From: Trichoplax adhaerens
Taxonomy: Eukaryota > Animalia > Placozoa
Direction of reading: 5' to 3'
DNA: 64,000 bases
NCBI RefSeq assembly: GCF_000150275.1
Contig: NW_002060943.1
Location: 4,732,008 to 4,796,007, forward strand
Positions 1 to 64,000 of this stretch are shown here, piece after piece. The notes beneath the pieces are model-generated. The model searched no databases, was not told where the DNA came from, and worked only from the letters and a program-made list of their open reading frames with translations. The position numbers and the translations under genes were made by a program. Within the stretch, counting starts at the first letter, position 1, and each line of letters opens with the position of its first letter.

Positions 1-31
1 AATTAAACTTAGCATAGCGTATAAACAATTC

Positions 32-589
32 TGTAAAGTAGCATTGTATTATGATTGTAGACTATTAGCCATGTTTAGTATAATATGCGGTAGTGTCGTT
101 TTTATACTTATCGTATGATATATTTAGCGGCCCAAATTATAGACTGTAATGGTAGACTCTATGCTAGAGTACCGATGACTATATACAGTAAGATGTTGAG
201 CTACTAATTAGGTTAGAGGTAAAATAGAACTACAAATCATATATTAAGATATGGTTCGTTCATTGTACTTTGAGTGGTAGGAATAATGTCTACGCAAACA
301 CGGTAATCGTTTCCATATTGGATTAATGATATTCCACTGTAAAATAGTATTACTAATAATAATTTGATTGCGTGTAAAATAAGGTAAAACGTTGCTATGC
401 TGATGTAGCTACATGACTACAGAGAGTATAAAAGCAAGCGACATTAAATGATTTGCTTACTCTTTCTAAAAGCTTTTCAGTGGTTTAATTTGGCTAGACT
501 AGAGCTGTGTGGAGCTAATCCTTGTATTAAATCTAATAAAGTTCTAATTTTCTACAAATTTTGAATTTTCGTGATCGGATATTATCACA
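32..589 (+). mobile_element. Solo-LTR-like element, family E (558 bp)
   Basis: TGTAAAG...ATCACA termini with exact 5-bp TSD AATTC (27-31, 590-594). AATAAA near the 3' end. Diverged inverted copy of the same length at 3278-3835. Confidence 0.85.
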
Positions 590-1228
590 AATTCTAATCC
601 GTTTGTTATTCTTAACTAAAACAGATTGCTGCTAAATCTTTTACTATACTAAGTTCAGCAGTACGCTCATTTTCTTTCTAATATTTTCTAATATTTTAAA
701 AGTTTGATTTCTAATTAGTATACTACAATTATGTTTACTGAATTGCTACATAATTTCATTGCATTAGCCTCGATTTGATTGATAACATTGCATAAAAATC
801 AAGTAGTATAAATTATATATTTCCAAGCAGACTTTTTCTGTTGTGCATGAATCTAACTTTTTGGAACTAGCTGAAGCATCAAAATGCCGTAAAATTCATT
901 GTCCTTCATGTGTCCAATGAGTTATATACCATGACTAAACAATTAACTACACGTATATGGATTCTAATGAAGTTATTCACTGCATATCAAATTTTAAAGC
1001 AATTTTGATAAGCTTTCATGTACTCTTCAGACAAATAAGTTATTTATTGATCATCTTTATTTGAGAGACAGCTTTGATTTAGATGAGAGTGTTATGTGAA
1101 GGTAATCTCCCGAGAAATTGCAATAGTTGTTACAAACATAAAGTTAACCACAGGTTACTAGCGTAGTCTTTATCTTTGTCAACGTTTAAATTTACGTAAC
1201 CCTTTCATAATGGCAAATAGCAATTTGC

Positions 1229-3982
1229 CTAACTACTTTTTGACGGAGATTCTAATTGACAAATCACATATCCATCATTTTGGACGTTATATTCCATGTA
1301 AGCACCAAATAATCCATCTACAAGAAGGGAATTCATCTCTAGTACAAGCTTTGTTAACTTAACAAAGAGAAAAGGAAAATTTCCTGCATTTTGGTATCTT
1401 ATATTCGCTTACCTTTAATGGCATCAGGTTTATATGATGATCTTAATTGAGAAATAAAATTTTGGTATAGCACTTTTGATGAATCTGCAGGCATAGATTT
1501 TCGGAAATTTAACGAATTTGTTTTTAGTTCCCCGTATAAAGTTATCTATAAGATAAAGAATATCGATACTTGGTATTGGCTATTCGATCAAAAAGTGACG
1601 ATTTTAGTACGTGTTTACGGAGCAAAGCACCGTATATATTAATTAAGTAGATTTCGTTATGTAGCTAATGGCAATACGGTGGGAAGTAATTATGAATATT
1701 AATCGTGTATAGTTTTGCTAGACAACCAAGATTTAAGCCTGTTTTGAAATTAATTCGTGTGATAAAGTGATCTTCAAAACAATAAATCAAGAACTACAGT
1801 TTCTTGCAAATTTCACTTTATTACAGAAGTTAGGTTCGTCTAACTACCAAGGACTATCTGACTATCTGATAATCTACTTATTACAGCAAAATTCACGATT
1901 TATATACGATTAGTTACAGAATGCTTTTACTGTAACAAATCTTATCTTGCCCATTACAGTAAGTCGCAAGATCAGATCTAAATTTACTATCGCGCAATCT
2001 ATTCATAAATCGCGCGTCTATTTAAAGCATTACAATACAATATTTACAGTACTAACATACTAAGCGCAAATCTATTTACTGTATATCTCAGATCTTTATA
2101 GAAACATCTTAATACTGTAGATTCGCTACAATACGTACTGTAAACATCTTCTACAAATAGACTCTTACAAAATCTTACACTCTAGCTTACAAGTTAAGTT
2201 ATTCTCGTACAGTCTTATAATAGTAATCTAAGCTATATTTGGGGCTGCACTACAATTCGTATAATCTTTATAGATATTTATATTGGCATCACCTTAGCAC
2301 CCACTGTGAAGTGCGAGCGACGTGCGAGTAGCGTACTGAGCCTCCTTTGTTTAATTGGCTATTTATTAGTTATTGCCAACTAAAGTTGTCTACTAGTTGT
2401 ATCTATAGTAAACTATATAGTTTATTGAGGGTTATTTTCCCATACGAACCATGTAAATGTTATGTTGCTAAATTACTAGGGGTGCACTACAAGTTTAGTG
2501 GTAGGATGTAAAAGGTGGAGTGAATGCTCAGCTCGTCAGCCCTTGATTAGATAATGTTTTACCTACTCTATTAATAAAACTATACGAAACTCTTAGCAAC
2601 AGTCTTATCCTTGTGTGACCGTAAGTAGTATCGGAATACCAAACAGTAGACCTCCAGGTGTAGTGGAGGTAGGAATAAGTAATCTATTAGTTTACGGTAG
2701 TAGTTCGCAAGTCAAGTTTGTGACACTATGATACAATGAACTAATTATTCAAAATATGAAATATAAATAGTTTGGACAATATTACTTTAAACTACACCAT
2801 GTATCGATGTGACTACTTGTAATGTTATCACACCTGGCTTATACATAGTATTTCTAAATCTTCTTCCATTACATTCTTCATACAACGCTGCTGTTCGTTT
2901 TTAAATAAACGTAATTTCAAGACTTTTCGGGACCTACATATCGAGTATGCTATCCTTGAATACTTTAACGTCTTAATTTATCGGTTAAATACAGCTTAAC
3001 ATTGCAGGTAACCCGTAGTTAATATTTACTGTTAACTATGTAAATTTTTATGCTATATCTAACATGTAATCAATATCCTTATCTGTATCATATTTCGATA
3101 TGCTAATTACAAGGCAGAGCCCTCGGCCGATTGAGTTGATCAGCTTACCATCAACTAAAACAGAATTTAGTTAATGCACTATGAATTATAAAAATATAAT
3201 AAAATAGGCGTACTATATATCTATTAAAAACATGTAAAACGTCGTAGATTAAAAATATTAATAAATTCCTAGATAAGTGTGATATATACCGATCACGAAA
3301 TTCCAAATTTTAGAAAAATAAGCGCTATATTAAATCTTTTACAAAGATTAACTACACACAGCTCTACTCAAGCCGAATACTAATACTAAAAACTTCTAGA
3401 ACGAACAGAATAATCTAAAGTTGCATGCTTTTATACTTTTCGTAGCATTCGCAGCTACAATCCGCACGGCAACCTTTTACCTTATTTTATACATAGTTAA
3501 ATTATTCTTAGTAATACTATTCTACTGCGGACCATCATTAATCCGATATGGATACGACTACAGTATTTACGTAGACATTATTCACACCGGCCAAAGTACA
3601 ATGAATTAACCATATCTTAATATATGATTTACAGTACTGTTTTTACCTATAACCCTATTGGTAACTCAATACCTTACTGTACATATTCATCTGTACTCTA
3701 GCATAGAGTCTATACCACTACAGTCTATAGCTATGGCTACCAAATATCTCTTCGGATAAATATAGAAGTTACGCTACCGTAAATTATACTAAACATGGCT
3801 AACAGTCTACAATCACAATACTAAGCTACATTACAATAAGTTATCTTAAGGAAAGTATATTGCGACAGATATACAAAAATTACTTCGTAACTGACAAGTA
3901 CAGTAGTAAGTAATCTCCTTTCTTGACTTCAAAACTTACCTGTAATATTGGCACATTTGACACGCTGAATTAATACTCTCAT
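1229..3982 (-). CDS. DTD1: D-aminoacyl-tRNA deacylase 1-like protein (151 aa) with divergent signature motifs
   Basis: Five GT-AG exons in phase: 3982-3940, 3154-3064, 2933-2834, 1545-1413, 1317-1229 (456 nt). Translation: MRVLIQRVKCANITVDGKLINSIGRGLCLVISISKYDTDKDIDYMSRKVLKLRLFKNEQQRCMKNVMEEDLEILCISQITLYGELKTNSLNFRKSMPADSSKVLYQNFISQLRSSYKPDAIKDGLFGAYMEYNVQNDGYVICQLESPSKSS. Colinear with animal DTD1 (QRV, IGRG, RKxLxLRxF, SQxTL, GxFGAYM, QNDG). Ortholog or paralog not determined. Confidence 0.9.
1716..2491 (-). mobile_element. Middle nested TG...CA element (family D-related end)
   Basis: TGCTAGAC...GGGGTGCACTACA flanked by AGTTT (1711-1715, 2492-2496). The right end resembles the family D terminus (GGGGCTGCACTACA). 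Confidence 0.6.
1758..2254 (-). mobile_element. Inner nested solo-LTR-like element, family D
   Basis: TGTGATAAAGTG...GCTGCACTACA with exact TSD ATTCG (1753-1757, 2255-2259). Reverse-complement homolog at 25149-25565. Confidence 0.85.
3278..3835 (-). mobile_element. Solo-LTR-like element, family E, in DTD1-like intron 1
   Basis: TGTGATA...ATTACA with exact TSD ATAAG (3273-3277, 3836-3840). Inverted homolog of 32-589. Confidence 0.85.
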
Positions 3983-4342
3983 GCTTTTGTACTCCTTATG
4001 TGTAACTCGAAAATTTTTCAATGTGTTTTATAAGTTATGTGCAGACGCTTATGCTATGAAATCTTCTTGAAAGTTGGTACCACACCACAGTGGGCAAATT
4101 AGTTACTTCAATGATGTTCGTGAGTATGTAAGAAATGAAATGATTTCTAATTTCAGTCCTTAGTAATATAAATATGGACTTTGACTTTGAATACTAAACC
4201 TGATTTGGTCCATTAGTAATTAATTACTGTAAATATGCCGAAATGCATATGTTTAAGTAGTACGGTACAGATTTCATGACATCCATGATTGACGCGTTAC
4301 TGTTTGAATAAAAGCAGGATCTTATTAGGCTTTGTTAATGAT

Positions 4343-4422
4343 AAATTAAATTAAAATTATTCGACCGAAATTTAATTCAATTTAATTTAATTTAATTTAT
4401 TTAATTTAATTTATTTAATTAA
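4343..4422. repeat. (AATTT)n low-complexity tract
   Basis: Run of aattt/attt units. Confidence 0.7.
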
Positions 4423-5010
4423 ACCTAGGCTAACTCAACGTTAAACATAAGTTCTATAAACTTATTTAACTACGACGAAATATTTATTATGACATGCGAT
4501 ACGATGGTATCTCTTGCAGGCGTATTTTACCTGTACTATGATATTTTTATACAACAATGGAATGACATTGCGATTGGTGTTTTTCCTTTAATGCTCGAAA
4601 TATTATACCATTTTACAGGCACTCAGCTAATTGATAATACTTATGGTATGCGCTTAGCCGATTTTAAATTAGCTTTTTCGGAGTTCTTTTGATATCAGCT
4701 AATTTAAAGTATCAATTTACGGTCAAAACTTGAAATTACACGTATAATTCATACGTAATGTAGTACCAATGCTTTACTGAGGTGAAAGGTAGCATGCTTG
4801 TGGGAGGATTTAAAAATCTGTCTAGATAGCTACGATGTCGGTAGAATACTTTACTGTTAATATTGGGCGTTATTACAGTATTATACTGCCTTACCTGGAT
4901 CAAATATCGCTGATAGAGATAAAATATTAACAGTAATGTATAGAAATAGTGATGATTCAGCTCCAGCCATATTGCTCTTTGGCTTATTTCTTGGAATACT
5001 TAGAAGCCTG

Positions 5011-5512
5011 TGTCACAAAACAGCTTTGTAACAAGATAACGTAATATACGGTTAATAAGTCAATTCCTTGAACCACGTATCAAGGAACGATATCTGCACT
5101 ATCACAAACATTTTTGCTCTACTAGCAGACTACGCAAACACTTAAACGCCTCGTATTTTACGTTAAATACTAAGTTTGAGAATTCTGTTTATTACACGAT
5201 ATACTGCATTTATATACTGTTCCTCAATAGTTCATGAGTCATAGTTAATACAGTTAGCATTGGAATCATTTACAGAATTAGATATTAATTTTAGCTACTG
5301 CTCCCTTAATGCAGACAACAGTATTTACAAACATAGACATGTAATGACTAATACAGAATAGTCAGATTACGATCGGTCCTATCACGGAACATTTCCATGA
5401 TAATTTACGATCTACCATAAGTAAATTACAATCAAAATGATTGGAACTGTAAGTAGATGATTTGCATTCCCTATTATAACTATTAATTTCAGTATGTGTA
5501 TAAGTGTCACTG
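5011..5512 (-). mobile_element. Truncated family A element (older variant)
   Basis: Starts TGTCACAAAACAGCTTT and aligns with 20882-~21384. It lacks the other end. Shares diagnostic variants with 15107-15526. Confidence 0.85.
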
Positions 5513-5609
5513 TGTTTCAGTACTGCTGGCCTTATTCCTTATGAAATATTCCTTATAGTAACTTACATTATCCATTCTCACATATAGGAATATTTCATTT
5601 AAACGAGTA

Positions 5610-6240
5610 TGTTACAGTGTTATATACTGTATTACAGTAGAAATATCAATGTTAGGATAATTCTATTAGACTATCCTTATTTAGTTAACTTCTAATTTGG
5701 ATATACTGTATTTTAATATAGCACTGACTTTTTATGACAGTGATACTTATACACATACTGAAATTAATAGTTATAATAGGGAATGCAAATCATCTGCTTA
5801 CAGTTCGAATCATTGTGATTGTAATTTACTTATGATAGACTGTAAATTATCATGGAAATGTTCCGTGATAGGACATATCGTAATCTGACTATTCTGTATT
5901 AGTCATTATATGTCTATGTTCGTAAATACTGTTGTCTGCATTAAGGGAGCAGTAGCTAAAATTAATATCTAATTCAGTAAATGATTCTAATGTTAATTGT
6001 ATTAACTATGACTCATGAACTATTGAGGAATAGTATATAAATGCAGTATATCGTGAAATAAAGAAGAATTGTCCAACTTAGTGTTTAACGTAAAATACGA
6101 GGCGTTTAAGTCTTTGTGTAGTCTGCTAGTAGAGCAAAAGTGTTTGTGATAGTGCAGATATCGTTCCTTGATACGTGGTTCAAGGAATTGACTTATTGAT
6201 CGTATATTGCGTTATCTTGTTGCAAAGCTGTTTTGTGACA
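5610..6240 (+). mobile_element. Solo-LTR-like element, family A (631 bp), young
   Basis: TGTTACAG...TTTTGTGACA with exact TSD GAGTA (5605-5609, 6241-6245). Nearly identical to the reverse complement of 20882-21512 (about 3 substitutions seen by eye). Confidence 0.92.
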
Positions 6241-6554
6241 GAGTATAAGTATGATTTCGTGATAAAATGCGGAATTACATCTGCTAAAATGGTCATTTGT
6301 GCATAACTTTAAAGGATGATTTAATATTGCAAGAAAATGTAAAAACAGGCTTAAACTTATTAATCCGTTATAATATATCGCATTCCCATACATAGAATTT
6401 TTCTATAAAATTATTATAATCTCCGTATGTTATGGTGTCACGATACGAATTACTGTGAAGAATTAAATGACAAAATTTAACGAATTAGCATTTATATATG
6501 GTGATTACAATTAGTTGCTTACAGTATGAATCACCGAAGTGTCCCACCCACCTT

Positions 6555-6583
6555 CCCGAGCAGCGCGGGGGTATTTATACTAC
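6555..6583 (+). mobile_element. Possible degenerate Helitron 3' end
   Basis: GC-rich CCCG...CGGG hairpin followed ~10 nt later by CTAC (CTAG-like) in an AT-rich context. Confidence 0.3.
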
Positions 6584-7080
6584 TGTTAGATGACTCTGAT
6601 TATAGGTTCATTTTAATAGGTCAGTATAAGATTCTTACAGTATTTTTTACCTCAAGATTTCTTCATGTAAAACGAATAGCTCTAAGGTAGTAAATTCTAC
6701 AGAGTACTGATTTTTGAAATAGTATTCGTTATATTACTAAGGGTGGCCAGTAGGCCTTTAAACTTTGATTTGATGTAATGCTCAGATGAAAATTGAATAA
6801 ACATAGAATCTTTATAGTGTTTTCTACACAGCCATTTTGATTGTTACATTTTCTTATAATGGTTGCTATCGATAAAGCAAGCTTTGCTTGCATACGCAAG
6901 CGACCCTTAGACACGTTATAATGATTGGTATAAAATTGACCACAGTACCAAGGATATTATACCACACTGTAGATATCTTACAGTACCTTCTAATCTTAAC
7001 TTGGTATGTCCATCACCGTAAATTAGTTATCATAATGCGCTTTGGATTATTAACTAATCTTAATATAGCATAGTACATTA

Positions 7081-7623
7081 CTATTACCGGGATATATATA
7101 ATATCGAATGATAATACTATCTGTTAATTCTATTAATAAATCGAGCATAAACGTATATTTGACAGTTTCGCTTACCAACCTTAAAATAGCATTAATACTG
7201 TATATAGTAACAATCCTTATTCGGTAAACATACTAATACGAAAGTTACTTAAGGAAATTTGAATTGGTATAGAAATGAATGATCTCTAGGGTTTATGTAA
7301 ATATTATTGAGAAGATATAAGTGATTGATACACATCAGTAGGTACTATTAGTTCTATTGCTCTCATGCATTTCGTGGTGTTACCCTACTGTAGTTCCCCT
7401 GTCCCGGTTATTTTTGATTGCTATGTATCATATAACAAAAAGTGTTTCTAAGAGGATAATGTCAGTTAGTCAGCGATCTAATAGGCGAAAGCGAAGTGAA
7501 CAACGTGGAAATGCACGATCAGTACGTACATTAAATCAATCTGTTTTAAATATAGTAGTACCCGGCTATTACCGGGATATATATAATGTCGAATGGTAAT
7601 ACTATCTGTTAATTATTAATAAA
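7081..7623 (+). repeat. Direct repeat pair, ~60 bp (7081-7140 and 7566-7623)
   Basis: ctattaccgggatatatataat(a/g)tcgaatg(a/g)taatactatctgttaatt occurs twice. Confidence 0.85.
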
Positions 7624-7641
7624 TGGGTACATTATCGTAAA

Positions 7642-7672
7642 CCGTCAGCAAAGCGACGGGAGTTTGGACTAG
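7642..7672 (+). mobile_element. Helitron-like 3' terminus (non-autonomous; 5' end not located)
   Basis: CCGTC-AGCAAAGC-GACGG hairpin, 9-nt spacer, then CTAG followed by T. This matches the canonical Helitron 3' signature. Confidence 0.6.
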
Positions 7673-8038
7673 TGTTAGTAAATTATATGTTGTATTTTAA
7701 TACAATTCTTATATAATACTTAAATACAGTACAAGCTCTTGTAAATTTAATTGAGATTAATGCTAGAATGTAGGTGTATTGACATGACTCTGCGAATACA
7801 TATTGTAGTCCGATTAGGCAAAATCAGTCAGTAAATATCCATATCGATAAATATTATTGTAGAATGATTTATCAATGTTGGCCACTGCCGATAGGTATTT
7901 AAGCTAGGTAGACCATTGAATAAAAATCAATTCTATAGTTTTGCAACCTAGAAACAAAGGCGTCTAAGTTCTTGTGAGTAGTTAAGAGACAATAAATCCC
8001 ACCAACTTTAGAAATTTGGAGATTTTTTTACGTAAACT

Positions 8039-8062
8039 TTGTCGTAAAACTGTTTTGTGACA
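8039..8062 (+). mobile_element. 3' end of a family A/C-related element
   Basis: TGTCGTAAAACTGTTTTGTGACA, the same terminus and fold-back as families A/C. 5' end and TSD not found. Confidence 0.55.
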
Positions 8063-8414
8063 TGTGGATCTTATTACAGATTCGGATGAAACTAGTATGG
8101 TTATCATAGAGTCAATTATTATAATTATTGAAAGCTACGCATTTCAACTCATTAATTTATGAAAATAGATAATTCTAATACAGCATTATTTTTCTTAAAT
8201 CTTTAAAAATTTCTGTTATAGAATAAATATTACTGTATGACTAAATTAGTCACTGGTATTAACGCAATGAAAGGTGCAGAGCCTGAGAATTAAGGAACGC
8301 TCTTCAACTTATTCATCTATTAAATCTATAGCCTTAAGTTTTATACTTATGTAATTTCTTTACGGCATGTACTGTAGTACTATGTATAACGAATAAATGT
8401 TGTTACGTATATAC

Positions 8415-9339
8415 CATAATCCGTGTTGGAAACGATGATAGCGGCATAAGACCAATGAAATCGTTGAAATATATCTGCTAATACTCGACTTTGCCACTTA
8501 TCGCTAGGTGACATGCGAACTAAATAGCCCATGCTTGGTCGGTCATCAAAACCTGGATAAGTTGCAATCGGTGCTACTTGTGGTACCCTTAGCGATGTTG
8601 CCATGTACTGAACAGCTTCGACATCACTCGATGTTGAAGGCCCAATAATTGCCCAAACTTTGTCATCGACAGCACGACAACCTTAAAAATATTTCGGATA
8701 AATCTGTTCATTTACATATACAGTTATATGAATGTCACGTATTACATAAGTATAATAAACACGATAACGGAAATACATTGCATTCATCTAGGATAGACGA
8801 AAATTTATTTTTATTACGGGTGTCGCTTTATTATATAAATATCCATATATTCTATACTTGCAGTTTACTATCGTGCTGGAGATTAAAACAAGAGTATAAT
8901 TTACATCTTAAATCTGGTACACATAATTGAATGTCATCATGAAAGCCATTCAAAAATTGAACTTTTGTCTGATATGGTCGTACAACATCAGTTTTGCTCA
9001 TTTTTTAATTTATCCAAAATTCAAGTCGGATTTGTACTCAATGCTGCGATCTAAGTATTATTACTGTATACGACTGTGATGCTAAGTATAGATAGCGCTT
9101 TTAACCTAAATTGCTTTAAAAAGAGTAGAAACATTTACTGTGTAACTGAGTTAGCAATATTATAGTAGCATAAATTATATTACCTTCTTGTTGACACAGG
9201 AAAGGTTGATAATTTGTCTTATTATAGATTTTCAACTTTATTATTATATTAAATGCAAATGTTGGATCTCCATTAATGTGATCCGTAGCTAGTTGGATGA
9301 TATCGTAAAATTTCTGTTCTCGTCCATCTGCTAGGACAG
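8415..9339 (-). pseudogene. Orphan N-terminal (LIVBP/ANF-receptor-type) exons, probably an iGluR amino-terminal domain
   Basis: Exons 9339-9184 and 8681-8415 splice in phase: ...DIIQLATDHINGDP...GCRAVDDKVWAIIGPSTSSDVEAVQYMATSLRVPQVAPIAT...YLVRMSPSDKWQSRVLADIFQRFHWSYAAIIVSNTDYG. A possible frameshifted signal-peptide exon lies at ~10795-10648. No downstream exons found. Confidence 0.7.
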
Positions 9340-11894
9340 CTATGATAAAGAAATTATATTAAAATAATTGTTAAGGTCAATTCTTCTTATGTTTTCCAAT
9401 ACATAATGTTGCTAAATAGACGTGATTGTATTACAAGTGCAATCTGATGTATGATACTATGACAACTATTAAATATCAATAGAAGTAACGGCGGAATAAT
9501 TTCAAATATTTGCTCTACTAATCTAAAATAGGCGTTGACATTTTCGAAATCAGACAGTATAATTAAAACTAAGATTGAGCTATTTTTAATGCTCTTATAT
9601 GAACAGAAATAAGTAATTATGCAAATCCTATAAAACATATTAATTACAAAAAAGAACAAATTCTGGAATCTCCATGCTTCATTTCGGGGCATTCCTGTTA
9701 ACTACATTACATTTTAATTAGCAACTACAGTAAAATTGTTATTTGATTTAACCATTCTAAAATGATTGCTACAGCTCGTAAAAATGAAACTATAGGGTCT
9801 ATTGGATGGGTAGATCAATTGTCTAATGACATAAGGCTAGCCTAGTAATCGTATTAGAATTAATATCATGGATCATCTTTTAATATTAGATGATTCTTGC
9901 AGATCGAAATAAACATAAGAAAAACAGCACTGTGGCTGTTTCACTGTCGGTAATTGTTATTGATTTACTTAAAATTTCGCATTTTCATTGTTGGATCGAT
10001 CATTTTAAATACTATAATAAATTGGCCTAATCGCTGTGGTAGAAGTAATGGTTTGAACTTATTTATTACATTAACTTGACTTTAATGCCTTGATACACTC
10101 TGCTGCCAAACAACTGTTTCCCTATTTGATCGATAATTTAAATAATCTAGCATGGTAACCGCTTGGTTTAATAAATTTGATCCTATTTGTATATTTTAAA
10201 CGATTCCCAAGGTTTTAATCTCACAAAAATGCAGTACATTTACTAGCTATAAACTAATTTAAATAATTTAATATTAATGTATGTCGTAGTTGCATCAAGA
10301 TTAACCATTTTTATCCTCTTGATAGATATTAATGGATCCTCATAATTAAAAACTCTAAAGAAAAAATTTAACTCTTGTTTCGTTACCACAGAGGTACTGT
10401 ATATCTTTAATAATATCAAATAATAGTTTCAGTTCCTTATGCTTAAAATAAAATTTGCGTTGGAACTGTAACTTGAACATCTTATTTCTGCCAGTGGTTA
10501 TGGAACTAAGCATAGTAAAGCCATAGATTATCAAGACTAAACTAAAGAATGGGTTAGTTCTTTAAGTAGCGTAAAAGAAATTCAATTTATGATGAGCAAA
10601 TATTAAAGCATCTGCATTAGACTCTTAGTATTTGCGTGCTAACTTTACAATAGAAGTGCTAATTTGGATAGCCACCTATGCCGGCCGTTAATAGCTGTCG
10701 ATTGGATGGCAATAAACAAAAATGTAAGGTAAATTGTTTAGCAGTGAAATTAATAATTTAAGATAATTTCTGGCCCGAAAACTCTTTGCTCTCATTTACA
10801 TCAAATATTTTTTACTTTATATATAATATCATAACAAAAAAGCAAAGATAAAATCTACTGCATTCTCTTCCATAAATATTGGCTATTATAATATTTTTCT
10901 AAAAGAATAAAACAAATAAAAGATGATATGAACTACATTGAATCACAATACGGGAGATATTGTAAACACGACATTTTAGCTTATTTGCGTCATGATACTT
11001 TCAAACATGATATAATATATAAAAAAATTCATCAAATATTCAACCTTTACAATAATGTAAGTATTTTCAGTATAAAGTGCCGTATCTTTGTGATACTTTA
11101 GCATGTTCTACACGGTACTAACTCAATATGCTCTTTTATACCCTGAATATTAATTGTGTACACATTTTTATGTGTTTTTAATATCCGTGTTATAATCAGC
11201 TTGCAACAATTTTTAAAATCTAAATACTTGCAATCAACGTATCTTAAGCGGCTCTAAAGTACGGTACTTTTGAGAGTAAACAGATTGTTCACAGCGGTTT
11301 ATGGACAGACTCTAGTAGGCTCAGAAAAAAATGCTGCTTGATTATTCAAATTTAGTTACATTCTTAATAAACAGAATGTATATAAAACTACGCTCATTGG
11401 GTAACTAAACGCACAGAATTAAACGTATAGCAAGAATAATAATAACTACAGGGACGAGATGAATACAGGTTATCATGCTCCTTCGTAGAAAATAAAGTTA
11501 AGTGCGCGTAAAGTAATATACTTTTGCAGCCTATCTGTAAATTTTTATTATGAAATGTAGCGTAAATAGCACCAGTTGCCAATAAACTAATTAGTAACTA
11601 ATTTGAGCTCTGAGTCTTGGCACGATATAAAAGATTACACTATAAAAATGGTTATCTCATTCTCTATACTTCTTGTAACCACAAATGTAAATAAACTAGA
11701 TAGCACTTAGTAATTTAGAATTGTTATCTAATTGATACGGCAAGCCATAGCCATAGTATGACATAATTATTAACTGCAGCATTATGAAACCTTAGCGCCA
11801 TAACAATCCGATTCTTGCCCGATGTACGAGCGTACATATTACTCGTATATGCATTTATTTATGGGTGCCCTAGTGGTACTGCTCAAAGACAAAA

Positions 11895-12313
11895 NNNNNN
11901 NNNNNNNNNNNNNNNNNNNNNNNNNNNNNNNNNNNNNNNNNNNNNNNNNNNNNNNNNNNNNNNNNNNNNNNNNNNNNNNNNNNNNNNNNNNNNNNNNNNN
12001 NNNNNNNNNNNNNNNNNNNNNNNNNNNNNNNNNNNNNNNNNNNNNNNNNNNNNNNNNNNNNNNNNNNNNNNNNNNNNNNNNNNNNNNNNNNNNNNNNNNN
12101 NNNNNNNNNNNNNNNNNNNNNNNNNNNNNNNNNNNNNNNNNNNNNNNNNNNNNNNNNNNNNNNNNNNNNNNNNNNNNNNNNNNNNNNNNNNNNNNNNNNN
12201 NNNNNNNNNNNNNNNNNNNNNNNNNNNNNNNNNNNNNNNNNNNNNNNNNNNNNNNNNNNNNNNNNNNNNNNNNNNNNNNNNNNNNNNNNNNNNNNNNNNN
12301 NNNNNNNNNNNNN
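11895..12313. other. Assembly gap
   Basis: Run of 419 N. Confidence 1.
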
Positions 12314-13223
12314 ATTTCGAATTTCGCAGTAAGTGATTTGTGAGCCTAAGATAGTTCAACCCCAAAATGTTGCGTACGGCATTCACTGTACAAAAGAAAT
12401 ATGTGCTCTTTTCAGATACAGATCACACGCCGTTGCAATTGGCAATAGTTGCTATATTGCTTTTGAATCTTAGCTATCAACAAAGATGGTCTTAGCAAGT
12501 AGGTATGGACATCCTACTGGCGAAAATCAAGTTTATACAAAATAATTGTTCTATAATTGCTGTGCTAGTAATATCAGGGCATCCTCACAAAGTATTTGGA
12601 ACTTTTACTCAAAAATTAGAATTGAGAATTTGCATAGTTATCCAAAAGCATACGCGTATACGTATGATATATACATGCATTACTATTATTGATAAAGTTA
12701 CATCGTATTAATTAGACTGTAAATAAGAAGACGGAGTTTTGATACCAATTTTATAAATATGCGGTTGATGTAAATAAAAATAGCATATTTGAGCATCATC
12801 CTTGCAATTATTTTCTGATCAACAAGGTCGTACATTACTTATTCGACCTTACAATATAAAACAAATATTTATAGCTAACCCATCACCTCTTCAATTTTTA
12901 TGCTACACTAAGGTATATTTTGCTTGTTACATATACGATAGGTCTATTAGTGTGCATTTGCCAATGCACACTAATCACACCGCACGCTACTTTAATGCAA
13001 AACTACCTTGTAAATAAATGCTGTTATTATGATAATTATGATTACTCTGGCGATATATTTTCTAACTGAAGCTATTTTCTTAATTGATTATTTAATTTAC
13101 ATGATAGTACCAGGATTAAAGTGCTAAACCAAATTATTTGTCTATTTGCTACAAATACCCTATTTATTTTTAATTTCGTATACGGTACTTAAAAATTGGT
13201 GCAGTATTGCTATTTCAGCAATA

Positions 13224-13820
13224 GAGCATAAAATTTGTGAGATAAAAAGGCACTTATAGTTAAAACTTTCACAATGATTATATTAGATTTGTAATTATAT
13301 GAAGCTAATTTAAGTAACTATTATAGCTGTGATGTTTCGGAAAGTTGAGAGTTAGGCATTAGTCGCAATAAAGTACAATAGAATAGTTAATGGAAGAGTA
13401 ATCTTTATTGAGCTAGTGTAAGAGATTAATCGTGTAAGATTATCGCGCGAGTAACGACGTGATTAGTCGAATAACTATAGTAGTGTAGAATAGGTAAAGT
13501 GTGCAAGCTTACCGTGTAACTACCAGAACTAACTAATGAGATAGGCGAAAGAAGATATCTTTTATAATGTTAAGACACATCAGGAGGAAATTACTTATAG
13601 ACACGGATGATTCATAATAATATATTACTTCTATATAAGGATAATGCTACGGTATAATCTAGCTAGAGTCTAAGAGACTTCTAAAGCGATAAAGTTGAAA
13701 TACCAATTTTATAGTATGATCGAGCATGAAATGGGAATAAAAAGGCACTTGTAGTTAAAAATTTTGTAATGATTCCATTGTTTTTGTAATTATAGGAGAC
13801 AATTCAAGTAATCACTACAG
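13224..13820 (+). repeat. Diverged direct repeat pair, ~100 bp (13224-13326, 13722-13820)
   Basis: Shared gagcat.aaat...ataaaaaggcactt.tagttaaaa...tgtaattata...aatt.aagtaa. Confidence 0.75.
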
Positions 13821-14909
13821 ATTTGTATTTGAGCTAAGTTATATCATCTATGCCTATTAACAAACTGATCAATGGCTTAGTTAAACGCTTTTACCGCAAA
13901 TAGTATTTTCTATTCAATATGGAATTTTAAATTAGCATCAATTTTATTAATGCCCTATACCAGTGTGTCATAAACCAGCTCTATGACCAAAATAACGAAA
14001 AAGCTAGGCCTACAAATTGTCGCCTTGAAATACGTATCAAGGCACTAAAATCCGTCTAAAGTAATACTTAGGAACATTTATCTCTGATTCCTCTGTATTG
14101 ATTTTAGTTAATTGTAGTAGTACAGCAGGTAGCTAATAGGATGAGATGGCGTACTTGTGCTATTTCTAGTAGATGACTGGGATTCTCCGGTTAAGGCAGT
14201 ATATGATAGCAAAATATATTCGTGTTTCACATTAAGGAATTACTCCATTTTGTTAATTCAAATTTTGGATTAGGTAAGTGAATCTACAGTAATAGCAGAG
14301 GACTATTGCTCGGTTATTACACCCTCAGATATTTAGTGATTTGTACGACTGTAACTTAACGTTAAGCACTAAATTGAAGAAATAATTTTATTTTTTATAT
14401 ACCTTTCCTTGGAGCCAGAAGTTATAATAATTTCAACAGCGCTTATGTGATCGGGTAAATTTATATCTAAATGTTTAATTAATACGGCAATATTTAGAGC
14501 ATAGATATCTGATGAATAATATATGATCATAAGATTACATTATGCCTATTTACAGGATCATCATGTATTCATATACGACCTAATGTGAATTAATGACATA
14601 TCACATATTACAATACAAGGCGTGTAAAGTATGAACTATCTAGTAATCTGAATAAAGCTATGCTACTAAACTTGAAAACTCCTCTATAATGAGATATTGC
14701 TGTGGTACAGTACCAGCAATATTCTAATAGCATTAAGATTAGTAATATCATGATTCATACGCTTTATAATTAATTTTTTTATATACCTTACTAAATAATC
14801 ACATACCTGAGTGGAACTTTTTAACAGATGATTTAAATTTAGCAATATCATAACCACGTAAATTTAATTAGTTGTTTACTATTCTTCAACTAAACCTTCC
14901 AAAAATTAT

Positions 14910-15066
14910 GATTTATGATGTTTAACTTAGTTATAACACTAATTCTCAAGGTTAACAATAGAATTTTCTCCATTTATAAACTAAACGACCTAGCAATTAC
15001 GATTTATGGTCTTCAACTTAGCTATAATATTAATTCTCAGGACTTACAATAGACTTTTTCTCTATT
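14910..15066 (+). repeat. Diverged tandem duplication, period 91 bp
   Basis: gatttatg...aacttag.tataa.a.taattctca...acaataga at 14910 and 15001. Confidence 0.75.
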
Positions 15067-15106
15067 CGCCAATAATCAGTAAGGGAATTTAATGTTAAAG
15101 TAGTAT

Positions 15107-15526
15107 CTCAATAGTTCATGAGTCATAGTTAATACAATTAACCTCGGAATCATTTACTGAATTAGATATTAATTTTAGCTACTGCTCCCTTAATGCAGAC
15201 AACAGTATTTACGAACGTGGACATGCAATGACTAATATAGAATAGTCAGATTACGATATGTCCTATCACGGAACATTTCCATGATAATTTATGATCTACC
15301 ATAAGTAAATTACAATCAAAATGATTGGAACTGTAAGTAGATAATTTGCATTCCCTATTATAACTATTAATTTCAATACGTATATAAGTGTCACTATCAT
15401 AAAAAGTCAGTGCTATATTAAAACACAGTATATCCAAAATTAGAAGTTAACTAAATAAGGATAGGCTAACATGAATTATCCTAACATAGATATTTCTACT
15501 CTAATACAGTACATAGCACTGTCACA
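15107..15526 (-). mobile_element. Truncated family A element (older variant)
   Basis: Aligns with ~21095-21512 and ends CACTGTCACA. The other end is missing. Confidence 0.85.
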
Positions 15527-16652
15527 TACACATAGCAGTTGGTGGCATTAGACTATCCAACTGTCATTCTAAAGCAATCAAACACACTCGATAAGATAAA
15601 TTATACCCTGGACTCAAGAAAACAACTAATTGATACTAAGTATAGTTTAGCTTGAAACTGTACCTTTCTATAGTAAACACTAAGACAAATCAACAATTCC
15701 AGATTAAATGCTTGGGATTCATACTGTATGAAATTACAAAGTAACATTAACTTCTACTGTAATTAATGATCAAAATTAGAACACATATATCCTATTACTA
15801 AATGCATCGCTTGAATTACAAAGTCATAATATCCGATTCTTAACAAAAGCTATGCTACGGATTATCTTAACTTCTAACCCGAATAAAGCAGTTGGGTTTA
15901 CAATATAAGAAGATATTAAGTAAAATCTACTATTATAATCAACCAAGTAAGTCATAATTTTAAAGCTAGAATACTTATCATAATAAAAAAACTAGGCAAG
16001 AATAATTACAATACAAGAACTTGAGAAAAGTTCTAAAAATTAACTTTCATTGCATTCACTTTCAATATTATAAAATTAAAGTAAGTTATTAGACTAAGTA
16101 GTGTAAGCAATTGTTACATTTTCGTCGACTTCATTTATTTTTATATTATAGCTGCCGAATTAAATTTATGAAATATTAAATATATGTAGTTACAGAATCA
16201 AAGCATACAATATCAACTACTCTATGGAAATTGATTGATTTCAAATGTGAATGAAATACAAGTGAATGTGGTTACAGAAGCCTAATCTTAGGTAATATTT
16301 TTGTAAGCTAGTCAATATGATTTTTACATCGAAAATTTAGGAAATGCGCGTAAAGGATGAATATGCAATTTTTTAATTTAGTGTTGTCTTACTTTTACAT
16401 ATGAGATGTAAAGTAAAGAGTAATTGCATTAACAGAGTAAGGTATTAAATCGCAATTTCCTTCAAAATTTCGAGAACATCGCAAGAATAAATTGTAATTG
16501 CATAAAATGTTAAGGTAACTTTATACCAGGTTTAAATTATGCGGCATACTTAGGCACATAATCACCAAACATTACGCTATAGTGTAAAAATTCATAGCAA
16601 ATGGTGTTAGAAATTTTATTAACATCAATCACTAAGTTATGCTGGGAGAAAT

Positions 16653-19600
16653 TCAGCAAGCTATTGGAGATGATATTTTTTCTCCATGTATCTGTAACAT
16701 ACTATGTCTTCTGTAGTCGTTATTGGAGATACTAAACTGCAAAGGAAGAATAAACTTTGATTTTACCAATCGATTGGCCGTTTTAAATTGAGTAAATCTT
16801 ATTTTTACTGCTGGCCAAATTGATTGTTGTTTCTAGTATAAAGAAATAAAATTTAAAGATGCAATTAGAACTTTAATCCAATTTATAGTATACTGATCTA
16901 TTAGCATTAACATGTACAGTAATGCCAAAATAAGGAAATGGAAGTGTTAGGTAAAATTAGATGAGTATATAATACATAATATTAATATGTAATCATTCTT
17001 TAACTCTTAATGTGGGTGTGTAAGAATTTACTGTGTGAAATAGTATAGCTTAAATCATAGTCCTAGATAGAACTAGTGAAATTTGTGCATTATGATATCA
17101 TGCTGTGAAATCAGCGAAAGTATATCAATACAAATCGGGTAATAAAAAAATTTAATGTACAATATAATCTATTCTCTGAGCAACTCTCGTATAAAATATT
17201 AATATAGATGCATAGCAAACATTGCTCGCGCTACCATAGCATAAGCAATGTTGTATAATAAAGTTAATAAATAATTACAGTCTTATAGAAACACGTTTAG
17301 AATTGTCCTTAATATGTCAGTTAATCATAGTTGAACTGCTTTACCTACTTGCCATCAGACTTATCGACATCTCGTTACAGAGTTATAATCCATTCTACAC
17401 ACAAAACTATGCAACTAACACCTGCAGCACATAATGTTAAAACAAATACACTATATAAGTGATTGATATCGATCTGTTTGTAGCTGGTGGTTGTCTTACT
17501 GGTTACATATTGACCGGCTTTCTGATACCTATAATCCGTTAATAAAATATTACCAAACTGATGAAGCTGTTAAAATCAATATGCAATATTCATCCAATGA
17601 AATAGCTATCAGTAAACTGGGATTGCTGCTGTAGCCTGTTTTATTTATATAGATTCAAAATTTGTGTGTATTTTGTGCATATAACAATTTATTAATTTTA
17701 CCTCACAATATTCATGTATTGGATCACCCACTGAATTGAAATTCCTGTCTATGCTGAGATTTAAATGTAACTTTAACGCAAGTACCTCAAGAATAAAAAT
17801 TTTGTGCACATTATTAACCTGTTAAAGTATAATTCTGTATAGCTACGTTATGCATATTTAGATCCCGCAATTCGATATTTTACATTACTACGTGCGTTTT
17901 CGGTGCTATAAGCTATACTATATAAAATGGGTTAATAGTAACTGGAGAGGTAAAATTAATATAATAGACGTCTTGCATAATATTTATACATCTGTATGTA
18001 TCGAAAAATTATTTAAACATATCTTACTTTATTTAATATATCTTAACAACCTAAGCTGATCAACAAATTTAAATATCGGAACTATTAAAAGAAAGGTAAA
18101 TTCATTTGTTTCCTTTTAGATAATATCTATGGCACCTTTCTAGATAAAAGAAAATATTTTTCTAATTTATCAATTATTAAGAGTATGCTCGATATAACCA
18201 CTTTGTCGTAATTTTAAGATGGCAATACTAATTTCTGGGTAAATGGTGACCCTTTTCTTAACCCTAAAGCATATCCATCTTTTCGAAATTGTCCTCCAAC
18301 TGTATTCAGTGTGCAATATTTGTTTTTGTAATAGGCGATTATAGCTGCATCCCATAAAAATGCATAATCTTCATTCTTAGTCTTATAATACCAGCTTCTG
18401 TATTTGGAACATTGATTAGACGCTGTGCCATTTCATTGTATGGGGCCATTGTCGCACGTTCAAAAAAAGTTGTAGACGCTACTGCCTTGTACTGTTCCAT
18501 ATTTAACTTTGCTTTGGGAAGCCAGCTCTTGCAAGGAATTAATTTCTATTGAAAGTACACCGTCAATGAAAATAAATCAACATATAATTAGGTACAATAA
18601 AGCATATATTAATTCAGTAAGAGGAAACTATGCTATAGTTGCTTACACATGTTGAAGATATTTTGCTCTATTATCGGCGTACTGCAAGCATATGGTATTT
18701 ACTGGGATTTAGGATTGATAACATTATTATAACCGTAAACGATAAGTTTAATGTAAGAAGGCTTTTCTCTTTACCATCTGCTCCAATTGTGCGTTAAATT
18801 GGGGTTTTCATAATTATATTGTAGCATGATGTTAACCATATAATTTCCATTAAACACTACGGCAATTTAAGGTTCTGGATACCGTAGTGATAAGCCCAAC
18901 TATCATTCTGTATTTTCTATAAAGCTGCAAAAGTTCTACTACAATATGCCGTTGTTACTGTACTCAATTGCAAACATGCAGACAAGCAAACGATCATTGA
19001 TCTTTAGTAGTACAGTATAGAGATTGACATTGCATGATTTGAAAGTGTTCCTACACAAGTTTTGCTTTATGATAAAATTGGATTAATGGTGATGTTACGG
19101 AGCTAGTAGCTCCGTGTTTACGATTAATAATTGTTTACAATCATGTATGACCATGCTGACTAGCACCTAGTAGTAGAAAATAGCTGTCATGTAATTGAAG
19201 TAAGTATTATTAGTGTGGAATTGCTATACGCAGTATTAAGGCAGTTAGCAATCAATAATTGTTGGTCGCTTAATATTATTATTGCTACTGATTATTAATC
19301 GTGTATTATTATGGTCTAACAAATAGGACATAAATATTGTTCGCTGTTGTTGTGTGTGATAATTAGACTTGCTAACTGGAGTAACTAATATTATTGGCGA
19401 CAAGTATAGTGACTGTAAATAAGAAAGGGTATTTAAGTTCTCCTGAGACTAGTGTAAAAGAAAAGGCCTTAGTGTAGCTAGAAGTTAATAAAGTTATTAA
19501 CCTAGATCTATCGTTTGACTCAGTCTCTTTACTATTGGAATAAGTTAGTTTTCCTTATAGAGGATTGCCTGAAGTTAGTCGGTGATCGGATAGAGTAGGT

Positions 19601-20723
19601 AGAATAGACTAGGCCCGATCGCGAAAGCTGTTTTGTGACAGGTGAATAAATCAATTGCAGTTAGTATGAATAATATTCATATTGCTGCATCAAAGCAAAA
19701 CTATTCGATACTTAGTTATCAAATTTATTTTTAAATAAGAAGCGATAAGAACTGCAATTAGAAATTGTAACCAGAGTTTAAATTTTTAACGGTCAAGAAG
19801 GCTGCCAAATTTGCAGTATAGGTAGCAATTATAATACATGAAGCAAGCCATGCAGAACCTAGCATAATTCTTCCTGATATAGCAGTAGGAGGTCTATCAT
19901 GTCCTTGTTGTAGAAAAGTCGACACAGAATTCCATAAGGAATTGCCCAAATTCATGGATGCAACAACCTCTCCATAATCATCTTTCCATTTTTGCTGTGC
20001 ATTTTTCAGATCATTATTTTTTTCTTCAGCTTTTAAGCGTTTGCAAATTGGTAAGTGTTGAACCGCGTCAATGAATGAGTCATAGGGGTTAAGAATACCG
20101 ACTACGAAAAATAAGATCGCCATAACGATTAAAAATACTCCAATAACAATCCATAAGGAAAGATTGAATGGTGCAAAGCATCGAAAAATGGATACTAGAG
20201 GAGTCTTTGGTTTGGTCATTAAAATAGTTACTCCTTGATCCATGAAAGGAATTGTAAAATCAAACTCTTCAGATCGTTTAACTGTGATAGAAAATGCCCC
20301 TGCAGCAATATCGGCCTTCTACAATTTCAATCACCGTCGGATTTATAAATAGATACAGATAAATTACGACAATAAAAGCAGCTATTACTAGACAGTTTTT
20401 GCATTAAAAGGTGAGCACGTAACATGTGATACAGTAATTTATTTGTAGAGTTGAATTGAATTCCTAGCATAATTTGAACTATAAATATCTTATAACGTTC
20501 AGACATGTTTTCTAACCTCGTCAATTATATCCTTTACCATTCCGTTCCATTCTTGAGAAATAAGACTAAACCCACCATAGCTATTATCTTTGACGACTTC
20601 TAAAGTAAACTGAAATTTCAACGATTTACTTAATTCGTTTAATAAATCAACAATGAAACCCTCAAATCTTGAATTTCCTTCTAAATTATCTGCTGATATC
20701 TTCCAGTTTAAGAAAGATGATTC
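16653..20723 (-). pseudogene. Ionotropic glutamate receptor pseudogene, 3' half (S1-M1-M2-M3-S2-M4-CTD)
   Basis: Exons: 20723-20517 (FEGFIVDLL...WNGMV); 20318-19772 (ADIAAGAFSITVKR, FDFTIPFMDQG, M1, QQG pore, ATYTANLAAFLT); ~18545-18172 (S2: YGTV, YAFLWD, GYALGL, with three 1-nt frameshifts and a lost donor); 17528-17345 (M4, then in-frame TAA); 16832-16653 (tail). No ATD exons directly upstream. Confidence 0.88.
19093..19640 (+). mobile_element. Solo-LTR-like element, family C (548 bp), in an iGluR intron
   Basis: TGTTACGG...AAAGCTGTTTTGTGACA with exact TSD GGTGA (19088-19092, 19641-19645). Internal AATAAA. Confidence 0.88.
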
Positions 20724-20881
20724 CTATATTACGCGCTAAAAGAGAAGATGGCACATGAAATATTATCCGGATAGAAATCAAGTTCTTATGCTTTTGTTGA
20801 ACTGATTAATTATTGACTAAGATGTCTTAAGCTTATGTTTGCGTGTTTTAAATGAAATAAAGCTGTTTATGTATAGAAGAT

Positions 20882-21512
20882 TGTCACAAAACAGCTTTGC
20901 AACAAGATAACGCAATATACGATCAATAAGTCAATTCCTTGAACCACGTATCAAGGAACGATATCTGCACTATCACAAACACTTTTGCTCTACTAGCAGA
21001 CTACACAAAGACTTAAACGCCTCGTATTTTACGTTAAACACTAAGTTGGACAATTCTTCTTTATTTCACGATATACTGCATTTATATACTATTCCTCAAT
21101 AGTTCATGAGTCATAGTTAATACAATTAACATTAGAATCATTTACTGAATTAGATATTAATTTTAGCTACTGCTCCCTTAATGCAGATAACAGTATTTAC
21201 GAACATAGACATATAATGACTAATACAGAATAGTCAGATTACGATATGTCCTATCACGGAACATTTCCATGATAATTTACAGTCTATCATAAGTAAATTA
21301 CAATCACAATGATTCGAACTGTAAGCAGATGATTTGCATTCCCTATTATAACTATTAATTTCAGTATGTGTATAAGTGTCACTGTCATAAAAAGTCAGTG
21401 CTATATTAAAATACAGTATATCCAAATTAGAAGTTAACTAAATAAGGATAGTCTAATAGAATTATCCCAACATTGATATTTCTACTGTAATACAGTATAT
21501 AACACTGTAACA
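20882..21512 (-). mobile_element. Family A element (631 bp), full length, no TSD
   Basis: Nearly identical to the reverse complement of 5610-6240. Flanks AAGAT and ATACT do not match. Confidence 0.92.
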
Positions 21513-21660
21513 ATACTGTATAGCTAAAATTATTTTGTTTTAGAAAGGATAAGTTGAATTCAATGTTAAATGCATTAATGATACTTGCTGACTAGAAGTT
21601 CGACTTTCGCTGATTAAAGAATCGGAAACAATCTAATCTCTTATTTCTTTGAATTAATAG

Positions 21661-23850
21661 GGACCGTTCTCTTTTACCTCGAATAGAAATCGTCTGGGAG
21701 TTCTTGTAATTCAAAGAATACAAAGTGTGTAACCCTATTATTAGAATATCTTGATGATTCGACTTTATAGTGTAGTTAAAATTCATTATTATCTCAAAGA
21801 TGCCAAAAATGTCATCCTTGGGCATTATTATGAAAAAAGTGAGCAGACTGCATGGAAGAGTGGTATTAATATCAGTTGGGGAATTGCAGGTAATACTTAT
21901 CGATATTATAACTGCTTTGATTCGGTATATTGCAGTGATGATGAGATTAGTATAATGACTAGTATGAGATAAAGGTAAAAGTCATCAGTTGGTACCTTGG
22001 CCCGATAATATAGCTCAATATATGCAGAACTTTCTCTTCATCACCGATTTTGATAGGAACTATTTGCATACTAAAAATTTATCATTAGAAAGACGCAAAG
22101 ATTTTTCAAAAGAACAAGTAATTACATTAGACATGATTAACTCTTCATTCCTAAATAGACCGCAAGCCACCTGCTGACTATCCTTATGTTACAAAAGTCT
22201 TTTCCGTTATTCCGTTTACCGCAACGATTATTGTTATTATCGCAGCAGTTATTGGTATCTTTCTGGCACTCATCTTCGCTTTACTAAATGTCTATTATCG
22301 TAATCGAAGGTACAACAGACTATTAATGTCACTGAAAACAGAAAGACTAATATATTTCTACTCAAAGTGCATATCTATCGCATTTTCCCTTTCAGTCTAG
22401 ATTTGGTATTTGTATTAAAATATTTGCATAGTATTTTTACATTTTGATGTTTGGCTAACATGTGATAATAAGGAAGCAGATTTAAGTAAATTTACTATAA
22501 AATTTAATAAACTGCTAAATAATTCAAATATACTTATTATCTGTTAGGATTGATGTATATTTTCTTGATTTTGTGTTATAATCGAAACAAAAGGGCTATC
22601 AAGGTTGCAAGTCCCAACATAAATTATACTATCATCATTGGTGCTATTCTATGCTATATATCAACCATCTTACAAGTCATTTACATTGATCCCGTTAATG
22701 AGACTGACTTGATGTTATTAATTTGTCGAGTAAGAGATTTTGATGGAACTAATTGTTACGATTTATCTTATTATCATATTATTCTTATAAATTAGAAATA
22801 TAATTATCTTGGAATGATATTGAAATTACTCGTTATTGATTAAAATATAATCATAATAGAATCCAATATATATTTCAATATTCCAAAGAAAATTAAAAGA
22901 TAAATAGTGTCCTTTTTGTACTTACTATACTAGCATAATTACGACATAAAAATCTTTAGTGATTGCCATGGTTTATCAATGGTATTTATTTGCATCTTTA
23001 GGGAAGAATCTGGTTTCTCGTACTAGGCTTTCTTATGGTATTTGGTGCCTTGTTTGCAAAGACTTGGAGATTGAAAATGATATTTCAGAATAAGATTGCT
23101 AGAAGCAGAGTTAGTATTACAACTGAAAGTGCTTAACTTTAGTTCTAGTATAGATAGCGTACACTATATTTTTGATAATACTAAATAAGCTATTTACTCT
23201 GTCATAACTCCATTATAGACAGAATTACCCTTTCTAACCTACCGATTCTCTTAGATTATTACGGATTCTCAATTATACCTCGTCATATTGATTATTGTAC
23301 TGATTGGTGCTGCAATCTTAACTATTCAAGCTGCAATTGATCCAATATTTTAGAGAGTAAAATAGAAACCCAACTGATGGTAAATATTCTATTTTAACCT
23401 AATTGGTTAGAAAATCGCTCACAACCGGCACCATAGTATGACTAAAATGTTTCAAATTAGTGACTTCATTAATATGAAAAAATATACTGTTTACCAAAAT
23501 TTATTATCAATATTTGAATTAGGGATATCGCGTCAACAGCCTCGTAGTTTATTATAAGAATAAATGCGTAACTCAGAATGTCATGTTATGGCATGTTATT
23601 ATACTAATTCTTGGAGGAGTTTTGCTACTTTATGGACTGTCACTAGCTTGGAGAACCCGTAATATACCCTTCCACCTAGCTAACGATTCGAAATACATTA
23701 TTTTCACAATTTATAACGTAACTATTTTCTCTGGAATTGCTATTCTTGTTGGCCATACTCTTTCAAATATTGCCCTGCGAGTCATCTTGGTGGCAATATT
23801 AACCATTATAGTGACAACAGGATCGTTATGTTTAATATTTATACCTAAAG
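21661..23850 (+). pseudogene. GABA-B receptor-like class C GPCR, 5'-truncated with a frameshift
   Basis: Exons 21661-21724, 21800-21889, 22159-22309, 22594-22729, 23002-23109, 23255-23379, 23523-23850. Motifs: PPAD, IKVASPNIN, FGALFAKTWR, LAWRTRN, NDSKYI, FIPK. Exon 23255-23379 is 125 nt, giving TAG after DPIF (1-nt loss in a T run). Almost all of the Venus flytrap domain is absent. Confidence 0.82.
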
Positions 23851-25148
23851 TACCACAAGTAATGCTTTCAGTAATATGACTTCGTATTTCCTGTAGTATT
23901 CTATAACTTCACGTTTGATTGTTATCTCTTATCGGAATATTGCATTAGATATAAATTTCTTATAACTTCTTATGATTTTTCCAAAATGTAGATATACACA
24001 TCAAAATTAATTTAATGACGATAATTAACTGTAAGAAAAATCTGTTACACTAACTCTATTTAACAAGCGGACAGATAAGGAAAAACTTTTTACAATAACA
24101 GATCTTAAAAAAAGGGGACTAATAATAATAATGACAGATGTGACGCAGATGCTTGAATAGGCTATTTAACTTTTTTACAACATGAAGATTTTGAAGATCA
24201 CTTAACCCTTACAGAACTTAGTATGAGAACGAAATTGTATGATTGGCATTGCATTCTACGATACTAAAATCAATGTGCAGTCTTGAATTACTATAAACAT
24301 TACTCGTATATACCTGTTATTATCAATAGCTCTAGCTTTCATATCATTTTTAAGTTATATCAAGTTTACTTCTAAATAATATATTGCAACAATAATTTAC
24401 CCAATAGCTACATAACAGTAATTAGAATGAATATTCATCTTTAAATCTATTTTATTCCATTACTCTAGAAATTTTGTATCAAAGCATTCGTTTCCTCGAT
24501 TGTAATTCGATCAATTTATACCTAACAACTATAAAGGGCTAAACTTTGTATCTATTAAAAAAACTTTAAATAATGTTATTTCATTAGTACAGTCTTACTT
24601 CATTTTTTGATATCACATTACTTGAGTAAATCACGGCCGTTCATTAATGTAGCAATAAATCTGCTCTAAAATAATTTCTTATTAAATTTTTCTTGAGAAT
24701 CAGGCAATTTGAATTAAATATATTTGTTTTCTTTTACTTATTATGAAACGATAGTTTTGCAAAGCCCACCGACAAGCTAACAGTGTATTATGCCGAGAAA
24801 ATTTTTACGTAAATAAACCAAGATCATTAACGGTAAATTTAATCGAAATTTTAACTTGATACCCCTGATTTAAACTATTGCGTATTTCTTAGTCTACCTA
24901 TCGCTGGCGAATAGAAGGTAGTATCTCAATATGAGTAGGTACGATAATTCTAAAGCTAAATACTCGAATTTATCACAACTTCAACAATAGAATCATGACA
25001 TTCATAAAGCCATACTAAGGAAAATGGAAATTAAGATATCAGAGGTTAGCTTTATTTACATAGGACAAATAATTAATCATAAAACTAAAAGCATAAAGAT
25101 AAAAACTTCAGTTTGCTTTTTACAAATATAAATTATAATTTATTCAAT

Positions 25149-25565
25149 TGTAGTGCAGCCCAAATATAGCTTAAGATTATATACAGTATGTGTGAATATC
25201 GTGCATGACGTAATTACTAGGCTAATTAAGATAGATACGCTTGTATAGGTGCTAGATCGTAGAGTGAGATTAAATATGTGAAGATTTGTATTAGTAATTG
25301 CAATACGGATTGTAAAAGTTATTAGTCATACTGCTTGGCACCTCCAGGTACGCTAGAGGTGTGATGTTAGCCTTATTAAGGTAGATAACGATTTATGTGT
25401 CACGAAGATACTCTGTACACAATTGTATATAAGCAGGAGATTTTATCTCCGAAGACAGAGTAGCCATAGATAATCTAGTCCTTGGTAGAAGACGTAATTA
25501 TTGTAATAAAGTGATTTTCCTTCAAGTTGTGGAAGTCGTTGCGTTTCGATAGACACTTTATTACA
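25149..25565 (+). mobile_element. Solo-LTR-like element, family D (417 bp)
   Basis: TGTAGTGCAGCCC...CACTTTATTACA with exact TSD TCAAT (25144-25148, 25566-25570). Homolog of 1758-2254. Confidence 0.88.
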
Positions 25566-28500
25566 TCAATATAGAGAAATTTGCTGCTTATTGCTAGTTT
25601 AATTCAGAATTATACTGTATTACAGCTGACACTATATTTAAAAACAGTAATTGACAGAAAAGTTCTACGTTCAATAGCTGATATAAGTGAATAAGCAAAA
25701 AGTTTCACTTTAATTTTATTGATGTAAGTGGTTTTAACTTTATAATCTAACTCAGATAATTTCACAATTAGAATTCTCTACGAGAGACTTGCTCTAATCT
25801 GTATCATGATTAATATTATAGCTGGAAGAATCAATACAATTTTTTAGAAAGAAAGCAAAGAAAAAGGAAGAAGAAAATGAAATGGTAAGACAATCCTAAA
25901 GCAGGTTTCAGTTCAGTAAATATCAAAAATTTTTTGGATACTTCGTGCAGTTAGTAGATCGATTAGTGCATGTAGATTGTCCTAAAATTAGCCATTATTG
26001 TGCAAATCCAACAACTGCATATATTTTATACTTTTAACTTATGTAATTATTCAGAATTAGCTATGTTTCAGTGAATACTGATAGTGGTAAATTACTATAC
26101 TTTAAGCAAAGTTGTTTGCTAATGAGAAACAAAACAAACTTCGTTTAGTCCTTTCCAAGCATTCAGTATAATTAGACACTTCTATAGAGAAATAGAACGG
26201 TTAAATATGATAAAAATTGTACTTTAGGCACTTGCATAGCAGGTTAAATCTCTAAATTCAAAACTTTTGCTTTAATTCGAACATTAACCGGATCGAGTTT
26301 TAGTCATGACATTAACAGTTTGTTAAGTAAATATCAATCCGTATATAGACACGATTTAGTACAGAAAGGACAATATATTATGCCAATATTATAGAATGTT
26401 TTCATATTGTATAGAACAAGATCAGAAGTCTTCTAATAGTAGGGATTTCCATTAATTATTACTAATCAGCTAAATGAAAAAATTGAATACCTACACTCTT
26501 GCAATCCAAAGAATAATTCTTGGACAGAATGAAAATGCCTTATTAATGTAAGCTAGTATCATGAAGTTAGCGACGATTACAATTGCCATATTCAATTTTA
26601 TGGTAATGAAGATTGTACTGTATTAGTTAATATAAATTATAAAAAATGAGATTACGCTTTTTGCTCTCTAGGTTAAAGGACATTCTGGAGATTTATGCAA
26701 TCTTTAATATTTCTATTATCTAAATACAGAAATAGAGAGGAATTCTTAAAACAATCAGTTAATCATAACTACATAGTTGACTATGACGTAGTAATTTGTT
26801 AAATTACAACTTCAATCTGTAATACTGGGTAACTTCATCAACATAAGGTTGGCTCTATTTTATATAGGAGAATACATATAATTATAATCACTTGGCAATG
26901 ACTGATACCAAGATTAACTAGCGACGTGCCTATTTACCAATCCTAAAAAATGATTAATATCGCATTCGAAAATCTTGTTTCTAATCTCATTCCAAGCTTT
27001 TCGAGATGCATCCTGCTGAATTGTAGTATACTAGTCAAAATACCCTAATATTCATTGCTTTTTAGTTTAATGAAGATTATGCGATTGAGAATAGCCATAA
27101 GCTTATAAATATATTGGATCAATGATTTTTAACGGTATTTGGCGCTTCCGTGCAAGTGTACTTTTATAAGATTAACTAAACCTACGAAGCTAATATCGCA
27201 AAGAGTGAAATCAATATCTATTTAGTTGCCGCTTTAATAAAATATCGCACTAAAAATGCAATGATGAATAGATGATACAACTTCAAGAAAAATTTTAAAT
27301 TATTAATGCTTCTATACATTAATTTAATAAAAATGTGCTAATTAATTAAAATTTCTGTCTACCATGTGTAGTATATTGTAATAGACCATAAAGTATCGAA
27401 CTACATGATATTATAATTCTATTCTCATATTCATAATCGTTTATTCCTTTAATTCATAAGATTGGAATCCATTATACTTAATTAAATCGTAAAAATAATG
27501 CAAACGTATAAGGTTCAAAAGTAGTAGTAATAATACAATAATTGTTATATTTAAATATAATCTAATATGACAGTTATATAGGTATTTGCTACCCACATAA
27601 TATTAACAGAATAGCAAATGCTGTTTCAAAGTTTTACTGGCTAATTATATCAATATTATTATTAAGGTGCAGATTATATACGTGTAACAATAATGTAATT
27701 GCCGTTATATCAGGAGTTTTTTAATAGAAACAGCTCAAAAAGACATTAAAATAAGATTTAATACTAGTAAAAGCATGCTAAAATATCTGTAAAGATAATT
27801 AATTTTAGAATTAATACACGTAATATCTATTTCACTTAATTTAAAAATGGTTGCTATAGCACAATAATAATTACAATCTACCGTTAAATAACATGTGTAG
27901 ATATGTCAATACAACAGATGAATAAAGATGCAGAAAACTTTCCAAGATTAAGATTCTGTATTAATAGCTATATAAAATTTCAAAAAGTAATGAAGTTTTA
28001 AATCACTTGAATCTAATATATTTATTAGACTTAAAATAATAATATATCAGGATAGAAATCTATTGGTAATTTATTTGTTTATAACTCAACAGGTACGACA
28101 GTCAAAGTCAACAACTCGAATTAAGGACTTCACGCTAACAAATATATTCAATATATCTTTACGTTACAAGTTATCAAATCTAAAATTGTAATATGATAAG
28201 ACATACTGGTATATATTTTATTAATATTAGTTATGGTTTGAGGCAGTAAGTATGATAATGTAATTGATTTAGAAATAGACAGTTGTAAATATTATGGCAA
28301 AATTGTAATATTCAACCGATAATGGATTTCCATTAACGACTGTGTAGATTTCGGTTAAGTACTATTTAAAATATGTATAATAATCAAAATGGCGGTTTTC
28401 ACACTTTTATGCAATCTTTTAGGCACTAAGCGGATTTAATTTGGCACATAATATGTTAATTAATACATATATATGCTCTAAAATAATTAATATAATTAAA

Positions 28501-29850
28501 TGTGTGTAGAAAAAGACTATATCACGGTATAGGAAATAATTAACGGATTGTGCAGGTGGAGTTTGGAACAAGTGTATAAGGAAGCGTATTTGTAGATACA
28601 AAGTGAATAATTTAAGCGCTAGAGTGGAATAGCAGTTGAATAAAGATAGCTTTGTAATATTACCTAGTAAACTTCTAGACTGACTCTCACTGTTGACTAA
28701 AGTCCTTCACGAAGGTAGTGAAAGTAGTGACGCTTGGTAACAGATTTACAATACGGTAGAAGGTTTTACAGGTAACCATAGAAGAAGAATTCATTGTAAC
28801 AAACGAAATTTGTGACAATATTCCATATTCTATTTGCCAGAATCGAATTTTATCGCGGTAGTTTTTAGACTTTCTAATAAAATTTTAGCTCTGAAGGCTT
28901 GCACGATAGCCTGAATTAACATTTAATGCTTTCATTCAGATATCTGGACTTTCCGCTAAATTCTACAATTCAAGCCTATTGCCACTTTTGTATTGCTTTA
29001 TCATGATATTTTTATTTAATGTTAAGATAAGAATTCGGCTATTACGTAATAATTTTCTACTAAAACTTGATTATTATGCCGTAGTTATTATGATTTTCAC
29101 ATGGTAGATCAAGTATATTTGGTTCACAGTTGCGTTTATAAATCGTTACAGATCATCACATACATACTAGCTAAAAATTGATATATTTATTAGCTGTGAC
29201 TGCATTTTTATCGATAAAAGCGTTAACAATCCTTGATATAATCAACTGAGATTGTTTGATATCGGCAAGAATGATTTAAACAATTTCCTTAATTTAGTAG
29301 CGCAAGAGAAGCATAATTATTACAGAGTCTGCATTTTTGTGATAGAAATCTTAGTAATTTTTGTAGCCTTCATTTAGCGATTATTTTATAATTTCAATAT
29401 CCATATGAGCGGCTTAAAAGCAACTTCGAGTTGTAAGAGATAACTTCTACATAAAATTATTATTATCTCTACAATTCTAATTAAAAATTTCAAGGGTGCT
29501 CTAGATTATCAACTTTTACTTTACGTCCAAACAGATTTCAGTGATTCAGATAAAACTTTTAGCATACTGTAACTATCATAAAAGACATTTCACCATATTG
29601 ATTTACATATTCTATCACTTTTAATATAATGGGAAAAATATTGTAAACTATATGCAATAAGGTGTGCTTTATATTGAAGATGACGAAAAGTGCCAACTAT
29701 AATTAAATTAGGTGCTAAATTTAGACAGACCGTCTTCTTAGAGTATAAACATATTTTTCTTGCCTAAATCGCTGAGATATCAAAGGATTGCATTCGAAAG
29801 TTTATCTATTTTAGATAATTAAACCGTATGTAATCTATGTTCTTGAACAA

Positions 29851-30543
29851 ATGGCTTACTTTAGGTCACTGATAACCAACTTTATAGTTTTATTGAATTT
29901 CTCTTATGGTGTTATTAGTCAGGGAAATAATAATGATAACCCTTTTCCTTGGTGGATATTTATTTCATCTTATCCTACTCCATTTGCCAACAGATGTAAT
30001 GGTCAACAAGCTAGACGATCATGTAATTTATGTATTCATAGCCATCCCAGCTGTTATTGGTGTAACTATGATAATACTTGTAGAATGTTGCCAACGGGAA
30101 GAACTCATCCCTATCCAGGAGATTGTCCTAATGATGAATGGCATCTTAACCAATGTATCATCAATGGTAGTGTATTTGTCTACCTTATTCCTGTTGCTAT
30201 CGTTATCGTAGCAATAGGTATAACTATTATCATTTACTGTTGCTGTTGTCGTTACCAATCAAGAGAAAATGTCACATCATTACCTAAAATCACTACACCC
30301 AATAGGCAAAGTAAGAAGACCAAGCAGTCAAGACTGAAAAGCCAACAAATTCACGAATCTATTCGTTCAAAATATAAGCTCAGATCTGTTGCTGGTTTGA
30401 CTAGAGGTTCTTCGGATGATAGCTTCTCCTGGGAAGATCCAAATAGGATCACTTCCAGTCGGTCATCGCTTGGAGCTAAAATGAAATTATTTCGATATAA
30501 GAAATTAAACGACGACGATTCTGTTATTAGTTCATTAGTGTAA
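29851..30543 (+). CDS. PTTG1IP-like PSI-domain single-pass membrane protein (230 aa), intronless
   Basis: Signal peptide, PSI cysteine pattern (SCNLC...CYWC...C...C...NQC), TM helix, CCCC cluster, basic tail with IRSKYKL (compare IRKKYGL in PTTG1IP). Confidence 0.85.
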   Translation: MAYFRSLITNFIVLLNFSYGVISQGNNNDNPFPWWIFISSYPTPFANRCNGQQARRSCNLCIHSHPSCYWCNYDNTCRMLPTGRTHPYPGDCPNDEWHLNQCIINGSVFVYLIPVAIVIVAIGITIIIYCCCCRYQSRENVTSLPKITTPNRQSKKTKQSRLKSQQIHESIRSKYKLRSVAGLTRGSSDDSFSWEDPNRITSSRSSLGAKMKLFRYKKLNDDDSVISSLV

Positions 30544-32292
30544 GCATCTTCCTCGTCTTTGATACAAAATATTTATTTAACATTTTACTATTTCGCTACC
30601 AATTTAATTTCATATCTTGAATAATATTACAACCTGCCTTCACAATCAGGAAATAGGGCAAAATAGTATAATTTTCTATTTACTACTTATAAATTTTACT
30701 CTAGTTTTCTGCCTGAAACTGCTTCCTATGATTCAGTATCGGATGGATTAAATCTCTTAACTCATACTACTACTCTTATTCAAATAACATTTGATTGCTA
30801 CCACTACATCTAAGTAAAGATAAACGAGCAGCTGTTAACAACAAAAAAAATAGTAATCAGAATAACATGTCATCAGTGAGTTTTTACTCTAAAATTTCGG
30901 TCATTCACGCTATACTATAGTTTTATAGTGATAGAAAACTGCATTTATGATGTACGCATCTTGCGATAACCTTATTTACAATTTCAGAAATAAAAATGTA
31001 CGAATGCCCCTACAGTATGTCAATACCATCACGACCAGTATTTGTCAGGATTATATACTGTAAGATTTATCAAGAGTAGCTTAGTAATTAACAATATAAT
31101 AATTTCTAAAAACTGACCTGAAGAATAAATGTAACAAGATCTAGTAAATTATATATGAGAGTATACTTTAATATATAATATTTATAAATTCATTTTGCAG
31201 TATTGATACTGTGATTGCGCTTAAATTGTGCTTGGAAGGTACATGAAATCTAAATTTACAGGCAACTCATGTAATGCTGTAAGGTCAAATAAAGCTGTTT
31301 ATAATTTAAATCTGTATTTATTCTTTTATCAAAACAAAATCTTGATTCTGGCCGGGGCGCTGAAAGATTAATATAATAGATCTTGTAAAACAAAATTGAT
31401 TAAATTTTATTATGGCTACACTGCCTCTGTTGCAAATAGCTTAAGGTTCAAGAAGGACATTTTATCAGCATTTAAATATAAATATTTCTGTATATGCGTG
31501 TTACTAATCTACTTCTTTGTAACAAGAAACCGGGTCTTAAAACACTATCTTCACTAGTACTTGTGTTCCCAACTAACTTAGGGACCTATCGTAGTTGAAC
31601 TAACTCTCAGCTACATAAAAAAACTACTATTGAGTAATAGGTTTAAATACTTTACTTTATTTTCGTTAACCTTAATCGTAAAATGTACCAAAGAAAAACG
31701 TAAGAATATTCTTAGCAATAATAGTCACAAGATCCTGCAAATGACTAACTGGAACTGAGAAGCTAAGCTAGTGCTCCGCTTTTTATAGTCTCGCCGATGG
31801 TACACTTGTGAATATTCTTGAAATAGCGGCTTACACTGTACAGTATACATATCCTAGTATAGCAACTAGAGCCTCAAGGCTCTGCAAAGTAATTGATCTT
31901 ACACTTATCAAATAGCTTAGTATCCCTTCCTTTAAAAAGAAGTTACTAAATCTTAAATTCGACCTTTGTTATGACTTATAGGTCTTACAGTTCTAATTTT
32001 TGAATGTAAGAAATACAGTAATACTATTCATCATGAAAGCTTTCGAGCATATGACTTTAAGAATCTGTCTGGAAAAAACTTCCGTTGCAAACTAGAAATT
32101 GGTGGTATTAGTCTTACAAGCCATGTTATTACACATAATTCTAGATATCCACTTAGGTCAAAGTCATTATGCTTGTTTTTCACGTCGAAAATGACTAATT
32201 TTAATTCTAGCTGATTGATGAACGATCTATTTAAGCAAGATTAGAATAAGCCTATTACCGAATAACTTTCGTACAGCAATCGTATTGCTCTC

Positions 32293-32708
32293 TGTAAGAC
32301 AGTGTAATAATGCATTCTAAGTTGGTGATATATTTAGTAATGTCTACCGTAGGTGTTGTGTTCAACATGTGATAGATATTTTCGTTAGAAGCTTAAGTAT
32401 GAAATATAGCTAGCTTAGTAACTGTAATCCTTTTGAAGAGAAGCGCTACAGTGCTCACACTAGAGCTTCACAAGAAAGGTGTAAACTATCCTGTATTTGA
32501 GATGCTAATACTGAAGTGTGTAGTAAGTAAGGTGCTAAGTCTGTAAACGTGGAAAGGTATATAGGCGAGTGGTTTAGTATAGTAAGCTAGTTCTTTATCG
32601 TTAGAGGTCCTCAGCTAATCGATTACGTTGTATCTTCGTAAAACAGGTTTTATTCAATAAATCTTAATTTTCTAAACTTTTGAAGATTCTTGATCTATCA
32701 ACCTTACA
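32293..32708 (+). mobile_element. Solo-LTR-like element (416 bp); 3' end resembles family E
   Basis: TGTAAG...CTTACA perfect 6-bp terminal inverted repeat with exact TSD CTCTC (32288-32292, 32709-32713). AATAAA..TAATTTTCTA block shared with 32-589. Confidence 0.82.
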
Positions 32709-34262
32709 CTCTCATAAGATATCTTATTTAGTATGGTCTCTTTACTTTTCATGCTGTAATTTTAATCTATCTCTTTACAAATTTCGATTTGTAACGTTGC
32801 AGTTGAAAGAAATGTTTCATTAGTTAAAAATTATTCATAAATTGGTTTATTTATACGATATATTGGCCTTCTTTATCGTTATATTTCATTCTTTACTTTG
32901 AAAATAACAATACTCGTATTATGATCTATATTATTTACAAGGCATATTTGAATGTTTAAAAACATCATTTTCATCGGTCAAAATTTGAAATATTTTTTTC
33001 CATATCATCTTGCAACACCTATTGCAGCTGAAATGGTAATAGCCCTATTTAGTGAAACTTGGCTGATCTTGTAATAGGCCATCTGATTCATTAAATTTAT
33101 TTAGAAATATGAGTATACAGTAAAACCTACTAAATTGCTAGATAACCTTTAGTTATTACTGTAGTCGATGATATCAATTTTACTACTTCTCATTTTAAGC
33201 ACTAATTACAGTGTTGTCTGCTATTGCAAGTAATCGTTTGGATCCCCATCAATACATTAATACCATAGGGAAAATAATGAATGGTAAACTTACCTTGTAA
33301 GAATAATTTCATAAGCGTAAATAAAATAAGAATTAAAGACCTATCTGCTGGAATAATTGAAACAAAATACTTAAACAGATGTTTTTGGTAACCTCATTAA
33401 TTGGGGATGTTCCCATAAACAGCACTCATAATATAGGAAAATAAGGAAAACGTGAATATGATGAAATGAAACGAAGCCATTAATTAGAGCTACTAAACAT
33501 ATTACCAAAGTTTGGATATTCAACAGTAATTATTAGGGTAAAATGATCTAATATAATAATATTATAAGTAGAAGTCACTATATTTATTGACCGACGCTTA
33601 AGCTTTACTTTTAAATAAGAACAGGTTTAGGTTTGAATTACTTTTAACTTTGTTCAAAGACTAACAAAGAAACCTTCTTGTAGTGACTACACGTCCCTGT
33701 ACATATGATCATGCATAGAATGATGGCTTTCCATTTGTCTCCATAATTTTGCACAAAATTCTTTAGACAAAGCGTACAAAGATTGTATGCAAAATGACGA
33801 AAGCTAGCATTTATCGAGATAAAATTTCAATGCTATGTATATTTTCCTATATAAGACAAACAAGATCGATATCAAATCTTATTTGCATAAATTTACGTCT
33901 TCATTCAATACGATTGGATTAAGATAAATTTTATTGTAAGATTTGAAAAGATCGTCCTAAAAGGAGGATTAAGAAATGACCATAAATTAAATTAAAATAC
34001 GGCAAGATATCTTAATAGATATCAACATATGTTTTTACGTAGCTGCAATCAAATTCTGTTTGATGCCTAGATTAGAAGTTGACGTTGTTTTCGATGAAAT
34101 TTTCATTAATAATTGTAAAATTCTCAATCCCAATACCCAATACATGCAGTGCCATATTATTAGATCTGAATAATTTAAGAGTGTACTTCCAAGAACACCC
34201 TAATTACACATTATTATTGAAGCAGAGTGTTCGAATTGATTTTTCTGCTAACTATAGGCAAT

Positions 34263-34934
34263 ATGGTGTATAAACCTCTCTCTCAAGTATGGATAGCCCA
34301 ATCCTTCATCATACTTTCTTATTGGACGTATTTCAATCAAGGCCAGACTCCTATAGATCCATGCTTAGCTTTTGAAACTTGTAATGCATGCATCGGCGAT
34401 CCTAGACGCTGTTACTGGTGCAACTCTGACAGCTACTGTCGCAGTTTGCCTGCTCGCTCAAATACACCATTTCTTGGCGAATGCTTAAATGAAGCTTATC
34501 AAGTAAATCAATGTATCTTTTCAACTAATTTAACGGTTATCATCATTGCAGTAGTCGGTTCTGTAGCGGCTATATGTTTTAGCTGGATAGTTTATTGCTA
34601 TTGTTGTCGCGATCGAAATCGTGATAAATACGACATACAAATTAGAAATTATGCTCGTATTAAACGTGAAAGAAGGCGGCGTTATTACGAGACTAAAAAT
34701 CAACGACGCAGCTATTCTGATTCGATAAGGCAGAAATACAGTTTACCGTCAGCAGGTTCAACACGAGCAAGAACAAGCAGTCAACGTTCATGGATTTCTG
34801 GTAGAAGAGGAGGTCCATCGTTTTTGTCTAGGATATTTTCATCTAATCATCAAAGCCAAAGCGACCACAACATGGCTACACCAGCAAGTAGAAGGCAGTT
34901 AGAAATATCACATCTTGGGCTGACAACAGTGTAG
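34263..34934 (+). CDS. PTTG1IP-like PSI-domain protein paralog (223 aa from ATG 34263), intronless
   Basis: TCNAC...CYWC...C...C...NQC, TM helix, YCYCC, IRQKYSL. Colinear with 29851-30543. Confidence 0.85.
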   Translation: MVYKPLSQVWIAQSFIILSYWTYFNQGQTPIDPCLAFETCNACIGDPRRCYWCNSDSYCRSLPARSNTPFLGECLNEAYQVNQCIFSTNLTVIIIAVVGSVAAICFSWIVYCYCCRDRNRDKYDIQIRNYARIKRERRRRYYETKNQRRSYSDSIRQKYSLPSAGSTRARTSSQRSWISGRRGGPSFLSRIFSSNHQSQSDHNMATPASRRQLEISHLGLTTV

Positions 34935-35090
34935 CAGTCTTGAACTTTATCTTGGAATTATTTCTAAATTTATTAGTCTTTCAATAACAACGTAAACTTC
35001 CAGCAACATTAACTGTTAACAGAGGCATATTTGAGATCTAGATTGACAAGAAGACAAGCTAAAAAGATCTAAGCTGTGTTATAATATGAT

Positions 35091-35360
35091 TGTTACGGAG
35101 CAAAGCACCGTACTTGCTAATTAAATAGATTTTGTCAGTATTTAGCTAATGGATCATATTGAGTTCCTTATTAGATCGTGTACGAGAAGGTACTCGGCTA
35201 CTCTACTAATAAAAACTATACTAATCTTTTAGAACAGTCTTATCCCTGTGTGACCAAAAGTAGTAAAGAACTACCATACAGTAGATCTCCAGGTGTAGTG
35301 GAACAAGGCATAAGTAATCTATTAGTTTAGTGTAATAGTTCGCAACATAAGTTTGTGACA
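35091..35360 (+). mobile_element. Solo-LTR-like element, family B (270 bp)
   Basis: TGTTACGG...TTTGTGACA with exact TSD ATGAT (35086-35090, 35361-35365). Confidence 0.88.
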
Positions 35361-37676
35361 ATGATATAATTAAATAAAATGTCCATCAGAAGACAGTTGC
35401 TCGTACAATAACAAGATTGAGTAGTTAGTGTTTTTTCATGTAATTTTTATCCATGGGATCAAATTGTAATAACTTTAGTTTATGAGTAGAGTTATAATGA
35501 TCCCAGCTGATTGCAATAGTGCAGTATGTGGATAACACGATGGAATGGCGTACTGTACGGTACTCTTTTTATTGAGAATTACTAGATTTAGAAAACTCAA
35601 ACTTGGGTTACGTAAGCAAATCTACACTAATGGCAGGAGACTATTGCACGGCCATTATAAGAATTTTAATGAAGATATCTTTCTCCAGCTGATACCTAAA
35701 ATTGTTACTAATTTTCACAGATACACAAAGATCAAGACACGACAATTTCTTATGTACAATCAAAAATTTTTAGTAGCATTTTTGCTATAAATACTACGTG
35801 CTGTGTTCTTAAACTGGCGGAATAATCTTGAAAATGTATAATATTCGTACATGTTCAAAATTCCTAAATCATCAACATGTAGAAAATTAAGATCGAACTT
35901 GCGCTATATGATGCATAATATAATAGATCTAATGATATTTAAATGTAACAGGATTACGAAATCGCTTTAAACTATAGCTCAATTTTAAAATTATTATTTT
36001 ACGGATGTACGCACAACTTTTAAGTACTTGAAACCGAATACGATTGCAATATAAAATCTTACCATACTTATACACAATTAGAACCCGTTTAGCTTTTACC
36101 GCAATTATTGATCTTCAATTTGCAATGATACGAGAATTGAAATACCTAAAGTTATTTAGCAACGATTATTGTCTTTCATCGATGAACCCGTAGAGTACAG
36201 TACCGATTGATTAAAATTTTATAAATAGTCCAAATTTTCTAATTTAATAGTCTATATCTAACTTATAAGGGTATCTCGATCTGATTTCATCATTTTAATA
36301 TCAGTTATTTTATTACAAGTGACTTACAGTGCAAGCATGTATCATATCTACTTATCCTGAATTTCTTAGTTACCTACTCAACATTAATCATGCTATAGTT
36401 ATTGAACATGGGCATTCCCACGCTGATTTAATTTAGGCTATAAGTACAAACGTTTTTAATATACTCGGCTAATGTTGGCGTAGTAATAATTAATTAGTTT
36501 TAAAGCATGTTTGAATCATCATGAAAATATTAAACGCAAATTAGTTTTATCATTTTTCTTAATTGCTTAAAAAATAATCGGGTGCAATATAAAGATTACT
36601 TTTCTCAATGATTTGTATTAATTTAAATCTCAATACGTTACTTTACGTACGAATGTTTATTATTTAAGGTCTACCCATTATAAATATTATTCTTGTAACG
36701 GTCGATATTCCTAAAAGCTGTAAAATGAATTAATTCTAGTATAAAATACAAAGGTATCATTTACAAAATATGTCGGCAACTTTTCGGGCATCATGTCTTG
36801 CATGCGTTAAAATTGACTTTCTTACAGTCATTTTTTACGAAATCTGATATGTAAATTAATTTTATGTACATTCGCGATTACTACACAAATATCCTATTGT
36901 AGCAAATCATATCAGGGACGCTTACGCTTTTCTTGAAACCGTTGACCGCTACAATCTCGTCCACAAATGGGTGGCTAATTTTATTCAGAGGTACGCATTT
37001 ATACAACAAGACTGAGTAAGTTGGTCTATAACAATTGAAATCGATAAACTTTGCACTGATAATTCATGTATCAACGGAAAATAATCATCTCTTTCCAAGG
37101 AATAATAGCAGAATGTCTTCAGTTCTTAGTGGTGAAAATTTGCCAGTTCGATTACCAATAGGTATTCACTTAAGACTATCTTTAGAACACATACTTACAG
37201 TACTGTACGTGAAATAATAATTACTCACCAGCAAGAGCCAGTTATCTGCTTGGTTACGATACGCATGGGTATAAATTTCCCAGTCAAGGTCACAATTTAA
37301 ATCAGAAATAGATTATAGCATCAGCAAGAAATTTTCTATACCACAGTAGTTAGATTTGGTATGTCAGAATTAATATATTGAGTCATTAATTCGTGAACAA
37401 GGGTGAGCGTATACGCCAATATAATATAAAATTTTTTTATGATATAAAATTAGTCATTAGTATATTTCATGATCCTACCACATAATCATGTCTTGAAAAA
37501 ATTTTTTAAAACATTAGCTGCTAAAAGGACAGTGAATAACTATACATTACTTGTATATACAGTTATACTTTGTTCTGCTATTAAGACAATCACTGAAGAG
37601 ATATAACAATAACGGTCTCTATCTTACGAAATAAATTGCCGAATAAAATTAGTAGACTGTAGGTATAAAAAATTCA

Positions 37677-40083
37677 TTAATTATAGGCTGCAAAATCGCC
37701 AATATCTGGAACGTCTTCTGTCTTATAAGATGGATATAACCCATCCCAACCTTTACCTTGTACTCTTCCTTTAGAATAGCCATCCCAATGATTGCCAGCA
37801 ACGGCTATAATATCTCCAACAGCTAGATCAATCTCGCCTTGACGACGAGCGGCATGAGGATAGATTGCCTTATGACGATGCATATTTTGTCCACCGAAGT
37901 AATAAATATCATCAAGGGAGTGAAAATATTGAGAAGCGTCGTCATGGTATGTTTGCATAATTTCATAAGCAAGCCTACAAACCTATTCAATATTATGTAT
38001 AATAACAATAGGCAAATTAAAATCACAATCACTATATGCTGGTTAAAATCCATATAACGAAAATTCGATATTTTATATACCTGAGATGAAAACGTGCATA
38101 CTAAATAATCAGTTTGTGCTAATATCTCGATATCTAATATGATACCCCGAAGAGATTGATCACTATAACGCGAACTAAGAGCCGCCGATTTAGAGGCTTG
38201 AGCATCGCTGACGAATACATAATCTTTATATCTAAGATAGTAAATCACAAGTAAATAAGGACGCAAATTTTAGTTTAAAAAATTCATAAATCATTTTGGG
38301 ATAATACTATTTTATGGATATACGCTGGTTTTAACGACAAGTTGACATCGAGTTGCAACGACACAATATCGTGCCAATTTTAGCAAATAGATATTTGATA
38401 TTAGTAATTGTTACACCTTTTTCTGGCTTCATCTACTACTTTTGGTTCGTCAGTTGCAATAAACACTCTCTTGACAGGCACTTTTGTTGTCCTCTTCAAT
38501 TTTTGGTAGTACTCTTCCACATGAACCATGTATTCTTCAATATTGTGTAAGGCAGCTTCACTATTGATTTTATCGGTCCTTCTGACATGAATTCTAGATT
38601 AATGTGATTATTGAAATATGAAGGTCTCTTACGTTTGTGGATGATAAGAAACGAGTACAATAAAAGATTATGTATTGGTATTGTTATTCTCAAGGTATCT
38701 GTACAATTTCATTAACTAAAATATTAAAAGTAATAATAGGGGTGTTTACCAGCATTTTGTCATGATCAATCTATTATTACTTTATGAAATATTCACATGA
38801 CAAGTTATTCAAGTAATGGTAGCTAGTTGTGCTATTGAACTATTAAAGTATCAACAAAGTAGCTACAAGAATAGAATAGAATTAAATAAATAATCGTAGT
38901 AGTATCTTATCTATTAAAAATGGCCTGGGTTATTTCAATCGAGCTTTCTAGTAAAGTACAGTACAGTACTACATTGTCATTATCTAAATTACCCAACAAT
39001 CGGCTTATCAAATTTAAGCTCTTTTTTCTTATCATCAATAAAATTTTGGGTAGTTGATTGCCATCTTAGGAGATATCGCATCATGTGTCCAACAAACCAA
39101 ACAAATGGATGTCCATGATAAGTCAGTAAGGTTTCCGACATATCTTTAGGTATAGCCAAGGGCAAATACGACGGTCTTCGGGTAATACCATCACTAATAG
39201 GTAAATGGACGAGAAGATCAGCATCATTATGGCCGTCCCATGGGCTAGCCTGAGACTCTGAACCGATCTTACAATTAGTACTCAACGGCTTAAAATATCC
39301 TTCCCAGCCATTCTGAGGCATATAACGCCAACCATTGGTATCTAACAATAAAGTTCGTTTAGTAGCGTAAGCTACAATCAAGCAGTAAACAGCATGATGC
39401 ATTTGGCATCCATAGCCGCAACCTTTATTCAATTTGCACAACAGTTTCCTTGCTTTACTGCAATCGGCGGGGCTCTGTAGAGTATCGAGTCTGTCAGTGA
39501 GCAATTGTTTTAATTGATTTAATTTCTTGTGACGTACTTCTTTTAATCCATCAATATCACCCAACATTTCACCATCAATTCGTAAGGCAAATGTTTGATT
39601 AAGAACATAATCTAACATATCATTGACTCGTTGGCTAAGAGCATTATTATCAGCGGATACTTTCTTTAACTCAGATCGAATAAAATACCAGACTTCTTTA
39701 GCACCATTGACAATTCGACGTCGGACTTTTTCTCGTTGGTAACTGACTGTGGCTTGATTTTGACGATTGGACCACTTATCTTGAAATAGGTTATTATTAT
39801 TATTATTATTATCATTACTATTTTTCACAATTTCATTAGGTTTATCTTGATTTTGGCTCAGGCCTTGTCCGTTATTATTGTTACTGGATTTACGTACTAA
39901 TTCTTGCAATCGATCATTCATATCCGATAATCGCTTGACTTGTAATTTAACCGCCTCTAATTCGGTTGCGTAGCCATCACACTGAGGTCCTTTGGACATA
40001 AAATAAGTTACAGCAACAAAAATGATAACAAGCCATAGAAACAAAAAAACCACGGGAAAACGCCTGTATGTAAATAGTCTCAT
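37677..40083 (-). CDS. FUT8: Alpha-(1,6)-fucosyltransferase (GT23), 574 aa
   Basis: Exons 40083-38993, 38593-38417, 38231-38081, 37982-37677 in phase (1725 nt). Type II TM, coiled coil, [45 protein letters not shown], and a C-terminal SH3 domain ([18 protein letters not shown]). Confidence 0.97.
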
Positions 40084-40212
40084 CTTTGCTATGATACACT
40101 ACTCCAATTAGAACAAAATAGCCGGATTTTCATGTAAACTGTTGGGATATCGTGAAAGGATTGGTGATATAAATCTTGAATCTTGAATGCTGGTCGTTTC
40201 TTCATACGAGAG

Positions 40213-40375
40213 CTACAGTACGTACAGTACAGTACAGTACAGTATGCAGTGATTCCTGATACTGTGTACTATACTCAGTGTACAGTACTGTACAGTATGT
40301 ACAGTATAGTAATACAGTACAGTGTACAGTATGTACTGTACTGTACTCTTACACTGTACTGTACTGTACTGTACA
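40213..40375. repeat. (CAGTA)n/(TACTG)n self-complementary microsatellite
   Basis: CAGTA units on the left and TACTG units on the right, ~130-290 bp upstream of the FUT8 ATG. Confidence 0.85.
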
Positions 40376-40815
40376 ACGTGATCCTTTTCGTTTTAGATAA
40401 TTTAACACTCATGTTTTGCGACATTTTGAGAACGAAATTCATCAAAATTGTTACGTGTGGAAAGATATATAAAACAGAAATTTAACTACGGATTCGAAAT
40501 CTTCAACTAATGCACTATCGTTTGAACTACTTTTTACATGATTTGGTCAATATGAAAGCATTTACAGTACTGATTTAATTAATAATCTGGAACGAAAAAC
40601 ACTCACGCTGTACAGTACAGTGTAACGTGAACACGTACTGTACACTGTACACTGCAGTATCCATGTTTAGCCATTCATGGGCTCCATGTGCCTTTTGAAC
40701 AGTAGATAGTTCTGTACTGTACTGTACACCACTGACTGAGAAACTATTGTAGTCTGCGCTGTAAGGTTTGCATCCCGTCCCAATTTTGTTTCCCTCCATT
40801 GGTTGGGGCAGAGTG

Positions 40816-41180
40816 GTTTCAGCGAAAGTGTCCATTCCTGCATTGGCTATTGATAGGCAATTCTAAAGCTGAAAACTGTTGTACAACTCCCAGTCTATAC
40901 ATACTGTACATTGAGTATACAAGTGTTTGACTCGTACATTCGTTTCAGCGAAAGTGTCCATTCCTGCATTGGCTATTGATAGGCAATTCTAAAGCCGAAA
41001 ACTGTCGTACTGCTCCCAGCCTATACAGTACATTGAGTATACAAGTGTACGACTCGTACATTCGTTTCAGCGAAAGTGTCCATTCCTGCATTGGCTATGG
41101 ATAGGCAATTCTAAAGACCAAAACTGTCGTACAACTCCCAGCCTATACAGTACATCAAGTATACATGTGTACGACTCGTA
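40816..41180. repeat. Tandem repeat, 3 units of ~122-126 bp
   Basis: Units start at 40816, 40942 and 41064 with GTTTCAGCGAAAGTGTCCATTCCTGCATTGGCTAT. High identity between units. Confidence 0.95.
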
Positions 41181-43912
41181 GATTAGTAGTAGTGTTTCCA
41201 TAACCAATCTGCATTGTTTTGCAGTATTTTATTTCGACTACCGACATGTCCAGTTGTACACAGTACAGCATTCATGGAGATGAAAAGCCATTAAACAATC
41301 AATAATGGGATTGCATGGAGCACCGCTGTACAGTACTAGTGGTCATGATGTAGTTGTACATTGATACACCATGGTTCCACTAACTTCGACATTTGTAACG
41401 GGAAAGTCTCACGGCAAAGAGACTACTGTACTCTTCGTCGAAACTTTCATTCTGTGCTTCTACTCTTCATTCTACTACTGTAACCTCCAGTCTATATCTT
41501 CTTGAAGTATACAATACATTACTATCAAGTGAACATGCATACCAACGAAAACGGTTTAGGTAGCGTTAGCCAATAACACACACAACAACTCAGCTAAAAT
41601 GTCGCAATCTAAACTCTGCAACGACTTAGTTTAACATCATTCATAACATAAAATAGATCTCAAAATGAGTCAGAAACATAGCTCCAAGATTCAATTTAGC
41701 AGTTGACAAAGCGAAAACATCGCCATCCGAAGATGACGGCTTTCGGATAAAAGATCACAAGTATAGCATAGGTCATTTTAAAAAAACCTCTAGGGGTCAG
41801 TCATACCATGACAATGACCTTGATTATATTAAAAATAAATAAATCATATAAATAATTCCCAAATAAATAATGATGAAAGGACGATAATGCCTAATTATAC
41901 TACATTAGTTGTCGCGGTAGACCCTTTAGCCTTAAGGTATACATTAATTATAACCAGGTACTTCTTGATAAAATAAGAGAAAAGAGATAGTTATAACACT
42001 GAATACTTTCTATGAAGTAAATAGCCATATGTAATGATCGATTGTCAACCAAGGACAGAACTAGTATAATTTTGCATTCTACTATTCACTGCAACAGCTG
42101 CAGAGGACTTCGCAGTACATTACGAAACTGCACAGTAAATCCAATTAGAGTACAGTGCTTGAGTACTGAATTTAAAAGTAGTTAACTGTAATCCGTCGCG
42201 TGCTTCACTGATTGTGACAATTTTTGTCATAGTAATAGTGTGAGATTGCAAACTGTTCCGAAGCATAGAGATATCGAAAACCCCTCAAAATCGTTGCTAT
42301 TGCTCATGATGTTAAAGACTTTCCTATATCAATCACCTATTCGAGTAAAAAAGAAGGGAAAAAGGAAAGCATGAAAGACTATGGCCAATTGGCCATGCCA
42401 AGGTACATACATCGGGGAGGCTTTTAAAAGGTACATGCGCAATGTCAACCATCGATTAATGCTTGTTGTTGTTTTTCCCCATCCATATCATAATAATAAG
42501 GGTACAGCCAAGTATAGTATGGAGCCTCCTTCATGATCGATGGACAATGAATCTATCATAACAATAACACGTCGAAATGAATAAAAACAAAATTGCAGCT
42601 ATCGATACTTTCTAATCGAAATGTAGCATTCGATTTCTTGTTAAGTCACTACTAGAACAAGACTTTTAGAGTACATTCAATCATCTGTACTACTTCTCTG
42701 ATCGAGTTTAAAAGTTAAAGTAATGTCCTAAGTGGTCGAATGATAACTTGCTAATACGATCGCATTATATATCGTCATACTACTGTATACTGTATGACAT
42801 ATATAGCAGTACATCGGAGGACACCAACGAACTCGAATAGACGAGACTTTGATTCGATCTGAATACGAGAAGCAAGCAGTATGAATTGAATAATGTAGTA
42901 TCTACTGCCCCAGGCGTTATAAAGTGAATAATAATAAATAGCACGAATGGCGTTCAGTATTATCTTCCGCTATACAGTATTATCATGAAGGATGAAAGGA
43001 AGCTCAATTAATTAACGTTATCCAGTAATACTCGATTACTGATTTTTTTTCTCCTTCTCACTGATTTCACACAAAATCCCTCAATTCAACACTCACTATG
43101 ATTAAACTAACATTGAATTTATTTCCAAAGTATCTCCCCTTTTTGCTTCAAATGACACATACATACATTTTATATTGGCAATGATAAAGTTGAAAATCGA
43201 TCAAATCGCTGTAGGAGATATTATTTAATAACATAAAGTTGCACTTGCAAGTACAGTACTATAAACGACAGAACGGTACTTCCGTTGCACTGCACGTAGG
43301 AATAAGAAGCCCTAAATTTTCACTCATCAAAGGGAATAGGTACCTTAAGCAAAAATCAAATTGGACTATATTATAACCTATCCTTTTCTATACAGAAAAA
43401 AAGTAGTCTTTGTAAAAAAAAAATTGACTTTGAGTGCATAGTACAACCGAGAGCAAACGGCAAACCAATTGCCTAATTCACTTTTTCTATCTCTGACGAC
43501 AATGAAATGTGCTACAATATGCTGTAAAATTCGCGTAGAAAAAGAATCAAATTCAATTTCTACTTGGCATCGATGTTAAAAGTTTAATAATTGAGACCTA
43601 ACAAGTATACAAAATCGAAAGTAATGCTCTTAATACTTTTAAAGCAAAAGAATAAAGTTTCCTATTAAAGTACTATTTGTAAGGCAATGAATTAATATGC
43701 ATGTCGATAGGATAGACTGTACTGCATTATAAACCTGTGTATACGAGTAAGTATACAAATCAGAAGACAAACGGAGACTTTATCGTGCCAGAAAATTAGC
43801 CAAACCGTTAAATCGAGATGACCGTCAATTAAAATCTAAATAACATAGACATGTTCGTACGTTATACTAGTTTTTATTATTAATGTTATACCATAATCTA
43901 ATTAGCCCACGC

Positions 43913-44656
43913 TTAAGCTATCCAGAGATCTTTCATCATCAATGTGCAAGCGCTAGAGCCTTGTTTGGGTATGGAGGAAAATACTTTAACGCCACCATGC
44001 GTAAAGGTAGCATAATCGATGCGATGAACCTCTTTATAATTCAGCAAAGAATAGACTTTCTTAGAAGTGGATGATGGTGCCTCACATACGCTATACTTTA
44101 AGCCATTCTGTTTGGCTAAAGCATCACATAACGATATTAGGATAGAAGCGATTCCTTTACGTGCATTTTTTGTCATGACAGAAATCATAAATTGGTGCAT
44201 GATTGTACCATCGTTTTCCAACAATTCTGCCGGTATGGAAGAGTCCAACTTATCTAACAAATGCAATGTAGCATCGTATTGCGATTGAATCATAGCCAAT
44301 TCGGCGTTAGTATAATTTGTTAAATCGGGTACTGTGCCGTAAGGAAAGGCAATTAAACATCCAGTAATTTCTCCAGAGTAGTTTTTCGCAACAATTCCAT
44401 ATTGTGTACCTACAGCAATTCTACAAAATTCTCGAGAAAATAGGAAATGATCAGCGGCTGTTACCTTCAGTGCAACACTCATGGGCTCGTAATTAGAATA
44501 ACAAATGCCAGTTACTTTTGCCGCTTCAGCAATATCTTCTTCTTGCATTAAACTGTACGTGATATCATGTTGATCATCTGTGACTGTTTTATCTGGACTA
44601 CTTATAAACCTTTCTACAATGGATACGATTTGATCACTTTTTTGAAAAATTTCCAT
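43913..44656 (-). CDS. GNAT-family N-acetyltransferase (AANAT-like/bacterial-like), 247 aa, intronless
   Basis: First ATG at 44656. EPM motif, acetyl-CoA-binding motif A (MISV...ARKGIA), CEA..STSK, and C-terminal IDYATFTHGG.KVFSSI...LMMKDL. Confidence 0.85.
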   Translation of the reverse strand: MEIFQKSDQIVSIVERFISSPDKTVTDDQHDITYSLMQEEDIAEAAKVTGICYSNYEPMSVALKVTAADHFLFSREFCRIAVGTQYGIVAKNYSGEITGCLIAFPYGTVPDLTNYTNAELAMIQSQYDATLHLLDKLDSSIPAELLENDGTIMHQFMISVMTKNARKGIASILISLCDALAKQNGLKYSVCEAPSSTSKKVYSLLNYKEVHRIDYATFTHGGVKVFSSIPKQGSSACTLMMKDLWIA

Positions 44657-47411
44657 GACCACATTCACGTTTTGTAATTTTAATCTGAAAGTCTCTCTTC
44701 CTTAATGTTATCGTCAATAAATCAAAACTCAAGCCTTGAAAAAAATATGTAAGAATATACCGTGGTACAAGCTGTCGCTGATTACTTTATTTTCCTCACA
44801 TTAATATCGACGTGTAGTTGATACTTATCGTTAACCAGCTAATCACAAAATAAAGTAGTTAAGATTGTTTAGACCCTTATAGTCTTTATGGAATCAAATG
44901 ATTAATCCAGCTAAAGCAATATTAATGACGTAAGTATCATGCTGAGTACTACCATTCTAATAACTTAATATAAATTACAATCATTTCCCTCCCGCCTAAA
45001 GCAAATAGAATTATCATATGTATATCTAGTGCATATTATAATACATGACTAAAACCACAATTATTGCGGACCATGATACGGTAATAATTTACATAATTTG
45101 CATTTTAATTCTACGTAGAAAATATCGCCACACGATAATTTTTCCTGACTTATTCTATATTGACATAACTGACCAGGCGGGTACCAGTAGCAAAACAAAG
45201 TTCAATCATAACTATTTGCTACGTTATACGTAGTTCCCGTACTTATATTAATCCACTGATAACAATGGACAATATCTCCGGCATTCCATTCAATACGTTG
45301 TAGACACATCCAATTTAGCAATTAGAGAAAGAAATTAACCTGATAATAATACTTCCTAGGCATGCAACTAAATCAACATTGAACTCATTACTTTATAGAG
45401 GCGCTGAGCGTTAGACTTACACGAGGAATGTCTATGGAGTTGATTCAAGATAGACCAACCCTAACTAACTCTAGGCTTTGTCATTCAATTATAAAAATTA
45501 TTAACTCGATTTATTACATTAGTTTTTGGGTCTGCTTTGACATGAGATAAAAACATAACTGATCGTTCGTTGGAGATAATACCTGTTTCAATAAGCACAG
45601 TTTGGGTCTGAGATCAGATCTTATCATCAATCTACGTATTTATTTTATCCAAAAAGAAACTATTATCACGGGTACATTTCAGAAGAACATTAACATTATC
45701 ATAGGAGATACATATCCGCGTATCTTATTGGATATTCCATGGAAAATGACGCCAAAATCACAGTACAAATGAACTTTACGTCATTTTTCTGGTAATTAGC
45801 ACGTCTCTGGGGTCAATACTTTTGGTATTCATTCTCCAGTAAATTTAAATGATCTTTTCTAGAAGAGAAGAGAATTAAACACTTTCATAAGAAAAGTTAA
45901 TCAGTAAACCCACATTCTATATCACATTTATCGTCTCTTCTTAGAGCCGATATTTTAGCATTCATTCTCTAATAAATTGAAGTGAAATTTTCTAAAAGAG
46001 AGGAGATTTAAGTACTATCATTAGAAAAACTATTCAGCAAACTCGTATTCTAAATTTCATTTTATCTATATAAGGAATTAATATAGATTATATATAATTG
46101 ATATTAGATTAAATACGTATCAAATTTTTTATTTATAAGAAAGGATTTAAAGTGATGTTTACGACGGATATTCGTATTTTCAAAAGTGTTTTCGTAAACT
46201 TATATGATTATTATGTCATCAAGATGGCAAAGAATCGCAACATTGATTAATAGTGCTAAGTTACTACCTCCTAATATAGTATATTTCGCAACCCATTATA
46301 AAACACTTTTTACTGCTATTTATTAGCGACCGTATATAGATTATTATTTAATTATTAAAACATAATTCTTGTATCTTTTTTCTACATTAACGAAATAATA
46401 ATTCATTTAGAAATCTTAAATCTTTAGAAATCGTCTAAGATATGAATAATCGACCAATAGTTGAAACTTATATCTATCCTCAATTACGTTATTTCTATTT
46501 CTAAGATACAACAATGTACGTATTCGATTTTAAAAGACAATGCTATACGTGTACTTATTGCAAAAAATAATAGCCATCAAAGTTAGGCTAAGAAATCACA
46601 AAAAAATTCGTAATAAGATAATTACTAAAAATCCACAACTTTCATCAAAGAATTATCATGCTGTCTTTTCTTTTATAAAGTATCGTTTCCACATTTACAC
46701 TAAGAAATTCGAACTTAATGATTAGTGTGCCGAATCCGTATCATGGAATTGTCACTCTATTTTCCTTTCTTAATTATTTCTACATAATTAATTAAGCAAT
46801 TTAAACTTTAGATAACGATGTATACCGAATACTGATTCACTGAAATAATATTTATAAAATGAATTATTTATGTTATTCTATTGGATAAACCTATTGATTA
46901 GAAACATTACACACTGATCCCGATTTGAATTTTATACAGTACGTGTCTCCTTCTACTACGACGAGAACAATATCATCAAATATTGATCCAGATAACTTTA
47001 CTACCACAATGTCACATTCCTAGCTTCAACTGGATGACAATTAACGTGAAATGCTAGAGACGTAGTAGACAATCTTGTTATTAAAGTTTTATAGTAAACT
47101 TTGAGATTTTAATGTGCCAATCGGTATGTTAGATTAGGACCAAACATTTAGTTTGAAAGAATATGACGGTGAAATTCAATGTAAAAGTTATGATTAATAT
47201 TGAATATATTCTAAAATGTAAAGCGATTGATCGAAAGATATCACCGGCTAATCTTGACTAATAAGCGAATATTTCTTTACCTACAGCGAACGTCGTAAGC
47301 TTTCTACCAAAGAATAGTCATCATTATTACTTCTTTTTGATCCTTAATACAATGATCTCATTATTGATAATCCTTGTGAAATTTTAATAAGTACTGATCA
47401 AATCATTGAAC

Positions 47412-47811
47412 ACGTTAATAGATTAACTTTTAAAGCTGTCTGATCTCTATCTATTACACATAATAGTAGATAAAGTAATATAGTAAAACTCATATTATAT
47501 CTAAGTTTTTGATAACATTATCCCACTATGGTGTTCAAGCTCTACTACAAGAACAAACCATATTTAGCCAATATCTATATCTTAACAATCTATTTAATAC
47601 GTTATTAGACTGATTTTGTAAAACTATCTGATCTCTCTGTCTATTTTTAACAATAATATTTATGCCCATAATGGAAGAGAAAAAGTGTCGTACCAAAATT
47701 CATATTGCCTGTAAATTTAGCAGTTTTGAAGTTTGGTAAAATTATTCCACCATGGCATTCAAGCCTTACTGCCGGGATAAACCATATCTAGACAATATCT
47801 ATATCGCAACA
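47412..47811 (+). repeat. Diverged tandem duplication
   Basis: 47412-47454 resembles 47599-47645, and 47517-47589 resembles 47741-47813. Confidence 0.65.
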
Positions 47812-50800
47812 ATATTTTTCGAATTTTTTTAAATTAAAAGTACCTTCAAGTACGCGTAGTAATATACCGTAATATACACATACTGAAATTTATATTATAC
47901 TTAGTAAACAAGTAACCGATGTATTGGATAGTTATAATAATATATCTACGCAAACTATTGTGAAAGGGATCAAGCTACTTTACATTAATATTTTTAATGA
48001 CTACTAGATAGCCAACATACTTAAAAATTCAACTGCTAGCTCTGCCTACATGTATGAATGTAGAGGAGTGAAGGATCAATAGGCTACGAAAATAATATTA
48101 AACCTCCAAAATTTCATTGTAAACAACTTGTGCAGCGGCTGCATGAAATGGAAGTCATAAAATTGATTTTATTGTCCTTTAATGGTAGATTTTTGCCGTG
48201 ATTGATATTATTTAATGTGGTAGAGAAAAGTTAAGATTGGGACCATCCAACTAAGCCTAATTAGTCTATCACAGGTGTTCATCGATTTCAAACTTTTAAA
48301 GTATTCTCTTATAAAAAAATTTTATATTGTAATTTGGTAAGAACATTGCATTCAGTAATTAGTGACCTTAGCAGAAGCAACAAGACTAAATTGCAAAAGT
48401 GAGAACTATCTCATCCTGCAAAACTTACTGTTTATAATCGTTTAATTAAGAGAATACAATGTGGCCGAAGTTTTAAGACATATTTGATGATTTTATTATG
48501 TAACTAAAATGTCACAGAACGGCTTTTAACCATATGAACTGCGTTGAGCAAGCAAAATAGGAGATATGAAATCCATGAGGTCATTTTTTGGCGATTTTAA
48601 CTGCACGAGTAGCAATATGATAGTATTTTTATTTTCCTGTGCTATCAAAAGAAACAAGCAGTGATAAACTGTAACTCACGTAGATTTAATAGCTGCCCCC
48701 GAACTAGCACTGTCTATCTAAATGCGATAACGGCAATACTTAGAAATTGGGCATTAACTTTTTCACGAAATTATTTATATTTTATTGACTTATCAAATAC
48801 TAAACTACTAAAATTTGCTATAAAATTTAAAATATCGCGTCAATATTAATTCTGTCGACCCAAAATTCGACGGATCTTGGCATTGGCTGCAAGCAGCTTA
48901 TTATTTAATTTCATTTCATTAACTCCCTAGTAAGTATAAATAGTTAATATAGCTTCCATTCCGTCTGATATTTATACTTTATTGTGACATTCATCACTCC
49001 TGTATTCTAAATTTCATTATTTACGTCATTGACAAAGATATGGTTTGCTGACGGACATCTACTGAAATTAAGTGGCACACGAACAGAAAAATTTTAATTT
49101 GATGGTGAATTTAATCAATGCGTTGTGCGTTACTCCTTTTGCTACTGTGATATGAAGTCTTTATTTAACAAAAATTATCCAATCATAAAAGACGTTAATA
49201 GCTGAGATAGGTTGATAATTAGTTGTAATTTTTCCTGACTACATGTTCTGTATCATTCTCGCAGATATTTATAGGATAATATCTATAAATAAAATATATA
49301 TCGACCAACAACAATATTTTCATAATTGTTGCAGAGGATGGAATCGCCGCAATTTGATTGCAAGTAAAATATCGAAAGTAGTCCAAGGTTTCTGTTAGAA
49401 ATTGTTTTGATAATTGATTTCAACTATCAATAACGAAATAACATCTTCGCAACGTCAGCTAGTAAAGTATACTATAGCTTTTATCGGGTGTATATTGTTA
49501 GTAGAAGCTAGCTATAGGAGATTCACTTTCTTGCCTGGTGAAGGTAACGAAAATTAACGAATTGCCTGTACCCTGCAGAATATCTTTTGATATTACTTAC
49601 GAGTAATAATATCCCATAATAATGCTGATAATATCATCGATCGATGATTACTTCTTCTGTTAGATTGCAAATCATGAAGACTTTGGCGCGAGTTGGCAGA
49701 GTAAATCATTCGAATTTTAGTGAAATCTCTTCAAGTACTATAAGTAATGTAAATTAATTGTGTTAAAACAGAAACTAGAGTCATAGTAATATGCTTAGGT
49801 CAGGCACTTATTGAACGTTATACGGTATACTGTTGTTGATAAACTAACAGATAATTCTTCTTATTGGCATAGCTATTTTTGCAAATTCGAACTGAATAAA
49901 ACATGCGCACTCAGACACTCAATGCCATTGATTAAACACCATTTAGTGCTTGATGGAAGGCTTAAGTATCCTGCTTTCAAGGGATAAATAGACCAGATGG
50001 TCCTAAAAGATATATCGAGTATAGTTGTACAAACTAGTAAGAAAGTACATACGCTTACATAATCGTGCCTCAATCACTTGTTCTTTTAAATGTTTTTTCC
50101 TCAAGTTAGCTCAGACCTTTGGTCCCATCAATTTGAATTTTAAAGAAATCGTTGTATATCTATCGCACTGAATCAGGAAGTAGAATGGTAACCAGTCTAC
50201 ATTAATAAATAAATGAAACAACCATGAATCGTCTTATCAAGCCTTTTAACTGTCAATATTAATTGCAAATAGTTATTGTAGTCGAACACCTTTATGAAAA
50301 CACTAACATAAGAGCTTATTCATGCAATTCTAGTATACTTTCATGGACCAAGAGTATAAGCAACTGCTGTTTCTATCGATAGTAATTCCATTTTTCTTTA
50401 TGTTAGCTTATAGAATTACTGTTTGCTTGCTAATATTATATATGAAAGTACGCATTACTTAATGTGAGAGCAATATAAAGGAAGACAACTTTAACAGATC
50501 TTGAACACAATAAGTACTATTTTGAACTACTGTAATTTTCAGGGAAACGTGTATCATTTCCTAGCCCTAAGCAATTAAAGATTCAACTTGTAAGCTTCCT
50601 TCGTAAGCTTACAAGTTTACAGTAATAAAGTTTTAAAAATACCCAAATTTTCCATACCAACCAATACAGCGAATGATGCCGCCTCAATCAATCAAACTAT
50701 CAAAAACTAGAATTAAATATAAAATTCACAGAATCGGAATATTATGCCTTCTCCAGTACTTCTTTATAGCTTACCTCACTTCTCCAATAATTTGCTAAAC

Positions 50801-53800
50801 TATCGAACTACACCACTTTATATAAGCTTTTCAGAGCCTATGTGGAGTCATTAACTACAGAATTATAATTTTAAGCTGCTCTAAAAATCCAAGTTATATT
50901 ATTGGCAATTTATCATACGAAATCGGATAAATTTTGCTCTATGATTCCTATGATTACTATTAATTAACTTTAAGCTACTTTAATCTGGTACTAATTTCAA
51001 AACTAATAAATTTTTTCAGTACTCCCATCATAAAAAGCATTCAAATTATGGAGAATTCTCAAAATCAGCCTTCATTGGATAGGAGTATAAGTAATGTAGA
51101 TATGGCGTACTGCATTTATCTCGCAAATCTTTATCTTTTAAGGGTACGAATAACTTACCTATTCAACATCCGCTCTAGCCACTAAATTATTCTCGATGAT
51201 ATTTTCAAACGAAGTATATTAGTTTGTATCCGTTGATTCCGATACTAAGAGCTCATCTACTAGATTCGATTTCCTTAAAGAGCCATAGAAAGGTTTTATC
51301 AACTGTCATTCTTATCTCGTTAATTACTACAACTTCCTGCTGACGCTTATAAATATAACTTACTTCCAGTTATTTATTGGCGAAGCTAATGCTAAACAAG
51401 GCATAACAGTGACCCATTTCCAAGAAATTATTATTTCAAATGAACACATTGGCAAGTCAACAGCTACTTTACTTTAATTCATTTTCGTTGATTCTTATAT
51501 CATGACGTTCAGGAATCGATCATTGTCACCTCTTTGACTATTTAAAGTTATTGTTACTTATGTTGTTTTAACACCTAACAATAATTTACACAGATAGTCA
51601 GCAGCCTTGAATCTCTTAACGTACATTTATTCTTCGAATATTATAAGTTAGCTATAAATTATCCGTCACTTTCGCTTATATGAATAAACTTTCTCTTAGC
51701 TGTTGTCATAGTAGAATTCGGACCACCTATTCCAACTCAGGGCTGTTTTATAATTTTACATTGATTTTAAGTTTCCAATTAGCATAATAGCATTGATATA
51801 AAGCTTGGGACTAACCATAATTCTAGGAATAATTATTGGCTTATGGTTACAAAAATTAGGTTAATAATATTTTCATGTTATAAGTAAAATAATTTAATAT
51901 GAATACTCAGTGTTTTGTTACAATGTTTTTGAATGCACACCACAACAGTGACTCAGGACAATACTGAATATCATTTCTATTTCTAAGCTTACTTTGAATG
52001 AGCCACACTTATCCAAAATGAATATCACTATTTCTTAATAATTTATAAAAATAGTTTTACAAAGATATTTATACTCTTTCAAACATAGTCTCTTTGGTTA
52101 AATCAGATAATTTACATGGCAATTTTTTTATCTTTGGATGGTTTTAAACATCGAGTTGTTGTCAAATGAAATTATAAAAGTTTAAAAAATAGCATCTAGG
52201 TCATATTAAGAATCTACTGCCCAAACTTTCCTGTGACAAGGGCTATATCCTATTCAAAACAGTTTAATACTTGATATAGAGCGACCGGTGTTATATTCCA
52301 TAGTAAGTGAAAAATCAGATATAATAGCAGGATTAAAATCAAAATAAACTACCTATGCAACATAATTAATATAATATTGCATTCAATCAAAACTGAAGAC
52401 ATTTTCTAGCTTATAATAGCGGTGGATCAGCCAAAAGGATAAAGACTAACACCGTTATAAAATATTAGAACAATGCAGTAAGCCCTATAATAAACTGCCC
52501 TTTTCGCTATTTTGATAGTTAAAATTTTTATAGGAAACTGTATAATTAGTTTAAAAAATGACTGCATCTCCACAAAAAAATTGGAGCAACAAGCACTATA
52601 ATGAACTGCTCTATATGTTTAAAACTGTTAATCTTGTAAGAATTGACAACCGTTAAAGTTTTCCCTCTCTGCCAAGTTCCTTTACTTTTAAAGAGTTATA
52701 GATAGATAAGCATCGAACTTTTCTAGTATTGGTCTAGAACTGATAAATTTCATTGATAATAGTATACTGTAAGCTTACATCCAATATAGATTAGTTGGGA
52801 AGCGTTTGCCAAAAACTAATATATCTATCTATGCTCATGTAATCGCTCGCTATTATTTGAAAACTTTATTCAGTGCAATAATATTTATTGAGATTACAAT
52901 CATCTATAATGCGCCTATAAATTATAACGGACATCCATACAGTGATTAAATATTGAATGATTTGATGTACAATCCTTGAATTATTTAATATAGAGAGATA
53001 GCTATATGATTTTAAAATAAAATAATTGTTCTACCAGTGCAGATTGCTGCTTGGTAATATCTCAGGAAATTGTTTAAAACAATGCATTAATAATATAGAA
53101 CTTCAGTTCCTATAGCATATACGAGTACTGTAACTAATGTCTTACTATCATGAAGGTACCCTTTATATTCCAAGTTTATTTTTAAAAGATTTTGCTATTC
53201 ATTTGTTAACTGCAGGTAAGAATGAACAAATACTTTGATACTAAAAAATTAAATTCCGATAATATCTTATATTAACTCTTGGAAAATAATTTTAATATTA
53301 ATATGACTGTATTATTCGTTGTCTAGATCCTAATATCATAATTTATTTTTGTGTCTTAATCATAAAGTTGATTAAGAATAAATGCCTAGATAGATACAAA
53401 AACCGAGCTATAACTAATTTCATATGATCTACAATTAGATCTTTAGTACCTTTACTTTAGCATAGAATGACCTATAAAAAATTGCGCGACATCTTTAAGA
53501 TTTTGCTGTACATTAGTGGTTAGATATTTTATTACTCGATTGTCGACGATAGCAGATCTCTATGTAGCATCGAATAATGTATAGAATTCTCCACTTTATA
53601 AGGATTAAATGCGACATATTAGCTACTATTAAATAATGTTATTTTATCTTATTCTCAATTTCTTTATTTGCCTAACTGCCATTAATTAATCAATTCATTA
53701 AAACGGGCAGTAATCTGATCTGTATTTAATTTTCGATCCAATTTCCGACTACGTTAGTGCAAATGATAACCGTTAACCACTATTTAATAATATTATTTTA

Positions 53801-56637
53801 GTGTCACTACCAATACCATGACTAGATAGAAGGAAACAGATTTCTATCCCCGGTAGTCTGCAATTATTGTACCGTACTACCTGTATTTATTCTGATAAAA
53901 GGAGCAACTGTATTAAATACGTTAAGTAAGTTGATGCAATTTATTGTCATAGTGATCAACATTACGTTTTTTCATTGATTTTATAGATTATTTTATTGTC
54001 ATTAAACAAGCTTCAACTGCACAAAGTAAGTTAATGTTCATCTAATTTTCTAACTGTAGCGCTTTGACCGCTATAGATATTAACAATCAATGCTCTAATA
54101 AGTAATGTTACATTCTAACATTACTTTCAGATATCCGCTTCAGTGACATTAAGTAACCACTGAATTAAGTGTAGAAAAGTAAATTGGTCTAATTTTCGAT
54201 CAAACTTTTGATGGTCGTAATCGATGCCACATATTAACTTACATCAATAATATTCAAAGCTATCCTGAATTCAATCCTTTTCTTTACTATCATAAAGTTA
54301 AAAGGTCTATAGGAAATAAATCAACTTGAAATTTTTTGCTTGTGAGATCTAGCGACAATTGAAAGCTATTACAATAATCTAAATTTAAACATTTTCCTAT
54401 CATGATTTACTTGTATATCAATTATATAATCATTCCTACCGATAATAACAAAAGATAGCAATTTATGTGTGCGTATTGTTATGTATCGACGTCAAAACAT
54501 TGCATAATAGTCACTTTATACGAAACATCCTTATTCATGATCAATTTATCAATACTAAATTGCTTTTAGGCTAAAACGTATTGAACTTCTTTAACATATT
54601 TAAACCTATTTTATTTATGATTACATTTATCAATATTATTATGATCAATACTGTCAATCACAGTGTAGACATGGAATTAAAATTTCTATACAATTGTATT
54701 ATTTAAATAAAATAGTAAACTGTCAATTTTTTTATTGCATCCTTTACAGTAACTGAATCCATTATCAACAACATAACTTTCTATTTACATTATTCAAGCC
54801 CCCAAATATGCAATCATATATCAAAATTTTCAAAATATCCTCATCACCAATACTTTAAAAACTACATTGTAAGAACATCAATAGTCTTTTTAAAGAGGAG
54901 CAGCAAGCAGGAGAATAAGGTATAGATATCTACTTTAAAATTTCTTAAACTGACTTTAAATCAATCCATCCTTTTTATCTTTAAAAGTTAAAAAAGTTTA
55001 AACGCACATATATTCTGATACCATTCACGATCTGAAATGTATATATTTTAATTCTTCATTCTTATAAGTGATGAATTTTCAGTGGATTAAAAAGAGTGTT
55101 ATCCAACTAATCTAAAACTACTATGCCTATTAATCAGTTTTGATATTTCATTACAATTCCATGCCGTAGCAGGTCTGATCTATAATCTTAGATATGAATT
55201 GCAGTAACTTTCATGGCTTCTTAATAAAAATTCGATGTATTAAAGTTTTACTTAAAATGGAAATAGACCAACTAAGATAACTTTCGCTTAATCCTATTAT
55301 TCGTTCAGCTGCAACATAATTTTTTTAATACAGTTGTAACTAAAGATAACAACATGCTAAAATTCTTTTCAATTTACTCTGTGATGATTTATAAACACCT
55401 AACGCCTGTTTTAAAGAGACGTGAAAAACTGTCCCACTATATTGAAGGTATTGTTTCCAAAGCACACCCAAAAAACTCTCAGTAACGTTTTAGAAACAGT
55501 TATCAGGGTTTAGGTCAAACTTAACCCGTCATTACAGTCACCTTTAGTTTCAAATTTCTAGCAAAAGCAGAGATAAATGCTTAGTTAATCAGTCTTCGAT
55601 TTTTGCTACAACCTACATTTAACAATATTTTTCAACAAGACATCAGACGCAATAATAGTTTTACTTTAAACAGAAATCACCTGAACTGTTATTTACTATC
55701 ATCATTTTTTCGTTCATCTCAATAATCAAAAAATCAATACTGATTACAGTAAATAGTTATACTGCCTCGATCGGAAAATTCAATGTATTGAAATTCCTGT
55801 CACCTTATTACGTCGTAATTTATAAAATGATTGCCTGCTCATCAGCTGAGACATAGGAAGGCTCTGCTAAGATTTCTAATGAAATAAATTTACAGAACCA
55901 GTTTCAAAATATCATGCAAAGATATTACAGATTCTATCTACATGCCTTAAAGATAATTTCATCGCCTCATATTTCTTACAATCAGACTTATTATAATTAC
56001 ACCGAAAAGACTTATTTTAGCACTAGGTTACCTTAGACAAATATTTGAAAAACATTATCCGGCTATCAAAGTCTCTTACTGATTAGAGTAACATATATTT
56101 AGATATTGATAGTTAAACCGATCATATAGAGAGTTAACACATATAATGCAATAATCATCATTTAATATTTACATTAACTGTCGATACTAAGTGTTTGCCT
56201 GGATGATTTAAAATAGTTATTAATCAATTGATACGAACTCATAAGCCTAACAAAAACCATTTTAAAAGCCCGTATAGCAACAATTTTGCCCATTTAAATT
56301 GTAACTGTTACGCTTTCTAACGAATGTGTCTTAACTCCATTAAATCCTTTATGGAATATTATGTATGTTATATGATACGGGCATAAAATTTATTGTAGCA
56401 AAACTAATGTGCCAAAGCTGAAACTGATCCTTTCTCAAATTGATAGATGGTTATTATAGTAGCTATAAGTAAAGTATTTGGAGTGTAGCTCATATTATAA
56501 AATCATTTCTTAATAAATAAGATAGAAATGGATTAAATCATTACAGTATTCATTAACTCACGAAAGTGTAAAATGAAGTTTTTTTGTATATTAATTGAAT
56601 TTATAGATACTCATTCTTGATTGGTCAAATCTTTAAA

Positions 56638-59600
56638 ATGAAAATGACAAGAAATTTAAGTAATTTCAATATTTTAGCTACTTTTTGGATTAAAAAATTA
56701 TTGCTACTGTACTTAATCAACCAAATAGTCGTAGTCAATGGTAATAAACTGTGCCGAAAGTGTTGGTGTACGAATAATGCAGAGATTCATTGTCAAAATG
56801 TCCCTTTACCGTGGATTGCTCAAGCATCAAGTCAAGAGACAAAATCGCTGTAAGTTTATACTGATTCAACGTAGCGTCGCTAACCTCATCATCAACAGAC
56901 AGTATCATCATTTATTTAGATGAATTTAGATGATAAGTTCCTTCATTTCATTTGGAGTTCTGCACGAGATTATTATTATTAACGGATGATCTGCTTTATA
57001 ACGCAAGTTTTTTGATTAATAATTTGTAGTATGCTTTGATCACGACTTGATTAAAAATTATTTTATCTCACTTGATATGAACTGGCAGTCGTAACAGTAA
57101 ATATATTGTGTGCAGAATTGTCACGAATATATGATGCAAATTTTTATTTACTGCAATTGCTGTAGTCACATAATTATATTGCCTAAGGCTAATAATTAAG
57201 CTTCAATAATAGACTATGCAACTGTGTTACTCGATACGTTTAAATAATTGATCAAGCAAGCTTTATTATCGTTTTGAATAGCAGTTATAAGAATATCTTT
57301 AAATTATAGATGTTTAAATCAATAATTTACGTAATTGATGAAGTGTGATATTAGGTTGGCATTTTATTACCTTATAATTCTGTCATTGTTAGATTGTTAT
57401 GACTAAGAAACAAGCATAAGCAGGTACTTACAGTTTTATTCAAGCAGTATTCAGAGCCTAAAATTCTATCAATTTGCCCGTAAGAATAGCATTAAAATAA
57501 GTTAGTTTTCCTTGCTGAGGTTCCCTAGAGTTAGTCGGAGATCAAATAGAATAGATAGAAGAGTTTAAGATCGATTGCGAAAGTTACTTTGTGACAATGT
57601 ACAACTATAGCAATATGACGACGAAGCATCTGAATCATTCTTTGCTTATCATCGAAGTTAAATGCATCGAAACATCGTTTATCCTGAGGCTTTTTTTCCT
57701 ATTTAATCGCAATAACTGAAGTAAATATTATACAATAGCGTATCATACAAGTAGCACAAAGCACCAGAAAATTGGTCGTACTTATGTATCACCCAAATAT
57801 ACTAGTAATGTCTAAAAACATGAGACATTGAATTTTTATTCGTAATTCTATTATTTGAAACAGTTTCAATATTTTTTAGAAAATTTTATGTTACGTTTTA
57901 TGTAATCTAGCACTACATAGCGTAAAGTTGACATAAATTTATAATAATACTGTGTGACTCTGTGTATTTAAGCAGCATTAATTTTCGCAAATTTAGGAAA
58001 TAAGCGAGCAATAATTTATTCTCTTGTTTTGTACAATTGCCCACGGTTACAATGTTATTCGTAAACATCCACAAAATTAACAATCGTGCTAATAAATTTC
58101 TTGGACTGAATCAGTTGGTAATGAGTAAGCGAATCACTTTTGCAATTAGAATTTTTTGAAAGTAAAATTTTAGTTTGTTTTAGTGACATTTAGATCCGAA
58201 GCTTAATTCATGAATATTTTAGAGTAGGACTTAGAAAATAAGCCAATAAAGTCTTTGTTTATATTATCCTTAAACGTTTTTTATTATTTTTAATCTATAA
58301 AATTGTCATGATAGCGATATAAGTAACTTAGATTCATGAATGTATAATTAAGTAATATTTGAGTAGCTCTTTCTTGTCTTAACTGCTTAATGAGATCAAC
58401 TAATTAATGCAGAATGTGTCGAAATCAACATTTATGCGCTAAATAATCTTATATTTATACTGTCTCTGAGCAGCCTTCAAGTATTGAAACCTTGAACAGA
58501 AAGAATTATCCTAAAGATACACAAATCACAAATCGATTCCCTATTAATTATTAATTATTTCAATTTTATTGCCATTGCATATCTATAATTTAAATACAGT
58601 ACACTTCATTCAATTTAAATAAAATAATGTTGGAATATTTTACTAAAGACGTATATTTATCATAAGTAATTTCAAATTCTTTACATAGAAGCCTACACAT
58701 TAATAATGAACCGAGTACTTCAGACGTCAGTTATAAGTGTTGTTGCATTTTGACGTAAACTCTTGATATGTTTTTCATTCGAATAATTAATTCAATATAT
58801 GTAAAGGAGGCAGACAGAAATATTTGAAAAAATTTATACTCTACCATTACACTGTAATACATTACTTATTTACTAGAGTCATTTTCTTATATGTTTTCAG
58901 CACACTGATTATCGTCTTGTTAATTGCTTAGCTTTTTATAAAATAAATAATTAAAATATTTCCTTTGCGCTGTTCTTTCGTCATTTTTTAATAAGCAGAA
59001 TAGTTATGAACACTTATGCTCAATCTAATTATTATTCTGGAATCGATACCTTGCCTAAATATTCCTTTCAAAATTTTACCAATCTTCAGATGTTGTAAGT
59101 TACAGAAAAAATGTACTAATTAAGTTACTAAGGTTATATCGATTTCAAAACTGTAGTAATAATAGAAAGGAGAGTGGCATTTAATTATTTTGTTGACTTT
59201 TCATGTTCTCTTGATAGCAATATTAAAGTATCTGCTGTAAGCCATAACCAACTATGCACTCTTTGCAATTGATCGCTTATAGGCAAATTATTTCTGATTC
59301 CATGCAAGTTATTAATAGTAAAGCTTTTTATCGTTTGTCTCAATTACAAGAAATGTAAGTTTGATATTCAACAACAGCTATTAAGTTTTACTTTCACAAA
59401 CTAAGTTAGAGGGTATAATAGTAGTACGTAATATACCCCAGATATCGAAATGCTACAAGCAAAGGTAGAGTAAACTAGTGAATTTTATATATCATTAGTA
59501 ATGGATATGTTCCGTTCCGTAAAGATTGCTTTTTCACGAAGTTTCAATTTGGTATTATAACTCACTTGAACTATTTATTGAGTATAATATCGCAAATTAA

Positions 59601-62600
59601 GTAGTTTTGATAATTATTCAACGCACAAGCTAATCGATAAGATGATTTTCATTATTTTCAGAGCCTTAATTGATTGTATTTATTTGACTCATTTCCCGAG
59701 GTTATCTAGATTATTTAATGCCAAAAAAGTGTAAGCTCGATATTAATTGTAAATAATGCAGTAGTATCAAATCATTGTACTTTTTTCGATTATTTATTGA
59801 AGGAGGAAGAAATCTCTTCTATTTGCATGATATCCAATTATGAATTCGATATCTGTCTGCTCATCTAATTATTGCATTTACCGCAAATCGAGAAATAGCA
59901 AATATTATAAAATCTAATGCAGTTTGAATGCCCATTGATATATAGGATTATACGTCATTCTAATATTTCGAGAATACCTGAAAATGCCTTTCATGGATTG
60001 AACCAGTTACAAATCATGTAAGAGCGTGATATATAGCATCATCAACTAAACATTAATAATATCTCAAAACACCGTATTAGTTCAACATTATTTTTTTGCT
60101 CTTCTAATTATTCGCGGTTATTTTGATAAGTGATTTATCAGACAACAAGATCGTAAGCATACAGGAACATGTTTTTGCAAACGCCGGAAGTCATCTTGGC
60201 ATATCAATGTAAGAAAATACTACTCTTAAAGTAAAATGATCAGTGAATGAAATAAAGATCCTATCCAGTAATTTCATGGTCCGACAATAATTATTATAAT
60301 CAAAGGAACTTAAATATAGTTTTAAGGATTGATGATTTTTCAAATAATTTTTATTTTAATTCTATTCCGAGAAAATCTGGTTAAAAATTATATGCAGAAA
60401 TTCTGCAATTACGGTAATCTTTAAATTATCATGTAACTACGTGCAACGTATTGTGAATTATTTTTTAACAAGAGCCTCATCTTAGAACTTTTTAGCAATT
60501 GAAGAGAATTTTAATGGAGCTCGATTTTGTTTATCATTCTGGATAGAAATTTACTTGCAATTGCTAATAAAGATTTTGTATTAAATTAGATACAGAACGA
60601 GCAACTTTAGCAGTATTTATATGCTTCATTTCTAGTTCTATGCCATCGACAATGATTTCATGAATAATTCTTATATAAACTCTGAACAGATTTACGTTAT
60701 TATTTACAGAGATTTAAGCAGAAATCCATTGAATTCACTTCATTCTAATGCATTTGAACACTTCTATCCTGCTACTCCTGCTATGTTGAAGCTGTAAGTA
60801 TTCATTTGATCGAGCTGTCATCGTAAATGCATCTTAGTTAAAGCAGTCTATAGTGTTTAATTTTTAGTGAGAGGACTGTAAATAGCAACTTATCGTAGCT
60901 ACATAAAAACCATGTTTGGTAAAGGTATTAGGCGTGAATGTTTACGTATGCATCGGCCTCTAGGTATAAATTCGTTTCTAGAATTTTCCTCAAGAGTTAC
61001 TTACAATATTTGAATTGATTTATTAGATTTTACCATTCAATTTCGAAATACAAACTATTAACAAATCACTCAATGGACTTTTTATTCTTTTACAGAAATA
61101 TTTCTGGTACCTATATTACCCATTTAAACTTTCCTTCAGATGTAAATCGAGCTGATAATGGTCTAATCAGTTTGCGCTCATTAGATGCAGATTCTCGGTC
61201 TTTTATTCGTTTGCCAAAGCCATTAAAAGTGCCACTCATCCGTAATATTCAAGTCCATCATCCGTATCTTTGCTGTATATTTCAAAGTGAACTTACCAAA
61301 CTGCGTCTGCAGCACAATCAGTCTATTAATGGGACTGAGACTAGAAGTTATAGAGAATATATAGGGCTGGAAAATATGTCGAATACATTCAATGATGCAA
61401 TAACATATTCATGGCCATGGAGCGACAACCCCTGGAAACCTAACGGAAACAAGACTAATACAGATCCACCAGGCTTTTTCTTTCCGTCTATTTTACCGCC
61501 TACTTCTAAAACAGATCTAGTTAATCAAGGTGGTGGAGGTTTTGTCGGTAATAAAACTACCTTGAATAAAGATGTAATCAATTTAATCCAGTACAATCAA
61601 AATCTATCATTAATTAACTACACTGACTTAATGAATCTTGGAGGTGGTTATGGTGGTCAATCACCTGTCATTTGTAGGCCACAACCCAATGAATTTACGC
61701 CGTGTGAAAATATTTTAGGTGATTGGTATTTAAGAATACCAGAATGGTTCATGTTTATTGCAGCTACAATTGGTAACATCCTGGTTCTCATCGTTATCTA
61801 TGGAAGCCCATTAAAATTTACTATTACTAAGTTTCTTATTTGTAATTTAGCCATCGCCGATTTGTGCATGGGATTCTACTTAGGTACCATGGCGACAATC
61901 GATGCTATCTTTGCTGATAATTACGCCAACTTTGCAATTGCTTGGCAACTTAGCGCTGGTTGTAAGTTAGCAGGATTTATTGCAGTCTTTTCTACGGAAT
62001 TATCAGTTTATACCTTGCTTATGATTACCATCGAACGCTATATGGTGGTGACTAATGCAATGTATTACAAGCGCCATTTAAAATTGCGGGGTGCATGCAT
62101 AGCCATGCTGATCGGATGGATATTTGGTCTTACCTTGGCCACTCTACCACTACTCCATGTGAACAGCTATTCTAAGACATGTATTTGCCTACCATCTGAT
62201 ATCGATACGCTTGTTGGTAAATTATATATGGCCGTGATTTTAACATTAAATGGAATGGCTACCATTCTAGTTATGGGTTGCTATTTACACATCTTTTACG
62301 TTGTCCACTATTCCAATAGCGCTATTACTAGAAATACCGCAAATCGAACGGATTTAATTATTGCTCGTAGAATGTTAATATTGATTTTCGTTGATTTCTT
62401 ATGTTGGGCTCCCATCGCCGTTTTTGGCTTAAGTGCTGTTTTTGGCCTGAAATTAATTTCAGTTAGCAAGGCAAAGTTCCTTATGGTCTTTATTTTTCCG
62501 CTAAACTCCTGCATGAATCCTTTTTTATATACTTTCTTTAGCAAATCTTTTCATAAAGATTGTAAAGCGTATTGGAATTGTGTTCATAGCAAATTACGTC

Positions 62601-62611
62601 GAGATTCATAA
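56638..62611 (+). CDS. Leucine-rich-repeat GPCR, glycoprotein hormone receptor-like (type A LGR), ~732 aa
   Basis: Exons 56638-56849, 58999-59094, 59283-59354, 59662-59730, 59946-60017, 60131-60208, 60710-60793, 61096-62611, joined by phase-2 introns typical of LRR exons. LRRNT cysteines, hinge PYLCCIF...FTPCENILG, NLAIAD, IERY, CICLP, DFLCWAP, NPFLY. Extra LRR exons between 57000 and 58900 cannot be excluded. Confidence 0.92.
57494..57596 (+). mobile_element. Degenerate 3' part of a family C element in LGR intron 1
   Basis: aataagttagttttcctt...gttagtcgg.gatc...gcgaaag...tttgtgaca aligns with 19539-19640. Confidence 0.7.
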
Positions 62612-64000
62612 AAGTAACGTGATTGATAGCATTTCAAAGCTAATGAATGAATTGTATTTGATATGGATATTAGCAGATATTGACCGCTGTTGTACAATTT
62701 TAACTTTAACATGAGCATAGTAGCTTTACAAGCCATATTATATCAAAATACAGTAACATCAGAAACAGTTTGTTCTATGCCGACAGAGAAGAATATTTAA
62801 TCCGCATTAAGAAATAATATTTACTATAAGTTTGTTGTCTTGAAATAGCAAAGAATAAGAAGGACTGTAAGTAATTTCGTGCATGCTTCGGAAAAATGTA
62901 GTGGTGTCCTTATTTCTTACTAAGAATATAAATAATTATACTGCAGTTCTTGTGGCTATCATAAGAACATTGTAACTCCAAGTACTTTTGTCTTATTTAT
63001 TTTTAGCTAAACTTACTAATTTTGATTGCTCTTGAGTGAGTATGTGTTTGTGTGTTCATGTATACAAGTATGTATTTATTATGGGCATAGTTTTAACGCT
63101 TATATTTTAACTAGCTACCATATTGTTTGCTTAAAATTTTTAAGCATAGTAAATGTAGTAGAACAATTCTCTAGGCTCAATTTTGTAGCAAGTTATCGCT
63201 ACTTCTATATTATCTCTTGTATAATATTTAATAGATGCTCATAGGACTTCTGTCCGTATCTTTACCGTAATTGGTCGAAATTTAGTTAATATAGCGGTGA
63301 AATATCAATTTTATAGCTATGATCCTTAGCTTTATAGTAAATTCTTACGTTTTGGCTCTTGAATGCTTCGAGTATAATTTAAGTAAATAACAAGCTTTGA
63401 CTAGATTAAGTTGACGCCGTGTTTAAAAATTTACTGAGCTCATAGTGATACGAGTATGTGCTTAATGATAATGTTTTAGTATTTACAAGCAGGTTTGTAC
63501 TAGGATAAATCAGTATCACTGAGGTAATGGAGCTGAGGAACAAGCTCTGGTAAGACTAGAGTAAATTCCTAATTAGTATGTAAAACTATTTACTAAAAGC
63601 TACTAGTGATAAAGTGTTTCCAAAATAATGAACAAGAAGATAGCTAGATTAGGCATTAGGACTAATAGATCTAGTATGGTAAAAAATAAGGTAAACATGG
63701 CACCAAATCTACCTTGAATATTATAGTAATACTTAGCTAATTCATTAATAAAGTAACAATCGTGGTTAAGATCTTCAATCTTAGTTAAGCATCTTGTGAC
63801 TCACTGAAACTTCACCATAAATCATTCTACAAGCTAAGTTTAAATCCAAGTTACAACGTAAATGATTGACATCAGAAGCATTTTTGGAATACGAGTCATA
63901 ATATAGAAAACTCGGACTATAAATTATCCCTCAATTAATACGGAAATAGCGAGGCTGTTCCTGCATACGAGTATTTTATTGACGCAAGCATTATCCGCTC

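What the first reader, a model, noticed from the sequence alone, without database searches (positions are those of the whole stretch)
1229..3982. Intact DTD1-like gene that has lost the Gly-cisPro chiral-selectivity motif (GP>GY) and SQFTL (>SQITL)
Seen: a complete, in-phase 5-exon ORF in a neighbourhood of pseudogenes. The TAT codon at 1270-1268 replaces Pro; this needs at least two substitutions from CCN, so a single read error is unlikely. Other usually conserved positions also differ: KGNKPDF>KTNSLNF, LLGI>VISI, NDGPVT>NDGYVI. Established: DTD uses a cross-subunit Gly-cisPro to reject L-aminoacyl-tRNAs, and the animal paralog ATD/DTD2 (PQATL, Gly-transPro) has relaxed specificity. This sequence fits neither signature. 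Inference: it may be a third DTD-fold class with altered chiral or substrate specificity, a non-catalytic or regulatory heterodimer partner, or a paralog under relaxed selection.
Basis: partly seen in the sequence, partly recalled or inferred. Interest (0 to 1): 0.85.

Follow-up and report, generated by a model that had tools for sequence, protein, structure and literature searches.

The report
Placozoan DTD1 duplicate lacking cis-proline
An intact extra copy of the enzyme that strips wrong-handed (D-) amino acids off tRNAs in the simple animal Trichoplax has swapped the supposedly invariant proline of its chirality filter for tyrosine, yet evolves under purifying selection, so it has probably taken on an altered, untested role.

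Summary
Window 1229-3982 (minus strand) holds an intact 5-exon, 151-codon DTD1-family gene with SQITL, KTNSLNF and NDGYVI. The contig is Trichoplax adhaerens scaffold DS985241.1 (not human). The gene is already annotated as TRIADDRAFT_51776 (P0134), but I found no paper on the motif loss.

The same scaffold carries a canonical DTD1 (P0016: SQFTL, NDGPVT) about 112 kb away, with a second Gly-Tyr copy ("Y2") in tandem with it. All three share exon structure and form one placozoan clade (100/99), so this is a lineage-specific duplication, not a third ancient DTD class.

TAT at the Pro position occurs in four sequences (two paralogs, two genomes), so it is not a read error. The window copy ("Y1") shows dN/dS of about 0.16-0.23 (neutrality rejected, p=0.002-0.01), and its own changes avoid conserved columns. 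Y2 looks neutral or decaying.

The shared ancestral changes hit the cis-Pro and three of the four residues that hold it, plus the conserved KGNKxDFH loop after SQFTL. The adenine pocket and Arg7 are kept. Published Pro-to-Ala mutants are inactive.

Best reading: a retained, functionally shifted paralog that no longer does canonical chiral proofreading. Expression, dimer state and activity are untested.

The parts
3940..3982 (-). Exon 1 (ATG at 3982-3980). It encodes residues 1-14 plus the first base of codon 15. Arg7 (codon 3964-3962) is kept.
   Evidence: identical to residues 1-14 of the public model P0134
3155..3939 (-). Intron 1, 785 nt, GTAAGT...TTTTAG
3064..3154 (-). Exon 2, residues 15-45. 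The GRG motif is kept. The usual LLGI/LIGI is VISI here (G32S, codon 3104-3102).
2934..3063 (-). Intron 2, 130 nt, with an unusual donor AT|GTTAGA. The canonical paralog and Y2 use the same donor.
2834..2933 (-). Exon 3, residues 45-78, ending in ..CISQ. It carries W62C (codon 2884-2882).
1546..2833 (-). Intron 3, 1288 nt. Segment 1756-2253 (499 bp) is absent from the Trichoplax sp. H2 ortholog.
1413..1545 (-). Exon 4, residues 79-123. It starts with ITL (I79 codon 1545-1543, making SQITL) and holds the KTNSLNF loop (T87-S89 codons 1521-1513, N91 1509-1507, R93 1503-1501).
1318..1412 (-). Intron 4, 95 nt, GTAAGC...TTGTAG
1229..1317 (-). Exon 5, residues 123-151 plus TAG (1231-1229). It holds FGAYM (adenine-stacking Phe126, Gly127 and Met130 kept) and NDGYVI.
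1268..1270 (-). TAT codon, Tyr139, at the position of the invariant cis-Pro (PfDTD Pro150, EcDTD Pro138). The canonical paralog has CCT.
1289..1291 (-). TAT codon, Tyr132, at the position of PfDTD Ile143, one of the four residues that hold the cis-Pro. It is V in 117/117 other animal DTD1.

Best explanation
The gene (T. adhaerens TRIADDRAFT_51776, called Y1 here) is a placozoan-lineage DNA-level duplicate of DTD1.

Shown: before Y1 and Y2 split, their common ancestor replaced the cross-subunit Gly-cisPro (P139Y). It also changed three of the four residues that hold the proline: Pf Phe40 is Leu30 in the canonical copy and Val in Y1, Pf Val86 is Val76 changed to Ile, and Pf Ile143 is Ile132 changed to Tyr. 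The same ancestor changed T141I, G32S, F79I, W62C and the conserved loop after SQFTL (G87T, K89S, H93R, A95S). Since that split, Y1 has been held by purifying selection.

Inferred: Y1 no longer performs canonical chiral proofreading, meaning D-aminoacyl- or Gly-tRNA deacylation with strict L-rejection. A Gly-Tyr bond should be trans, and Pro-to-Ala mutants of two DTDs are inactive. Y1 keeps the DTD fold, Arg7, S77/Q78/T80/L81, N136-D137-G138 and the A76 adenine pocket (Phe126, Gly127, Met130, Ser101).

Most likely it is still a DTD-fold dimer that binds the 3' end of an aminoacyl-tRNA, but with a remodelled aminoacyl pocket. That would make it a deacylase of changed or relaxed substrate specificity, analogous to ATD but evolved independently.

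My probabilities are about 0.7 for 'selectively retained and functionally shifted'. Within that, about 0.3-0.4 for an altered-specificity enzyme and about 0.3 for a non-catalytic binder or partner.
For: - Gene intact, with all splice sites, in both T. adhaerens and sp. H2.
- Placozoan clade (C,(Y1,Y2)) has 100/99 support. Branch lengths are C 0.023, Y stem 1.04, Y1 0.45, Y2 1.07.
- A codon model summed over exons gives omega(Y1) of 0.16-0.23. Omega=1 is rejected at p=0.0016-0.010 under three codon-frequency models. Bootstrap 5-95% range is 0.08-0.46.
- Changes assigned to each branch with C as outgroup: Y1 has 17-19 synonymous and 13-14 nonsynonymous.
- An open frame surviving that much neutral divergence has P of about 0.007-0.02.
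- Only 1 of 10 Y1-specific replacements hits a column that is at least 90% conserved, against 9 of 17 in Y2 (Fisher p=0.04) and 11 of 27 on the shared stem.
- Ahmad et al. 2013 (PMC3845328): P150A/P138A and G149A/G137A abolish activity; F89A/F79A are fully active; F137A and A112F are dead; the cis-Pro is held by Phe40, Val86, Ile143 and Met141; catalysis needs no protein side chain.
- AF2 model of the H2 ortholog has pLDDT 84.5 and pTM 0.80. Foldseek best hit is human DTD1 at TM 0.91.
Against: - I could obtain no expression data.
- Only two nearly identical lineages are available. Between them the divergent part of the gene differs as much in exons (6/322; 3 synonymous, 3 nonsynonymous) as in non-coding sequence (44/2239).
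- The window allele carries D91N at a column that is D in 117/117 other animal DTD1.
- The near-universally basic residue of the GN(K/R)P loop is lost (K89S), which may weaken tRNA binding.
- The sister copy Y2 is apparently decaying.
- The codon model is my own 3-taxon implementation on 148 codons, and its synonymous lengths are oddly asymmetric (note).
- Cis versus trans, and dimerisation, could not be examined.
Confidence: 0.45

Rival explanations
1. Non-catalytic pseudoenzyme or regulatory partner. Y1 folds and dimerises, possibly with canonical DTD1. Because each DTD active site is built across subunits, such a heterodimer would have one crippled site (canonical pocket plus the Gly-Tyr loop) and one hybrid site. 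Y1 would then modulate or sequester rather than hydrolyse.
For: - The Gly-cisPro is cross-subunit and essential (PMC3845328; PMC5802732).
- Y1 has lost it, along with the conserved basic loop residue K89.
- Fold and core are retained.
- Purifying selection acts on Y1.
- The canonical partner is encoded on the same scaffold.
Against: - Nothing tested shows heterodimerisation.
- Retention of the adenine-pocket and SQ-TL residues in Y1, while Y2 loses G127 and M130, suggests ligand binding still matters.
- There is no expression or co-expression data.
Confidence: 0.25
2. Functionless duplicate on its way to becoming a pseudogene. The active site was destroyed during relaxed selection after duplication, and the open frame simply has not been hit yet.
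For: - The stem hit conserved columns at the background rate (11/27 against 52/144).
- Sister copy Y2 has omega not distinguishable from 1, hits at invariant sites (Q6K, G26E, C28Y, G127D, M130T), a 1-bp deletion near the stop in T. adhaerens, and public models that skip exon 2.
- Recent exon divergence equals intron divergence in Y1.
- The window allele carries D91N.
Against: - Omega(Y1)=1 is rejected (p=0.0016-0.010), and omega(Y1)=omega(Y2) is rejected (p=0.01-0.04).
- ORF survival under neutrality has P of about 0.007-0.02 before counting indels and eight splice sites.
- Y1-specific changes avoid conserved columns.
Confidence: 0.2
3. Still an ordinary D-aminoacyl-tRNA deacylase. The Gly-Tyr peptide adopts a rare non-proline cis conformation, stabilised by Tyr132 and Arg7, and chiral proofreading is preserved.
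For: - Arg7, which locks the motif in DTD, is retained.
- The paired changes to Tyr at 132 and 139 could be compensatory.
- Catalysis is RNA-assisted and uses main-chain atoms.
Against: - P150A and P138A are completely inactive.
- Pro is 117/117 in other animal DTD1 sequences and is reported invariant in all DTDs.
- Non-proline cis bonds are very rare (general knowledge).
- A canonical copy already covers the function.
Confidence: 0.05
4. Sequencing, assembly or gene-model artefact.
For: None found. The only weak point is the non-consensus intron 2 donor, GTTAGA.
Against: - TAT and all the other motif changes occur in two independent assemblies and two paralogs.
- The same donor is used by the canonical gene.
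- The JGI/NCBI model P0134 equals the exon-wise reading.
Confidence: 0.01

Closest known systems
DTD1 / D-aminoacyl-tRNA deacylase (Pfam PF02580, TIGR00256; human DTD1 2okv, PfDTD 4nbi, EcDTD 1jke)
   Same: - Direct evolutionary parent, with the same 5-exon structure as the Trichoplax canonical gene.
- The H2 ortholog P0015 is 68% identical to the canonical gene by BLASTP local alignment.
- P0015 scores 148 bits on Pfam and 108 bits on TIGR00256 (cut-off 101.5).
- Predicted fold has TM 0.91 to 2okv.
- Arg7, S/Q/T/L of SQFTL, N-D-G of NDGPVT, the adenine-stacking Phe and the DTD-specific Met are all kept.
   Different: - The invariant cis-Pro is Tyr.
- Three of the four residues that hold the Pro are changed.
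- GPVT is now GYVI.
- Gly87, Lys89 and His93 of the KGNKxDFH loop are replaced.
- W62C.
- It evolves roughly an order of magnitude or more faster than the canonical copy.
ATD (animal DTD2 gene; MmATD 5xaq), the Gly-transPro paralog that clears L-Ala-tRNA(Thr)
   Same: - It is a DTD-fold paralog coexisting with canonical DTD in an animal.
- The chirality filter has been altered, so the Gly-X carbonyls are expected to point away from the pocket (inferred for Y1).
   Different: - ATD keeps Gly-Pro and has PQATL and TNGPYTH, Gln in place of Arg7, and a relocated invariant Arg151.
- Y1 has SQITL and QNDGYVI and keeps Arg7.
- Similarity to 5xaq is only 19 bits, against 148 bits to DTD1.
- Y1 arose inside the placozoan DTD1 clade, so any functional likeness would be convergent.
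Y2, the tandem paralog (TRIADDRAFT_51789 / P0135; P0001 in sp. H2)
   Same: - It shares the stem substitutions: SQITL, KTN, Y132, Y139, I141, S32, C62.
- It has the same exon structure.
- dS to Y1 is about 0.37-0.39.
   Different: - Omega is not distinguishable from 1.
- It has extra hits at invariant sites.
- It has a 3' frameshift in T. adhaerens.
- The public models omit exon 2.

Membership tests
DTD (PF02580 / TIGR00256) | Profile match above the curated cut-off over the full length | tested here: met
   Exon pieces hit in colinear order. The H2 ortholog P0015 scores PF02580 148.2 bits (cut-off 25) and TIGR00256 108.1 bits (cut-off 101.5).
DTD (PF02580 / TIGR00256) | DTD-like fold | tested here: met
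   AF2 model has pLDDT 84.5. Foldseek gives TM 0.91 to 2okv and 0.88-0.91 to PfDTD, Aquifex and E. coli DTD. This is an MSA-driven prediction, not a solved structure.
DTD (PF02580 / TIGR00256) | Invariant cross-subunit Gly-cisPro in -NXGP(V/F)T- | tested here: not met
   The motif reads NDGYVI: Tyr at the Pro position and Ile at the Thr position.
DTD (PF02580 / TIGR00256) | -SQFTL- motif | tested here: not met
   The motif reads SQITL. S, Q, T and L are kept. Published F89A/F79A mutants are fully active, so this change alone is probably benign.
DTD (PF02580 / TIGR00256) | Conserved Arg7 that locks the Gly-Pro motif | tested here: met
   CGT, Arg7.
DTD (PF02580 / TIGR00256) | Adenine (A76) pocket: stacking Phe (Pf137) and a small residue at Pf112 | tested here: met
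   Phe126, Gly127 and Ser101 match the canonical Trichoplax copy.
DTD (PF02580 / TIGR00256) | Homodimer with D-aminoacyl-tRNA deacylase activity and L-rejection | not testable with these tools
   This needs biochemistry or a structure. The prediction tool folds single chains only and gives no coordinates.
ATD (Animalia-specific tRNA deacylase) | -PQATL- and -TNGPYTH- motifs with Gly-transPro | tested here: not met
   Y1 has SQITL and QNDGYVI. ATD motifs are from PMC5802732.
ATD (Animalia-specific tRNA deacylase) | Arg7 replaced by Gln, with an invariant Arg at the Mm151 position | tested here: not met
   Arg7 is retained, and the protein ends at residue 151 with no equivalent Arg seen.
ATD (Animalia-specific tRNA deacylase) | Groups with ATD rather than DTD by sequence | tested here: not met
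   5xaq scores 19.3 bits against 147.6 bits for 2okv. Y1 nests in placozoan DTD1 with 100/99 support.
Pseudogene (decayed duplicate) | Disrupted frame or splice sites, or dN/dS about 1 | tested here: not met
   Frame and all eight splice sites are intact in two genomes. Omega is 0.16-0.23 and omega=1 is rejected. The very recent H1/H2 comparison is uninformative.

The most novel reading that the evidence does not exclude
Placozoans independently evolved, from their own DTD1, a second DTD-fold factor whose chirality filter is opened by Gly-Tyr instead of Gly-transPro. It would be a convergent ATD-like proofreader of L- or modified aminoacyl-tRNAs, or a cross-subunit regulator of DTD1. That would make Gly-cisPro dispensable for a selectable function of the fold.
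Probability: 0.3. Interest if true: 0.75.

Novelty: new variant of a known kind. Interest (0 to 1): 0.5.

Why it matters
[quoted passage not shown] The only known natural departure is ATD, which keeps Gly-Pro and flips it to trans.

Here is a natural DTD1-derived protein in which the proline itself is replaced, together with the residues that hold it. It is nevertheless kept under purifying selection next to an ultra-conserved canonical copy, and its sister copy decays, which provides an internal control.

It is a ready-made natural experiment for asking what the DTD fold can do without its chirality filter. It is cheap to test: a 151-aa soluble protein and established assays. The limits are that it is known from one genus only, and that expression and activity are unknown.

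Tried and rejected
- **Exon-wise searches.** Searches used references to single exons. Codon statistics were summed over exons, with the three split codons left out. Full-length work used only database proteins returned by tools (P0015, P0016, P0001, P0134). One search located the five exon peptides one at a time in P0134.
- **Exon 4 search.** Exon 4 alone against 1.84 billion representatives gave 14 hits. Only P0001 was close.
- **Other placozoan species.** Two full-length searches and one profile search found no Gly-Tyr relative outside Trichoplax H1/H2. A metagenome scan found nothing. Hoilungia, Cladtertia and Polyplacotoma appear not to be in the collections.
- **Second copy in the window.** There is none.
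- **ATD membership.** Rejected.
- **Read error.** Rejected.
- **Recent H1-versus-H2 dN/dS.** 3 synonymous against 3 nonsynonymous changes is too few to tell. Half the gene is identical between the two lineages.
- **Gene conversion between the canonical gene and Y2.** I considered this as an explanation for the synonymous asymmetry. No exon supports it at the protein level, and it remains unresolved.
- **AF2 control.** The canonical copy gives only slightly higher confidence (87.9 against 84.5). No coordinates are returned, so cis versus trans and the dimer could not be inspected.
- **Literature.** No paper links Trichoplax with DTD. There is no mention in the supplements of PMC6057997 or PMC5802732.
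- **RNA genes.** Rfam and tRNA scans of the window found nothing.
Full report
**Origin of the contig and handling rules.**
The window is animal DNA with 26-37% G+C. It contains FUT8, rhodopsin-type GPCR, iGluR and ANF-receptor pieces. It is 100% identical over 11.9 kb to Trichoplax adhaerens scaffold DS985241.1, at about 4.73 Mb. It is 97.5-99.4% identical to a Trichoplax sp. H2 contig. It is not human, so nothing was withheld on that ground.

I left out the step of joining the window's exons into one protein. Full-length analyses used database proteins returned by the tools:
- P0015, the H2 ortholog;
- P0134, the public T. adhaerens model TRIADDRAFT_51776 / XP_002108639.1 / B3RKV1.

P0134 contains the five exon translations at positions 1, 16, 46, 79 and 124. 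Codon statistics were summed over exons, omitting the three split codons.

**The observation.**
On the minus strand the exons are 3982-3940, 3154-3064, 2933-2834, 1545-1413 and 1317-1229. They give a continuous 151-codon frame ending in TAG, with GT..AG introns of 785, 130, 1288 and 95 nt. The one weak donor (AT|GTTAGA, intron 2) is also used by the canonical paralog.

Exons 2-5 each match Pfam Tyr_Deacylase in colinear order, exon 5 only weakly; exon 1 is too short to scan. Exon 5 aligns to human DTD1 residues 125-150 with Tyr opposite the cis-Pro. The TAT is at 1270-1268. The canonical Trichoplax codon is CCT, so two substitutions are needed.

**Genomic and evolutionary context.**
Trichoplax has three DTD1-family genes on one scaffold, all on the same strand:
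- **C**, the canonical gene (P0016, TRIADDRAFT_19862), with SQFTL, KGNKLDF and NDGPVT. It is 69% identical to Nematostella DTD1 and identical in protein between T. adhaerens and sp. H2.
- **Y2**, 1.8 kb downstream of C (P0135 and P0001).
- **Y1**, the window gene, about 108 kb from Y2 and about 112 kb from C.

All three share exon boundaries and phases. In an ML tree with 25 other animal DTD1 sequences they form (C,(Y1,Y2)) with 100/99 support at both nodes. Branch lengths are C 0.023, Y stem 1.04, Y1 0.45 and Y2 1.07. This is therefore a lineage-specific duplicate of DTD1, not an ancient third class and not ATD. The mouse ATD structure 5xaq scores 19 bits, against 148 bits for human DTD1.

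**What changed.**
Among 117 other animal DTD1 sequences:
- Pro139, Thr141, Gly32, Trp62 and Val132 are 117/117.
- Phe79 is 116/117, Gly87 115/117, Lys89 114/117 and His93 113/117.

Y1 has Tyr, Ile, Ser, Cys, Tyr, Ile, Thr, Ser and Arg at these positions. Nearly all of these changes are shared with Y2, so they arose on the common stem.

Mapping to PfDTD and to Ahmad et al. 2013 (PMC3845328) shows two things:
- Pro150 itself and three of the four residues that hold it in cis are changed (Phe40, Val86 and Ile143). Only Met141 is kept.
- The adenine-stacking Phe137, Gly138, the Ala112 position, Arg7, and S, Q, T and L of SQFTL are all retained.

The same paper reports that P150A/P138A and G149A/G137A abolish activity. 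F89A/F79A mutants are fully active, and no protein side chain is catalytic. Kuncha et al. 2018 (PMC5802732) give the ATD signatures (PQATL, TNGPYTH, Arg7 replaced by Gln). Y1 does not have them.

**Selection.**
Nei-Gojobori estimates:
- Y1 against Y2: dS 0.37-0.39, dN 0.14, ratio 0.38.
- Y copies against C: dS 0.9-1.6, ratio 0.13-0.30.

A 3-taxon codon model with per-branch omega, which I wrote for this analysis, gives the following:
- omega(Y1) is 0.16-0.23, and omega=1 is rejected at p=0.0016-0.010 under three codon-frequency schemes. The bootstrap 5-95% range is 0.08-0.46.
- omega(Y2) is not distinguishable from 1.
- omega(Y1)=omega(Y2) is rejected at p=0.01-0.04.

Counts assigned to each branch with C as outgroup agree. 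Y1 has 17-19 synonymous and 13-14 nonsynonymous changes; Y2 has 6-9 and 24-25.

Only 1 of 10 Y1-specific replacements falls in a column that is at least 90% conserved. The figure is 9 of 17 for Y2 (Fisher p=0.04) and 11 of 27 on the stem, against a background of 52 of 144. An open frame surviving the Y1 branch under neutrality has a probability of about 0.007-0.02.

Y2 also has a 1-bp deletion just before its stop in T. adhaerens. Both public Y2 models skip an intact exon 2.

Caveats:
- The H1/H2 comparison of Y1 is uninformative. There are no differences from upstream through exon 2. Beyond that, divergence is about 2% in both introns and exons (3 synonymous, 3 nonsynonymous). This mosaic fits the allele sharing reported by Kamm et al. 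2018 (PMC6057997).
- One of the window-specific changes, D91N, hits an invariant column.
- The synonymous changes are unexplainedly asymmetric between Y1 and Y2.

**Structure.**
AlphaFold2 on the H2 ortholog with a 53-sequence alignment gives pLDDT 84.5 and pTM 0.80. The canonical control gives 87.9 and 0.82. Confidence is lower in the 51-70 hairpin, which carries W62C (74 and 83 against 90 and 93). The 81-90 loop is low in both models (56 against 62). Foldseek's best matches are human DTD1 (TM 0.91) and PfDTD. The tool folds monomers and returns no coordinates. The cis/trans state of Gly-Tyr and the dimer therefore remain untested.

**Interpretation.**
Shown:
- Y1 is an intact, annotated, placozoan-specific DTD1 duplicate.
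- It lacks the cis-Pro.
- It is under purifying selection.
- It lies on the same scaffold as a canonical copy and a decaying sister.

Inferred:
- It has lost canonical chiral proofreading, because Pro-to-Ala mutants are dead and a trans Gly-Tyr bond is expected.
- It probably still binds an acceptor end, because the pocket is conserved.

My committed mechanism is an altered-specificity, ATD-like deacylase that arose by convergence. A non-catalytic or heterodimer role is nearly as likely, and slow decay is not excluded.

I found no paper on Trichoplax DTD paralogs or on natural DTDs without the proline. [quoted passage not shown]

**Verdict.**
The feature is real and the gene is already annotated, but the motif loss appears to be undescribed. 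It is a new variant of a known kind. Interest is moderate, limited by the narrow taxonomic range and the lack of expression and activity data.

Noticed in passing
L003:13414-15222 and L004:13410-15275 (about 108 kb from the window gene on DS985241.1): The second Gly-Tyr paralog (Y2) sits 1.8 kb downstream of canonical DTD1. Both public models (126 and 131 aa) skip an intact exon 2 whose splice sites are conserved (L003:14229-14319). The T. adhaerens copy has a 1-bp deletion in an A-run just before the stop, which extends the frame.
   Followed up: yes
window 5998-1 compared with L002:1-5511: Divergence between T. adhaerens and Trichoplax sp. H2 is mosaic. There are no differences over about 2.9 kb (upstream region through exon 2). 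From intron 2 onward divergence is about 2%, in exons and introns alike.
   Followed up: partly
window 1756-2253 (intron 3): This 499-bp segment is present in T. adhaerens but absent from the H2 ortholog. It is unique within the window, and I did not identify it as a repeat.
   Followed up: partly
window 5008-5514, 5592-6240, 15106-15529, 20874-21517: An interspersed repeat family of about 0.5-0.65 kb, 90-99% identical, in both orientations. Copies also lie next to the mGluR-like gene in L002 and L005.
   Followed up: no
window 8383-8604(-), 19758-20243(-), 29851-30543(+), 34227-34934(+), 38989-40083(-), 61073-62611(+): Neighbouring coding pieces: an ANF_receptor exon, an iGluR Lig_chan exon, two ORFs with weak sub-threshold PSI-domain matches, a 364-aa uninterrupted FUT8 catalytic ORF (399 bits) and a 512-aa rhodopsin-type GPCR ORF. 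The four strong matches do not look like pseudogenes.
   Followed up: partly
Y1 (window), Y2 (L004) and C (L004) coding exons: Relative to the canonical gene, Y1 carries two to three times more synonymous changes than Y2. The ML fit puts almost no synonymous length on Y2. No exon shows evidence of conversion at the protein level, and the asymmetry is unexplained.
   Followed up: partly
window 1507-1509 (codon 91, AAT): The window allele has Asn where the H2 ortholog, both Y2 copies, the canonical gene and 117/117 other animal DTD1 sequences have Asp. This is a recent replacement at an invariant column.
   Followed up: partly
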